From positions 41,289,324 to 41,353,323 of the forward strand of contig NC_052146.1 in assembly GCF_902713615.1 (NCBI RefSeq): a stretch of 64,000 nucleotides of DNA. Reading direction: 5' to 3'. The notes beneath the pieces were generated by a model, which ran no database searches, was not told where the DNA came from, and saw only the letters and a program-made list of their open reading frames with translations. This stretch comes from Scyliorhinus canicula. Its lineage: Eukaryota. Both the position numbers and the translations under genes were made by a program. Shown here piece by piece: positions 1 to 64,000 of the stretch (its first letter is position 1; every line of letters starts with the position of its first letter).

Positions 1-507
1 AGTTGTGGCATCTTTATCTCAAAAATTTCCTTTCTTTCTCTTGTGCTATGGCGATTGTTCTCTGGGTATTTAGGGTCTTATTTCACTTTTGTTGTCTTTA
101 ATATCCGTTGGTATTATTCAACATGTAAGCATGCAATTTATCATAAAACATGCAACAATCTGGCATTGGCCTCTCCCAAAAGCATGATGGACTACATATT
201 ACTGTGATATTGAGCTAGAAAACATGATAAATCAGTTGTCTGTTTCGGTGATATGCTTTACCCATCCCTTATGTCAAATGCTTACCAACTGATTCTGATC
301 CCATACAATATCAGAATAGATTATTGCAACTATGAATATGGAAAAGTTGAGAAATAAATTTAAGATCGATTTTATGGGAATGAAGAGTTACATTACATTG
401 CCCAAGTATCTCAATGTCTTGGGCTGTCCGTGGGACCAACACAGAATGCGTTAAAACAACTTTCGGCTCAGCATGGGTTTACGACAAATGTGTCGTCACA
501 GATCAGA

Positions 508-826
508 AGCACGGTAGCACAGTGGATAGCATTGTTGCTTCACAGCTCCAGGGTCCCAGGTTCAATTCCCAGCTTGGGTCACTGTCTGTTCTCCCTGTGT
601 CTGCGTGCGTTGTCTCTGGGTGCTCCGGTTTCCTCCCACAAGTCCCGAAAGACGTGTGGTTAGGTAATTTGGACATTCTGAATTCTTCCTCTGTGTACCT
701 GAACAGGCGCCGAAATGTGGCAACTAGGAGCTTTTCACAGTAAATTCATTGCAGTGCTAAATGTACAATAACTCTGTGTTTGTACATTACTTGCGACAAT
801 AAAGAGTATTATAAAAGATTATTATT
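508..826 (+). mobile_element. HE1/V-SINE-related tRNA-derived SINE
   Basis: A/B-box head (gcacggtagcacagtgg...ggttcaattcc), V-domain core, TTA-rich tail. Confidence 0.8.
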
Positions 827-1739
827 TAGAAGGCTGCTTGTGCTCATCAGGTCAGAAATCAGGTCACTTGTGTTTATGATAATAAAATTATCAGAAGAAT
901 TTGTGAGAACAATAATGTCACAGTAATAAAATTATTAGGGGAGTGCCTCCTTGTTGCATTCATGTTGTTTTGATGTCACTTGTAAGTATATTTTAATTAC
1001 AATGATTTATTGGTAGAATGGATGGAATTTAGAGATAAAAATGAGTATAGGAAGTGCAAGTGAGACTTTGTATGCTGTACTCATACTGAAATTGTGAAGT
1101 GTGTATGTTGGATTGTGAGGTATGATGTCAATAATGACCTGAACACACATTCTAAATTGTGAGGTATGATGTCTCAACAAAGACTTGATCCTGCATTGCT
1201 ACAAATGGATGTGTGCGTGTGTTCTGGTATTTAAGAAAGCTGTCCAACAGCTATCAGGAAATTCCGTATGACACAAAGACTGACCAACACGTAGGTAGAG
1301 TAGTCAAGGCAAAGAAATGCTAGAATCATTTAGGAAACAAATTCAATCCTACATTGGGGAAGGGAGGATATGTAAGGTCTTTCTGGATGGAAGAACTAAG
1401 ATGGGATAAATGGACATCCTCAATCAGAATTTTATGTGATATGTCTGAGATATCTATAGCAAAGTCCTGATAAATTTTAGCCGCACCAATTGTCCCCAGG
1501 GCTCAAATGTTTAATGCAGCGAGAAGCCAAAACATACCGATAAAGAGTTCAAGGTATAATGACTGGGTTCTGCTAAATTTGGCACATTTCAGAATAGCAG
1601 TTAAGGTGCTACAAGTGGCTTCAGTGTGTTAAGTTAGGACGGTTAAGTCACGCAGTGTTCCTGCTTTGGTACCCTGTCAGAAGTGCTCTTGTGTGGAAGT
1701 CAGGTGAGGATAAACTGGGCTTAGCTCTAATAACCCACA

Positions 1740-2605
1740 TAGCATCATAGAATAGCCTCCTTCTGTGCTGCAACCATTCAGCCTGTTCTGACTGTGCCGG
1801 CTTTCTAGAAGTGCTGTTTGGCTAGTTCCACTGCCCTGTCCTTACCTCATAACCCTGCAACTTTTTTTTCTCCAAATCTTCAGTTGCTTACCCAATTTTT
1901 TTTGAAAGCAACAACTGAATCTGCCACCACCACCCTCTCATTCCAGATTCTAACCATTCACTGTGTAAGAATTCTTTTCGCCATATCACCTAAATGTTTT
2001 CAACCTGTCAAAGTGAACAGTTTCTTTCCATCTGTCTTGAACCGTCATGATTCTGAACTCCATCAAATCTCCACTCAACCTTCTCGACAGAGAACTGCCC
2101 CAGCTTCTGCAATCTATTCTGGTAACTGAAGTCCCTCATTCCTGGAACCATTCTCATAAATCTTTTCTGCACTCTCCTGAAACCGGTCACTTCCTTTCTA
2201 AACTGCGGTGTACATAATTGGACACAATACTCTTTGAGGCCAAACCAGTTCTATAAAGGTTCAACATAACTTCATTGTTTTTTTTACTGTTTTAAAACGG
2301 CAAGAATTTCATATGCCTTTTTAACCATTTTCTGAACCACCCTGCCACCTCCAATGATTTGCACAAATTGACCCCCAGTCTATCTATTCCTGCACTTCTT
2401 AAGAATTATGCCTTTTCGGTTATGCCTAACCCTTGCCTCCTTCTTATCAAAACGCATCACTTCACATTTCCCTGCGTTAAGTTTCATCTGCCACATATCC
2501 CCCCCATTCCACTCGCCTGTCTATATATTTTTGAAGTCCTATCAGTATCCTTCTCATGGTTCATAATATTTCCAAGCATTGACGCATCTGCAAATTTTGA
2601 AATTA
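1740..2605 (-). mobile_element. Old CR1 LINE 3' fragment
   Basis: RVQKRFMRMVPGMRDFSYQNRL-type ORF2 C-terminal remnants. Confidence 0.8.
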
Positions 2606-3465
2606 TATTAATTTTATAATAATCTTTATTAGTGTCACAAGTAGGCTTACATTAACACTGCAATGAAGTTACTGTGAAAATCCCCTAATCGCCCGTTTGG
2701 GTACACTGAGGGAGAATTCAGAATGTCCAATTCACCTAACAAGCACGTTGAAGACAATCACCGTCAAGCTATTCCTTACCCAAATTGTGTATCTGACAAT
2801 GACAATTTAAAAAGCTTTAGTTGCAATCATTAATTTTTACCGAAGACACACAAATTTGTTTCAGATGTAGAAAACTAAAAAGAGAGCATACTGTTTTATC
2901 ACAATGAAATGTTACTCAAGCCTGCTCTGTGGTGACACCGAGTGCCAAATTTTCAATCGAGGTCAGCATCTGGATCGAAGGAATGCTATCTGCAATTTGG
3001 CATCACTGGTCGTTGTCCTGGTTTCCTACCAAGGTCGTGGCCCTAAGCCATTTTCAAAGACGCCAGCTTGAGTTGGCAAATTAATTTAATTAAGAGGTCT
3101 ATTAAGGACCAGTTCATGCTGAACCGGGATTAAGGTCAACAATACAGGCAGCCCACAATAACCTGGACCCTGTTTTAGAAAACTTACCTGGCCTTCTCCT
3201 TTGTTGTCTCCACCTTCAGACCAGCAGCTCAGCCGATGAGTGCTGATCTGCAAGTGCTGGACAGCCACTCATTGCCCCCCCCAGCATTGGGAGTTTGCTA
3301 ACCATCCCTGCTTTTGATTGCCATCCACTTTTAAAATTGTGTGGCCGTGTCTATAACATGCTACGTGAAGTCAGGATCTGTAACTAGAACCCCATGCCGA
3401 TTCTGGTCCCTTAATGAAAAATCAGTCCATTTAGAATCATTCATGTGTATTCCTTTCCAACTTAC

Positions 3466-3573
3466 TTTATTAACATTTCTGTAGACTTTTTTTTCTGACA
3501 ATGGTCCAATAACTTTTGGAGAAGTCGGTAGGATTCTGTGATCTGATTCTGTGCTTTCAACACAAGTGCTTTC
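3466..3573 (-). CDS. ANAPC5: ANAPC5 exon 14 (108 nt); later exons lie left of the window
   Basis: aag|KALVLKAQNQITESYRLLQKLLDHCQKKKSTEMLI|gtaagt; this frame differs from the ORF-track call at 3361..3612. Confidence 0.93.
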
Positions 3574-3736
3574 CTTTGGGGAACACGAAAGAGAAAGGAG
3601 TGAATTCGACAATATGGTGCCCTATGACACTTGATGCATCAAATATTGAATTAGAATACAGTGCATTTTAACTGACGCAACAAATTTCTTATGGTGTCAC
3701 AATGAGTTGTAGAATATTCTATTTTCTAAGTATGTT

Positions 3737-3962
3737 TTTAAAAAATAAATTTAGAGTACCCAATTATTTTTTTCCCAATTAAGGGGCAATTTAACGTGGC
3801 CAATCCACCTACGCTGCAGATCTTTTTGGGTTGTGGGGGTGGAACACACGCAGACACAGGGAGAATGTCCAAACTCCACACGGACATTAACCGGGGCTGG
3901 AATCGCACCCAAGTCCTCAGCGCCATGAGGCAGCCGTACTAACCACTACGCCACTATGCGGC
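3737..3962 (-). mobile_element. Short A-tailed HE1 SINE
   Basis: V-domain and the tail AATTGGGTACTCTAAATTTA(T/A)n. Confidence 0.8.
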
Positions 3963-5255
3963 CTATAATTATGTTTAATGCCATGTAACTGACAATGTAT
4001 TTATCAGTGACACTAATTTAGGGTGAATAAGTACATTCAATTTTGTTTCAACTCATTCTGGGATTTTTACCAGTTTTGTTGAGATTACAAACTGGATAGA
4101 ATTGTGATATTTAATGAAAACAGTAAAAAAATAAGAACAAAGAAAAGTACAGCACAGGAACAGGCCCTTCAAGCCTGTGCCGACGATGCTGCTCATATAA
4201 ACTAAAATCTTCTACACTTCCGGGGTCCATATCCCTCTATTCCCATCCTATTCATGTATTTGTCAAGATGCCCCTTAAACGTCATTATCGTCCCTGCTTC
4301 CACCACCTTCTTCGGCAGCGAGTTCCAGGCACCCACTACCCTCTGTGTAAAAAACGTGCCTCGAACATTTCCTCTAAACCTTGCCCCTCGCACCTTAAAC
4401 CTATGTCCCCTAGTAATTGACCCCTCTATCCTGGGAAAAAGTCTCTGACTATCGACCCTCTCTATGCCCCTCATAATTTTGTAGACCTCTATCAGGTCGC
4501 CCCCTCAACCTCCGTCGTTGCAGTGAGAACAAACCAGGTGTATTCAACCTCTCCTCATAGCGAATGCCCTCCATACCAGGCAACATCCTGGTAAATTTCT
4601 TCTGCACCCTCGCCAAAGCCTCCACATCCTTCTGGTAGTGTGGCGGCCAGAATTGAACACTATACTCCAAGTGTGGCCTGGCTAAGGTTCTATACAGCTG
4701 CAACATGACTTGCCAATTCTTATACTCAATGCCCCGGCCAATAAAGGAAAGCATGCCGTATGCCTTCTTGACTACCTTCTCCACCTGTGTTGCCACTTTC
4801 AGTTTCCTGTGGACCTGTACACCAAGATCTCTCTGACTGTCAATACTCTTGAGAGTTCTACCATTCACTGTATATTCCCTACCTGCATTAGACCTTCCAA
4901 AATGCATCACCTCACATTTGTCCGAATTAAACACCATCTGCCATCTCTCCGCCCAAGTCTCCAAATGATCCAAATCCTGCTGTATCCTCTGACAGTCCTC
5001 ATCACTATTCGCAATTCCACCAACCTTTACGTTGTCCGCAAACTCACTAATCAGACCAGTTACACTGATCCCTGCGGAACACCACTAGTCACAGCCCTCC
5101 AATCAGAAAGCACCCTTCCATTGCTACTCTCTGCCTTCTGTAACCTAGCCAGTTCTGTATCCATCTTGCCAGCTCACCTCTGATCCCGTGTGACTTGACC
5201 TTTTGTACCAGTCTGCCATGAGGACCTTGTCAAAGGCCTTACTGAAGTCCATATA

Positions 5256-5469
5256 TGATGTGGAGATGCCGGCGTTGGACTGGGGTGAGCACAGTAAGAA
5301 GTCTTACAACACCAGGTTAAAGTCCAACAGGTTTGTTTCAAACACGAGCTTTCGGAGCACGGCTCCTTCTTCAGGTTCTTCATTCACCTGAAGAAGGAGC
5401 CGTGCTCCGAAAGCTCGTGTTTGAAACAAACCTGTTGGACTTTAACCTGGTGTTGTAAGACTTCTTACC
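5256..5469. mobile_element. Penelope-like-element-derived palindromic insertion with minimal hammerhead motif
   Basis: Perfect 83-bp inverted arms 5294-5376 and 5386-5468; TSD GAAGTCCATATA at 5244-5255 and 5470-5481; CTGAAGA..GAAA core. Confidence 0.75.
5381..5423 (+). ncRNA. Minimal type I hammerhead ribozyme motif
   Basis: cattcac-CTGAAGA-a-GGAGC cgt GCTCC-GAAA-GCTC^gtgtttg: core, stem II, palindromic AGCT stem III, stem I cac/gtg. Confidence 0.65.
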
Positions 5470-5884
5470 GAAGTCCATATAGACAACATCCACTGCCCTA
5501 CCTGCATCAATAATTTTTCTGACCTCCTCGAAAACTCTATCAAGTTAGTGAGACACGACCTCCCCTAGTGTTACATGTCCTTTATTTTTATACTCAATTT
5601 TACCTTTTTCTTAAGTTCCAGGATATACAAGATGACAAACATCTGGGTTGGCAGCAAAAGATGAATATAGACCAGGAGCAATGTGTGCCAGATGGAGTGT
5701 CCAATAAAATCAATTTAAGATTCCAAAACTTCAAAATGAAAGTTAGAGGAATCTCTCACGGGAGTTGGACAGTATCATGCGTAAGTTGCAGTTTTCTTTT
5801 AACAGGTTTATATATTTTTTAATCTGCATGACAAACGGTATTTAAAAAAAATGTTTCTTTATTTTTAAATCCCATTAGTTACAA

Positions 5885-6068
5885 ACGCAATGTGCAGAAT
5901 GGACACTTATTCCACCTCATTGCTTGCTCCAAAAGCCAATTCAAATTGAAGCCAATTCATGGTCTCCACAAGAGGGATATACAAGCTCCAAGCTGACAAG
6001 AAAAGGCATTGCACCTCATCTTGGGCTTGATCTGACGCTTGATCTTAGCCAAAAGGCCGAGAAGTGAT
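5885..6068 (-). mobile_element. U2 snRNA-derived element (diverged pseudogene or SINEU-like SINE)
   Basis: 6068-6038 reads ATCACTTCTCGGCCTTTTGGCTAAGATCAAG (30/31 to U2 nt 1-31), followed by collinear U2-like blocks. Confidence 0.8.
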
Positions 6069-6289
6069 TCAAAAATTTTCTTGAGCAAATTTTTCATCCT
6101 CTCCTTTCTCAGAAACCCAGATACTGTATAATCAAATTAAAATCAACATATTTTCATTTAGGCCAATTAGTACAAGGAATCACAAGATCTGGCATATTAG
6201 ATGCATTAAGGATAGTAGAGAAGTTTGTAGGGCAGTCAAAAATATTAATTCTATTTTTACATTTTTCATGTTGTGATACTTTTTTAAAA

Positions 6290-6765
6290 TTATTTTTTTT
6301 TAATTTAGAGTACCCAATTCATTTTTTCCAATTAAGGGGCAATTTAGCGTGGCCAACCCACCTAACCTGCACATTTTTAGGTTGTGGGGGCGAACACGGG
6401 GAGAATGTGCAAACTCCCACACGGACAGTGACCCAGAGGTTGTGATACTTTTTAACCTGTCAAATTGGATGATTGAAGGAGAAAATGGTAAGGGGAGGGG
6501 GGGAATCTTTTCAAAAAGTATTTTGAAATATTTAATTAACTGTGCCTCTTTTCCCTTTAATTGGTACACTTTGCCCACTGATTTTCTCCTGGGTAAAGTA
6601 TTTAGTAGTTCTTATGTTATAATTTTTAACTGTCCGTGTGGAGTTTGCACAGTCTCCCCGTGTCTGTGTGGGTCTCGCCCCCACAACCCAAAGATGTGCA
6701 GGTTAGGTGGATTGGCCACCCTAAATTGCCCCTTAATTTGAAAATTACTCTAAATTTTTTTTTTA
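6290..6765. mobile_element. Two truncated short HE1 SINEs (minus ~6290-6437; plus ~6630-6765)
   Basis: V-domain and tail motifs; the first is flanked by a GTTGTGATACTTTTT duplication. Confidence 0.75.
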
Positions 6766-7019
6766 AGTTATAATTTTTATTTGAAAATTACAAAGTTTTA
6801 AAACTATAACATTCTATGAATATAAAATTTGATCCAATAAGGTGGTAACATAATTAAAATGGACAGTGTGATGGAGAGAAAGACACAAAGATAGTGTGAC
6901 ATTACATCTGTGAATCCAAATGGAAAGTTTAAGACCAGCTCACTCCAACTAGGTGCATTTAATCCATTAGCAAACATGTAGGACATACTAAAACTCCAGA
7001 GACTAACCAATTGGCATTA

Positions 7020-7995
7020 AGGAAATTCTCAGGAGTTCCTCAGAGTAGTGTCAGGCCCAACCATTTTCAGCTGCTTCATCAATTACCTCCTTCCCTCAAA
7101 GTGAGAAGTGAGGATATTCACTGATGACTACACAATGTAGAGTACCATTCGCGATTCTGCAGATACTGAAAGAATCCCCGAACAAATGCAGCAAGACCGG
7201 GAAGAATATCCAGGCTTGGACTGGCAAGTTGCAAGTAGCAGTCGTGCTACACAAGTGCAAGGTAATGACCGTCTCCAACAAGAGAGAATCTAACCAGTTC
7301 CTCTTGACATTCAATGGCATTACCATCACTGAATCCCCCACTATCAACTTCCTGGGGTTACCATTGACAGAAATTGAACTGGAACAGCCATATAAATACT
7401 GTGGCTACAAAAGCACGTCAGAAGCTACGAATCCTGCGGTGAGTAACTCATGTCCTGACTCCCTAAAGCCTGTTCACCATCTCCAAGACACAAGTAAGGA
7501 TTGTGATGGAATACTTTCCACTTGCCTGGACGAGTGCAGTTCCAACAACATTCAAGTAGCTCAACACCATCCAGGATAAAGCAGCCCGCTTGATTGGTAC
7601 CTCTTCCACAAACATCCAATCCCTCCAGCACTGACGAACAGTAGCAGCCGTGTGTACCAGCTACAAGATGCACTCGGGCAACTCACCAAAGCTTCTAAGC
7701 AGCAACTTCAAAACCCACAACTGCTACTATCAAGGACAAGAGCAGCAGAAACCTGGGAACACCGCCACCTGAACATTCCCCTCCAAGTCACTCACCATCC
7801 CAACTTGAAAATAGATCCCTGTTCATCACCGTCATTGGGTCAAAATTCTGGAACTCCCTCCCTAACAGAATTAGGTGTACCAACACCTCAAGGACTTCAG
7901 TGGTTCACAAAGGTAGCTCACCACTATCTTTCAAGGGAATTTGGGATGGGCTGGCCTAGCCAGTGACACCCACATCCCGTAAATTAATTTATAAA
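7020..7995 (+). mobile_element. CR1-clade LINE 3' fragment (second family)
   Basis: Degenerate PQ-S-..GP / F(T)DD RT motifs and ORF2 tail. Confidence 0.75.
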
Positions 7996-9009
7996 ATGGT
8001 TATTGAGCAGGTGTTTCTCCAACGATGCCGAGTATTGCAACCTCCTCTTCAGTACACTAAAGCTTACTAAATCCCTGTAAATACAATATTTTCAGACACT
8101 ATTTTCTAAATTTTTAATTAAGAAAACCATTTTACTTTAAAAAGGTAGCATAAGTAAAACAGGTCAGGTTTGTTTTCAGGTTGCGTTTTTTGGCAACATT
8201 GTATGTGCGCATTTCTACTGTTTCCCTGCCACATTTACAGTTTTACCGACTCGTGAAACATCGAGCACATTGCATCAGACTGGCCACAAACCTGACACTG
8301 CTAGATGGAAATTCTGCTAGATGGAAATTCCTGCAGTGGCAATGAGAAAAAAAGTGTTTTTGCCATTTTAATGCAGAAGTGGATAATTTAAAGCAGCAAA
8401 CTAACAAACAGAAAATATTGTACACACTCCGGCAGCATCTTGCGTTGAATATCTCCAGTTTCCGATTTGCAGCATCGTGTCACTTTTGTGAATTGTTAAT
8501 GATGACTTTTTGATGATTAATTAATATAATTAAAATATTAGGAGGGGCTGTTCTGGTTGTGGTGAAAGTGCAGCCATTATTTGATGCCAATGCTGTTTGA
8601 ACATAGTTAGTAAAAATGTAGTCGGCAGTTATACAATATTGTAAAACTTCAGACATTAAGACCTGCATATATTTCCTGCCTACCAAACCCATACTTTGGG
8701 GGCAGTAGAGTGACATTTGCGTGGGCCAGTGTGCATGCGCAGATAGTCACATTGCGTTGACAGGAGACATGACACAGTTTTGTTTTCGCAATTCAAGAAA
8801 ACTAATCAAATCAGCAGAACTCCGATTCAAAAGGTTTTCTAGATCATTCAATTTACAGAAGTTCCACTTGTCATGAAGCTCCTTTAATTCATATTTTCTA
8901 AAACATTAAAATGACTTGATTTTTTTTATTACTGAAAGCAGAACATTTTCACAAGAGGCCGAGACACCCATGTTCTAGGAAGAGTAGGTCAATATATATA
9001 AAATTATTT

Positions 9010-9660
9010 AGATGAGGGAACTAAATGTAATATTTCTAAATTTGCAGATGACACAAAACTAGGTGGGAGGATGGGCTGTGAGGAGGATGCAGAGATGCTT
9101 CAGTGTGACTTGGATGAGCTGAGTGGGCAAATGCATGGCAGATGCAATATAAATGTGGATAAATGTGAGGTTATCCACTTTGGTAGCAAAAACAGGAAGG
9201 CAGGTATTATCTGAAAGGCTATAAATTGAGAGGGGGAGGGAGGTAAAGGGAAACTCATAGAAACCTATCAAATTCTCGCAGGACTAGACAGTGTAGATGG
9301 AGGAAGGATGTTTCCAATGGTTGGGGAATCCAGAACAAGGGGTCACTGTCTGAGGATACAGGGTGGACCATTTAGGACTAAAATAAGGAGAAATTTTTTC
9401 GCCCAGAGAGTGGTGAGCCTGTGTAATTGTCTATCACAGAAGATAGTTGAGGCCAAACATTGTTGTCTCTGCGGAGACTGCAACTTTATGTTTTCAAGAA
9501 GGAGTTAGATATAGCTCTTGGGGCATAAGGGATCAAAGGATATAGGGAAGGGTAGGAATAAGCTATTGAGTTGGATGATCAGCCAAGATCATAATGAATA
9601 GCGGAGCAGGTTCGAAGGGCCAAATGGCCTACACCTCCTCCTATTTTCTATGTTTGTATG
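9010..9660 (+). mobile_element. CR1 3' fragment
   Basis: KFADDTKLGG; RRNFFAQRVV; tail ctcctattttctatg. Confidence 0.85.
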
Positions 9661-9892
9661 TGAAGCCTCTTTCACAATTCAATGAGATCATGGCTGATCT
9701 GTGGCCAAACTCCATACGTCTGCCGTCACCCAATATCCCTTAATATCTTTGGTGAACACATATCTATCAATAGGAGATTTCAAATTAACAATTGATCGAG
9801 CATCAATTGCTGTTTGCAGAAGAGAGTTCAAAATGTCTACCATCCTTTATGAGCAGAAAACACTTTTGCTGAGAAAAATTCCTTGCACTTAC

Positions 9893-10014
9893 CTATACAA
9901 TCCTTCTGGCCCATTAAGTGCTGCTATTCCAGGAACTAGGGAGTCAGCTATATGGTATTTCCCATCACTCATTGCTCGATTAAACTGTATATTTTGGTCA
10001 AACAGCATCCAGAG
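9893..10014 (-). CDS. ANAPC5: ANAPC5 exon 13 (122 nt)
   Basis: cag|LWMLFDQNIQFNRAMSDGKYHIADSLVPGIAALNGPEGLY|gtaag. Confidence 0.95.
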
Positions 10015-11356
10015 CTGTTAGGTATAGAGAAAATTGATTATAAGCACAGAACCATACATAGATGAACGTTGACATAACAGTACTGCAAGCTTGTGTGGTA
10101 CTACAGTATGACAGCAATTAATTTGTAACTTTAAATCTTGAATAAATTTATATTAATTCATAGTACATACTCAGAAACTAGAATGAGATTTCCTATAGTA
10201 AGTATTGCTATTCAGATCTCTCCTAATATTTCTGTTCACAATTAAAAGGTAGTCCCTATAAGAGGGACCATATCTCCACTGAGCTTAAAATGTATAATAT
10301 GAATGGGATAATGTGATGAGAACCAATAATTATTCTATTACCATGGCAATGTTACTGAAGCCTGCGGAGACTGCAACTTTATTTTCCTTAGCATTTCAAA
10401 AACATATCTTCAAGCCAGATCGTTGCAGAAAAATCTAGTGATACAACATTTGTCAAGCTCGATGCAAATTCTCTGACAAAATAATAAGACTTGAATTTTC
10501 AGCAGTTTGTTTCAATACGTTGGGAAGTATCTGGTAAGCATCGCTTAGCAGAGTTCCACAAGCTTCCTCAAGGAACAGAAATAGGCAATGCATAACAAGA
10601 GTTAAACTAGGGTTGCAATAGTTTGCTCTTTGAAATCTAAGCAGTCACAATGGAGAAACAAAACCAAATAGGTCAGGCTGGTGTTCCTAGTGCCAGAAGT
10701 GCATGCATGTGTATTCTAGGAATGGACAGAATCTGGTTCAATGGTTATGACCCTCCCTTCGGCCTCCCGCTTTGCCCGCATGGAGATTTATGGCCTCTGC
10801 TTTCTTCCCCACCAGGCAAGAAACTTAGCAACATAGCAGGTATGGTCCCAAACCTACATCCCATCAAACTGGCGAAGCGAGCTGGTTCTCCAGTTCACGG
10901 ACTATTTCCACCGAGTCCAATAGGAGGTCTGCACTGATGGTGGAAACAGACACAGGAGCTTTTTTATGGTCATTTGAAAACTAAATGATTAATTTTCAAC
11001 CAGATCTCCAGATTTTACAGAAACTGAAGTTTTCATGCCAATCCATCCGATGGCAGTTTGAGGACTAAACTTGTAGCTCCCTAATTCATTCAAAATAAAA
11101 GTAGCTGTTAAGACACTAACCCTTTCTTCCCAATAACCCTGTGGCAAGAAAACAAAGTAAACACTTTTAGAAATGTAATTATCAATCCACTGCAGTTAAA
11201 ATATTGTATACCTGATTTGAAGAATGGTTATAACCTGTTCTGAAGAGTGATTATACCTTTTGTTAAATGACAGTAATCAGTTTTAAAATGTAACTGTCAT
11301 AAAAAGATGGCATCATCTGTATCAAACAATTACTGCAAGCACAATTATCAGCATAC

Positions 11357-11431
11357 CTTTGCATGCTGGCTGTGGGGAGGAAACCGATCTTTTAAATGCT
11401 TCAGGATTTCGGAAGCAGCTGAGTAATAGCC
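11357..11431 (-). CDS. ANAPC5: ANAPC5 exon 12 (75 nt)
   Basis: cag|GYYSAASEILKHLKDRFPPHSQHAK|gtatg. Confidence 0.95.
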
Positions 11432-12249
11432 CTGCAAGTCCAAAAATACAATTTATGTTAACAATCACAATCAAGCGTGCATTTAACATTCGATTTTAAT
11501 AGCATTTCTACTGCTTGGGTCCTTTTTGGATACGAGAATCAATTTAGGAAAAAAAAGCAAATTGAATTTCTCTTGCTTTATATTTAATGGAGTTTGATAC
11601 CCAAGTTGCTAATCTTTTGACAAAAAATTATTTCAGGATCTCGGCTTCACCACAAGATGGCATTTAATCATTATAATTGATTTTTTCATAAGCAAAGGTC
11701 ATATGACTAATTCAAATTTTCAAGTTCACTTCAATTTGTTTGGAAGGGATTACCAGTTTGAGAAATGTGAAAGAGTCAAATTAATAGCATGGAGACAAAC
11801 CCTTAACAGCTTCCAATCATGGCCATCTCCATCAAAGTTTCATCAGCTCCCTCTCGTGGTTCAGTTTAGTAACTGGTCTTGGCCAAATAACCCACATAAA
11901 CTTCCGCAATCAAAAGAAAAAGTCCTTTTAACGATTTTAAATTATACCGAGTTTCTAACTAATATTGTGAAGTACAGAATTTAAATTATCATTCATTTTT
12001 CAGATTGTAAGACTTTCTAGATGATACAACATTTCAGTTGCTGTAAAAACATGTAACAGATGTAAGACCAGAGTGGGAGACAGGTTCAAGGCCATTTTGC
12101 TCAGGTCCCAATCTCACCTGCACCACCGTTGAGGAACACGGAGAGGAAACCAAGTATTTCAGTAGAGAGAAGGAAAAACATGCTCGGCGCAGCATTCACC
12201 CAATTATGCATCAGTGTCTAGAAACATGTATCAGGCCCTTGATTTTGGA

Positions 12250-24099: not shown

Positions 24100-25960
24100 A
24101 GTTGCTACAGTACACCTGCAGCCATTTTCTGCAGTGATGGAGGGAATGAATGTTTAACATGGTGGTGTGGGTGCCAATCACGTGGCCTGCTTTGTCCTGA
24201 ATGATGTTGAACTACTTGAATGTTGTTGGAACTTCACCTGTTCAGCAAATCAGAGAGTATTCCATCACATTCCTTATAGATAGTGGACACGCTTTGAGTC
24301 GTCAGAAGGGGAGTCACTCGCTGCAGAATATTGAATCTTACCTGCTCTAGCAGCCACAGTATTTGTAAGGCTGGTCTAATTGAATTTCTAGTCAGTGGTG
24401 AGCCCCAGGATACTAATAGTAGGCAATTCAGTGCTGGTAATACTATTGAATATTAAAGGAAAAGTGCTTGGAATCTCTCTTGTTGGATTGGTCATTGAGT
24501 GATGCAAATATTATTTGCCATTATCAGTCCAAACCTGGACATGGTCCAGGTCTTGCTCCATACAGACAAGGGCTACTTCATTATCTACACAGTTGCAAAT
24601 GGAACTGAAGACTGTAATCATCACTGAATATCCCCACTTCTGATGGAAGGAAGGTAATGGAAGCATCTGAAGATGGTTGGTCCTAGGACCGCCTGTGCAA
24701 TATTCTGGGGCTGAAATGATTGGTTTCCAACTACAACCACTCTCTTTTGTGCTAACTATGGGTGGAATTCTTTGGCGATGCCCACCCAACGACTGGAAAT
24801 TCCCGATAAAGGTCAACGGACCGTTACATGGTCCCTGCCCCGTCCGTGGCGATCTTGCAATGAGTGCGGCCGAAGAATCCAGCCCTATAGCTCCAGCAAG
24901 TAAAGAATTTTCACCCTGATTTCCAATTGACTTTAATTTTGTGAGGGTTCCTTGATTCCACACTCAGTTGAATGCTGTGTGTCAAGGGCTATTAGCCTTT
25001 GGCATCCAATATCCAATTCATTGAACTAAGGCTATAATGAGGTCTGGAATGGAGTGGTCTGGTTGAATCCAAACTGGGGATCAGCGAGAAGGCTATTCAA
25101 GAGCAAGTGCTGCTTGATAACACTGTTGTCAACACGTTCTGTTATTTTGTTAATTATTGCGAATAGACAGGAGAAACTTTTTCTGGACAGTGGGCAGCAT
25201 AGTGGTTAGCACTGCTGCATCACAACGCCAGGGACCCAGGTTAGATTCCGCCTTGGTTGACTGTGTGGAGTTTGCACTTTCTCCCCGTGTCTGCGTGGGT
25301 TTCCTCCGGGTGCTCGTTTCCTTCCACAGTCCAAAGATGTGCAGGTTAGGTGGAATGACCGTGCTAAATTGCCCCTTAGTGTCCAAAAGGTTAAGTGGGG
25401 TTACAGGAAAAGGGTGGAGGTGAGGGCATAACTAGGGTACTCTTTCCAAGGGCCGATGCAGGCTTGATGAGCCGAATGGCCTCCTTCTGCACAGTAAATT
25501 CTATGATATAACTAGGTAATTTTCTACTTTGTTGGATAGATAGAAAACAGTATTGTAGAGGTGCAGGTGGGTCTGGAGAGAGATCTCCAACATGGTATCT
25601 GGGATGTTGTCAGGGCCTACTGTCAGTGTTGTTTCCCATGTACTTGGCCAATTTTAGATATCAGGTGAAGTGAAATAGACTGAAGACTGGAGCCGGAGCC
25701 TTGAAGACTAGAATAGGAGGCCAATATGGATCATCCAGTGGACATTTCTGGCTGAAGATGGCCACCAATGCCTCAGCCTTGTCTTTTTGACTGGTGTTGT
25801 GCTCTGCTATCATTGAGGGTGGAATGTTCATAAAGTCTCCACTTCCCATTAGTGGTCCATCGCCATTCATAGCTGGATGTGGCAGGGCTGCAAAACTTTG
25901 ATCAGATCCATTGGTTGTGGGATCACTCAGCATTTTGACTGTCTGCACAAGTTGCAAACC
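24100..25960 (-). mobile_element. Old CR1-clade fragments with nested MITE and HE1 SINE (~25192-25507)
   Basis: Similar to the 7020-7995 family in reverse orientation; KAEALVAIFSQKC peptide. Confidence 0.7.
24760..24885. mobile_element. Short MITE, possibly PIF/Harbinger-derived
   Basis: Termini GGGTGGAATTCT...AGAATCCAGCCC; 3-bp TAT duplication. Confidence 0.5.
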
Positions 25961-26268
25961 GGCATCAGCTAAAATGGGAACTGTTATGTTTATGGGGCAC
26001 AGCCTAGATTTAGATCAATATCCTGTTGGTTTAAAGAAGAAAGCAGGGTGTTTGTAATCATAATACAAGAATAATAAGATCAATTTGTTTTGCTTCATTT
26101 TTAATTAACCCATGACAGATTGCCATTTTAGGCATCCAAATTCATTGGTATCAAATGAAAAAATGGTAATTCCACTTCAAATACAGTTCCATACATGGTC
26201 CCATCATAGATGTCAATGAGGAGCCACCTGAACCTGAAGATTCAGTAATGAATAAGGTATTTGAGTAC

Positions 26269-26916
26269 TGCTGAAAAAGAGATATGCCATCCAAACTTTT
26301 CATATTGCACTCAGCTGGGCGGAATTATCAAGCCATAAAGATGCTCTGTCTACCACACAAATTAATAATGTGGTATATGTATTTCGGTGCCAGTGTGATG
26401 CCAGGTGTGTAGGCCGTACATTTCAATGAGTGATGGACAGCTCACAACAGGCTAGGTACTGACCATACCCAACCAGCCATGCTTACAAAGCTCATTGGAT
26501 ATGATTCTACAATTGGACACTTGCTAAACAATCCGATTGTGTCAAGAATTACATGAGCAACCAATTTATGATCATCAGTCAGGCTTGGAGCATGGCTCAC
26601 TTACGTGTGCAAGAAGCTACATATTCACAACAAAGGGCCCCTTCTTTTGAAAACAGAAAGAACATGTCACACATTGCACCTTTTCAACTAAAAGAAAGTT
26701 AGGGAACTCCTATTCTCTGTTACTTCCCCATGGCAATCCACTGATCAGTCAGTCAACATGGCAATGCCTCTATATCAGAATCCAGTTGCCAACCAAACAG
26801 CAGCCTCATCTCATGCAATATAAATTGTTGTTTCCTTTCAGATTTGGTATTTTTGCGAATCTATCCTGATGGGCGCAAGATGAAAAGTTTTGACAGCATG
26901 TTTCTTTTTTTCAGCA
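26269..26916 (+). mobile_element. Penelope-like retroelement remnant (GIY-YIG) with inverted terminal copy
   Basis: 26361 onward reads NNVVYVFRCQCDARCVGRT; 5' ~55 nt is the reverse complement of the 3' end. Confidence 0.75.
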
Positions 26917-27829
26917 TGAAGAATTGGGAGAAAGTTAATAAAATGGATAATAAAACAAGGCAGCTGTCTGAAGAGATTTTGAAATACAAATTAGCATATC
27001 AGTGAGAAAAGCAAATGTTTACCAATATGACTAGGAGAAAACAATGGGGTATAGAAGAGGTAACTTCAAAATGGAGAGACAAGGAAATTCACATGTAAAT
27101 GCTAAAAGCTGGATCCACAGGGTGAATAACATCAAAGGGGAAGAGTGATATATAGATAGCACATTAACTGGAGAAAGGAGACACAATAGCAGCTACCATC
27201 ATAACCACGCAAAACTACAGAATCAGTCTCCCTAAAAGAAATGATTGCTAAACAGGCAACTGGTTAAGATCGAAAATGAACTGATGGAAGTAAAAATAGG
27301 AGTTGCCGCCTCCAAAGAAGTTAAGACAATTTTTTGATTGGAGAGGTGGTCAGGGTTCCCTCGGCAGTTTGCTTGGGGGATGCCATTTCCTGTTTTTTTT
27401 TCTTCCATCTCCCTCCCTGTTTACTGAAATTTGGTGTATAAGTTTCTCAGTCGTCTCTCTTGTGAAAATGTAGGTAGGAAAAATAAATAAATAAATAAAA
27501 ATGGGGTGAAGGTGGAGGAGAGTGTTCACAGCCTGAAGTTGCTGAAAATAGTAAGTCCCTGCCTAAGTGAAGGACAGGCATGAGACGGTGAGTTGAAATG
27601 GCAAGCAGCAGGAAGGTCTGGGTCCCTCAGAAATGGAAATAGAGGTATCAAGGAAGGGAAGAGAAGTGTCAGAGATGTCTATGTGAAGATGATAGAGGGA
27701 TGGAAATTGGAAGCAAAATTAATAGATTTTCCAGGTCCTGAGGGGAACATGAAGCAGCATCGAAAATCGCCAATATACTGATAAAAGAGTTGTGGGACGG
27801 GGTCGGAATAGGATTGGAAGAGGGAATGT

Positions 27830-29335
27830 CGACACTATTCTTTTCCAATGGTAGCGAGTTCGACATTCTCACCAATATTTGAGCAAAGAAGTTTCTTCTG
27901 AATTCACTATTGGATTTCTTGGGGACCATTGTATATTGATGTCCTCTAGGTATGTTCTTCCCCACTACATCCACTATTAAATCCTTTCATAATTTGAATT
28001 TCTTCTATTAGGTCACCACTTTACCTTGTTTTAACAAGCGAAGAGAGACCCTGCTTGTTCATGCTTTACTGATATGTATACCTAGGCATTTCTGTTATCA
28101 TCCTTGTATTTCTTCTTTGCCTCAATGTACTTTTTACACTATGGAGACCAAAACTGCACATCATACTTTCAAAGTGTAGTCTAGACATGATTCGGTAGAG
28201 GACTTCCCTACTTTACAATTATATCCCTCTAGAAATAAACTAGTTTGGTTTGTTTTTTATGGTCTTACTAACCTGACGTGCAACTCTGTTGAACACTGTT
28301 TTAAATGTCTTCTATAGTGTTTCTATTTTTTTCCATTTGCCAATATGGCTGCCCATTTTATCTTTTCAAGTTATATTCTCAGCTCCTCAATATCACTTTT
28401 CCTCCAATTCATGAACTTGTTTGTTGACATACTTAAATCCTTCTTTATCACCATTTTAAAGATTATGTTAGGGTCACTATTGCCTAAATGTCCCCACTTT
28501 TCCTTCTCTTATCTGCACTGGTTAATTCTCCATTACTTGATCCAATAGTAAATATTCCCTTGTTGGACTCTAAAGGAATCTGGCATACCATGTGGGAACC
28601 CTCATCTCCTTTACCTACTTCTGTCCAATTAAAAGCAGGGTAGGTGAAACCCCCTGGATTATTATTCAATGTTTGTTTTACTCAATTCTTTACACATACT
28701 GCATATTTCTGCCTTTACCTCCGTTCCACTATTAGGTAGACTGTACCTTTTTTTTAATTATGTGGGCGTCGCTAATTCAGCCAGCATTTATTGCCCATCC
28801 CTAGCTACCCTCAGAAGGTGGTGGTGAATTTCCTTCTTGAACCATTGCAGTCCTCGAGATGTAGGTACACCCAAGTGTCGTTAGGGAGGGAGTTCCAGGA
28901 TTTTGATCCAGCAACAGTGAAGGAATGGCAATATCTTTCCAAGTCAGGAAGGTGAGTGACTTGGAGGGGAAACTCCAGGTAGTGGGGTTCCTAGTCATCT
29001 GCTGCTCGTCCTTCTAGATGGTATTGGTCATGGGTTTGGAAGGTGCTAAGGAACCTCGGCGCGTTCCCGCAGTGCATCTTGTAGTACACATGGCTACCAC
29101 TGTTCGTCAGTGGGGTAGGGGTTGAATGTTTGTGGAAGGGGTATCAATCAGATCGGCTGTTTTGTCCTGGATAGTGTCAAGCTTCTTGTGTTGTTGTTGG
29201 AGCTGCACTCATCCAGGCAAGTGTTCCATTACACTCCTAACTTGTGCCTTGTAGATAGATGGTAAACAGATTTTTTTTGGGGGGGGGGGGGTCCTAGCCT
29301 TTTAGTGTGCTGCCTAAGGAACCTTGGCGAGTTCC
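27830..29335 (-). mobile_element. Degenerate CR1 fragments
   Basis: EFRRNFFAQ and GGFTYPAFNW-like remnants; second-family 3' end at ~28750. Confidence 0.65.
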
Positions 29336-29603
29336 TATTAGTGTGGCAGGTCTAGCCTACAAACCACTTTATATTGGTAGAGGAAAAAATATGCAATGTA
29401 GGACCAAAATCGATTCAGCAGCTACCCAGTTCTGTAGAGAATTTAAATGATAGGCGTTCACAGGACAAAAGTATATTTCAAAAATATTCTAACGAAGTTG
29501 AAGGAGTTGACAGAAGAAAAAAATACAAGGTGAGGAATACTTCTTGAAAGTAGCTTCCCCACCCATGTTTTCATCCTCCTTCAAGCAATAAGCAAATGTT
29601 ATT

Positions 29604-29833
29604 AGAAGCAAATTACTACGGATGCTGGAATCTGAAACCAAAGAGAAAATGCTGGAAAATCTCAGCAGTTCTGGCAGCATGTGCAGGGAGAGAAAAGAGC
29701 TAACGCTTTGAGTCCAGATGACCCTTTGTCACATTGACAAAAGGGTCATCTGGACTCAAAATGTCAGCTCTTTTCTCTCCCTACAGATGCTGCCAGGCCT
29801 GCTGAGATTTTCCAGCATTTTCTCTTTGGCAGA
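29604..29833. mobile_element. Penelope-derived palindromic insertion (second family)
   Basis: Near-perfect arms 29638-29731 and 29735-29829; degenerate TGACAAA-GGGTC/GACTC-AAAA hammerhead-like core. Confidence 0.7.
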
Positions 29834-29862
29834 AAATGTTGTTACTCTTTGATGAATCTTAC

Positions 29863-30067
29863 CTTGTTGGAAAGTCTAGTTCCTTTTTTTCCATCTTTCC
29901 ATCTAGATCTAAAGAGGTTAATTCCATATCGGTGTCTTCTCTTTCTGCTGTCTTGGAAGATATCTTTTCATAGCTTTGGTAATACTGCTGTAAAGCTGTG
30001 TAAAGCTTATAAACCTGACTGAAGGACAGTTTGTTGTAAGCCAAGATCATGTGCCGCAAGAACAGAC
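29863..30067 (-). CDS. ANAPC5: ANAPC5 exon 4 (205 nt)
   Basis: GLFLRHMILAYNKLSFSQVYKLYTALQQYY...ELDFPTR; AG/GT boundaries. Confidence 0.95.
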
Positions 30068-31529
30068 CTACAGGAATATTAAGAATTCGTGACCCAACTG
30101 ACTTCCATGTATTTTCAAACTGTTGTCCTGGACACAAGATAATTAGTACAGAATATAATCAGTAAAACTGATCATTCTAAATTAAGTTTGATTAGAAATT
30201 TACATTCTGGGAGTGAATTTGTGGCAGTATTAACATTTCCAACCTGGAAAGTTATGGGTGCATGCCCCAGTGTAGCCAGCCCTAGCAAGTGGAGATGAGA
30301 TCTTTGGGGTCCAAATACTAGGTTGTCATCTCACTGAATATTCAGGTCTGCTGAGACAGTGAGCAGAGGACCAGAACTCCAGCCTCTCGATACTGGATTC
30401 ACATCCAGCGTGTTACTCAGCCACTTTTCTCTAGTGAGGGAGCTGAAAGTCAAGTTATCAACTTGACATTTTATCAAGTTACTAAAGAGGGAATTTGTTA
30501 CCTTATCTGTTGAGTTACGGAAGCAGTAATTTTTCCTACTGCAAAACTATCATTTCTTTTGAATAAGAAGGATATTGTAAATAAAAAATAAACATTGTTT
30601 GACAATTCTATTCACTCTGCAAAATCTTCCAACTTTAGTGGCTTCCTTTTTTAAAAAGGAGGAGCCATGGGGTACATTATAAAATGGGAATAACAAAAAG
30701 ATGATGGCAATGTGCAAATAAAACACCGACGCCCAATCAATAGCTGTGGCAATGATCCCAAACATAATTCCTCCTCATAAATCAATATCCACTAGTACAC
30801 ACAAAGTGCAGCAAAAAAGAGGAACCGTGGTAAGTCAGAGGAAAATCTTTAACTGTATGCAGCAATGGGGCTGGTTTAGCACAGGGCTAAAGAGCTGGCT
30901 TTTAAAGCAGACCAAGGCAGGCCAGCAGCACGGTTCAATTCCCATACCAGCCTCCCTGAACAGGTGCCGGAATGTGGTGACGAAGGGCTTTTCACAGTAA
31001 CTTCATCTGAAGCCTACTTGTGACAATAAGCGATTCAATGGAATTGTGGACAGACGAGAAAATTTTCTTGAACCTAACGTTCCAGGTCATACATCAGCAG
31101 TTCCAGCAATGGTTAATATTGCCTGCAGAAGCACAATAATCAGCTGGGAACTTTCAAGTCATTCACCAATCTCCATAATTTTTCACAAGGATTTTGTCAC
31201 AAGGCAAATATTTGAAATTGCCGTTTTTTTCATCTGCTACCAACGAATTTGGGACTTAATTACCTAAAAAGGCAATCTTCCACAGGACCGTAAAAATTAA
31301 CATTTTTCAAATCTTTTAAATTTAGGTGGTTATTTGATTAATACACTCCACTCTTTTTTTAAAAAGCAGGTTGATCAAACATTCTAGTCTGTGCTGTATA
31401 AACATCACAGTTCCCAGTGATGCATTTTAGCAAAGTGAGAATACTTGTGATGATTACAGATCTTTGTAACTTGTGCTGTGATTCATTGGGATAAGAAATA
31501 TTTAATGGTCAAATATTTAAATTTCGTAC

Positions 31530-31639
31530 CTATGACACTTGTCTTGTGAACTGCTGGTTCTGTCCCACTGAAAACATTTTGTAGGGAATAAAAGAAGTTT
31601 TCCATATCTTTCAATTCCCCTTCAGCCATTAACTTCACT
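31530..31639 (-). CDS. ANAPC5: ANAPC5 exon 3 (110 nt)
   Basis: ttttag|VKLMAEGELKDMENFFYSLQNVFSGTEPAVHKTSVI|gtacg. Confidence 0.95.
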
Positions 31640-32998
31640 CTAAAAGGACAAATTGGATATTTATACTATTCATATGTATTTTTAGAAGAGAAAATTAAAT
31701 TAATGCATCAGTTTTGTTAAAGAGACAATCTACATTTATTTCAATGCAATTACAGTAAGCTGTCACGATTTCAAAAACGAGTAATGAAATTGTCCTTCCT
31801 ATACCTTCATTGAGCACATCGTCCTGCTCCATATTTTGATTCATAGCCTAGATTAATTTTGTAATTGAACAATTAAATCAAAATAATTTGGTTTGTAGCT
31901 TGCCTTTCCCACAGGATCAAGTTAATTTCCCTCCCATTGTTTGAGCATATAGGATTAAAGCACCACCTTCCTGCTCTCATTATTTTACAAAAACACTACC
32001 CCAGAATGTTAAACTAATTTCTACCTTCCGGATTTAGCCATTTTTCTGTGACTCCCACCATATCATTGGTCACACCATCCTGCAGTTCATGCATCTTGTT
32101 TTAATGCTTCTAATATTAGTGCATTAATATTGACCCAGATTTTGCAGTCAATGGTTAAATGACTGGCCTCACGTTAACCTCAAAGGCAGCTGCCCAAAAG
32201 GATCTTGTGAGATCTGTGGATTGATTTCATCTTTTCCAACATTAATTTCCTGGTGCCAACTATAGACAACCTCTGGTGTCCAACAATAGTGAAACCATCA
32301 AGCAAGTTAAGCAGCTAACTCCATTGAAGAATTCTTGCAGACTGCAAACCAGGAAGTAACAAGCAGGTTTAAAGGGATCAAGGGGTATGGAGAGAAAGTG
32401 GGAGTGGGATACTGAATTTGCATGATCAGCCATGATCATATCGAATGGTTGAGCAGGCTCGAAGGGCCTACTCCTGCCCCTATTTTCTATGTTTATAATT
32501 TTATTTCACTTTTTATAATTTTACAGAAAGCAAAATAATGATTGGGACATAGACATGGGATTAAGCTAGAAGATGGAATGTAGATACATTTTAAAATATT
32601 GAATTACTGCAAAAAATCTAAAAGAACTATCGTGTAATTGGGAAACTTGACAATCCGCAAATATCAAGTTAGCTGCTCAGGATCAGAAAGATTGTTCAGC
32701 AGGAACTATAATTTAGCAGTCTATTAAAGACCCTGTTACACCTCACGCAATATTCAAAGTTTTAAAGAAGTTTATAGTGTCAACAGTGGGAGCTTTAATT
32801 TTGTGATTTCTAGATGATTTTCTTTGCAAGAACGTCAACAGCACATCCTGTGGAGGAGCAGGCAATCTCTGACGGCAACTTCTGGAATTCCACATTTAAC
32901 TGCACATCATAGCTTTCAGTTTCACAGAGTGATGATTCTAAATGTCGTCAGCTTGTGTTATTAGAACTGCAAATTATTGCCATTATAGATTTTCTTAC

Positions 32999-33078
32999 CT
33001 TGTACTGACAGCACTCGCTAATTTTGGACAACATTCTCCAATGGTCTTAAGCAACTGTAGTAATGTCATATCTGGACC
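32999..33078 (-). CDS. ANAPC5: ANAPC5 exon 2 (80 nt)
   Basis: ag|GPDMTLLQLLKTIGECCPKLASAVSTR|gtaag; the preceding intron is only 92 nt. Confidence 0.95.
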
Positions 33079-33170
33079 CTGTAACAAAGTATTAAGATAT
33101 GTTTAACCCTAACTAATACAGAGAAAACACAATAGATTTCAAACAAATGCATCACCAAGAAGTAACGTAC

Positions 33171-33383
33171 CTGTAGCAATGGTAAGTTCAATTTGTTCAT
33201 GTGAAGACGTCTGGTTTCAACTTCTGGAGTCCCTTGTTCTTTAGAAGTGGCCATTTCGTGCAACAAAACCAGGATTGCGATTTTGTGTGGGGTGACCCAA
33301 TCTTTGATACCAAAAATATTTGCATGAACCACACCGTTGGCCATCATGGGATTGAAAAACATACTCTCGTGAACGCTGGCCAT
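33171..33383 (-). CDS. ANAPC5: Anaphase-promoting complex subunit 5, coding exon 1
   Basis: MASVHESMFFNPMMANGVVHANIFGIKDWVTPHKIA... matches the vertebrate APC5 N-terminus; ends CAG|gtacgt. Confidence 0.97.
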
Positions 33384-33479
33384 GATAACTAGCAGTTAAT
33401 TGTGGAATTAAATACCAAAGCGACGATCACGGGTTAAGAAAAACAATTAAACCAACTGAAGTTCTCCAAGAACATAAAA

Positions 33480-33810
33480 ACCCACAATATCCCAGAGCCC
33501 ACAATCACACCAGGCCTGTTGAAATCGGCGTTGCATATACGTATATGTAAGGGGTTCGATTCGTCAAAGACATTTCCCTTCAACATGGAGAGTCATTCCT
33601 GCAACGAGACAATAACACGCTAAATTCAAGACACAATCCCTTTAGTCCTAACCTGTCATTTGTAAAATTTGGAAATTAGGACAAATCTGCCGCGCAACAA
33701 ATCAACCCCCTCCCACCGGCAGCAGCCTCGCCAATCGATGAACGATCGAGGCATCCGGTCGATTGGCTCTAGCCTGGATTTGTTAGGTCTGAAAGCGTCA
33801 ACGTCAGAAT
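33480..33810 (-). promoter_or_regulatory. Probable ANAPC5 promoter
   Basis: Locally CpG-enriched unique sequence upstream of the ATG; CCAAT at 33731-33735 and ATTGG at 33762-33766. Confidence 0.55.
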
Positions 33811-33961
33811 TGGAATGTGTCAAGGGAGCAAGATAAGACAAGTGACATTTCAACCTACACGGAACTGTTTAACGCTTCGAAATGGGATATTTTGGACATC
33901 TCTCAAAAGAAGGACATAACCAGAGACATTATAACAATAACTTATAATTATATCGAAATAA

Positions 33962-34350
33962 ATACTTGCTTTTATATGGCACCTTTCACACAGGAGGACA
34001 TCTCAAAGTTTATCAGGTACTTTTGAAATGTAGTCACTGTCGTGTCGGAATTAAAGTGGTAGCCGATATGCATTTGGAAACCACTCACAAACAGCTAATA
34101 ACTAAATACATAAAACATAATAACTAAATTATGTTTTTTGTGATGTTGTCTATTAAATGACTCCCCACTTTTCTTTCAAATCGATGCATGGGATATTTTA
34201 CTTCCATCTTGGGAGGACAGTTTGTTTAATTTGAAAGAACACAACAGCTCAGCGCTCATTCTGTACTGCACTGCCTTGTTTTTGTGCTCAAGTCCTGGAG
34301 CGGGTCCATCTGAACCGGCAACCATCTGACTCAGAGAGTTACCAACTGCA
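33962..34350 (-). mobile_element. Old DeuSINE (SacSINE1/AmnSINE1-like)
   Basis: catgggatattttac..ctgtactgcactg..tgtgctcaagtcctggag..tctgactcagag blocks typical of Deu-domain SINEs. Confidence 0.6.
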
Positions 34351-34445
34351 TCACTGTTGGTGCTAGGGGTGTGGACGGGACAGAGTTTGTAAGGAGTTTG
34401 TACTGGATCTGGCATTGGGGAATGAACCCAGCCAGGTGGTCGACG

Positions 34446-36606
34446 CAGTGGCGGACTGGGTCTAAAAATATTGGTTGCCAGGAGACAAAGGGGGCCCACC
34501 CACAACTACAATGCTATCATTTAATTTTCATAATGAATAAATAAAATTTTCAAAAATTACATATGGAAAAAAGGGTACAATTAAAATGTTTGTGGAAAAA
34601 ATGTGTATTTCTTAGTAATTACAGTGTACATGTACTGTACATATTACTGGCAGTAGATACCAAATGTGAATACAGAATGTTATAATTGAATTTTTTTTTA
34701 ATTTTAAGTAATTGGTTGATATTTTTAAATAGTTTACTGCAGAATTTACACATTAACAGATAGTTCAAAAGCACAATAGAGCATTGCATGCAGTCCACTA
34801 TATTAAGAGCAATCGTTTGTGTTCGCTAGATGATTGTGCGAATCTGCCAATAATTGCTTCTGCATCCAATTCATCTAACAATTCCTTTTCAATGGATAGC
34901 AAGATGTATGATTCCAAATTCTCATCAGACAGCGAATTTCGGAACCTTGTCTTTATGATCTTTAGCTTTGAAAATGTCCTCTCACATTGGACTTGAGTAA
35001 CTGATAGTGTGCAGATGACTTTATAAAGTTCATAAAAGTTATCATATGCCTTGTCATGAAGTCTGTTGGATGTCAGAATTTTTAGTACACACGATGGGCA
35101 AGTGCTGCAAATTTTACAATTGTTGCAACTGGAATCCATATTTTCACCATCATTAAGCAATAGCTTTAATACGTCAAAGTTTGAAGCAAAAGAAAACAAT
35201 TCCAATATTACTTGATCTTTGCTGATTTGTGGAAACAGCTTAATAATACCTTCCAATGCTTCATCTTCAAGGCCCTTCTCTGCAATAGTTTTAAACTTTG
35301 CTGGGTCCAAGCAAGACAAATCTTTATACAACTGTTTGTGTTGTACAAAGCGTGATTCTAGTGACTGGACAATGCAATCCATTATTAGGTTAAACACATT
35401 TACTCAAAAATCAGCTAGAGAATCTGAGGAATTTCTTTCATCATCAATAAGCTCATCTGCCATTCTTTTCTTCTTCCTCTGCCTCTTAACTGGCAATGCT
35501 GTTTCCAATGCATCAATTTCCAATGTTTGATTTTCATCCATATTCATCTGTGAAATCCTGTCATTACATTTATTTACAAATTCCAAAGCCTTGCTGTGAA
35601 CGTTATCAAATGTTCTTGTCTGTTCCTTCAACTTTGTTGTAGCTGAATCTACCAAACTCCATGCAGTAAACATATCTAAACCACTTGTCTGTAGATAACT
35701 TGATAACGGGGTTGTAGTTTCAAATATATACAAGTAAGTAAATGCTGTCAATATGGTTTCAAACTTTAGAAGACTTTGAAGTAAAACATTTGCTTCATGT
35801 TTTGTTTTTGCATCAAACTTTTCTGAATCTTGTATCATTGATAAGCATGTCAATAGATTTACGAAAGTACTGGCAGCGGCTTAATCAAAACGTCCAAATA
35901 TAGTTGTTGCTGCATTGGATTTTCCTGACCATCTGGTCTCACCAATTAGCTTTAATCATTTCATTTTTTCTTGTCCTAGATGTTTTCCAACAACTTCTAT
36001 CCATACAGCCATTCTCTTGTATGATGCTTTCACAAAAGTTGCTATATTCTGGAGCAAATTGAAAAAAGAAACTGCAGGCACACAACATTTTGTTGTTTCA
36101 GTTATCACCAAATTCAAGACATGGGCATAGCACCATATATGAACATGTTGATCAGCCACATCAGCAATTTTACTTTGTAAACCATTATACTGGCCATGGT
36201 AGCTTGCAGCGCCATCTGTGCTATCAGATAAACATTTTTGGGGGCCCCGGACCGATGTACCGGCTGAACCAAGAGCTTGATATCCTTTGAAGTTGCCGAC
36301 CATCTCAAATCACGAATTGTAACTTTATCTTTAAATTCACACACTCTTGCTGAAAACATGGAATTTCCTTAATTATGCCCGACCCGGGCCCCCCTATTCC
36401 ACATCCTTCCACTACCTCCCCTGCTTCGTTCCTTTTCATGCACTGCTTATTTGTGTCCTGTTCCCTTTTTTTCTTATTCCTTTTTATTACTAAAACAGTT
36501 GTCTGTGTTTGTTTCTTTATTGCATTTTTATTTGATATAGGGGGCCCACTTCATCAGGGGCCCACTTGCCGTCGGGCAAGCTGACACCCTGGCCAGTCCG
36601 CCACTG
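34446..36606 (-). mobile_element. hAT (Tip100-like) DNA transposon with disrupted transposase
   Basis: TIR CAGTGGCGGACTGG at both ends; 8-bp TSD GGTCGACG/GGTCAACG; STDGAA, HIWCYAHVLNL, CERTFSKLKIIK (hAT dimerization) motifs. Confidence 0.93.
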
Positions 36607-37183
36607 GGTCAACGTTTCAGTAGGGGAGCAGTTCAGGAACAGTGACCACAATTCAGTAAACTTTAAGGTGCTGATGGATAAAGATAAGTGTAGTCCGGTG
36701 CTAAATTGGGGGAAGGCTAATTACAATAATATTAAGCAGGAACTGAAGAATGTAGGTTGGGGGCAGATGTTTGAGGGCAAATCAACATCTGGCACGTGGG
36801 AGGCTTTCAAGAGTAAGTTGAAGGAATTCAGGACTGGCATATTCCTGTAAGGATGAAGGATAAGTATGGCGAATTTCAGAAAACCTGGATAACGAGAGAT
36901 ATTGTGAACCTAGTCAAAAAGAAAAAGGAAGTATTTGTCAAGGCGAGGAGGCAGGGAACACAAATCAAATGTGGAATACAAGGAAAGTAGAAAGAAACTT
37001 AAGCAAGGAGTCAGGAGGGATAAAAGGGGTCACAAAAAATAATTGGCCAGCAGGATTAAGGAAAATCCCAAGGCTTTTCATACATATATAAAGAGCAAGA
37101 GGGTAGCCAGGGAGAGGGTTGGCCCACTCAAGGATAGGGAAAGGAATCTATGCGTGGAGCCAGAGGAAATGGGTGAGGTATTA

Positions 37184-37530
37184 TTATAGAATTTACAGTG
37201 CAGAAGGAGGCCATTCGGCCCATCGAGTCTGCACCGGCTCCTGGAAAGAGCACCCGACCCAAGGTCAACACCTCCACCCTATTCCCATAACCCAGTAACC
37301 CCACCCAACACTAAGGGCAATTTTGTACACAATGGGCAATTTATCATGGCCAATCCACCTAACCTGCACATCTTTGGACTGTGGGAGGAAACCGGAGCAC
37401 CCGGAGGAAACCCATGCACACACAGGGAGGATGTGCAGACTCCGCACAGACAGTGACCCAAGCCGGAATCGAACCTGGGACCCTGGAGCTGTGAAGCAAT
37501 TGTGCTATCCACAATGCTACCGTGCTGCCC
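37184..37530 (-). mobile_element. Full-length canonical HE1 SINE nested in CR1
   Basis: GGGCAGCACGGTAGC head, V-domain, HER1-type tail. Confidence 0.9.
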
Positions 37531-38893
37531 AAATTAAATGAGGTATTAATTTGAGTCAGTATTCACCAAAGAGAAGGACTTGGTGGATGATGCGTCTGGG
37601 GAAGAGTGTGTAGATTGTTTGGGTCTTGTTGAGATTTAAAAGGAGGAGGTATTGGGGGTCTTGAAAAACATTAAGGTAGACAAGTCCCCAGGGCCTGATG
37701 GGATATACTCCAGAATACCGAGAGAGGAAATTTCTGGGGCCTTGAGAGAAAGCTTTGTATCCTCACTGGCTGCAGGGGTTGTCCCAGAGGATTGGAGAAT
37801 AGCCTATATTGTTCCTCTGTTTAAGTAGGATAGCAAGGATAATCCAGGTAATTACAGGCCGGTGAGCCTTACATCAGTTATAGGGAAATTATTGGAGAGG
37901 ATTCTTCGAGACAAGATTTACTCCCATTTGGAAATAAGTGGACGTATTAGTGAGAGGCAACATGGTTTTGTGAAGGGGAGGTCGTGTCTCACTAACTTGA
38001 TCGAGTTTTTCGAGGAAGTGATGAAGATAATTGATGAGGGTAGGACAGTGGATGTTGTCTACATGGACTTCAGTAAGGCCTTTGACAAGGTCCCTCATGG
38101 CAGCCTGGTGCAGAAGGTAAAGTTGCACGGGATCAGAGATGAGCTGGCAAGGTGGATACAGAACTGGCTCAGTCATAGAAGACAGAGGGTAGCAGTGGAA
38201 GGGTGACGGCTGTGACTAGTGGCGTTCCTCAGGGATCAGTGCTGGGACCTTTGCTGTTTGTAATATATATAAATGATTTGGAGAAAAATGTAACTGGTTT
38301 GATTAGTAAGTTTGCGGACGACACAAAGTTTGGTGAATTGCGGATAGCGATGAGGACTCAAATGATACAGCAGGATATGGATCTGTTGGGAGACTTGGGT
38401 GGAGAGATGGCAGGTGAAGTTTAATCTGGACAAATGTGAGGTACATTTTGGAAGGTCTAATACAGATGGGAAATATACAGTAAATGGCAGAACTCTTAAG
38501 AGTATTGATAGGCAGAGGGATCTGGGTGCATAGGTACTGAAAGTGGCAACGCAGGTGGAGAAGGTCAAGAAGGCATACGGCATGCTTGCCTTCATTGGTC
38601 GGGGCATTGAGTTTAAAAATTGGGAAGTCATGTTGCAGCTTTATAGAACCTTAGTTAGGCTGCACTTGGAATATAGTGTTTAGTTCTGGTCGCCACACTA
38701 CCAGAAGGATGTGGAGACTTTGTTTTTTTTTTTAATTTTTCAAGTTTTTTTTCAGCATTTATTCCATTTTAGTGAATCATTTATCACTTGTCAGTTTACT
38801 TAATCACCCAGGCCTTTTTTTTCCAACTCCTAAGTCTAATTTCAAAATAAAAATGACACATGGTGCAAATAGTCAACTAATTCCATCTTCTGA

Positions 38894-39622
38894 TCATCTT
38901 CCAACCTTTCCCAGCCTGTGATCAGTTTTGGGATCAGCTATTATTGACTGAACAGCTACAATGGCTTCATTAATCTTGGTCTGAAGGTCTCGTAGCTCCT
39001 CTATATGCAGCAACCGGAGGACTCGTGCAGCCTCATTCAAGGTGGCATCTCCAGTATCAAAGCCAAGTAAATGCTTTTCCAGAGATACAGTTAAACCCTC
39101 TTTTGATCGGTTTGCTTTTGCAATGGCCTCCGGACTTAGTCGCTCTTGCACCAAAATGCGAATAGCCTGCAACATTATCAGATAGTCATCGTGGCGCTGG
39201 ATTTGTAAAAGGTTAGCCAATGCCATCACACCAGCCTTAAAGTCAGCGTTGTTAATATCCAGATTAACAAGTGGATCGGTGCCTTTAGTAGCATCCTTTT
39301 TTACACTTTCTGCTGTACAATTCTTGTATTTATCTACATTATCTGAATATTCAAGTCTCACAGCCAAGCCCAGAAGCCAGTCAATATTTTCCTGTCTTTC
39401 CTGAGCCTTGAATGGACAGTTTACATCTGCCAGATACTTTTCAAAGCTTTTAGGCCATTCATTACTGTGCACATTTCGAAGGTTGCCTCTCTCTTCAATC
39501 TTGTAATGTCTTACCTTCTGATCTTCAAGCCACACAATTAAATTTCTAAATTCCACCTCATCTTTACAGTCAAACACGCCGCTGTTATGATACTCGAGAG
39601 CCGACAGTTTCCTCCGAAACAT
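38894..39622 (-). CDS. RTRAF: Intronless retrocopy of RNA transcription, translation and transport factor (C14orf166/CGI-99/hCLE); intact 242-aa ORF
   Basis: MFRRKLSALEYHN...EFRNLIVWLEDQKVRHYKIEERGNLR...ADPKTDHRLGKVGR; AATAAA at 38758-38763 (minus), poly(A) ~38723-38740, TSD GGATGTGGAGACTTTGTT at 38707-38724 and 39681-39698. Confidence 0.95.
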   Translation of the reverse strand: MFRRKLSALEYHNSGVFDCKDEVEFRNLIVWLEDQKVRHYKIEERGNLRNVHSNEWPKSFEKYLADVNCPFKAQERQENIDWLLGLAVRLEYSDNVDKYKNCTAESVKKDATKGTDPLVNLDINNADFKAGVMALANLLQIQRHDDYLIMLQAIRILVQERLSPEAIAKANRSKEGLTVSLEKHLLGFDTGDATLNEAARVLRLLHIEELRDLQTKINEAIVAVQSIIADPKTDHRLGKVGR

Positions 39623-40174
39623 TTTAGCATCCACCACGCAACTCGCCAACAATGGCTGGGAACGTCAACGCGTCACACTCGGATGTGGAGACTTTGTTGA
39701 GGGTGCAGAAAAGATTTACCAGGATGTTGCCTGGTATCAAGGGCATTAGCTATGAGAGGTTGGAGAAACTTGGTTTGTTCTCACTGCAATGATGGAGGTT
39801 GAGAGGCGACCTGATAGAAGTCTATTAGATTATGAGGGGTATAGACAGAGTGGATAGTCAGAAGCTTTTTCCCAGGATGGAAGAGTCAATTACTAGGGGG
39901 TATAGGTTTAAGGTGCAAGGGGCAAAGTTTAAAGGAGATGTACGAGGCAACTTTTTTTCACAGAGGGTGGTGGGCGCCTGGAACCCTTTGCCAGGAGAGG
40001 TAGTGGAAGCAAGCAGATACAATAGTGACCTTTAAGGGGTGTATTGACAAATATGTGAATAGGATGGGAAGAGAGGGATATGGTCCCCGGAAGAGTCGGG
40101 TTTTTAGTTCAGGCGGACAGCATGGTTGGCGCAGGCGTGGAGAGCCGAAGGGCCTGTTACTGTGCTGTACCTTA

Positions 40175-41670
40175 AAAGTAGTAAGGTACTTCATAAGGGT
40201 TATCAAAAAAATAAATTGACACCAAGTCACCTTGAGGTATGAGGGCAGATGACAAAAAGCTTGGTCACAGAGGTAGGTTCTAAAAGGCATCTTAAAGGAG
40301 GAGAGAAAGGTAGAGAGGTTAACAAAAGATGATATAAGAATTTGGAGCAGGAGTAAGTTTTTAAGCCCATTGAGCCTGCTCCGCCATTCAATATGATCTT
40401 GGCTGATTTCACCTTAGCCTTTCTGCTCGCTCCGCATACCCCTTCATCCTGCTGCAAATTAAAAATGTATCTATCTCGTCCTTAAATTTGTTTAGTGTTC
40501 CGGCACCCAGTGCACTATGGAGTAGAGAATTCCACAGATTTATGACTCTTTGACTAAAGTAATTCCTCCTCATTTCTGTTTTAAATCTGTCACCCCTTAG
40601 CCTAAAACTATGGCCTCTTGTTCGAGAATGTCCGACAAGGGGAAACGTACGCTCTACATCTACCCTGTCAATCTCCTTCAGCATTTTATATACCTCAATT
40701 AGGTCTCGTCTCGTTTTTATAAAGTCCAGCAAGAATAGGCCTAAACCCCTCATTCTCTCATTAGACATGTCTTCATCCCTGGAATCAATTTAGTGAACCT
40801 TGTCTGAACCACCTCTAATTCATTTACATCCTCAAGTGAGGGGACCAAAACTGTGCGCAGTACTCCAGATGTGGTCTCACCAATGCCCTATACAGTTGTA
40901 AGAGCACTTCCGTCCTTTTATACTCTATTCCATTAGCAATGAATGGCAAAATCCCATTTGCCTTCCTTATTACCATTTAAGTTGCCTTTTTATTCGTCCA
41001 ACCAAAATAGATAATTCACACTAATCCATGTTAAATGAATCTGCCAGATTTTGGCCTACTCACCTAACCTATCGAAATCCAGTTGTAAATTTCTTATTTC
41101 CTCATTGTACTTTGCTTTCTCACCTATTTTAGTGTAATCTTCAAATTTAGCTATAATACATTCTATCCCTGGTTAATGGATGGAGTTCCAGAACTTCAGG
41201 CCCAGGCAGTTGAAAGCAGCCAACAACAATGCAGCAATTAAAATTGGGATTTCTCAAAAGGCCAGAATTGGAGAAGCAAAGATGGAGGAAGTTTCAGAGA
41301 TAGAGACGGGAGGGTACGATTTGAAAACAATGATACTTTTAATGTTGAGGCTTTACTTAACCAATGACTTGTGTAGATTAATGAGCACGGGGTGATTTGT
41401 GAACAGAACTTCGTCCTAGATTGGACGCGCGCAGCCGAGTTTTGGATGGCCTCAACATAATAGGAAGGTAGGAGGCTGGCTAGGAGTGCATTTGAATAGT
41501 TAGGTCTATAGATAACAAACACATTGTTGAGGGTTTCAGCAGCAGTTGAGCTGAAGCAGGGATGAGTCGGACGATGTTACAGAGATGGAAACTGGTGGTC
41601 TTAGTGTTGTTGCAGATATGTGATCAAATGTTTCTCTGAGTCAAATATAACACCAAGAGAGTGAACAAAA
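40175..41670 (-). mobile_element. L2 LINE remnant interrupted by CR1 (~40325-41170)
   Basis: NYSNALLASL..IQNSAAR (L2 RT C-terminus); inner MRRNYFSQRVINLWNSL (CR1). Confidence 0.75.
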
Positions 41671-41749
41671 TTTCCAGAATAAATTTTAATTTTCAATCTT
41701 TCCTCCAGCTATCATGAGTTGGCTAACTGAATCAGTTTGAATCCTGGAG

Positions 41750-43270
41750 GACCTGACTGACATATGAGGAGAGATTGAGTCAGTTAGGATTATATTTGCT
41801 GGGATTTCAAAGGAGGGGGGATGTCATAGAAACCCATAAAATTCTAACAGAATAAACAGGGTAGATGCAGGAAGGATGTTCCCGATGGCACGGGAGTCCA
41901 GGACCAGGGTTCACAGTCTAAGATATGGAGTAAACCATTTAGGAATAAGGAGAACTTTCTTCGCCCAGAGAGTGGTGAACCTGTGGAATTCTCTACCACA
42001 GAAAGCAGTTGAGGTTAAAACAGTTTTCAAGGAGTTAGATATAGCACTTGGGGCTACAGGGATCAAATGATATTGGGGGATGGGGGGGGTGGGGGGAGGC
42101 AACAGGTTAGTGTTGGATGATTCGTCATGATCATTATTAATAGCAGAACAGGCTCAGAGGGCTGAATGGCCTACACCTGCTCTTATTTTCTATGCTTCTA
42201 TTACCTTCATAGAGTAAAAGCGTTTTACAACACAAACAAAATGAGACCCTTTAGCTCATGGCGTCATCAAGCACATATCTATTCTAATCCCATTTTCCAA
42301 TACTTGGTCTGTGTCCTTGTTTGCTATGGTATTTCCAGTGCTTATCTAAATGTTTCTTAAATGTTGAGGGTTCCTGCCTCCACCACCTTTTTGGGCAGGG
42401 AGTTTCACATTCCAGCCACCGAGTGAAAATGTTTTACCTCAAATCCCCTGCCACTTACCTTAATTTACGACTCCTGGTTATTAACCCCTCTACTATAGGG
42501 AAAGATTCCTTCCCATTTACCCCATGTCCCTCATACTTTTGTACACCTCAATTATGTCCCCTCAACCGTCTCTACTTCTAAGGAAACCAACCCCAGCCTA
42601 GCCAGCCTCTCTGCATAGCTGATATGCTCTGGCCCAGGCAACATCCTGGTGAATCTCTTCTGCACCCTCTCTAGTGCAATCACATCCATCCTATAATGGC
42701 AACCAGAACTCCAGCTGTGGCCTGATGACCATTTATTATAACTCCAGCATAATCTCCCTGCTCTTAATTTCTATGCCTTGTCTAATAAAGGAAAGTTTGC
42801 CATCTGCCTTAACCTTATCTACCGTTCTGCTGCCTTCAGAGATCAATGGACATGCACCCCAATCTGGTCCTCTTTACTTTCTAGTTATACCATTCATTGT
42901 GCATTCCCTTACCTTGTTAATCCTCCCAAAATGCATCACCTCACATCTTTCAGGGTTAAATTCCATTTGTCACTGTTCTGCCCATCTGACCAGCCAGTCT
43001 ATATCATCCTGTAATCTAAGAATTCATTGCTCGCTATTTACCACCACCAATTTACCATCTGCAAACTTACCAATCGCACCTCCTAATTTTATGTCTAGAC
43101 ATTTAATGTACCCTACAAACAGCAAAGTACCAAGCACTGATATCTGCGGTACACCACTAGACACAGGCTTCCAGTCACAAAAACTTCCAGTCACAAAAAC
43201 AACCTTAAACCATCACCCTCTGTCTCCTGCCACTAAACCAATTTTGGATCCAACTTTACCTGCATTATCT
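41750..43270. mobile_element. Two tail-to-tail CR1 fragments (+ ~41750-42200; - ~42210-43270)
   Basis: CR1 ORF2 C-terminal peptides and tails. Confidence 0.75.
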
Positions 43271-43879
43271 AAATTTTAGAGCATAAGCATTACTGCTCTT
43301 TTTCAGGAGCTGCTATTGCCATTGAAACTTCCACTTGACCAATCTTTTGTTTCTGCTCCCCCCTGGGCCAGCTCCTTCTGCTTTGCACCATTATCCTTTA
43401 TTTTATTTAATCTATTCTGCCTTCCATTATATCACAGCCCTTCCCTTTTGTCCTTCCTTCAGCCTTTTCCTACATTTGAGCTTGCTTAAAACGCATGTTT
43501 AACTTTTTTCCAGATCTAACAATAGGTCACCTGTTCTCCCTTGGCACATGTTGCCTAAACTGCTGACTATTTCCAACATTTCTTGGTCCTATTTCAGTTT
43601 TCCACCATCCACAGTATTTTGCTTTCGTACTGATTACGGAGGCAATAATTGAAGCAGAGACCATGTTAAGGTTTCGGTTGAAGGAAAATGACCCAAAGGG
43701 ATTTAGTAACAGGGTTTGAATTTGATTGGAACTGCCGCTTACGTGGAGCAAATCATATCTGATATAACACTTCTCCAAGCTGATGACCTTTCGTTAGAAC
43801 TGGTCGGGCCTGTTTCCAAGCTGTAATTTTCCAGATAAGGACAAACCCTGCACCACCTTTCCCGGTTGAGACTCCCACT

Positions 43880-44760
43880 GAAAGGTGCCTCGAATGATCG
43901 TCACTTCCGGTGTGCTTGACGTGAACTTCGCTTCCGATTGGTCGATGCACAGGTCAATCAGATTGGGGGCGGGGACGCGGGTGTGTCGGGTTGTGTGCAA
44001 CCGCAACAGCGGGGTGTCCGTTTACGCTCTGTGCGCTCGAGCTGCTGGACATCTGGCACCGAGGGGTTGGACATGTTGGTGTAGTTTCGGGACGCGGACA
44101 CGGAGCAACTGTCATGAAGGTACTGGTCCCTTTGGTATTTTCGGAGCCGTCATGTTACTGGCGTGGCCCTCCGTTCCTGTAACGGTGCGGCTGCCACCTC
44201 CCCGATCGGGAGACGAATGACTTGTCGCCGGTGTCGGCAGATCATATTTGGCACCAAGGACGGGGGTCGACGCCGATTTTTGAAGCGGCTTTTCCTCAGA
44301 TCGGGGAGGGGGCGGCAGCATCTTCAAGCGTCCCTTTCAAATCGCTGGAACAGCAGATGTAGGTGTAGAAAATGCGAGTGGGCGTTTACTGATGGCGGTG
44401 GCTGTGCTTTAATTTTGAATTTTACATCACAGCGCGAGTGTGGAAGCCAGGCGTGTTATTTATTGTGTTATTTACCGGGGCAAGGGAGCAGCAAGGGAGG
44501 AAGGAGGGCTGCCTTGGTCAGGCCTGTGTTTTCTCTCTCTGTCTGGTTTCTTCGAGGCCCTGAGTGTGGCGCAGGGAATTGTACAGATGTGAAAGCTTTC
44601 CAGCCGCAATCCCTGGGGATTTTGTCAGATCTTTCCGTGCTAATGTTTGCGCGCGATGTGAGAATAAGGATTTGTCGGGGTGAAGGAAGGAAGAGCAGAG
44701 CGAGAGGATGCTAATGCCTAATCCGGAATATCTGCGGTGGTCAGCGATTGCCAACGTTTA
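43880..44760 (+). promoter_or_regulatory. CpG-island promoter of RNF34
   Basis: CpG-dense; ETS CACTTCCGG 43902-43910, CRE-like TGACGTGA 43917-43924, ATTGG 43937 and 43962, GC box GGGGCGGGG 43966-43974. Confidence 0.8.
44114..44119 (+). CDS. RNF34: RNF34 coding exon 1 (ATG AAG = MK)
   Basis: gtcATGAAG|gtact within the CpG island; joins exon 2 to give MKAGATSMWASCCG, the known RNF34 N-terminus. Confidence 0.85.
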
Positions 44761-45924
44761 TGCTGCTCAACAGAAGATTTGCTGACAGCCTTTGTTATTT
44801 GATTGTGCATATGAGGTTCAAAATACATCAGTTTTAGTGTTTTCCACCCCACCCCTTTATTTAAGTGTGTGCCGTCAAGATGTTTCCAGCCCACTTCGAC
44901 AAAATTATTAGATGGTGTCTGTTATGCTTTATTGAAATCCGAATGGTGAATTACTATTGTTTAAACATCGATATTAATCGAAAACCTTTATTTTAAAATT
45001 TCAAACGTAAACAATGTATCAGTACATCCAAATTGAACGATCTGATAGCTTTGACAAAGAGTCATCGGACTCACCGTTAGCTCTTTTCTCTCCCTACAGA
45101 TGCTGCCAGACTTGCTGAGATTTTCCAGCATTTTCCCTTTCGTTTCAGATTCCAGCATCCGCATTAATTTGCTTTTATTTTATGTTTGTGTATTTTGTTT
45201 TGATTATACAGTATCGGTATTCCCAAACTGTTTATTACTACACCCATACTTGCATCGCTCCACGGGGCGAAATTGATCAGCAGGAGTGGAAGCGGGTTGA
45301 TGATTTTCAATGAATCACGTACTACCACGGAAAAGGACATTTGTTTCGTGTACTTTCACACACAAGTATCTTATTTTTCTACTAACACAGCAACAACCTT
45401 TGCCTTTAACATAATGAAATATCCCAAGGTGCTGCAGAACCGAATGAGATTAAACCAAAGAAGGGCACATTAGATCAGGTTTTCCAAAACTTGGTGAAAG
45501 AAGTAGATTGTGTCTTGGAAAAATAAACAAGTTTAAGGAAGGAGAGGGCAGCATGGTGGTGCGCTGGTGAGCACTGCTACTTCACAGCACTGAGGGGTTC
45601 GATCCCGGCCCTGGGTCACTGTCCGTGTGGAGTTTGTACATTCTCCCCGTGTCTGCGTGGGTCACACCCCGCACAACCCAAAAGGATGTGCAGATAGGTG
45701 AATTGGCCATGCTAAATTGGACACTAGTCCAACTTAAGCAATCCATTAAATAAAAGTAGAATACTGCAGATGCTGAAAATCTGAAATAAAAACAGAAAAC
45801 ACTGGATAAACTCAGCAGATCTGGCAGCATTTGTGGAGAAAGAAACGCAGTTAACGTTTAAAGCCTAATCAACCCATTACCATTCTGTACATTTTCTATA
45901 GAAGGGTCAATGGATTCAAACATT

Positions 45925-46104
45925 TTTTTAAATAAAAATTTAGAGTACCCAATTATTTTTTTTCCAATTAAGAGGCAATTTAGCGTGGCCAATCCACCTA
46001 AATGTGCAAACCCCACACAGACAGCGACCCAGAGCTGGGATCAAACCTGGGCCCTCGGCGCCGTGAGGCTGCAGTGCTAATCCACTGCGCCACCGTGCTG
46101 CCCT
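45925..46104 (-). mobile_element. Short A-tailed HE1 SINE
   Basis: TSD AATGGATTCAAACATT 45909-45924 and 46105-46120. Confidence 0.88.
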
Positions 46105-48932
46105 AATGGATTCAAACATTAACTGTGTTTCTCCTTCCATACGTGCTGTTAGAGTTTATCCAGTATTTCTGTTTTATTTTATATTAAACAATCCTTTCTG
46201 TCATGACATGAACAATGTAAATAGCATCACACCAACCGTAGGCAACTGAATAAATCTAAATATTAATGAATACATAATGATTTCTCTTTATTGCAGTGTG
46301 TAAAATTAGTCAATTTGCTAATTTGTCACTTGTGGAATTTCAGATTTATTTTGGAGAGTTTCAACTTCCAATCAGTTTCTACATTCAAACTTCTTTAATT
46401 CGTGTTTTTGTAATAAGTAGGTGAAGAAAATCCATACAGATATGATAAGGCAAAGTCAACAAACTATTCAGTGGTCTTTGAAACAACTTGGAAACTTTTT
46501 GATTGAGATCTGCAACTAAACAAGAGGCATGACTTTAAAATTGATTCTCAAAAAGTAGTCACCAGCATAGTTGATTAAATTCTGTTTTAGACGCAACAAT
46601 CTTAGCCTTTCAAAAGTATTGGATTTTGAACCTTACAATTCACTTGCCACCTTTCAGGAAAATATTTGCTGAATTTTGTACAAATGTGAGACAAGTGTTC
46701 CAGAACTATATTTTTAACTTCTACCTTTCACTGTCCATAACAATAGAAGACTATGTCAGGAACATGGCAACATTGTCTTGCAATTAATGGCTACTCCATA
46801 GGAAAGTAATTTTGGCAAAGCTCTGTACATTTTCCATGGTAATGAAAATGTTACAATTCTCTTTTCAAGTAGAGGCTTGGTTAAGTATATCAGCCAAATA
46901 ATCCAATAAAATCTGGAAACACTGGTCAAGAAAGTTATGATAATAATTCAGTCACTTGAAAACCACAAGATAGACATCAATCACACTTTAACTATCTTCA
47001 TCGATCATTTCTTTTTGAAGAGCTTCTCTTTAATAAAAGGATAAAATATTTTTTTCAAAAGTTTATCATTGAAGATAGGATATTTGGTCTCAAGGGACAT
47101 TTTCAATAGCTTCATTTTGTTTTTGCCATTGTGTGCAAGAAGAAAAAACTCTACCCCTTCAGTTGCTGAACACCAAATGTCATTAGCAGTTACAAAACAC
47201 ATAGAAGCTAAGGGAGCTAGGAATGTTAATTTAAAATGGTAGATCAGTGCAGTATCAGTTCATCCATATATTTACTGATAGCAAACTGAAAACTACTGCT
47301 AACCTGGTGCAAATCCTACCCAAGTAAACTAATGCCAACTTCCTGCTTTACTTGGGTATGTGGGCAATCAAAAGTATGAACTACTATAAATTTTAAAGAT
47401 GCTCTGAATAAATTTAGATATAAAGTTAACATCAGAAACAGTTCTGATTTAACCAAGTTCTATTTTTAGAAATGTGTGAAATTTCAAACATCTTGTACTG
47501 TGCTGAGATATCTAATGCAGGGATATAACAGTGTATGCTTTTTATTCAAATGTCATCTTCACTTTGCTCATAAGTAAAAACAGAAAATGCTTGAAAATCT
47601 CAGCAGGTCTGGCAATATCTGTGGAGAGAGAAACAGAGTTAGCATTTTGAGTCTGTATGACTTCTTCAGAGCTAAAGAGAGGGAGAAATGTGATGGATTA
47701 TATATTGTATAACAGGAGGTTGAGCAGAGTAGAAGGTCAATGATAGGTGGGAGCCAGGAGCAAATGCAACAAAGACGTGTCGGGCACAAGACCGAGGAAG
47801 CAATAATGGCAGTGTGAAAGGCTATGGAAGGTGCTGACAGTGGCATAAAGGTAAGGTAGCTGAATGTGTTAATGTCAATTTGCTCAGTTTCTTTCAAAAT
47901 AATAGAACTTGTAATGCATATCCTCTGGTGACATGAATTGGCATCAGTGGCTCTTCTTCGCCAAAGTGTTCTCCTTCACTTTTGTAATGAAAGACCAGTT
48001 GATATTTTTAGTTGGTATTGGTTAAGAAAAGACAGCATGGCTCCTCTCTGCTTTTCCTTGAATTTCTTACATCTGCTTGAACAGGCTGGTATGGCTTCAG
48101 TTTTTGTGTTTCATCTGAAGAGCACCTCTTCCTCAGTACAGAATTGATGTCCCTGCCTACTGCTGAAGACCTGAAGTGGGAATATAACTCTGATGTTCAT
48201 AAGTTTCAAATTATTTTAAATACTGCAAAGAATTTTGTAAAATTATGGAAGAGCTCTTCCCAACCTATAAATAATGAAGATTAGGGAGCTTATTACCAGG
48301 AATGCTGTTTCAAGCTCAGTTAAAATAATCTAGGATAGGGTGGCACAGTGGTTAGCACTGCTGTCTCCCAGCGCTGAGGACCCGGGTTCAATCCCTGTCA
48401 ATGTGGAGTTTGCACATGCTCCCCATTTCAGCGTGGGCCTCACCCCCACAACCAAAAGATGTGCAGGTTGGTGGACTGGCCATGCTAAATTGCCCTTTAC
48501 TTAGAAAAAAAAAATTGGGTACTCTAAAACCATTTTTAAAATCTCCATAAGAAAACAAAATCTTTCTGAGTTTTTATTCATCTGTCCTAATTCTTTGCAT
48601 GTGGCTTGACGTCAGATTTTGTTTAATAATGCTCCTGTGAAGCATCTTGGGGAATTTTATCATGTTGTGGGCAGCGTACAAATACAAGCTATAGTTGCAT
48701 GCTTTAACGCAGTATTGCCTTGATAAACGTTGCATGCGAACTATAGATGTGGCTGTGACATGTTTTATCCACATGCACTGATGTTAGTAGAAAATGCCTT
48801 AAACTCACCCAATACAGATAACTGTTCGGCAAATAGACATATGAAGTACAAACATCTACTGCCGTTCAATAACCAAGGCAGAATGGCACACGCAATGATC
48901 AGGAACCATTTGCAAATATGCGCACGCACTTT

Positions 48933-49095
48933 GTAAAATGGCAAATTACTGCAGATGCTGGAATCTGAAACCAAAAGAGAAAATGCTGGAAAATCTCCTT
49001 GACAAAGGATCATCTGGACTCAAAACATTAGCTCTCTTCTCTCCTTACAGATGCTATCAGACCTGCTGAGATTTTCCAGCATTATCTCTCTTTGG
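48933..49095. mobile_element. Penelope-derived partial palindrome (same family as 29604; further fragments near 45050, 45755, 47575)
   Basis: gcaaattactgcagatgctggaatctg...ttgacaaaggatcatctggactcaaaa. Confidence 0.7.
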
Positions 49096-49755
49096 GTCAA
49101 CATCAATGGGAACGAAGTAGAGAGCTTCAAGTTTTTAGGTGTACAGATCACCAACAGCCTGTCCTGGTCCCCCCATGCTGACACTGTAGTTAAGAAACCC
49201 CACCAACGACTCTACTTTCTCAGAAGACTAAGGAAATTTGGCATGTCAGCTACGACCCTCACCAACTTCTACAGATGCACCATAGAAAGCATTCTTTCTG
49301 CTAGTATCACAGCTTGGTATGGAGCCTGCTCTGCTCAAGACCGCAGGAAACTACAAAAGGTCGTGAATGTAGCCCAGTCCATCACGCAAACCAGCCTCCC
49401 GTCCATTGACTCTATCTATAATTCCCGCTGCCTTAGAAAGATAGCCAGCATTATTTAAGACCCCAAGCACCCCGGACATACTCTCTCCCATTTTCTTCCG
49501 TCAGGAAAAAGATACCAAAGTTTGAGGTCATGTACCAACCGACTCAAGAACAGCTTCTTCCCTACTGCCATCAGATTTTTGAATGGACCTACCTCGTATT
49601 AAGTTGGTCTTTTCTCTACACCTTGCTATAACTGTAACATTATATTCTGCAGTCTCTCCTTCCTTCCCTATGTACGGAATGCATTGTTTGTACAGCATGC
49701 AAGAAACAATACTTTTCACTGTGTAGTAATACATGTGACAATAATAAATCAAATT
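49096..49755 (+). mobile_element. Rex1/Babar LINE 3' end
   Basis: VESFKFLG..LSWS..QRLYFLRRLRKFG..FYRCTIESIL (DUF1891-type); tail caataataaatcaaat. Confidence 0.88.
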
Positions 49756-50258
49756 GTTGGGTGCGCACGCACTTTAATCATTGTGTGATTCTTGGTAAAA
49801 TAATAAATTGAGAAGCTTAGTTTGCAACTATGAAATTAAATATTAAGATCAGGCACCCAATAATGGTATATACCCTCTCAACAATCACTGCCAAAATAAA
49901 AATTTCTACCATTTGTCTCATTTCTGTTTATGAGATCTGTCTTTGTGCAAATTTGTGGTAATATTTACCTACTGAACAATAATTAATGGCAATAAGCAAC
50001 TTGAACCATTCCAAATACATAACAATGTATTGTATAGATTTCTCACTGGTCAGTCAGTCACTAATTGTCCTCTCGGGAGCAGAAATGTGTGACCAGTTGA
50101 ACTAAAGTTACGTGAGGGATAAAGCACAGGGAAGACTTAAATCCCTTCATTCTTAATATTGCAGGTTTTTGTTTGATTTGTTACCATGCTATTAAATTCA
50201 GTCTGTAAAGTCTCCAGTTTCAGGAACATGTCTGAACATGCTGCCTATATTATGTATC

Positions 50259-50409
50259 AATGCTTTCTGTGCCTGTGTATTAACTTATGTTTGAATTACA
50301 ATATATAGCTTGAAAATATTGACTGAGTTTATGTAGCAATGCTTTCTCTGCCTGTCTCTCTTAATTTAAGTCTGAATTACAGTATATAGCTTGAAAGTAT
50401 TGACTGAGT
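50259..50409 (+). repeat. Diverged ~79-bp tandem duplication
   Basis: aatgctttct..tgaattaca.tatatagcttgaaa.tattgactgagt occurs twice. Confidence 0.8.
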
Positions 50410-50611
50410 AGGATAATACTATGTTAATTGGAGATTGCTGTAAAATGTAACTTTTTCTGTCTTCATTATTATCCCTAATGTAAATTAATTAAACTAATAT
50501 AATTTTGAGGTTTTTAAAGAATTGTGAAGTTTATTCAATACTCTATGAACCTTGTTCTTAGGCAAGCAGTGTACTTCTGTAAAGTGTATGAATTTTGTGT
50601 CTGCTTTATAG

Positions 50612-50830
50612 GCTGGGGCCACATCGATGTGGGCTTCATGTTGTGGTCTACTAAATGAAGTAATGGGTACTGGAACGGTGCGTGGACAGCAACCTGGGTT
50701 CAGTGGAGCTACAGGGCCATTCAGATTTGCCCACAGCGCAGGATATTCTACGTATCCCTCCCCAATGCCTGAAATCCCAAATATAGTCTGTAAAGGCTGT
50801 GGTCAGGCCTTTTCTCTCTTTAGGAAGAAG
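50612..50830 (+). CDS. RNF34: E3 ubiquitin ligase RNF34 exon 2 (219 nt), start of FYVE-like domain
   Basis: tag|AGATSMWASCCGLLNEVMGTGTVRGQQ...NIVCKGCGQAFSLFRKK|gtgagt. Confidence 0.96.
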
Positions 50831-51180
50831 GTGAGTTGAGTAGTCTTTAATTGATATGTTGTGCTAACTTGGTATTCGTTCATTAATTCATGCATTAATG
50901 CGGGGGAAAGGAGCAAGAGGGAGAAAATAGTGGTTGAATTAAAAGCTGAATTTAGAATAGGCCAAATGTGAGTTGTATGCATAGATAATGCTGTGGCACA
51001 TGTGGCTACTGCATATAAAATGTTTCCCGTCCTCTGTGATAGTAGTGAAGCAAACGCTGCTCAGCGTTTGAATAAAGGGACAGGCTGTATTAGTACTTGC
51101 CAAATTTAGTTTATTTTAGCAGTTTGAATTTTGTGTGAACTAACAATATCTAAAACATGCATTTATATTGAGTCATTAAC

Positions 51181-51346
51181 AGGGCGGCATGGTGGCACAA
51201 TGGTTAGCACTGTTGCCCTATGTTCTCCCCGTGTCTGCGTGGGTTTCACCCCCACAACCCAAAGATGTGCAGGTTAGGTGGATTGGCCACACTAAATTGT
51301 CCCTTAATTAGAAAAAAATAATTGGGTACTCTAAATTTAAAAAAAG
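51181..51346 (+). mobile_element. Short A-tailed HE1 SINE
   Basis: TSD TATTGAGTCATTAAC 51166-51180 and 51347-51361. Confidence 0.85.
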
Positions 51347-51419
51347 TATTGAGTCATTAACTTAAACCTGGGTCTACGGTAGCCACAAGAATGCTGAGTA
51401 CTGCACGATAGGCATCTCA

Positions 51420-53865
51420 GATCGTGCTCCACATCTAGTAGATTTGATATTAAAAATGGGTCCGGTTCAGCATCCGGCAATGAGGTTGAATGTGGAAGTA
51501 TTGGCAGATAGCGAGGGGAGAGGTGGAACATAGGGTGTCCCTGTACGCTGATGCCCACCATAGGCGACATAGTGGAACTGCTGAAGTGCTTTGGCTCTTT
51601 TTCAGGGTAAAGCTAAACTTGGGGGAAAAAGGTGAGTGCTTTCCAGTTAATCCCCCGGGGAGGGGAGTTAATCTAGGAGTGCTACCTTTTCGTTTGGCAG
51701 GTTCCAGCTTTAGGTATCTGGAGGTTCAAGTAACCCGGATTAGGCCCGTCTCTGTAAACTGAACCATAAGAACTTGATAGGCAGGTTCAGGACCGATCTG
51801 CAAAGGTGGGATAAAGGGATGGTATGGTGGCACGGTGGTTAGCACTGCTGCGTCACAGCTACAGGGAGCCGTGTTCAAATCTGGCCTCGGGTGACTGTGT
51901 GGAGTTTGTACTTTCTCTCCATGTCTGCATGGGTTCCCTCCGGGTGCTCCGTTTCCACCCAAAGTCCAAACATGTGTAGGTTAGGTGGGTTGGCCATGCT
52001 AAATTGCCCCTTAGTGTCCAAATGGTTAGGTTGGGTTATAGGTGGAGGCATGGGTTTAAGTAGTGAGCTCTTTCCAAGGGCCGGTGCAGACTTGATGGGC
52101 CGAACGGCTCCTTCTGCACTGTAGATTCTATGATTGACGGGCAGGGTCCGACAGTCAAGATGAACATTTTGCCAAGATTTTTATTTTTGTTCCAGTGTTT
52201 TATTTGCTGGTTTATCTCCCTAAATCCTTTTTTGCGGATTTTGTGAGGGCCTCGAAGAATCCAGCACGAGTTTTCAGGATACAAAGAAATAACATTTATT
52301 TACAATAACATATATATACAGCAGCAGCAACTTCCCTTGCTGCTCCCTCTCTGCTGGTTCCAAACTGGCCAGCTCTATTTATGCAGGGAGTCTGCTAATG
52401 ATTTCTCCGCCCCCCTCATTGGGGAAGCTCATACTCCCAAAGGATTGTGGGATTGTCATTAATCCCCAGCCAATGGTAAGCAGGCAGGTTATAACAGCGG
52501 AGTCGAAAAGTTGATTCCTTCCTTTGTAAGAGGCGAGCAAGACCGTAAGGATTTGGACGACTGTCCATCAAAGGGATAGGCAGTCAGGGGCCTTGGTGTT
52601 GCCGAACTTGATATTTTATTACTGGGCAGCAAAAGTGGACAAGATGGGTTGGTGTAGTGATCCAAGAGCTACGTGGGTGCAGAAGTCATGGAGAGTATCT
52701 ATCCGGAGGGACTTGGCGAGGGCCTCGCGACCGTTCTCTCCGGCAAAGTATTCGGCAAATCCAGTGGCGTCTCCACTTTGAAGATATGAAGACAATCTCA
52801 ACATCATTTTAAACTGGGGTCAGTAGCGAAGCTGGCTCTGATTTGTGAGAATCATCTGTTCAAGCCTGCAAGATTGAATGCCACTTTCGGGGTTGGGAGA
52901 GAGAATTGGTGATCTGTTCCTGGGGCAACGGTTTGCCAGTTTATTTATATTTTTAAATAAATTTAGAGTACCCAATTCATTTTTTCCAATTAAGGGGCAA
53001 TTTAGCGTGTTCAATCTACCTACTTTGCACATCTTTGGGTTGTGGGGGCGAAACCCATGCAAACACGGGGAGAATGTGCAAACACCACACGGACAGTGAC
53101 CCAGAGCCGGGATCGAACCTGGGACCTCGGCGCCATGAGACTGCAGTGCCAGCACTGCACCACCGTGCTGCCCTTGGTTTGCCAGTTTAGAGGAACTGTC
53201 GGAGACGTTTGGGTTCTCGTAACCTGACTTATTCAGGTATTTACAAGTTTGCAACTTTGCAAAATAGATTTTCTTGACATTCCTTGTGGCGCTGCCAACC
53301 TGTCTAATGGAGAGGGTTCTTTCGTTTGCAGGATCGGAGGAAGGGAGCTCCTCCGGTATTTATGGACAGAAATCAGTGTCCGTAGAGGGGGTTAAGGTCA
53401 GATGGAATGAGGAATCAGGGCCCATTTTAGATGACTAGGTGTGGCGCGACGCCCTGCGGAGGGTGAACTCCACAACCTCGTGCGCAAGGCTTGGTTTAAT
53501 CCAACTCAAAGTAGTTTACAGGGCGCACCTGACTGGATCCAGAATGAGTAGTTTATTTGTAGGGCTGGAGGATAAGTGTTCAGGGTGTACGGCCAACCAT
53601 GTGCACATGTTTTGGTCTTATCCCATGCTTGTAAGTTTTTGGGTCTCCTTCTTTAGCACCCTGTCGCCGATTCTGAAAATTGAACTGAAGCCCTGTCCTT
53701 TTGTGGCCATATTTGGGGTGTCAGACTCGCCAGAGCTGCAGACAGGCACGGGGGCCGATGTCCTGGCTTTTGCCTTGCTGATTGCCCTGAGTCAAGTATT
53801 GCTGAGGTGAAGGTCTGGTTCTCTGCCCAGTGCCTCAGTGTGGCTGGAAAAACTGTCAGACTGCA
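51420..53865 (+). mobile_element. Degenerate L1-clade ORF2 with nested HE1 SINEs (~51816-52133 +; 52944-53175 -) and solo LTR
   Basis: EHRVSLYAD, FRYL, LPNLIFYYWAA, LIQLKVVYRAHLT, C..C.ANHVHMFWS (C-terminal zinc knuckle). Confidence 0.8.
52242..52496 (-). mobile_element. Solo LTR (probably Gypsy-type)
   Basis: TG...CA termini (TGTTATAAC...CTCACA on minus), AATAAA on minus; interrupts L1 sequence. Confidence 0.65.
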
Positions 53866-54357
53866 TGTTGAAAATGTAAGTGAACTCCAGTACATTTACA
53901 ATATTACAAATCAAGCACTTGAGGTCATTTTGATCTCAATTTAGCGCTTATGGCAACTTAAATCTTTGCAGTATTCTGTTATCTCAGCTGGCCTGGCTGA
54001 GAGTTATAATGTCTTGATTTTTCTGCTGCTTCTAAAAATGCTTGGACAGGTCCCTCAAGTAAATTACTTACAAGGTTCTTTGTTTTAATTCCAATGCTTG
54101 TTATAACCGAGAGCATAGCTCTGGATTTGTTTATTGTCATGTGTACCAAGGCACAGTGAAAAGTATTTTTCTGCGAGCAGCTCAACAGATCATTAAGTAC
54201 ATGAAAAGAAAGAAAATACATAATAGGGCAACACAAAATACACAATGTAACTAGATAATGCCGGCTTTTATTTACTCTCAATTATCTGTTTAGATAGAAA
54301 ATAAATTCACCATAGTCAGCTTGCACATAAAAGAAAAATTCCTCATGGCCAATGATA

Positions 54358-55001
54358 AACATAGAAACATAGAAGATAGGAGGAGGAGGCCATTCAGCTC
54401 TTTGAGCCTGCTCCGCCATTTGTCACAATCATGCTTGATTGTCCAACTCAATAGCCTAATCCTGCCTTCTATCCATAACCCTTGACCCCATTTGCCTCGA
54501 GTGGCATTTCTAGCTGCCTCTTGAATGTATTCAATATCTTAGCCTCAACTACTTCCTGTGGTAATGAATTCCACAGACTCACCACTCTTTGGACGAAGAA
54601 ATGTCTCATCTCTGTTCTAAATAGTCTACCCCGAATCCTTAGACTGTGACCCCTGGTTCGGGACACTCCCACCATCGGGAGCATCCTCCCTGCAGCCACC
54701 CTATCTAGTCCTGTTAGAATTTTATAAATCTCTATGAGATCCCCCCTCATTCGTCTGAACTCCAGTGAGAACAATCCTAACCTAGTCAATCTCACCTCGT
54801 ATGTCTGTCCCGCCATCCCCGGAATCAGCCTGGTAAACCTTCGCTACACACCCTTGAAAACAAGAACATCCTTCTTCAGAAAAGGAGACCAAAACTGCAC
54901 ACAATATTCTAGGTGTGGCCTCACCAAGGCCCTGTATAATTGCAACAGCACATCCCTGCTCCTGTACTCAAAACCTCTCGCAATGAAAGCCAAGGTACCA
55001 T
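54358..55001 (-). mobile_element. CR1 3' fragment
   Basis: YEVRLTRLGLFSLEFRRMRGDLIE..FFVQRVVSLWNSLP. Confidence 0.9.
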
Positions 55002-55812
55002 TTACACATAATGAGCACAGTTCCTATCCCTCCGATGGGCACAGGGACACGCAAAGAATGTTCTCTTTACCCCCACCCGAACATACACCTTCCTCCTTGC
55101 CTGACACCAGCCCGCACAGTTAAAGCTGCAGGGCTTGCTGTAGGTGAAATAGTGGCAGAACAGGATGAGGCCCTTGATTGGCCACTTCAGGCTCTCCATA
55201 GGCCCGTGGGTGTGTGAGTTGCCAAATGACTCCACCCCCTCTCTCTCCACTTTCTAGTAAACGTATCAAAGCACTTAGGAGGTGAAAAAAATAACTGGTT
55301 ACTGAGCAGTAATGGCAGACGATTTCTAAGCAATTGTAACTTGTAGATATTGTAAATTCAATTTAGAATAAGAGTACAGAAAGCTATAAAGTGGTTGAGG
55401 TTATTTGAATGCAATACAGCACTCCAACCTTTTAATCTACCATTTTCTATGTTAAATTCTCATAATAGGTCTGATCTTGATTGGATATGATGAATAGAAT
55501 TTACTGACATTAAAATTTCTAGGACATGCCACTATTTTTTTGTTAGTGGGCTAGCTAAACTGATAATACACACTAATTATTACTAGCAGTTGCAAGTTAA
55601 TGCATGAAAAAATGAACAAAAACAAACATCTCTTTAAATAACTGACTTGTTCAAAATTTCAAGTATAAGTGATGGCTAAGATTTTTTTCTGTTTTAAACC
55701 AATATCCACCTATTGGCGTTAAATGAAAAGAAAGATGAGGAAGCTAAATATATTGTGATCATTTTGCTGACTTCCACTGAACACGGTGTCTAGTTCACAA
55801 CAATTGACTTGT

Positions 55813-56130
55813 GGGGTGGCACGGTAGCACAGTGGTTAAACATGTTGCTTCACAGCTCCAGGGTCCCAGGTTCGATTCCTAGCTTGGGACACTGTGCGGA
55901 GTCTGCACGTTCTCCTCATGTCTGCGTGAGTTTCCTCCCGGGCTCTCTTTTTTCCTCCCACAGTCTAAAGATGTGCGGGTTAGGTGGATTGGCCATGCTA
56001 AACAAAAAAGATTAGGGGGTTACGGGGATAGGGTGGCGATGTCCACTTAAGTAGGGTACTCTTTCTGAGGGCCGGTCCAGACTCGATGGGCCGAATGGCC
56101 TTCTGCACTGTAAATTCTATGATTCTATGA
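55813..56130 (+). mobile_element. Canonical HE1 SINE
   Basis: Head, V-domain and (ATTCTATG)n tail. Confidence 0.85.
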
Positions 56131-57483
56131 CTTAAGGTATATAAAAGTTCAACTGGAAGTACATCTGCATTCACTTTGTTCTAGCAGATATGTTTTAAGC
56201 TAGTCATGTATAATGTTACAATAAGTCACTTGGAAAATGTAAATAGAATTTGTTGAATCTGCAAAGCAAAATCAACTAGCTCCTGATTTCTATACAATGA
56301 TAGCAACAAGAAAGTATAAATGTGTGGACACAGAAAGAATTGGTCTAGACCATGATGGTCAAGTAACTTTCTGCTTTGGCTCACACATGAATAATCATTT
56401 GCCAGGAATAGAAAAATGTAGAACCATATTGAAACATGACTGACTGTTCAAGGAAGGCTGGGGGGAGGGTTGGTGGGAGAAGATGGTACGGTGGAATAAA
56501 ATGTTGACTACATTACTCATGGTATTGATAAATGACCTTTCTATTTAATATACTTACTGTAACAACAGTTCTAAAATTGTTGAGTCTTAAGGGACTCGAT
56601 TCCTATAAATGTATGTTGCATTTTAATGTTAAATACTGAAAGATATCAGATGAGATTCTCCACCTGCCAAAGGTTTTGTTGGATCGCCTTTACTTTAATT
56701 GCTCTTAAATAAAGCCCCCCTTTTTTATTGGTTCAGTTAATGCCTTTCTAGTGTTGTTCTTCCTGAGAGCAAATCCTGCTGTTCAGATAAGTTTAGTAGT
56801 TATAAAGTTATAATAAGTTTTAGTCTTAAGTGTGTCAGCTAGTGATAATTCAGATTGCATCTGAAGAGTAGTCAGAATATATTTATAACTTAATTCGCCT
56901 TTTTCCTATTGGTAACACACTAATTTTAAGTGAAAGGTTTTGTGAGCTTTTTAGTCAGTAGTTTTCATTTTTACTTGGTGTGAGTCCCTTGGTATGTCCT
57001 ATATTTGTACAATTATGTTGTTTTCCTATTCTTACATTACTTGCTTCCTGGATGGAAACCTAGCACCACCTCCTTTGAGTGCATAGATAAAAGTGAATCT
57101 AATAATCATTAAGGCTTGTAAATTCAAAGCTATTGTTGAAAAATAGACAATTGCTGAATTCAAACCCAAAAATAATGTAATAGCCAATTTGACCATGTTC
57201 AATTGTTATAAATAAATAATCAAAGCATAATATGTTGCACATTATAAGGCAATACTACTATTGTTATAAAATAAATTACTGTCTCACTGACCAGTGGAAA
57301 TATTTTTCCTGATTTATGTTTTTTGGGTTTAAAAAAATCTATCTAATTTGAAGCATCAATATATCAGAACTTCTCTTGACTTTTGTTTAGAAGAATTGAT
57401 CAAAGTTTGTCCTACAATTACTTCACTATGAGATGCTCAGCTGGTGAAGCCCACTCTCTAAAAGTATTTTCTTTGTTTACCAG

Positions 57484-57879
57484 TACATATGTAAGGATTG
57501 CAAGAAGAATTTCTGTTCATTCTGTTCAGTGATGCAAGAAAATCTACGAAGATGCTCCACATGCCATGTGTTACAACAAACCTCTTTCCAGCGTAATGAG
57601 CTCATGAAAATAAAAGTCAAAGATCTACGAGAGTATCTGAGCTTAAGAAACATACCCATAGAAACATGTCGTGAAAAAGAGGACTTGGTACAGCTTGTAT
57701 TGAGCCATCATGGATCAGATGCTGATGGTGTAGACACTGAGAATATGCGTTCGTCAAGATCACAGAGTTCCCAATTTTATACTAACCCTCCTGCCACCAC
57801 TTCAGCATCAGCAACACCATCTACTCAGGGGATTTTCTCCAATCAAAGATCCAGCTCAGGAACTCCAAACATACAACAG
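57484..57879 (+). CDS. RNF34: RNF34 exon 3 (396 nt), FYVE-like end and SAP-like region; RING exons lie right of the window
   Basis: cag|[69 protein letters not shown]...NIQQ|gtag. Confidence 0.95.
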
Positions 57880-58169
57880 GTAGATTATGAATTTTCAAAT
57901 ATGTTGAATTTTGGTTTGATAAAGGTTCATTTGGGGCAGTTCTTACAAATCCATTCAGAAACATATTACTTATGTCTTTAAAACTGTTTCTTAATTTGCA
58001 AAAGTCCAGTCATTTTTAAGTATTTGAAATTATGCAACCAAAAATGCTTGTAACAAAATGGTTGTGCTGATGGTGTTCTTTGAATACATTGCACGTTTTC
58101 CAAAATATGAATGCACACTTCCAAGGCTTAGGGGACAGTCTCTTTTTCTTGACCTGCAAAGTAATTTTT

Positions 58170-61100
58170 TAACGTTTTTTTTTTTAGTATACAAAACAAA
58201 TATAAACATGTACAAGCAGTGTGAGTAACGCAAGAGAGTATATAAGGAGTAACATTGGAATTATTTACATCAAGATCGGTTTTAACTATTTGCATAGATA
58301 CACCACAGTTTCCCCTTCCTTTTCTTTTGTCCCTTCCTTGCAATGTTTGCTGTAGTAATTGTGGTTCCCTGCGTTTTGCTCTCTACCGGATTTCCCTTGG
58401 GCTTCCTGGTTGTTGGCTACAAACAGGTCTTGGAACAACTGAATGAATGGCTCCCACATTTTGTGGAAGCCTTCTTCCGACCCTCAGATAGCGAATTTGA
58501 TTTTCTCCATTTGGAGAAATTATGACAGGTCGGACAGCCAGTCTGCAGCTTTGGGTGGTGCTGCTGATCGCCAGCCGAGCAGGATTCTCCGGCGGCGATC
58601 AGGGAGGCAAGGGCGTCGGCCCTCCTCCCCATGAAGAGATCTGGCTGTTCTGATATCTCGAAGACTGCCACTCTCGGTCTTGACTCCACCTTCATCCCCA
58701 CCACTTTGAACATTGCCTCAAAGAAGGCTGTCGAGACCCAGCAAGTCTGGATCCAAGACCAGAACATGCGGGCGTGGTTGAACAGATGGTTCGCATCTGT
58801 CCTCCACGTACGGGGAAGAACCCGCTCATTCGGGTTCTGGTTAAATGAACTCTTTGTACTACTTTTAGCTGCAATGGCTTAGCCTTGCGCACGTGGAGGT
58901 GGGGTTGACCCTGTACATGTTTCGCTCCAGAGCCCCACCCTATTTCAAACCCCAAGTCCTCCTCCCACTTCTCCCTTGTCTCATCCGTACATGTCCCCGC
59001 AGTTCTCTTTCCCTAAGATGTCCATATTCAGTAGTTCCCAGCAGTGACTGTCTTGGTGGTCGTCGGTACGTCCTCGTTTCTTATCGGAAGTTTTTGAGTC
59101 GTAGATACCGGAGTTCGTTAGCCCCTGTCGGTTGGAATCTTTCTGTCAGTTCTTTGAGCATTGTTAACCTGCTGTTGCTGTAACCCAAAATGCTGTAGCG
59201 GTTGATTCCATGACTGGAGCATTGCCATTACCACTGGGCTAGTTGAATATTTCTTGGGTGGAGATGGGAGTGCCACCGTAGCTAGGGCATGGAGGGAGGT
59301 CCCCTTGCTGGTGTCCTTCTCCATTAGCACCCACTGCTTTTGGCTCCTTTATCCAACCCTCTCTCTGCGATCGCTGCCCAGTGGTAGTACTGTAAGTTTG
59401 GGAGGGCTAAGACCCCCTGGATCTCGTTCTCTGCAGTACATTTTTTGGGATCCTTGCATTCACCCCCCCCCCCCCCCCCAAACGAATGCACCCTCCCTGC
59501 CAGGGAAAGTGTTCCATCTCTGCAGTCCTTTTCAACTTCCTCTGTCAGGCTGGTCAGATTCCATTTGTGGACCCCTGTCCAGTTGTGGACGATTTGGATC
59601 TTCAGGTAGCGGAATTTGTGCTGGGTCTTTTTGAAAGGTAGCTCCTCCAGCTCTGCCCCTCCCCTTTGCGGGTTCACTGGGAAGATCTCGCTTTTGTTTT
59701 TTGGAGAAGGCTCCAAACTCTTTCAAGAGCGCCATGAGTCCTTCCGTACTGCTTTGTGGGTCTGAGATGTAGAGGAGCAGGTCATCTGTATGGAGCGAGA
59801 CTCTGTGCTCTCTGCCTCCTCTCTGGGTCCTTTTCCAATTCTTTGCCATCCTGAGCGCGATCGTTAATGGCTCGATCGCTAAGGCAAATAGCAGTGGGGA
59901 AAGTGGACACCCCTGCCTTGTGCCCCTGTGCAACTGGAAGTACTTAGAACTGGTGGTGTTTGTCCGTATGCTTGCTGTGGGGGTGTGATACAGGGGCTTC
60001 ATCCAGGAGGTGAATCCTGTTCCAAACCCGAACTGCTCCAGGTACTTCCATTCCCTTTTCTGCGTCCAGGGTGACAACCACCTCGGGTATTGTCTCCCCA
60101 GATGGGGTCATGATTACGTTCACCAGGTGCCTGATGTTCAAAGTTAGCTGTCTACCTTTGACAAAGCCTGTCTGGTCCTTTGCGACCACCTCTGGCACGC
60201 AGTCCTCCAGCTTTTGGGCCAGGAACTTGGCCAGTATTTTTGCATCTACGTTTAGTAGCGAGTTGGGTCTGTAGGAACCACACTCTGTTGGGTCCTTGTC
60301 TTTTTTTAGGTATCAGTGAGATTGAGGCTTGTGCTAATGTAGGTGGCAGTGTGGCCCTCGCAAGCGAGCCTGTGAACATCTTCCGCAGGTGCGGGGCCAG
60401 TGCCGTCGCAAATCTTTTGTAGAAGTTAGCTCGGAAACTGTCCGGTCCTGGCACCTTCCCCGTCTGCATGAAGCTAGTACTCTCCATGACCTCTCAGTTC
60501 TAGCGGTACGTCCAGGCCCCGTTTCCTGTCCTCTCCCACGACCAGCAGGCCCAGTCCATCAAAGAACAGCTTCATCCCCGAGTCCCCTGCTGGGGGCTCC
60601 TTGGTGTACAGCCCCTGGTAGAAGTTCTCAAAGGCCTTGATGACCTTGTCCTGTTCCCCTACTGATTTGCCTCTGCTATCCCTAATTCAGGCAATCTCCC
60701 TCGTGGCTGCCTGCTTTCTCAGCTGGTGGGCCAGCAAGTGGCTGGCCTTATCTATTTGTTCATACAGGGTCCCACGTGCCTGGCGGAGTTGGTGCACTGC
60801 TTTACTTGTGGAGAGCAGATCAAAGTCCATCTGTAGCTATTTTCTCTCTGCCAGGAGCTCTACGGTCGGGGCCTCGGAGTATTGCCGGTCCACCTCCAAT
60901 ATGGAGTCAACTAGCTGTTGCCTCGCTGCACTCTCTTCCCTGTCCCTTTGTGCTTTAAAATTGATAATGTATCCCCTGGCCTTCAGCGCCTCCCAGAACA
61001 TGAGACCTCCCCATTCTGGTTACTAGTAATATATTCATCTATGGCCTGTGATATGTTCTCGCAAAAACCCTCATCGGCCAGGAGTGCCGTGTCCAATGTC

Positions 61101-62645
61101 CATGGGGGGGCGTGGGTCCGGCCCGTCTTCAACCTCCCATCCATATAGTATGGAGCGTGGTCGGAGATTACGATCGCAGAATAATCTGCCTCACCAGCCA
61201 TGATGTACTGTCCCCTGGATCCATAACTGTCTTTGTTGCCGTGAACTTTGACCTCTTATTTAGCAAAATGGCTACCCCCCTGGCCCTCATCCCGTAGCAG
61301 GAATCCCACCCAGCTCTTCCTTACCCACATTCGGTCCTTTTCCCTCAGTTGTGTCTCTTGGAGGAGGAAGACTATGTTGGCTTTCATGTTTCTCAGGTGG
61401 GTGAAGACTCTGGATCTTTTCACTGGGCTGTTAAGTCCCCTAACATTCCAGGTGACTATCCTGTAGAGGGGCTTTTGTCCCCTACTCCTGTGGGATCAAC
61501 CATAATTACTTAATGGACATAATTACCTCCGTGCTTTCCCTTTGTTAGGGGGCTGCCCAAAATGGCCGCGGTCACTTTTCTCCCCATGAGGTCGGGCCCC
61601 TGGACTCCGGGGTTTCCCTTTGCCCAGGGACTCTCCCAAGTGGTTGCTTGCAGCACCACTTTGTTCTAAGTCGCCACATGTGGCCTGCTGTAGCCAGTGT
61701 AATGTCCTCCATCTTTCCTCATCTATTTCTTCCTTACGGTAGTGTCCCCCCGCCAATCCTGTTTCTTTCCCAGCTTACCCCCTGTCTCCGCTTTTTCCAA
61801 CCCCTGCCAGGCCCTTTCCCCCTTGCCGGAGACGCACCGCGGGTTCTTGCCTTCTCATGAATCACGGTTGTGTTGTTAGAGTCACGTTCTGCGGGCTTCT
61901 CTGCTGCCGCTTTTCCAGCCCGTGCTCTGCAACGAACTTGCTGCGCTTGCAGGGACCATGAAAAAGTGCTCTCTGTCTTGGCATGTGACCCAGAACTTGG
62001 CTGGGTACAACATTCCAAACGTTATGCTGTTCTTGTACAGCACGGCCTTTGCTTTGTTACATTCGGCCCAGCGCTTGACCAGGTCAGCCCGAATGTCTTG
62101 GTATATCCAGATCTTGTGTCCTTCCCAGTTGCAGTTTTTGGACTGCCTGGCCCAGTGCAAGATTCTCTCCCAGTCTTGGTACCAGCGCATTTTCGCAATT
62201 ATCGCCCTCGGCTGGTCCCCGGCTTTGGCTTTGGTCGGAGCGACCAGTGTACTCTGTCTACTTCTGGTGGGTTGGGGAAGCGCTCCCCTCCCACCACTTT
62301 ACCCAGCACTTGGGCCATGTATTTTGTGGGATCCCTACCCTTGATCCCCTCTGGTAGGCCCACGATTCACAAGTTCTGACCCTCGACCGATTCTCTTGGT
62401 CTTCAACCTTTCCTTTCAGGTTGACTTGTGTCGCAGCCAGCCTCGCTACCTCCTTTTCCAGGGTGACGATCCGGTTGCCCTGGTCCGTTGTGGCTTTTTC
62501 CAGGTCTTTGATCGTCGTCTCCTGGGCCTCCAGTCGCTTTTTGGCTCTGTCCACGGCCAACCGCATGTGCACCAGAACTTCGGCCACTGCGCCCTTCACC
62601 ACAGCCTGAATGTCCGACTTTGTCTCATCTCTATGTTCCCTCAAT
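58170..62645 (-). mobile_element. Near-full-length degenerate L1-clade element (ORF1, EN, RT, zinc knuckle)
   Basis: ORF1 (KVEDQENRSR, KIWIYQDI, FGMLYPA), WNVRGLNSP, ISDHAP, DQTGFVKGR, RGTRQGCPLSPLLFAL, HTDDLLLY. Confidence 0.9.
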
Positions 62646-62902
62646 GCTCTTTTTTTAACCGACAATTTTATTGAGGTATTTTTGGCATTGTAAACAGTAA
62701 CAATATACATTAGTGTGCAGATACCAATTACATAAAACATAGTGCAAATAACAGTACCCCTCTCGCAAATAGACCCGCCTATTCTTCCCTCCTACTCTAC
62801 ACTATTCTACCCTATAACATTCAATGGCATTACCATCGCCTAATCCTGCACATCGAAATCCTGGGGGTTACCATTGACCAGAAATGGATTTGGACTAGCC
62901 AT

Positions 62903-63142
62903 ATCCAGCAGAGGGCAGCAGGATCCAGCAGAGGGCAGCAGAGCAGAGCTTCTGATTGGCTGTTCCGGGGAGATTTGCATACGTGCAGTGCGGTCAGCGT
63001 AAGTTGAAGGTGCACCTGCATCAGTGACCCGAGGAGTTCGACGGAAGGTGAGCATCCAGCAGAGGGCAGCAGAGCAGAGCTTCTGATTGGCTGTTCCGGG
63101 GAGATTTGCATACGTGCAGTGCGGTCAGCGTAAGTTGAAAGT
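62903..63142 (+). repeat. Tandem 5'-UTR repeats of a young CR1 (two identical ~86-bp units, 131-bp period, plus a partial unit)
   Basis: Units start at 62923 and 63054; each holds GATTGG and the octamer ATTTGCAT (62973-62980, 63104-63111). Confidence 0.85.
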
Positions 63143-63314
63143 GGTTTGTGAAGGGGCTGTTCTCGAGTGACAGCTTTACCCGAAACACTACTTACGTAGT
63201 GTCTCCCACCCATCCTCCTCCTCTAACCAAAAAAAGCTCTGTCCGTTGGATTGCTAAACTAACAAGCTTTTTATTTTTTTATTTTTCAGTAGTTGGGAAG
63301 TTAGTTCAGTGGGA

Positions 63315-64000
63315 ATGGAGGCTAGGGCAGTTGAATGTTCCTCCTGCAGAATGTGGGAGGAAAGGGTCACCTCTCGTGTCCCTTCTGATTACATCTGCGG
63401 GAAGTGCACCCAACTCCAGCTCCTCGAGAGCCGCATTAGGGACCTGGAGCTGGAGCTGGATGAACTTCGGATCATTCGGGAGGCGGAGGAGGTTATTGAG
63501 AGGAGTTATAGGGAGGTAGTCACACCTCAGGTAAAAGAAGAAAGTAGATGGGTTACCGTCAGGGGAGGCAGAGGGAACCGGCAGGCAGTGCAGGGATCCC
63601 CTGTGGTCGTTCCCCTCTATAACAAGTATACCATTTTGGATACTGTTGCGGGGGACGACTTACCAGGGGTAAGCAATAGGGCGCAGGTCTCTGGCACAGA
63701 GTCTGTCCCTGTTGCTCAGAAGGGAAGGGAGAAGAGGAACAGAGCACTTGTCATTGGGGACTCCATAGTTAGAGGAACAGACAGGAGGTTCTGTGGGAAC
63801 GAAAGAGACTCACGGTTGGTGTGTTGCCTCCCAGGTGCCAGGGTTCGTGATGTCTCTGATCGTGTTTTTGGGATCCTTAAGGGGGAGGGGGAGCAGCCCC
63901 AAGTCGTGGTCCACATAGGTACCAACGACATAGGTAGGAAGAGAGATGGGGATTTGAGACAGAAATTCAGGGAGCTAGGGTGGAAGCTGAGAGCTAGAAC
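63315..64000 (+). mobile_element. CR1 ORF1 (Cys zinc finger, coiled coil, SGNH esterase), open to window end
   Basis: MEARAVECSSC..YICGKC..LESRIRDLELELDEL..LVIGDSIVRG..CCLPGA..VVVHIGTND; absent from the ORF track because it has no stop within the window. Confidence 0.92.

Follow-up and report, generated by a model that had tools for sequence, protein, structure and literature searches.

A perfect palindrome carrying a hammerhead motif lies in an intron of ANAPC5 of the shark Scyliorhinus canicula, and this locus raises the question of whether such a palindrome moves as an element of its own or was built on site from the RNA of another element. The analysed stretch of DNA, hereafter the window, was 64,000 nt long. 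The two arms (5294-5376 and 5386-5468) were each 83 nt in length and 100% complementary around a 9-nt spacer, and the hairpin was predicted to fold at -175.3 kcal/mol (z -24.9), with 0 of 200 shuffled sequences being equally stable. A 12-bp direct repeat, GAAGTCCATATA, was present at 5244-5255 and 5470-5481. When the insert and one copy of this repeat were deleted in silico, the RT frame of the host CR1, VDVVYMDFSKAFDKV, was restored, and a CR1 paralogue elsewhere in the window (approximately 37974-40108) contained the 12-mer once; the direct repeat is therefore a true target duplication. The host LINE is taken here to be CR1 on the basis of its RT motifs. One extra base, C5469, was found at the right junction and matched neither the element nor the target. 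ANAPC5 is encoded on the minus strand, where tblastn with a 760-aa shark orthologue revealed 14 exons in order; by this exon count the insert is located between exon 13 (10017-9892) and exon 14 (3575-3465). The palindrome, its duplication within a CR1 and its position in intron 13 were thus all confirmed as the earlier note had described them from the letters. The left arm extended 38 nt beyond the palindrome (5256-5293), into a Penelope tail that the earlier note had overlooked. The features of the locus are as follows, with element positions counted from the A of ATTCAC as +1.

5244..5255, plus strand: left copy of the target site duplication (TSD), 12 bp, the mode of the family
5256..5293, minus strand: Penelope tail of 38 nt (element +88 to +125) that stops immediately ahead of the parent's ORF start codon and is absent from the other arm
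5294..5376, minus strand: left arm, pLTR/5' UTR from +5 to +87, in sense orientation relative to the ANAPC5 pre-mRNA
5343..5376, minus strand: hammerhead motif of the pre-mRNA strand, helix I of 2 bp, predicted cut after 5346
5377..5385, plus strand: centre, found once in the genome, with 4 nt repeating a piece of the left arm followed by element -1 to +4
5381..5468, plus strand: right arm, pLTR/5' UTR from -1 to +87, without the tail
5385..5419, plus strand: complete minimal type I hammerhead motif
5469..5469, plus strand: single base foreign to element and target
5470..5481, plus strand: right copy of the TSD
4201..5566, minus strand: old, broken CR1-type LINE fragment hosting the insertion, extent as aligned
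3576..9891, minus strand: ANAPC5 intron 13, ends approximate

Two other repeats could be seen in the window. The CR1-type LINE paralogue at 37974-40108 was 78-88% identical to the host LINE, and its target site was empty. At 6290-6440 lies a short repeat-like insert, probably a SINE; the 15-nt sequence GTTGTGATACTTTTT, which occurs on both sides of it (6270-6284 and 6439-6453), would be its TSD.

The plus-strand hammerhead motif read as previously claimed, with helix I (CAC/GTG), CTGAAGA, an extra A, helix II (GGAGC/GCTCC), GAAA, the palindromic AGCT and C5416. In sequence, the conserved core, the extra base after position 9, the G10.1-C11.1 pair and a palindromic helix III (AGCU in the RNA) were all present. 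A relaxed hammerhead pattern gave 2 matches in the window and 0 in 100 shuffles; in a genome-wide search, a relaxed motif gave 47,008 matches against 14 in the control. The monomer was predicted to form helices I and II (z -1.94). An Rfam search, which the earlier note had put forward as a check, returned 8 matches at E values up to 10, none of which was a hammerhead family; these were generic hairpins below the gathering scores. Because minimal forms lack helix III, this miss is weak evidence. Among the first 100 of the 47,008 relaxed matches, variation between subfamilies recurred at position 7 and in loop II, which are free positions in hammerheads. The relaxed pattern fixed the core, so that only helix II and its loop provide an independent test, and no compensatory changes were seen in these first 100 matches.

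The cut predicted after C5416 concerns the plus-strand motif, and C5416 is antisense to ANAPC5, a point missing from the earlier note; its equivalent on the pre-mRNA strand is 5346. The copy on that strand begins at +5, has lost all but 2 bp of helix I and is enclosed within the hairpin. In the hairpin context the modelled probability of stem II was 4e-19, in agreement with the proposal that the hairpin would mask the ribozyme. A dimer in cis is not possible because the two hammerhead copies lie on opposite strands. In a cofolded pair of monomers the catalytic dimer was not the lowest-energy form, and dimer activity is therefore without computational support here. Minimal PLE hammerheads were reported to cleave poorly even as dimers (PMC4209133). 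The pLTR together with its tail folded no better than shuffled sequences (z -0.1 to -1.2). The predicted ribozyme at the ANAPC5 locus is most likely silent. The dsRNA hairpin is a plausible, putative substrate of ADAR or Dicer.

A genome search using 5256-5385 gave 157 candidates, 40 of which were scored, all being 98-100% identical. Extension past the 38-nt tail reached an ORF start followed by an intact 905-aa ORF, which was found in 6 of the 11 long loci scanned, the ORFs of the other five being broken. The pLTRs of the long loci were 99-100% identical to the arm, and the arms showed 100% identity to the pLTR of an autonomous element whose 905-aa ORF is intact, which supports the Penelope-like origin suggested earlier. 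The repeat unit of the element was 2,984 nt. The right arm corresponds to element -1 to +87 and the left arm to +5 to +125, with the ATG immediately after, and a TATA box, TATATAAA, is located approximately 30 nt upstream of +1.

Pfam analysis of the 905-aa protein revealed an RVT_1 domain (E 7e-10). It gave no GIY-YIG match on this protein itself; some relatives carry PF01541, and the profile match of the nuclease region to I-TevI was weak (E 0.34). Among 54 aligned proteins, the nuclease residues Y792, YxG 805-807, R816, H820, E866 and N881 were conserved (R, H, E and N in 52-54 of 54), the CCHH motif (C796, C800, H820, H836) was kept in 52-54 of 54, and the CX4CxxC linker (C753, C758, C761) was present in 54 of 54. 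For the structure, an alignment-based model with a pLDDT of 91 was used; an alignment-free model of the C-terminal third had a pLDDT of 34.5. In the structure search with predicted coordinates, ranks 1-8 were TERTs (E 9e-9 to 7e-7), with low TM-scores of 0.23-0.30; a nearest match to telomerase is what an EN+ PLE should show. The family showed partial-tandem pLTRs, an inverted 5' copy, a one-sided tail of 30-40 nt and a TSD, as fits EN+ PLEs, and the parent can be assigned to them from its sequence as a single ORF with an RT and a predicted C-terminal GIY-YIG nuclease. According to PMC8557442, the CCHH nuclease motif defines EN+ PLEs and the CX2-5CxxC linker is common to Neptune and Nematis; on that basis the predicted protein belongs to a PLE with a C-terminal nuclease, of either the Neptune or the Nematis type. 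The former is assumed because it is the type reported from vertebrates (PMC4209133).

Four assembled contig sets, guessed to be RNA, covered 30 of 30 element bins with no intron-like joint; strand, level and ends are invisible in such contigs, which were therefore left out of the evidence. At L075 (contig C1, 301.41 Mb), two full 905-aa ORFs stood head to head in a single insertion, a palindrome of approximately 6 kb in which only one of the two ends carried the tail. Another locus (L061:1-8001) was a tandem of at least three copies, in which the ORF was broken by a 277-bp deletion into parts of 103 aa and 710 aa; an intron was considered for this gap and rejected, its ends being a GGA microhomology and not GT-AG. 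Older subfamilies with CTGAGGA and CTGATGA cores (L236-L265) outnumbered the young one approximately three to one, and their TATA box, tail and 5' boundary were all as in the young family.

The genome contained 12,290 exact copies of the 37-nt hammerhead (control 0), which, together with the parent 905-aa ORF, provided the copy count and the link to an autonomous GIY-YIG PLE that the earlier note had put forward as checks. Head-to-head palindromes with a centre of at most 15 nt numbered 986 (control 0), and the ANAPC5 locus by itself is an ordinary one among about a thousand. Its centre junction occurred only once in the genome, which argues that the palindrome was made in place. The first 50 of the 986 palindromes had 29 different centres, of which the recurrent ones were simple microhomology joins, and small templated inserts were present at some centres. 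The arms of these 50 palindromes differed from the reference at 17 of 9,945 bases; by this measure of sequence divergence the family is very young, as had been proposed, and the head-to-head pLTR arms likewise agree with an inverted 5' copy. The further proposal of a separate non-autonomous element was not upheld, the arms being those of the autonomous pLTR, the centre being unique and the 50 sister palindromes having 29 centres.

Two head-to-head insertions of 2.8 kb on contig C1, L083/L084 (1.7215-1.7243 Mb) and L089/L090 (2.8418-2.8446 Mb), shared an identical complex centre of 29 nt found nowhere else, and were 1.1 Mb apart with different TSDs. Re-copying could explain this twin centre, as could gene conversion or an artefact of the assembly, and whole-palindrome copying may thus occur at least rarely.

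RNA cut by the ribozyme was considered as the template and rejected. Palindromes centred near the cut site numbered 50 against the 986 near +1, and most of these 50 were joined through the AGCT palindrome. Starts at +36 preceded by G numbered 280, with 3 of 30 being true junctions by eye and 2 by script, against 208 at the control position +42, with 6 of 30. Ends at the cut site were thus not enriched, and the genome gave no trace of copied cut RNA.

Element ends were mapped in the first 94 of 100 listed exact hammerhead matches (contig C1, 0-39.6 Mb), a sample of one chromosome arm that was partly scored by eye; the last 6 matches, the ANAPC5 locus among them, were left out. The 3' ends fell at +84 to +94 in 42 of 94 and at +121 to +131 in 47 of 94, with 5 elsewhere. 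The 5' starts fell at -2 to +6 in 45 of 94, with few just upstream; the search pattern begins at +6, so that starts further in are under-sampled and appear in the data as partner arms only. Visual inspection of the sample gave 45 head-to-head pairs and 16 single-arm copies, after exclusion of L089/90, whose centre duplicates that of another pair, and of an older, diverged pair in L136. Each of the 45 pairs, scored in the same way, had exactly one tailed end, with one tail-less arm stopping early at +51. In the set of 50 short palindromes, which has 10 loci in common with the 45 pairs, one end with a tail and one without were found in 45, with 0 tail/tail and 0 short/short combinations; the other 5 had mutations beyond the script. 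The TSD measured 12-16 nt in 40 of these 50, with a mode of 12 (19 at 12 nt); longer TSDs include element overlap, and the TSD script missed the ANAPC5 locus owing to the extra C5469.

Paired arms belonged to the same length class, with 31 short-short pairs, 14 long-long pairs and 0 mixed pairs (Fisher p 6e-12). Arm lengths within the 14 long pairs were not significantly correlated (rho 0.42, p 0.13), and the tail-less arm was longer in 11 and the tailed arm in 3. Among clearly unequal pairs, the tail-less arm was longer in L085 (arm starts -110 vs -663), L140 and L145, and the tailed arm in L124, L136 and L106; in several long pairs the 5' ends were nearly equal. Single-arm copies had 12 tailed and 4 tail-less ends (16 copies, by eye), and 7 of the 16 started at -4 to +5. 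Approximately 5 of the 31 short pairs joined at -12 to -34, upstream of the proposed start. The base before +1 differed from the genomic C in 1,206 cases; a hand count of the first 100 listed gave G in 62, A in 32 (18 being self-complementary joins) and T in 6. When 16 of the G cases were checked in context, the other arm or the target accounted for 6, leaving 10 unexplained. This suggests, short of proof, that the G before +1 may be a copied cap, a signature known from LINE-1.

The ANAPC5 insertion is likely a 5'-UTR-only, head-to-head insertion of a Neptune-type PLE, built on site by two cDNAs that were primed at fixed sites and both ran off at the 5' end of the RNA. Two cDNAs are the simplest reading because both outer ends of the palindrome are element 3' ends of the kinds found in long and single copies. 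The GIY-YIG nuclease would leave 3' overhangs of 12 nt, one of which would prime at the tail site (approximately +125) and the other at the tail-less site (approximately +89). Position +1, 30 nt below TATATAAA, would be the capped transcription start, and run-off of both cDNAs at the RNA 5' end would make the 5' ends of the inserted copies pile up near +1. If the mRNA were primed in its first pLTR, only cDNAs of 85-125 nt, and hence stubs, would result, and long copies would come from priming in a pLTR further downstream. If the protein requires an ORF start downstream, a pLTR-ORF-pLTR transcript would be primable only in its first pLTR, and long copies would need a longer tandem. Both cDNAs probably came from one RNA, as is suggested by the lack of mixed short/long pairs; this step, the least certain of the model, would require displacement of a strand. 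Microhomology repair would then seal the 3' ends of the cDNAs, adding a small templated insert; the centre at the ANAPC5 locus has the look of such a join, with a templated insert of 4 nt, and resembles the products of polymerase-theta repair. The hammerhead would be carried passively as part of the 5' UTR, with uncut RNA as the template. The stub is probably a dead end because it has no ORF start and, in the plus-strand sense, no TATA box.

Biochemical work on the Anolis Penelope protein bears on this proposal from both sides. The protein cuts and extends both strands in vitro, uses two internal start sites that define the tail, and needs the ORF start on the RNA but not ribozyme cleavage; its start sites showed no strand preference in vitro, which counts against the proposal, and its element belongs to the Poseidon clade (PMC11167929). 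With the chances about evenly balanced, every inverted Penelope insertion may come from one obligately asymmetric reaction, in which one complex uses one capped RNA, two sites 38 nt apart and a 12-nt stagger, the tail marks the strand and site, and the mini-palindromes are strong-stop-like run-offs recording start and cap.

The inverted arm could also be produced by a single priming event, either by one cDNA snapping back or by self-priming of an antisense template (PMC3846280). This would account for the pairing of short with short arms and for the nearly equal 5' ends of several long pairs, and the small templated inserts at centres suit snap-back synthesis. However, a copy of the tailed cDNA cannot outgrow its template, and the tail-less arm was the longer one in 11 of 14 long pairs. 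A tail-less cDNA, in turn, cannot provide a tail, and both end types occur alone in single-arm copies; fold-back is therefore considered improbable. An explanation to which we give a similarly small chance has two primings on two RNAs held by a protein dimer, the 5' pile-up resulting from later trimming or collapse of centres rather than from the RNA start. Long perfect palindromes are unstable, which suits trimming, as do the joins at -12 to -34 that use the TATATA palindrome, and the Anolis protein is a predicted dimer (PMC11167929). Two independent RNAs, however, sit poorly with 0 mixed pairs in 45, and trimming with the palindrome-free single-arm copies that also start at -4 to +5 (7 of 16) and with a sharp boundary below a TATA box retained in older subfamilies.

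It seems very unlikely that the palindrome is itself a non-autonomous ribozyme retroelement, self-contained and moving as a unit, although about a thousand look-alike palindromes exist, simple centres are in some cases recurrent, a second copy of one long palindrome lies in a different TSD, and retrozyme-like tandem pLTR arrays occur elsewhere in the genome. A unit mover would not explain the unique ANAPC5 centre or the 29 centres among 50 copies, with only simple microhomology joins recurring; its outer ends match both ends of ordinary long copies, and no diagnostic difference separates it from the autonomous pLTR. Assembly on site from two run-off cDNAs is thus preferred.

The architecture of such insertions has already been published, and the many shark copies give an unusually clear picture of its likely formation. 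Inverted pLTRs, a one-sided tail, a TSD and TATA/initiator motifs were described in PMC3846280, PMC8557442 and PMC2377424; the palindromes were explained by self-priming on an antisense template in PMC3846280, and the origin of the PLE inverted repeats and tails was named unresolved in PMC8557442. A literature search that covered the main texts of openly accessible papers found neither an explicit two-cDNA head-to-head model nor a paper on a shark element. With thousands of near-identical copies and intact 905-aa elements, the shark genome provides a test bed for this open mechanism, and the sharp predictions of the two-cDNA model (one tailed and one tail-less start, a 12-nt stagger and run-off at +1) suit the system of PMC11167929. 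The roughly one thousand perfect hairpins of 80-90 bp may also be a putative source of dsRNA or of DNA fragility in the genome.

LINE-1 twin priming likewise uses the two target strands as cDNA primers and leaves the 5' part of the copy inverted. Its two cDNAs derive from separate stretches of the RNA and its second start is random, whereas the proposed shark cDNAs overlap and have two fixed starts. The hammerhead agrees with those of metazoan PLEs in its core, the extra base between 9 and 10.1, the G10.1-C11.1 pair, the palindromic 15.2-16.2 and the lack of loop 3; the copies there are also mostly dispersed and truncated, with some pairs on opposite strands (PMC4209133). The same source gives approximately 9,000 matches in Xenopus, against 47,008 relaxed matches in the shark, where sequence variability is very low.

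Non-LTR retrozymes (bioRxiv 10.64898/2026.07.22.740005) are likewise non-coding, derived from pLTRs and equipped with a type I hammerhead. They are described as head-to-tail tandems with at least two hammerheads on one strand, whereas the ANAPC5 locus has one motif per strand, and on this ground it was ruled out as a retrozyme. Two tandem arrays, L062 and L050, fit the retrozyme class better than the ANAPC5 locus does. L062:1401-5471 (contig C2, 78.218-78.222 Mb) has a 333-nt unit of pLTR and ORF start repeated approximately six times to either side of a head-to-head centre, the whole lying within one TSD; L050:1196-2185, unrelated to it, has 2.5 copies of an approximately 352-nt unit of pLTR and ORF start. 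The units of both arrays begin at element position -103, are retrozyme-like and are candidates for circular templates and dimer cleavage.

PAc, the Poseidon element of Anolis carolinensis (PMC11167929), resembles the shark element in having two adjacent internal RT starts that define the tail, in cutting and extending both target strands, and in a pLTR hammerhead whose cleavage is dispensable. The shark element differs in its Neptune-type linker and in start sites located upstream of or at the ATG, compared with 111-118 nt inside the ORF in PAc; the main text of PMC11167929 does not address inverted insertions and does not report one start site per strand. Insertions of Pen2a_Av and other EN+ PLEs (PMC3846280, PMC8557442) share the head-to-head pLTRs, the one-sided tail and the TSD. 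In this group the tail is 30-40 nt long, the pLTR has a TATA and an initiator-like motif, and the ORF starts at the pLTR end, likewise here. Unlike that group as described in these sources, the shark arms consist of the 5' UTR only, exist as about a thousand stubs and have a TSD mode of 12, and by the shark counts two cDNAs copied from sense RNA are more likely than the antisense self-priming put forward in PMC3846280.

Follow-up and report, generated by a model that had tools for sequence, protein, structure and literature searches.

An intron-free, full-length copy of RTRAF mRNA in the catshark genome, likely made by an L1-clade element and likely still segregating

A stretch of 64,000 nucleotides of the genome of the catshark Scyliorhinus canicula (hereafter the window; NCBI RefSeq assembly GCF_902713615.1, contig NC_052146.1, positions 41,289,324 to 41,353,323 of the forward strand) carries an uninterrupted RTRAF reading frame without introns inside a decayed LINE. 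The question is whether this frame represents a new gene, as a first-pass annotation made from the sequence had suggested under the heading of a candidate new retrogene, or a recent mRNA copy that selection does not maintain. RTRAF, also named C14orf166 or hCLE, is a subunit of the RTCB-DDX1-FAM98 complex. The results presented here indicate that the locus is very probably a full-length, intron-free copy of the RTRAF mRNA, likely made by L1-clade machinery, likely still segregating in the species and likely not under selection.

The copy lies on the minus strand and is bounded by an 18-nt direct repeat, with one unit at its 5′ side (39681–39698) and one at its 3′ side (38707–38724), which are 100% identical and enclose 956 nt. 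This 18-mer was found exactly twice in the 4.22-Gb catshark genome, that is, only at these two places, and the repeat is thus a true target-site duplication (TSD), as perfect as first described. Read in the sense of the gene, the target is ...CCCTC|AACAAAG..., a pyrimidine|AA site. Between the repeats, the copy consists of a 5′ UTR of 58 nt (39623–39680), a length that the comparison with the parent gene bore out, an open frame of 242 codons (38894–39622) in which the eight exons of the parent are joined precisely, a 3′ UTR of 161 nt (38733–38893) templated by the parent's last exon, and an untemplated poly(A) of eight uninterrupted A (38725–38732) that has no counterpart in the parent; the tail comprises 11 A if one templated A and two A of the TSD are included. 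The AATAAA signal occupies 38758–38763, 25 nt before the cleavage point. The first-pass annotation had thus recognized the frame, the signal and the presence of a 3′ UTR correctly, and had erred on the length of the last (about 150 nt) and in reading the poly(A) as already interrupted. The A-rich stretch in question (A8-CTTG-A5-TT) is found unchanged in the last exon of the parent; because it is templated there and is not part of the tail, the hint of age fails, and an age estimate from an interrupted tail was ruled out.

The product of the frame matched the Pfam family RLL (PF10036) in a profile search with E=2e-95, and PDB entry 9i8v_E aligned with it end to end. At its 5′ end, the copy begins approximately 6 nt downstream of the position at which the parent transcript is likely capped, and a contig of sequencing run X13 has a loose end that extends 6 nt upstream of the copy start before reaching an adapter-like sequence, which we take to be a template-switch adapter; because this contig ends there, likely no more than about 6 nt of the full length is missing from the retrocopy. 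No promoter was copied with it, and no LTR flanks were seen around it. Retrocopies are recognized by a spliced mRNA copy, a poly(A), a long TSD and a nick in a T-rich strand (PMC5131818), and at this locus the introns are gone, an untemplated poly(A) follows the signal, the TSD is long and the target is of the L1 endonuclease type.

The parent RTRAF gene, situated on another chromosome than the copy (contig C2), has eight exons and seven GT-AG introns with an open frame, so that the check on the parent that the first-pass annotation had proposed found it intact. It is the only other RTRAF locus found in the genome, neither a DNA search nor a family search having returned further copies. Loss of the parent and its replacement by the copy was ruled out, since the parent gene is intact and RNA contains the parent form. 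Copy and parent differ at four places in about 950 nt (99.6% identity) and share 241 of 242 residues: at 39655 in the 5′ UTR, at 39515 (K36, synonymous), at 39256 (V123I, at the final base of exon 4 in the parent) and at 38823–38824, where there is one extra base in the 3′ UTR. These places were compared with assembled contigs of seven of the 24 listed runs, from seven of the 10 studies (X20–X24, with a small or zero share, were left out), namely six RNA-type runs (X1, X6, X7, X8, X9 and X13, the kind of which was guessed or is not stated) and the DNA run X4. The copy's letter at 39515 occurred in parent-type contigs of X6 and X8 (two of the six RNA-type runs), that at 38823 in a parent-type contig of X6 (one of three runs over the site), and that at 39655 in X7 (one of four covering runs), as deduced from the contig's mismatch count; furthermore, a contig of X8 starts at 39654, as a fork at 39655 would cause. 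Because the copy's letters occur in parent-type transcripts, three of the four differences are parental variation captured by the copy, and one, at 39256, is private so far. All six RNA-type runs had only the parent letter at 39256, and the X4 contigs do not cover this position, so that the private letter is known from the assembly alone. Residue 123 is valine in the parent, as it is in each of the 10 further shark and ray proteins of the alignment, and I123 is thus derived; the replacement is conservative, isoleucine occurring at this residue in eight of 133 homologs. The private change may have arisen in reverse transcription or by mutation afterwards, or it may reflect a rare allele or an error in the consensus.

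The copy stands antisense in a CR1-type LINE on the plus strand (ORF2 and 3′ end, 36697–40169, edges approximate), as first described. The name CR1 presumably holds, given a protein motif and the microsatellite-type tails of the paralogs. Two inserts split the host, the retrocopy and an older SINE-like element (approximately 37186–37530) with a flanking repeat of roughly 10 bp, and fragments of a hAT transposase (Pfam Dimer_Tnp_hAT) adjoin it at 34798–36359. Its decay was also confirmed: over 275 nt, the 39 copies with the best scores were 87–92% identical to it, and over longer stretches three paralogs were 84–88% identical, giving a divergence of 8–16% from its nearest copies, and the plus strand has only short ATG-started ORFs, with indels relative to other copies. 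Because the host is far older than its insert, an intact frame within a broken host says nothing on selection. On a larger scale, the copy lies between ANAPC5 (minus strand) and RNF34 (plus strand), divergent neighbours about 10.7 kb apart. The first coding exon of ANAPC5, at 33383 on the minus strand, has its own CpG island, and a location of the copy inside an ANAPC5 intron is unsupported as far as coding exons were considered. An RNF34 exon lies at 57.4–58.0 kb, and the first exon of this gene is likely near 44.1 kb (about 44114), in a CpG island. The 5′ end of the copy is 4.4 kb from this CpG-island promoter, the gap being filled with nested repeats, and the copy is oriented away from it. 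Elsewhere in the window, an open frame of 246 aa that encodes a FLYWCH zinc finger (14563–15303), which we assume is likely a MULE-type transposase, lies within an ANAPC5 intron, and a degraded L1-type element (approximately 58400–62800, minus strand) lies downstream of the SAP exon of RNF34.

The catshark genome also contains an abundant and very young L1-clade family of approximately 7 kb with a GC-rich tandem-repeat 5′ region (for example, loci L106–L125 on contigs C1–C4, and L091–L105), which is probably more interesting than the retrocopy. The family was searched for with an in-frame reverse transcriptase segment from a young element, a query from a broken copy having favoured copies frameshifted at the same place. 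The best 150 of 238,036 candidates were all identical at 100% over 200 aa, and 22 of these 150, by hand count, had ORF2 frames of 1287 aa or more, corresponding to a full ORF2 frame. Among the 20 full-frame copies examined, 18 had a TSD of 9–17 bp (mean 14.4), with T or C before the nick in 18/18 and AA after it in 16/18; the third base of these Y|AA targets was most often C (7/18), the poly(A) measured 6–17 nt and pairwise identity was 98.5–100%. In a second set, eight of 15 elements had a TSD of 11–17 bp. Elements without a TSD result, two of the 20 and seven of the 15 (failed or spurious short repeats), stand outside these counts. ORF2 of the family matched human L1 ORF2p with E=1e-140 and ORF1 matched human L1 ORF1p with E=2e-4, and a genome search with Pfam Transposase_22 returned four weak matches only; the profile did not match the ORF1 of this family. 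To judge from the full ORF2 frames, the genome appears to hold a competent L1-clade element, which may be of L1 or of Tx1 type.

The target C|AAC, the short tail and the long TSD of the retrocopy agree with the footprint of this family, although at 18 bp the TSD exceeds the longest of the 26 measured L1 TSDs by 1 bp, and the L1-clade family likely wrote the RTRAF copy. The view of the first-pass annotation that this is a processed copy made by L1-type machinery is thus supported by exon joining, tail, TSD and the footprint of the young family, and so is the former of its two alternatives, a very young processed copy that reflects recent L1 activity. We propose the following scenario. The L1 ORF2 protein may have bound RTRAF mRNA in trans in the germline and introduced a nick into the bottom strand, which is T-rich, at a Y|AA target; reverse transcription would then have been primed on the poly(A) of the mRNA and have stopped about 6 nt short of the cap, with the 18-bp duplication left behind.

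Whether the insertion is carried by all members of the species was examined in the DNA run X4, in which both junctions of the copy are present without mismatch. One X4 contig begins at 38695 and another stops at 39710, with the following contig beginning at 39681; 38695 and 39710 correspond to the first and the last 31-mer in which a base is specific to the insert, and the contigs break precisely where, with 31-letter words, the coexistence of a filled and an empty allele would be predicted to cause a fork. The TSD itself cannot cause such a fork, because an 18-bp duplication is too short alone and the TSD word recurs at no further place in the genome; all 29 CR1 paralogs examined differ at it. 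The insertion likely still segregates because the contigs break exactly at both edges of the TSD, and these contig ends make an empty allele in the species likely. No other DNA run contains the copy stretch, and X4 may be the very run from which the assembly was built; its depth is 3–6, and its contigs are possibly chimeric, that over the 5′ junction running on for 52 unlike letters. It is probable, with a little less assurance, that this cartilaginous fish carries a retrocopy which L1 made and which still segregates. No published retrocopy presence/absence variant (retroCNV) in sharks was found by title and abstract start, and no published RTRAF retrocopy was found in the literature, in both cases with subscription journals outside the scope.

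Three other accounts of the origin and status of the copy were weighed against this reading. A neutral copy fixed species-wide, up to a few million generations old, would need another cause for the breaks and ancestral status for the shared letters. The slow mutation rate of sharks permits such an age, a run from organism B has two of the copy's letters, and an empty-site contig was absent among the X4 records inspected (60 records and two loose ends were outside view); however, all three X4 contig ends lie where an empty allele predicts them, beside a TSD word without a further occurrence, and the letters at 39515 and 39655 vary among the organism A runs too, so we regard fixation as unlikely. 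A copy made by host-type CR1 machinery, or by a non-L1 route such as LTR template switching or DNA repair, is very improbable. The copy does have a CR1 as its host, retroduplication outside mammals has been linked in a preprint to the content of CR1 or Tx1 (10.64898/2026.06.26.734816), and LTR-mediated retrocopies have been described in zebrafish and chicken (PMC5131818), but the copy is antisense to the CR1, which it splits with a long TSD and which is itself 8–16% diverged, the tails of the CR1 paralogs inspected end in short T-rich repeats and not in poly(A), both target and tail match the L1 family, and LTRs are lacking at the flanks. Within the broad clade of that family, the maker may nevertheless be of Tx1 type. 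An assembly artefact, in which cDNA-like sequence was mis-joined into the scaffold, could account for the near identity to the parent, but hardly for a perfect TSD of a genome-unique word or for two junctions free of mismatch in public DNA contigs; these junction contigs rule it out unless X4 is itself contaminated, and we give it next to no weight.

Segregation of an L1-made copy leaves the question of function. Neither the copy-private letter nor a copy junction was found in any of the six RNA-type runs, among the contigs listed, and the readable 5′ loose ends (X7 and X13) run on into sequence upstream of the parent. Since RNA contigs drop rare variants, the tissues are not stated and the RNA donors were possibly non-carriers, this result is an absence of support for expression, and low or testis-restricted expression may occur. 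The alignment to the parent proposed at first pass was carried out, whereas the dN/dS ratio proposed with it was not computable: there is one synonymous (K36) and one non-synonymous (V123I) difference, the latter being the only private one, and dN/dS has no power on such counts. In a neutral simulation with an assumed indel share, the frame stayed open in 91% of copies at 0.1% divergence and in 62% at 0.5%; because some 90% of neutral copies thus keep their frame at such divergence, the open frame is uninformative on selection and reflects that almost no mutations have accumulated. At a shark mutation rate of 7e-10 per base per generation, estimated in another species (PMC10587355), one private change corresponds to roughly 0.04–8 million generations, or to none if the change arose during copying. 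The word young is accordingly used here in mutational, not calendar, time. Because no promoter was copied, the fate of the insertion is likely loss by drift or slow decay.

A nascent retrogene, in which the copy is transcribed via the divergent promoter of RNF34 or a CRE-like motif in its 5′ UTR and adds to the germline dose of RTRAF, is quite improbable, and slightly more so is the combination in which an ORF-intact copy, made by a mobile L1 and still segregating, is already transcribed in the germline, with the RNF34 promoter acting in the divergent direction. The parent start region (L004:1200-1620) has several near-repeats of a GAGTGTGACGCG / TGACGTCA motif, which is CRE-like, and one CRE-like motif lies within the copied 5′ UTR. 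A full-length open frame with one conservative replacement, a position between two divergent housekeeping genes and an orientation away from the RNF34 CpG island would all suit a gene in the making, and expressed single-exon copies have been described in the Greenland shark (10.1101/2024.09.09.611499). The exact protein of the copy is furthermore listed in NCBI, UniRef and nr, an entry that reflects automatic annotation as coding. However, the frame is no more open than neutrality predicts, the intact parent is expressed, the promoter lies beyond 4.4 kb of repeats, and the 5′ ends in X7 and X13 are those of the parent. A second-locus RTRAF protein in other sharks was found in none of the 15 of 19 cluster members listed, a weak indication. 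The first-pass annotation had itself held that near-complete identity to the parent with no copy-specific expression would refute its candidate, and with 99.6% identity and no copy letter or junction in six RNA-type runs this is what was found, as far as it was testable; its headline of a candidate new retrogene is thus unsupported.

The likely neutral, segregating RTRAF copy resembles the L1-made processed pseudogenes and retroCNVs of mammals described in human (PMC3554589), mouse (PMC8826619) and equids (PMC10249811), both in its hallmarks and in its likely presence/absence variation. It differs from them in its cartilaginous host, in a tail of 8 nt that is like that of the local L1 and in that its polymorphism is inferred from the contig ends of one run. 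Unlike parent-type RTRAF (for the literature on this protein, see PMC6388641), it is intronless and promoterless, bears V123I and showed no expression in the six RNA-type runs. A survey of Vertebrate Genomes Project (VGP) assemblies reports 14,081 retrocopies in cartilaginous fishes, of which 95.7% are species-specific and 15.7% ORF-bearing (10.64898/2026.06.26.734816). The catshark copy fits this class and may be in that catalogue. The survey links retroduplication to CR1 and Tx1 by correlation, whereas the junctions of the catshark copy point to the L1-clade family, and the string "polymorphi" is absent from its main text. Among sharks, the single-exon copies of RAD51, OPTN and other genes in the Greenland shark are alike in being intron-less, derived from multi-exon genes and near LINEs or LTRs, and the RAD51 copy is reported to be expressed; TSDs, enzyme and polymorphism are not described in the passages on these copies (10.1101/2024.09.09.611499). 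LINEs account for most of the recently active elements according to a catshark genome paper (PMC11979771), and L2, CR1 and SINEs are prevalent in the elephant shark according to a review (PMC5381603).

As one locus among thousands of retrocopies catalogued in cartilaginous fishes, the RTRAF copy is ordinary; it is of use as a marker. Its junctions suggest that in the catshark a young L1-clade family, rather than the dominant CR1, is likely the copier of host mRNAs, with a mammal-like footprint, and since copies of this kind are likely still segregating, a survey of sharks for retroCNVs is directly testable. Two cautions apply to such copies: the slow shark clock preserves an open frame and near identity for long without selection, and automatic annotation lists them as protein-coding genes. 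Older intronless copies with stops were found in both ribosomal families tested, RPL21 (L126:1380-2030) and RPS3A (L130:1416-2230), and the RTRAF copy would be expected to decay as these have in the same genome. The RPS3A copy has a direct repeat of 20 bp or longer at its flanks, without a poly(A).
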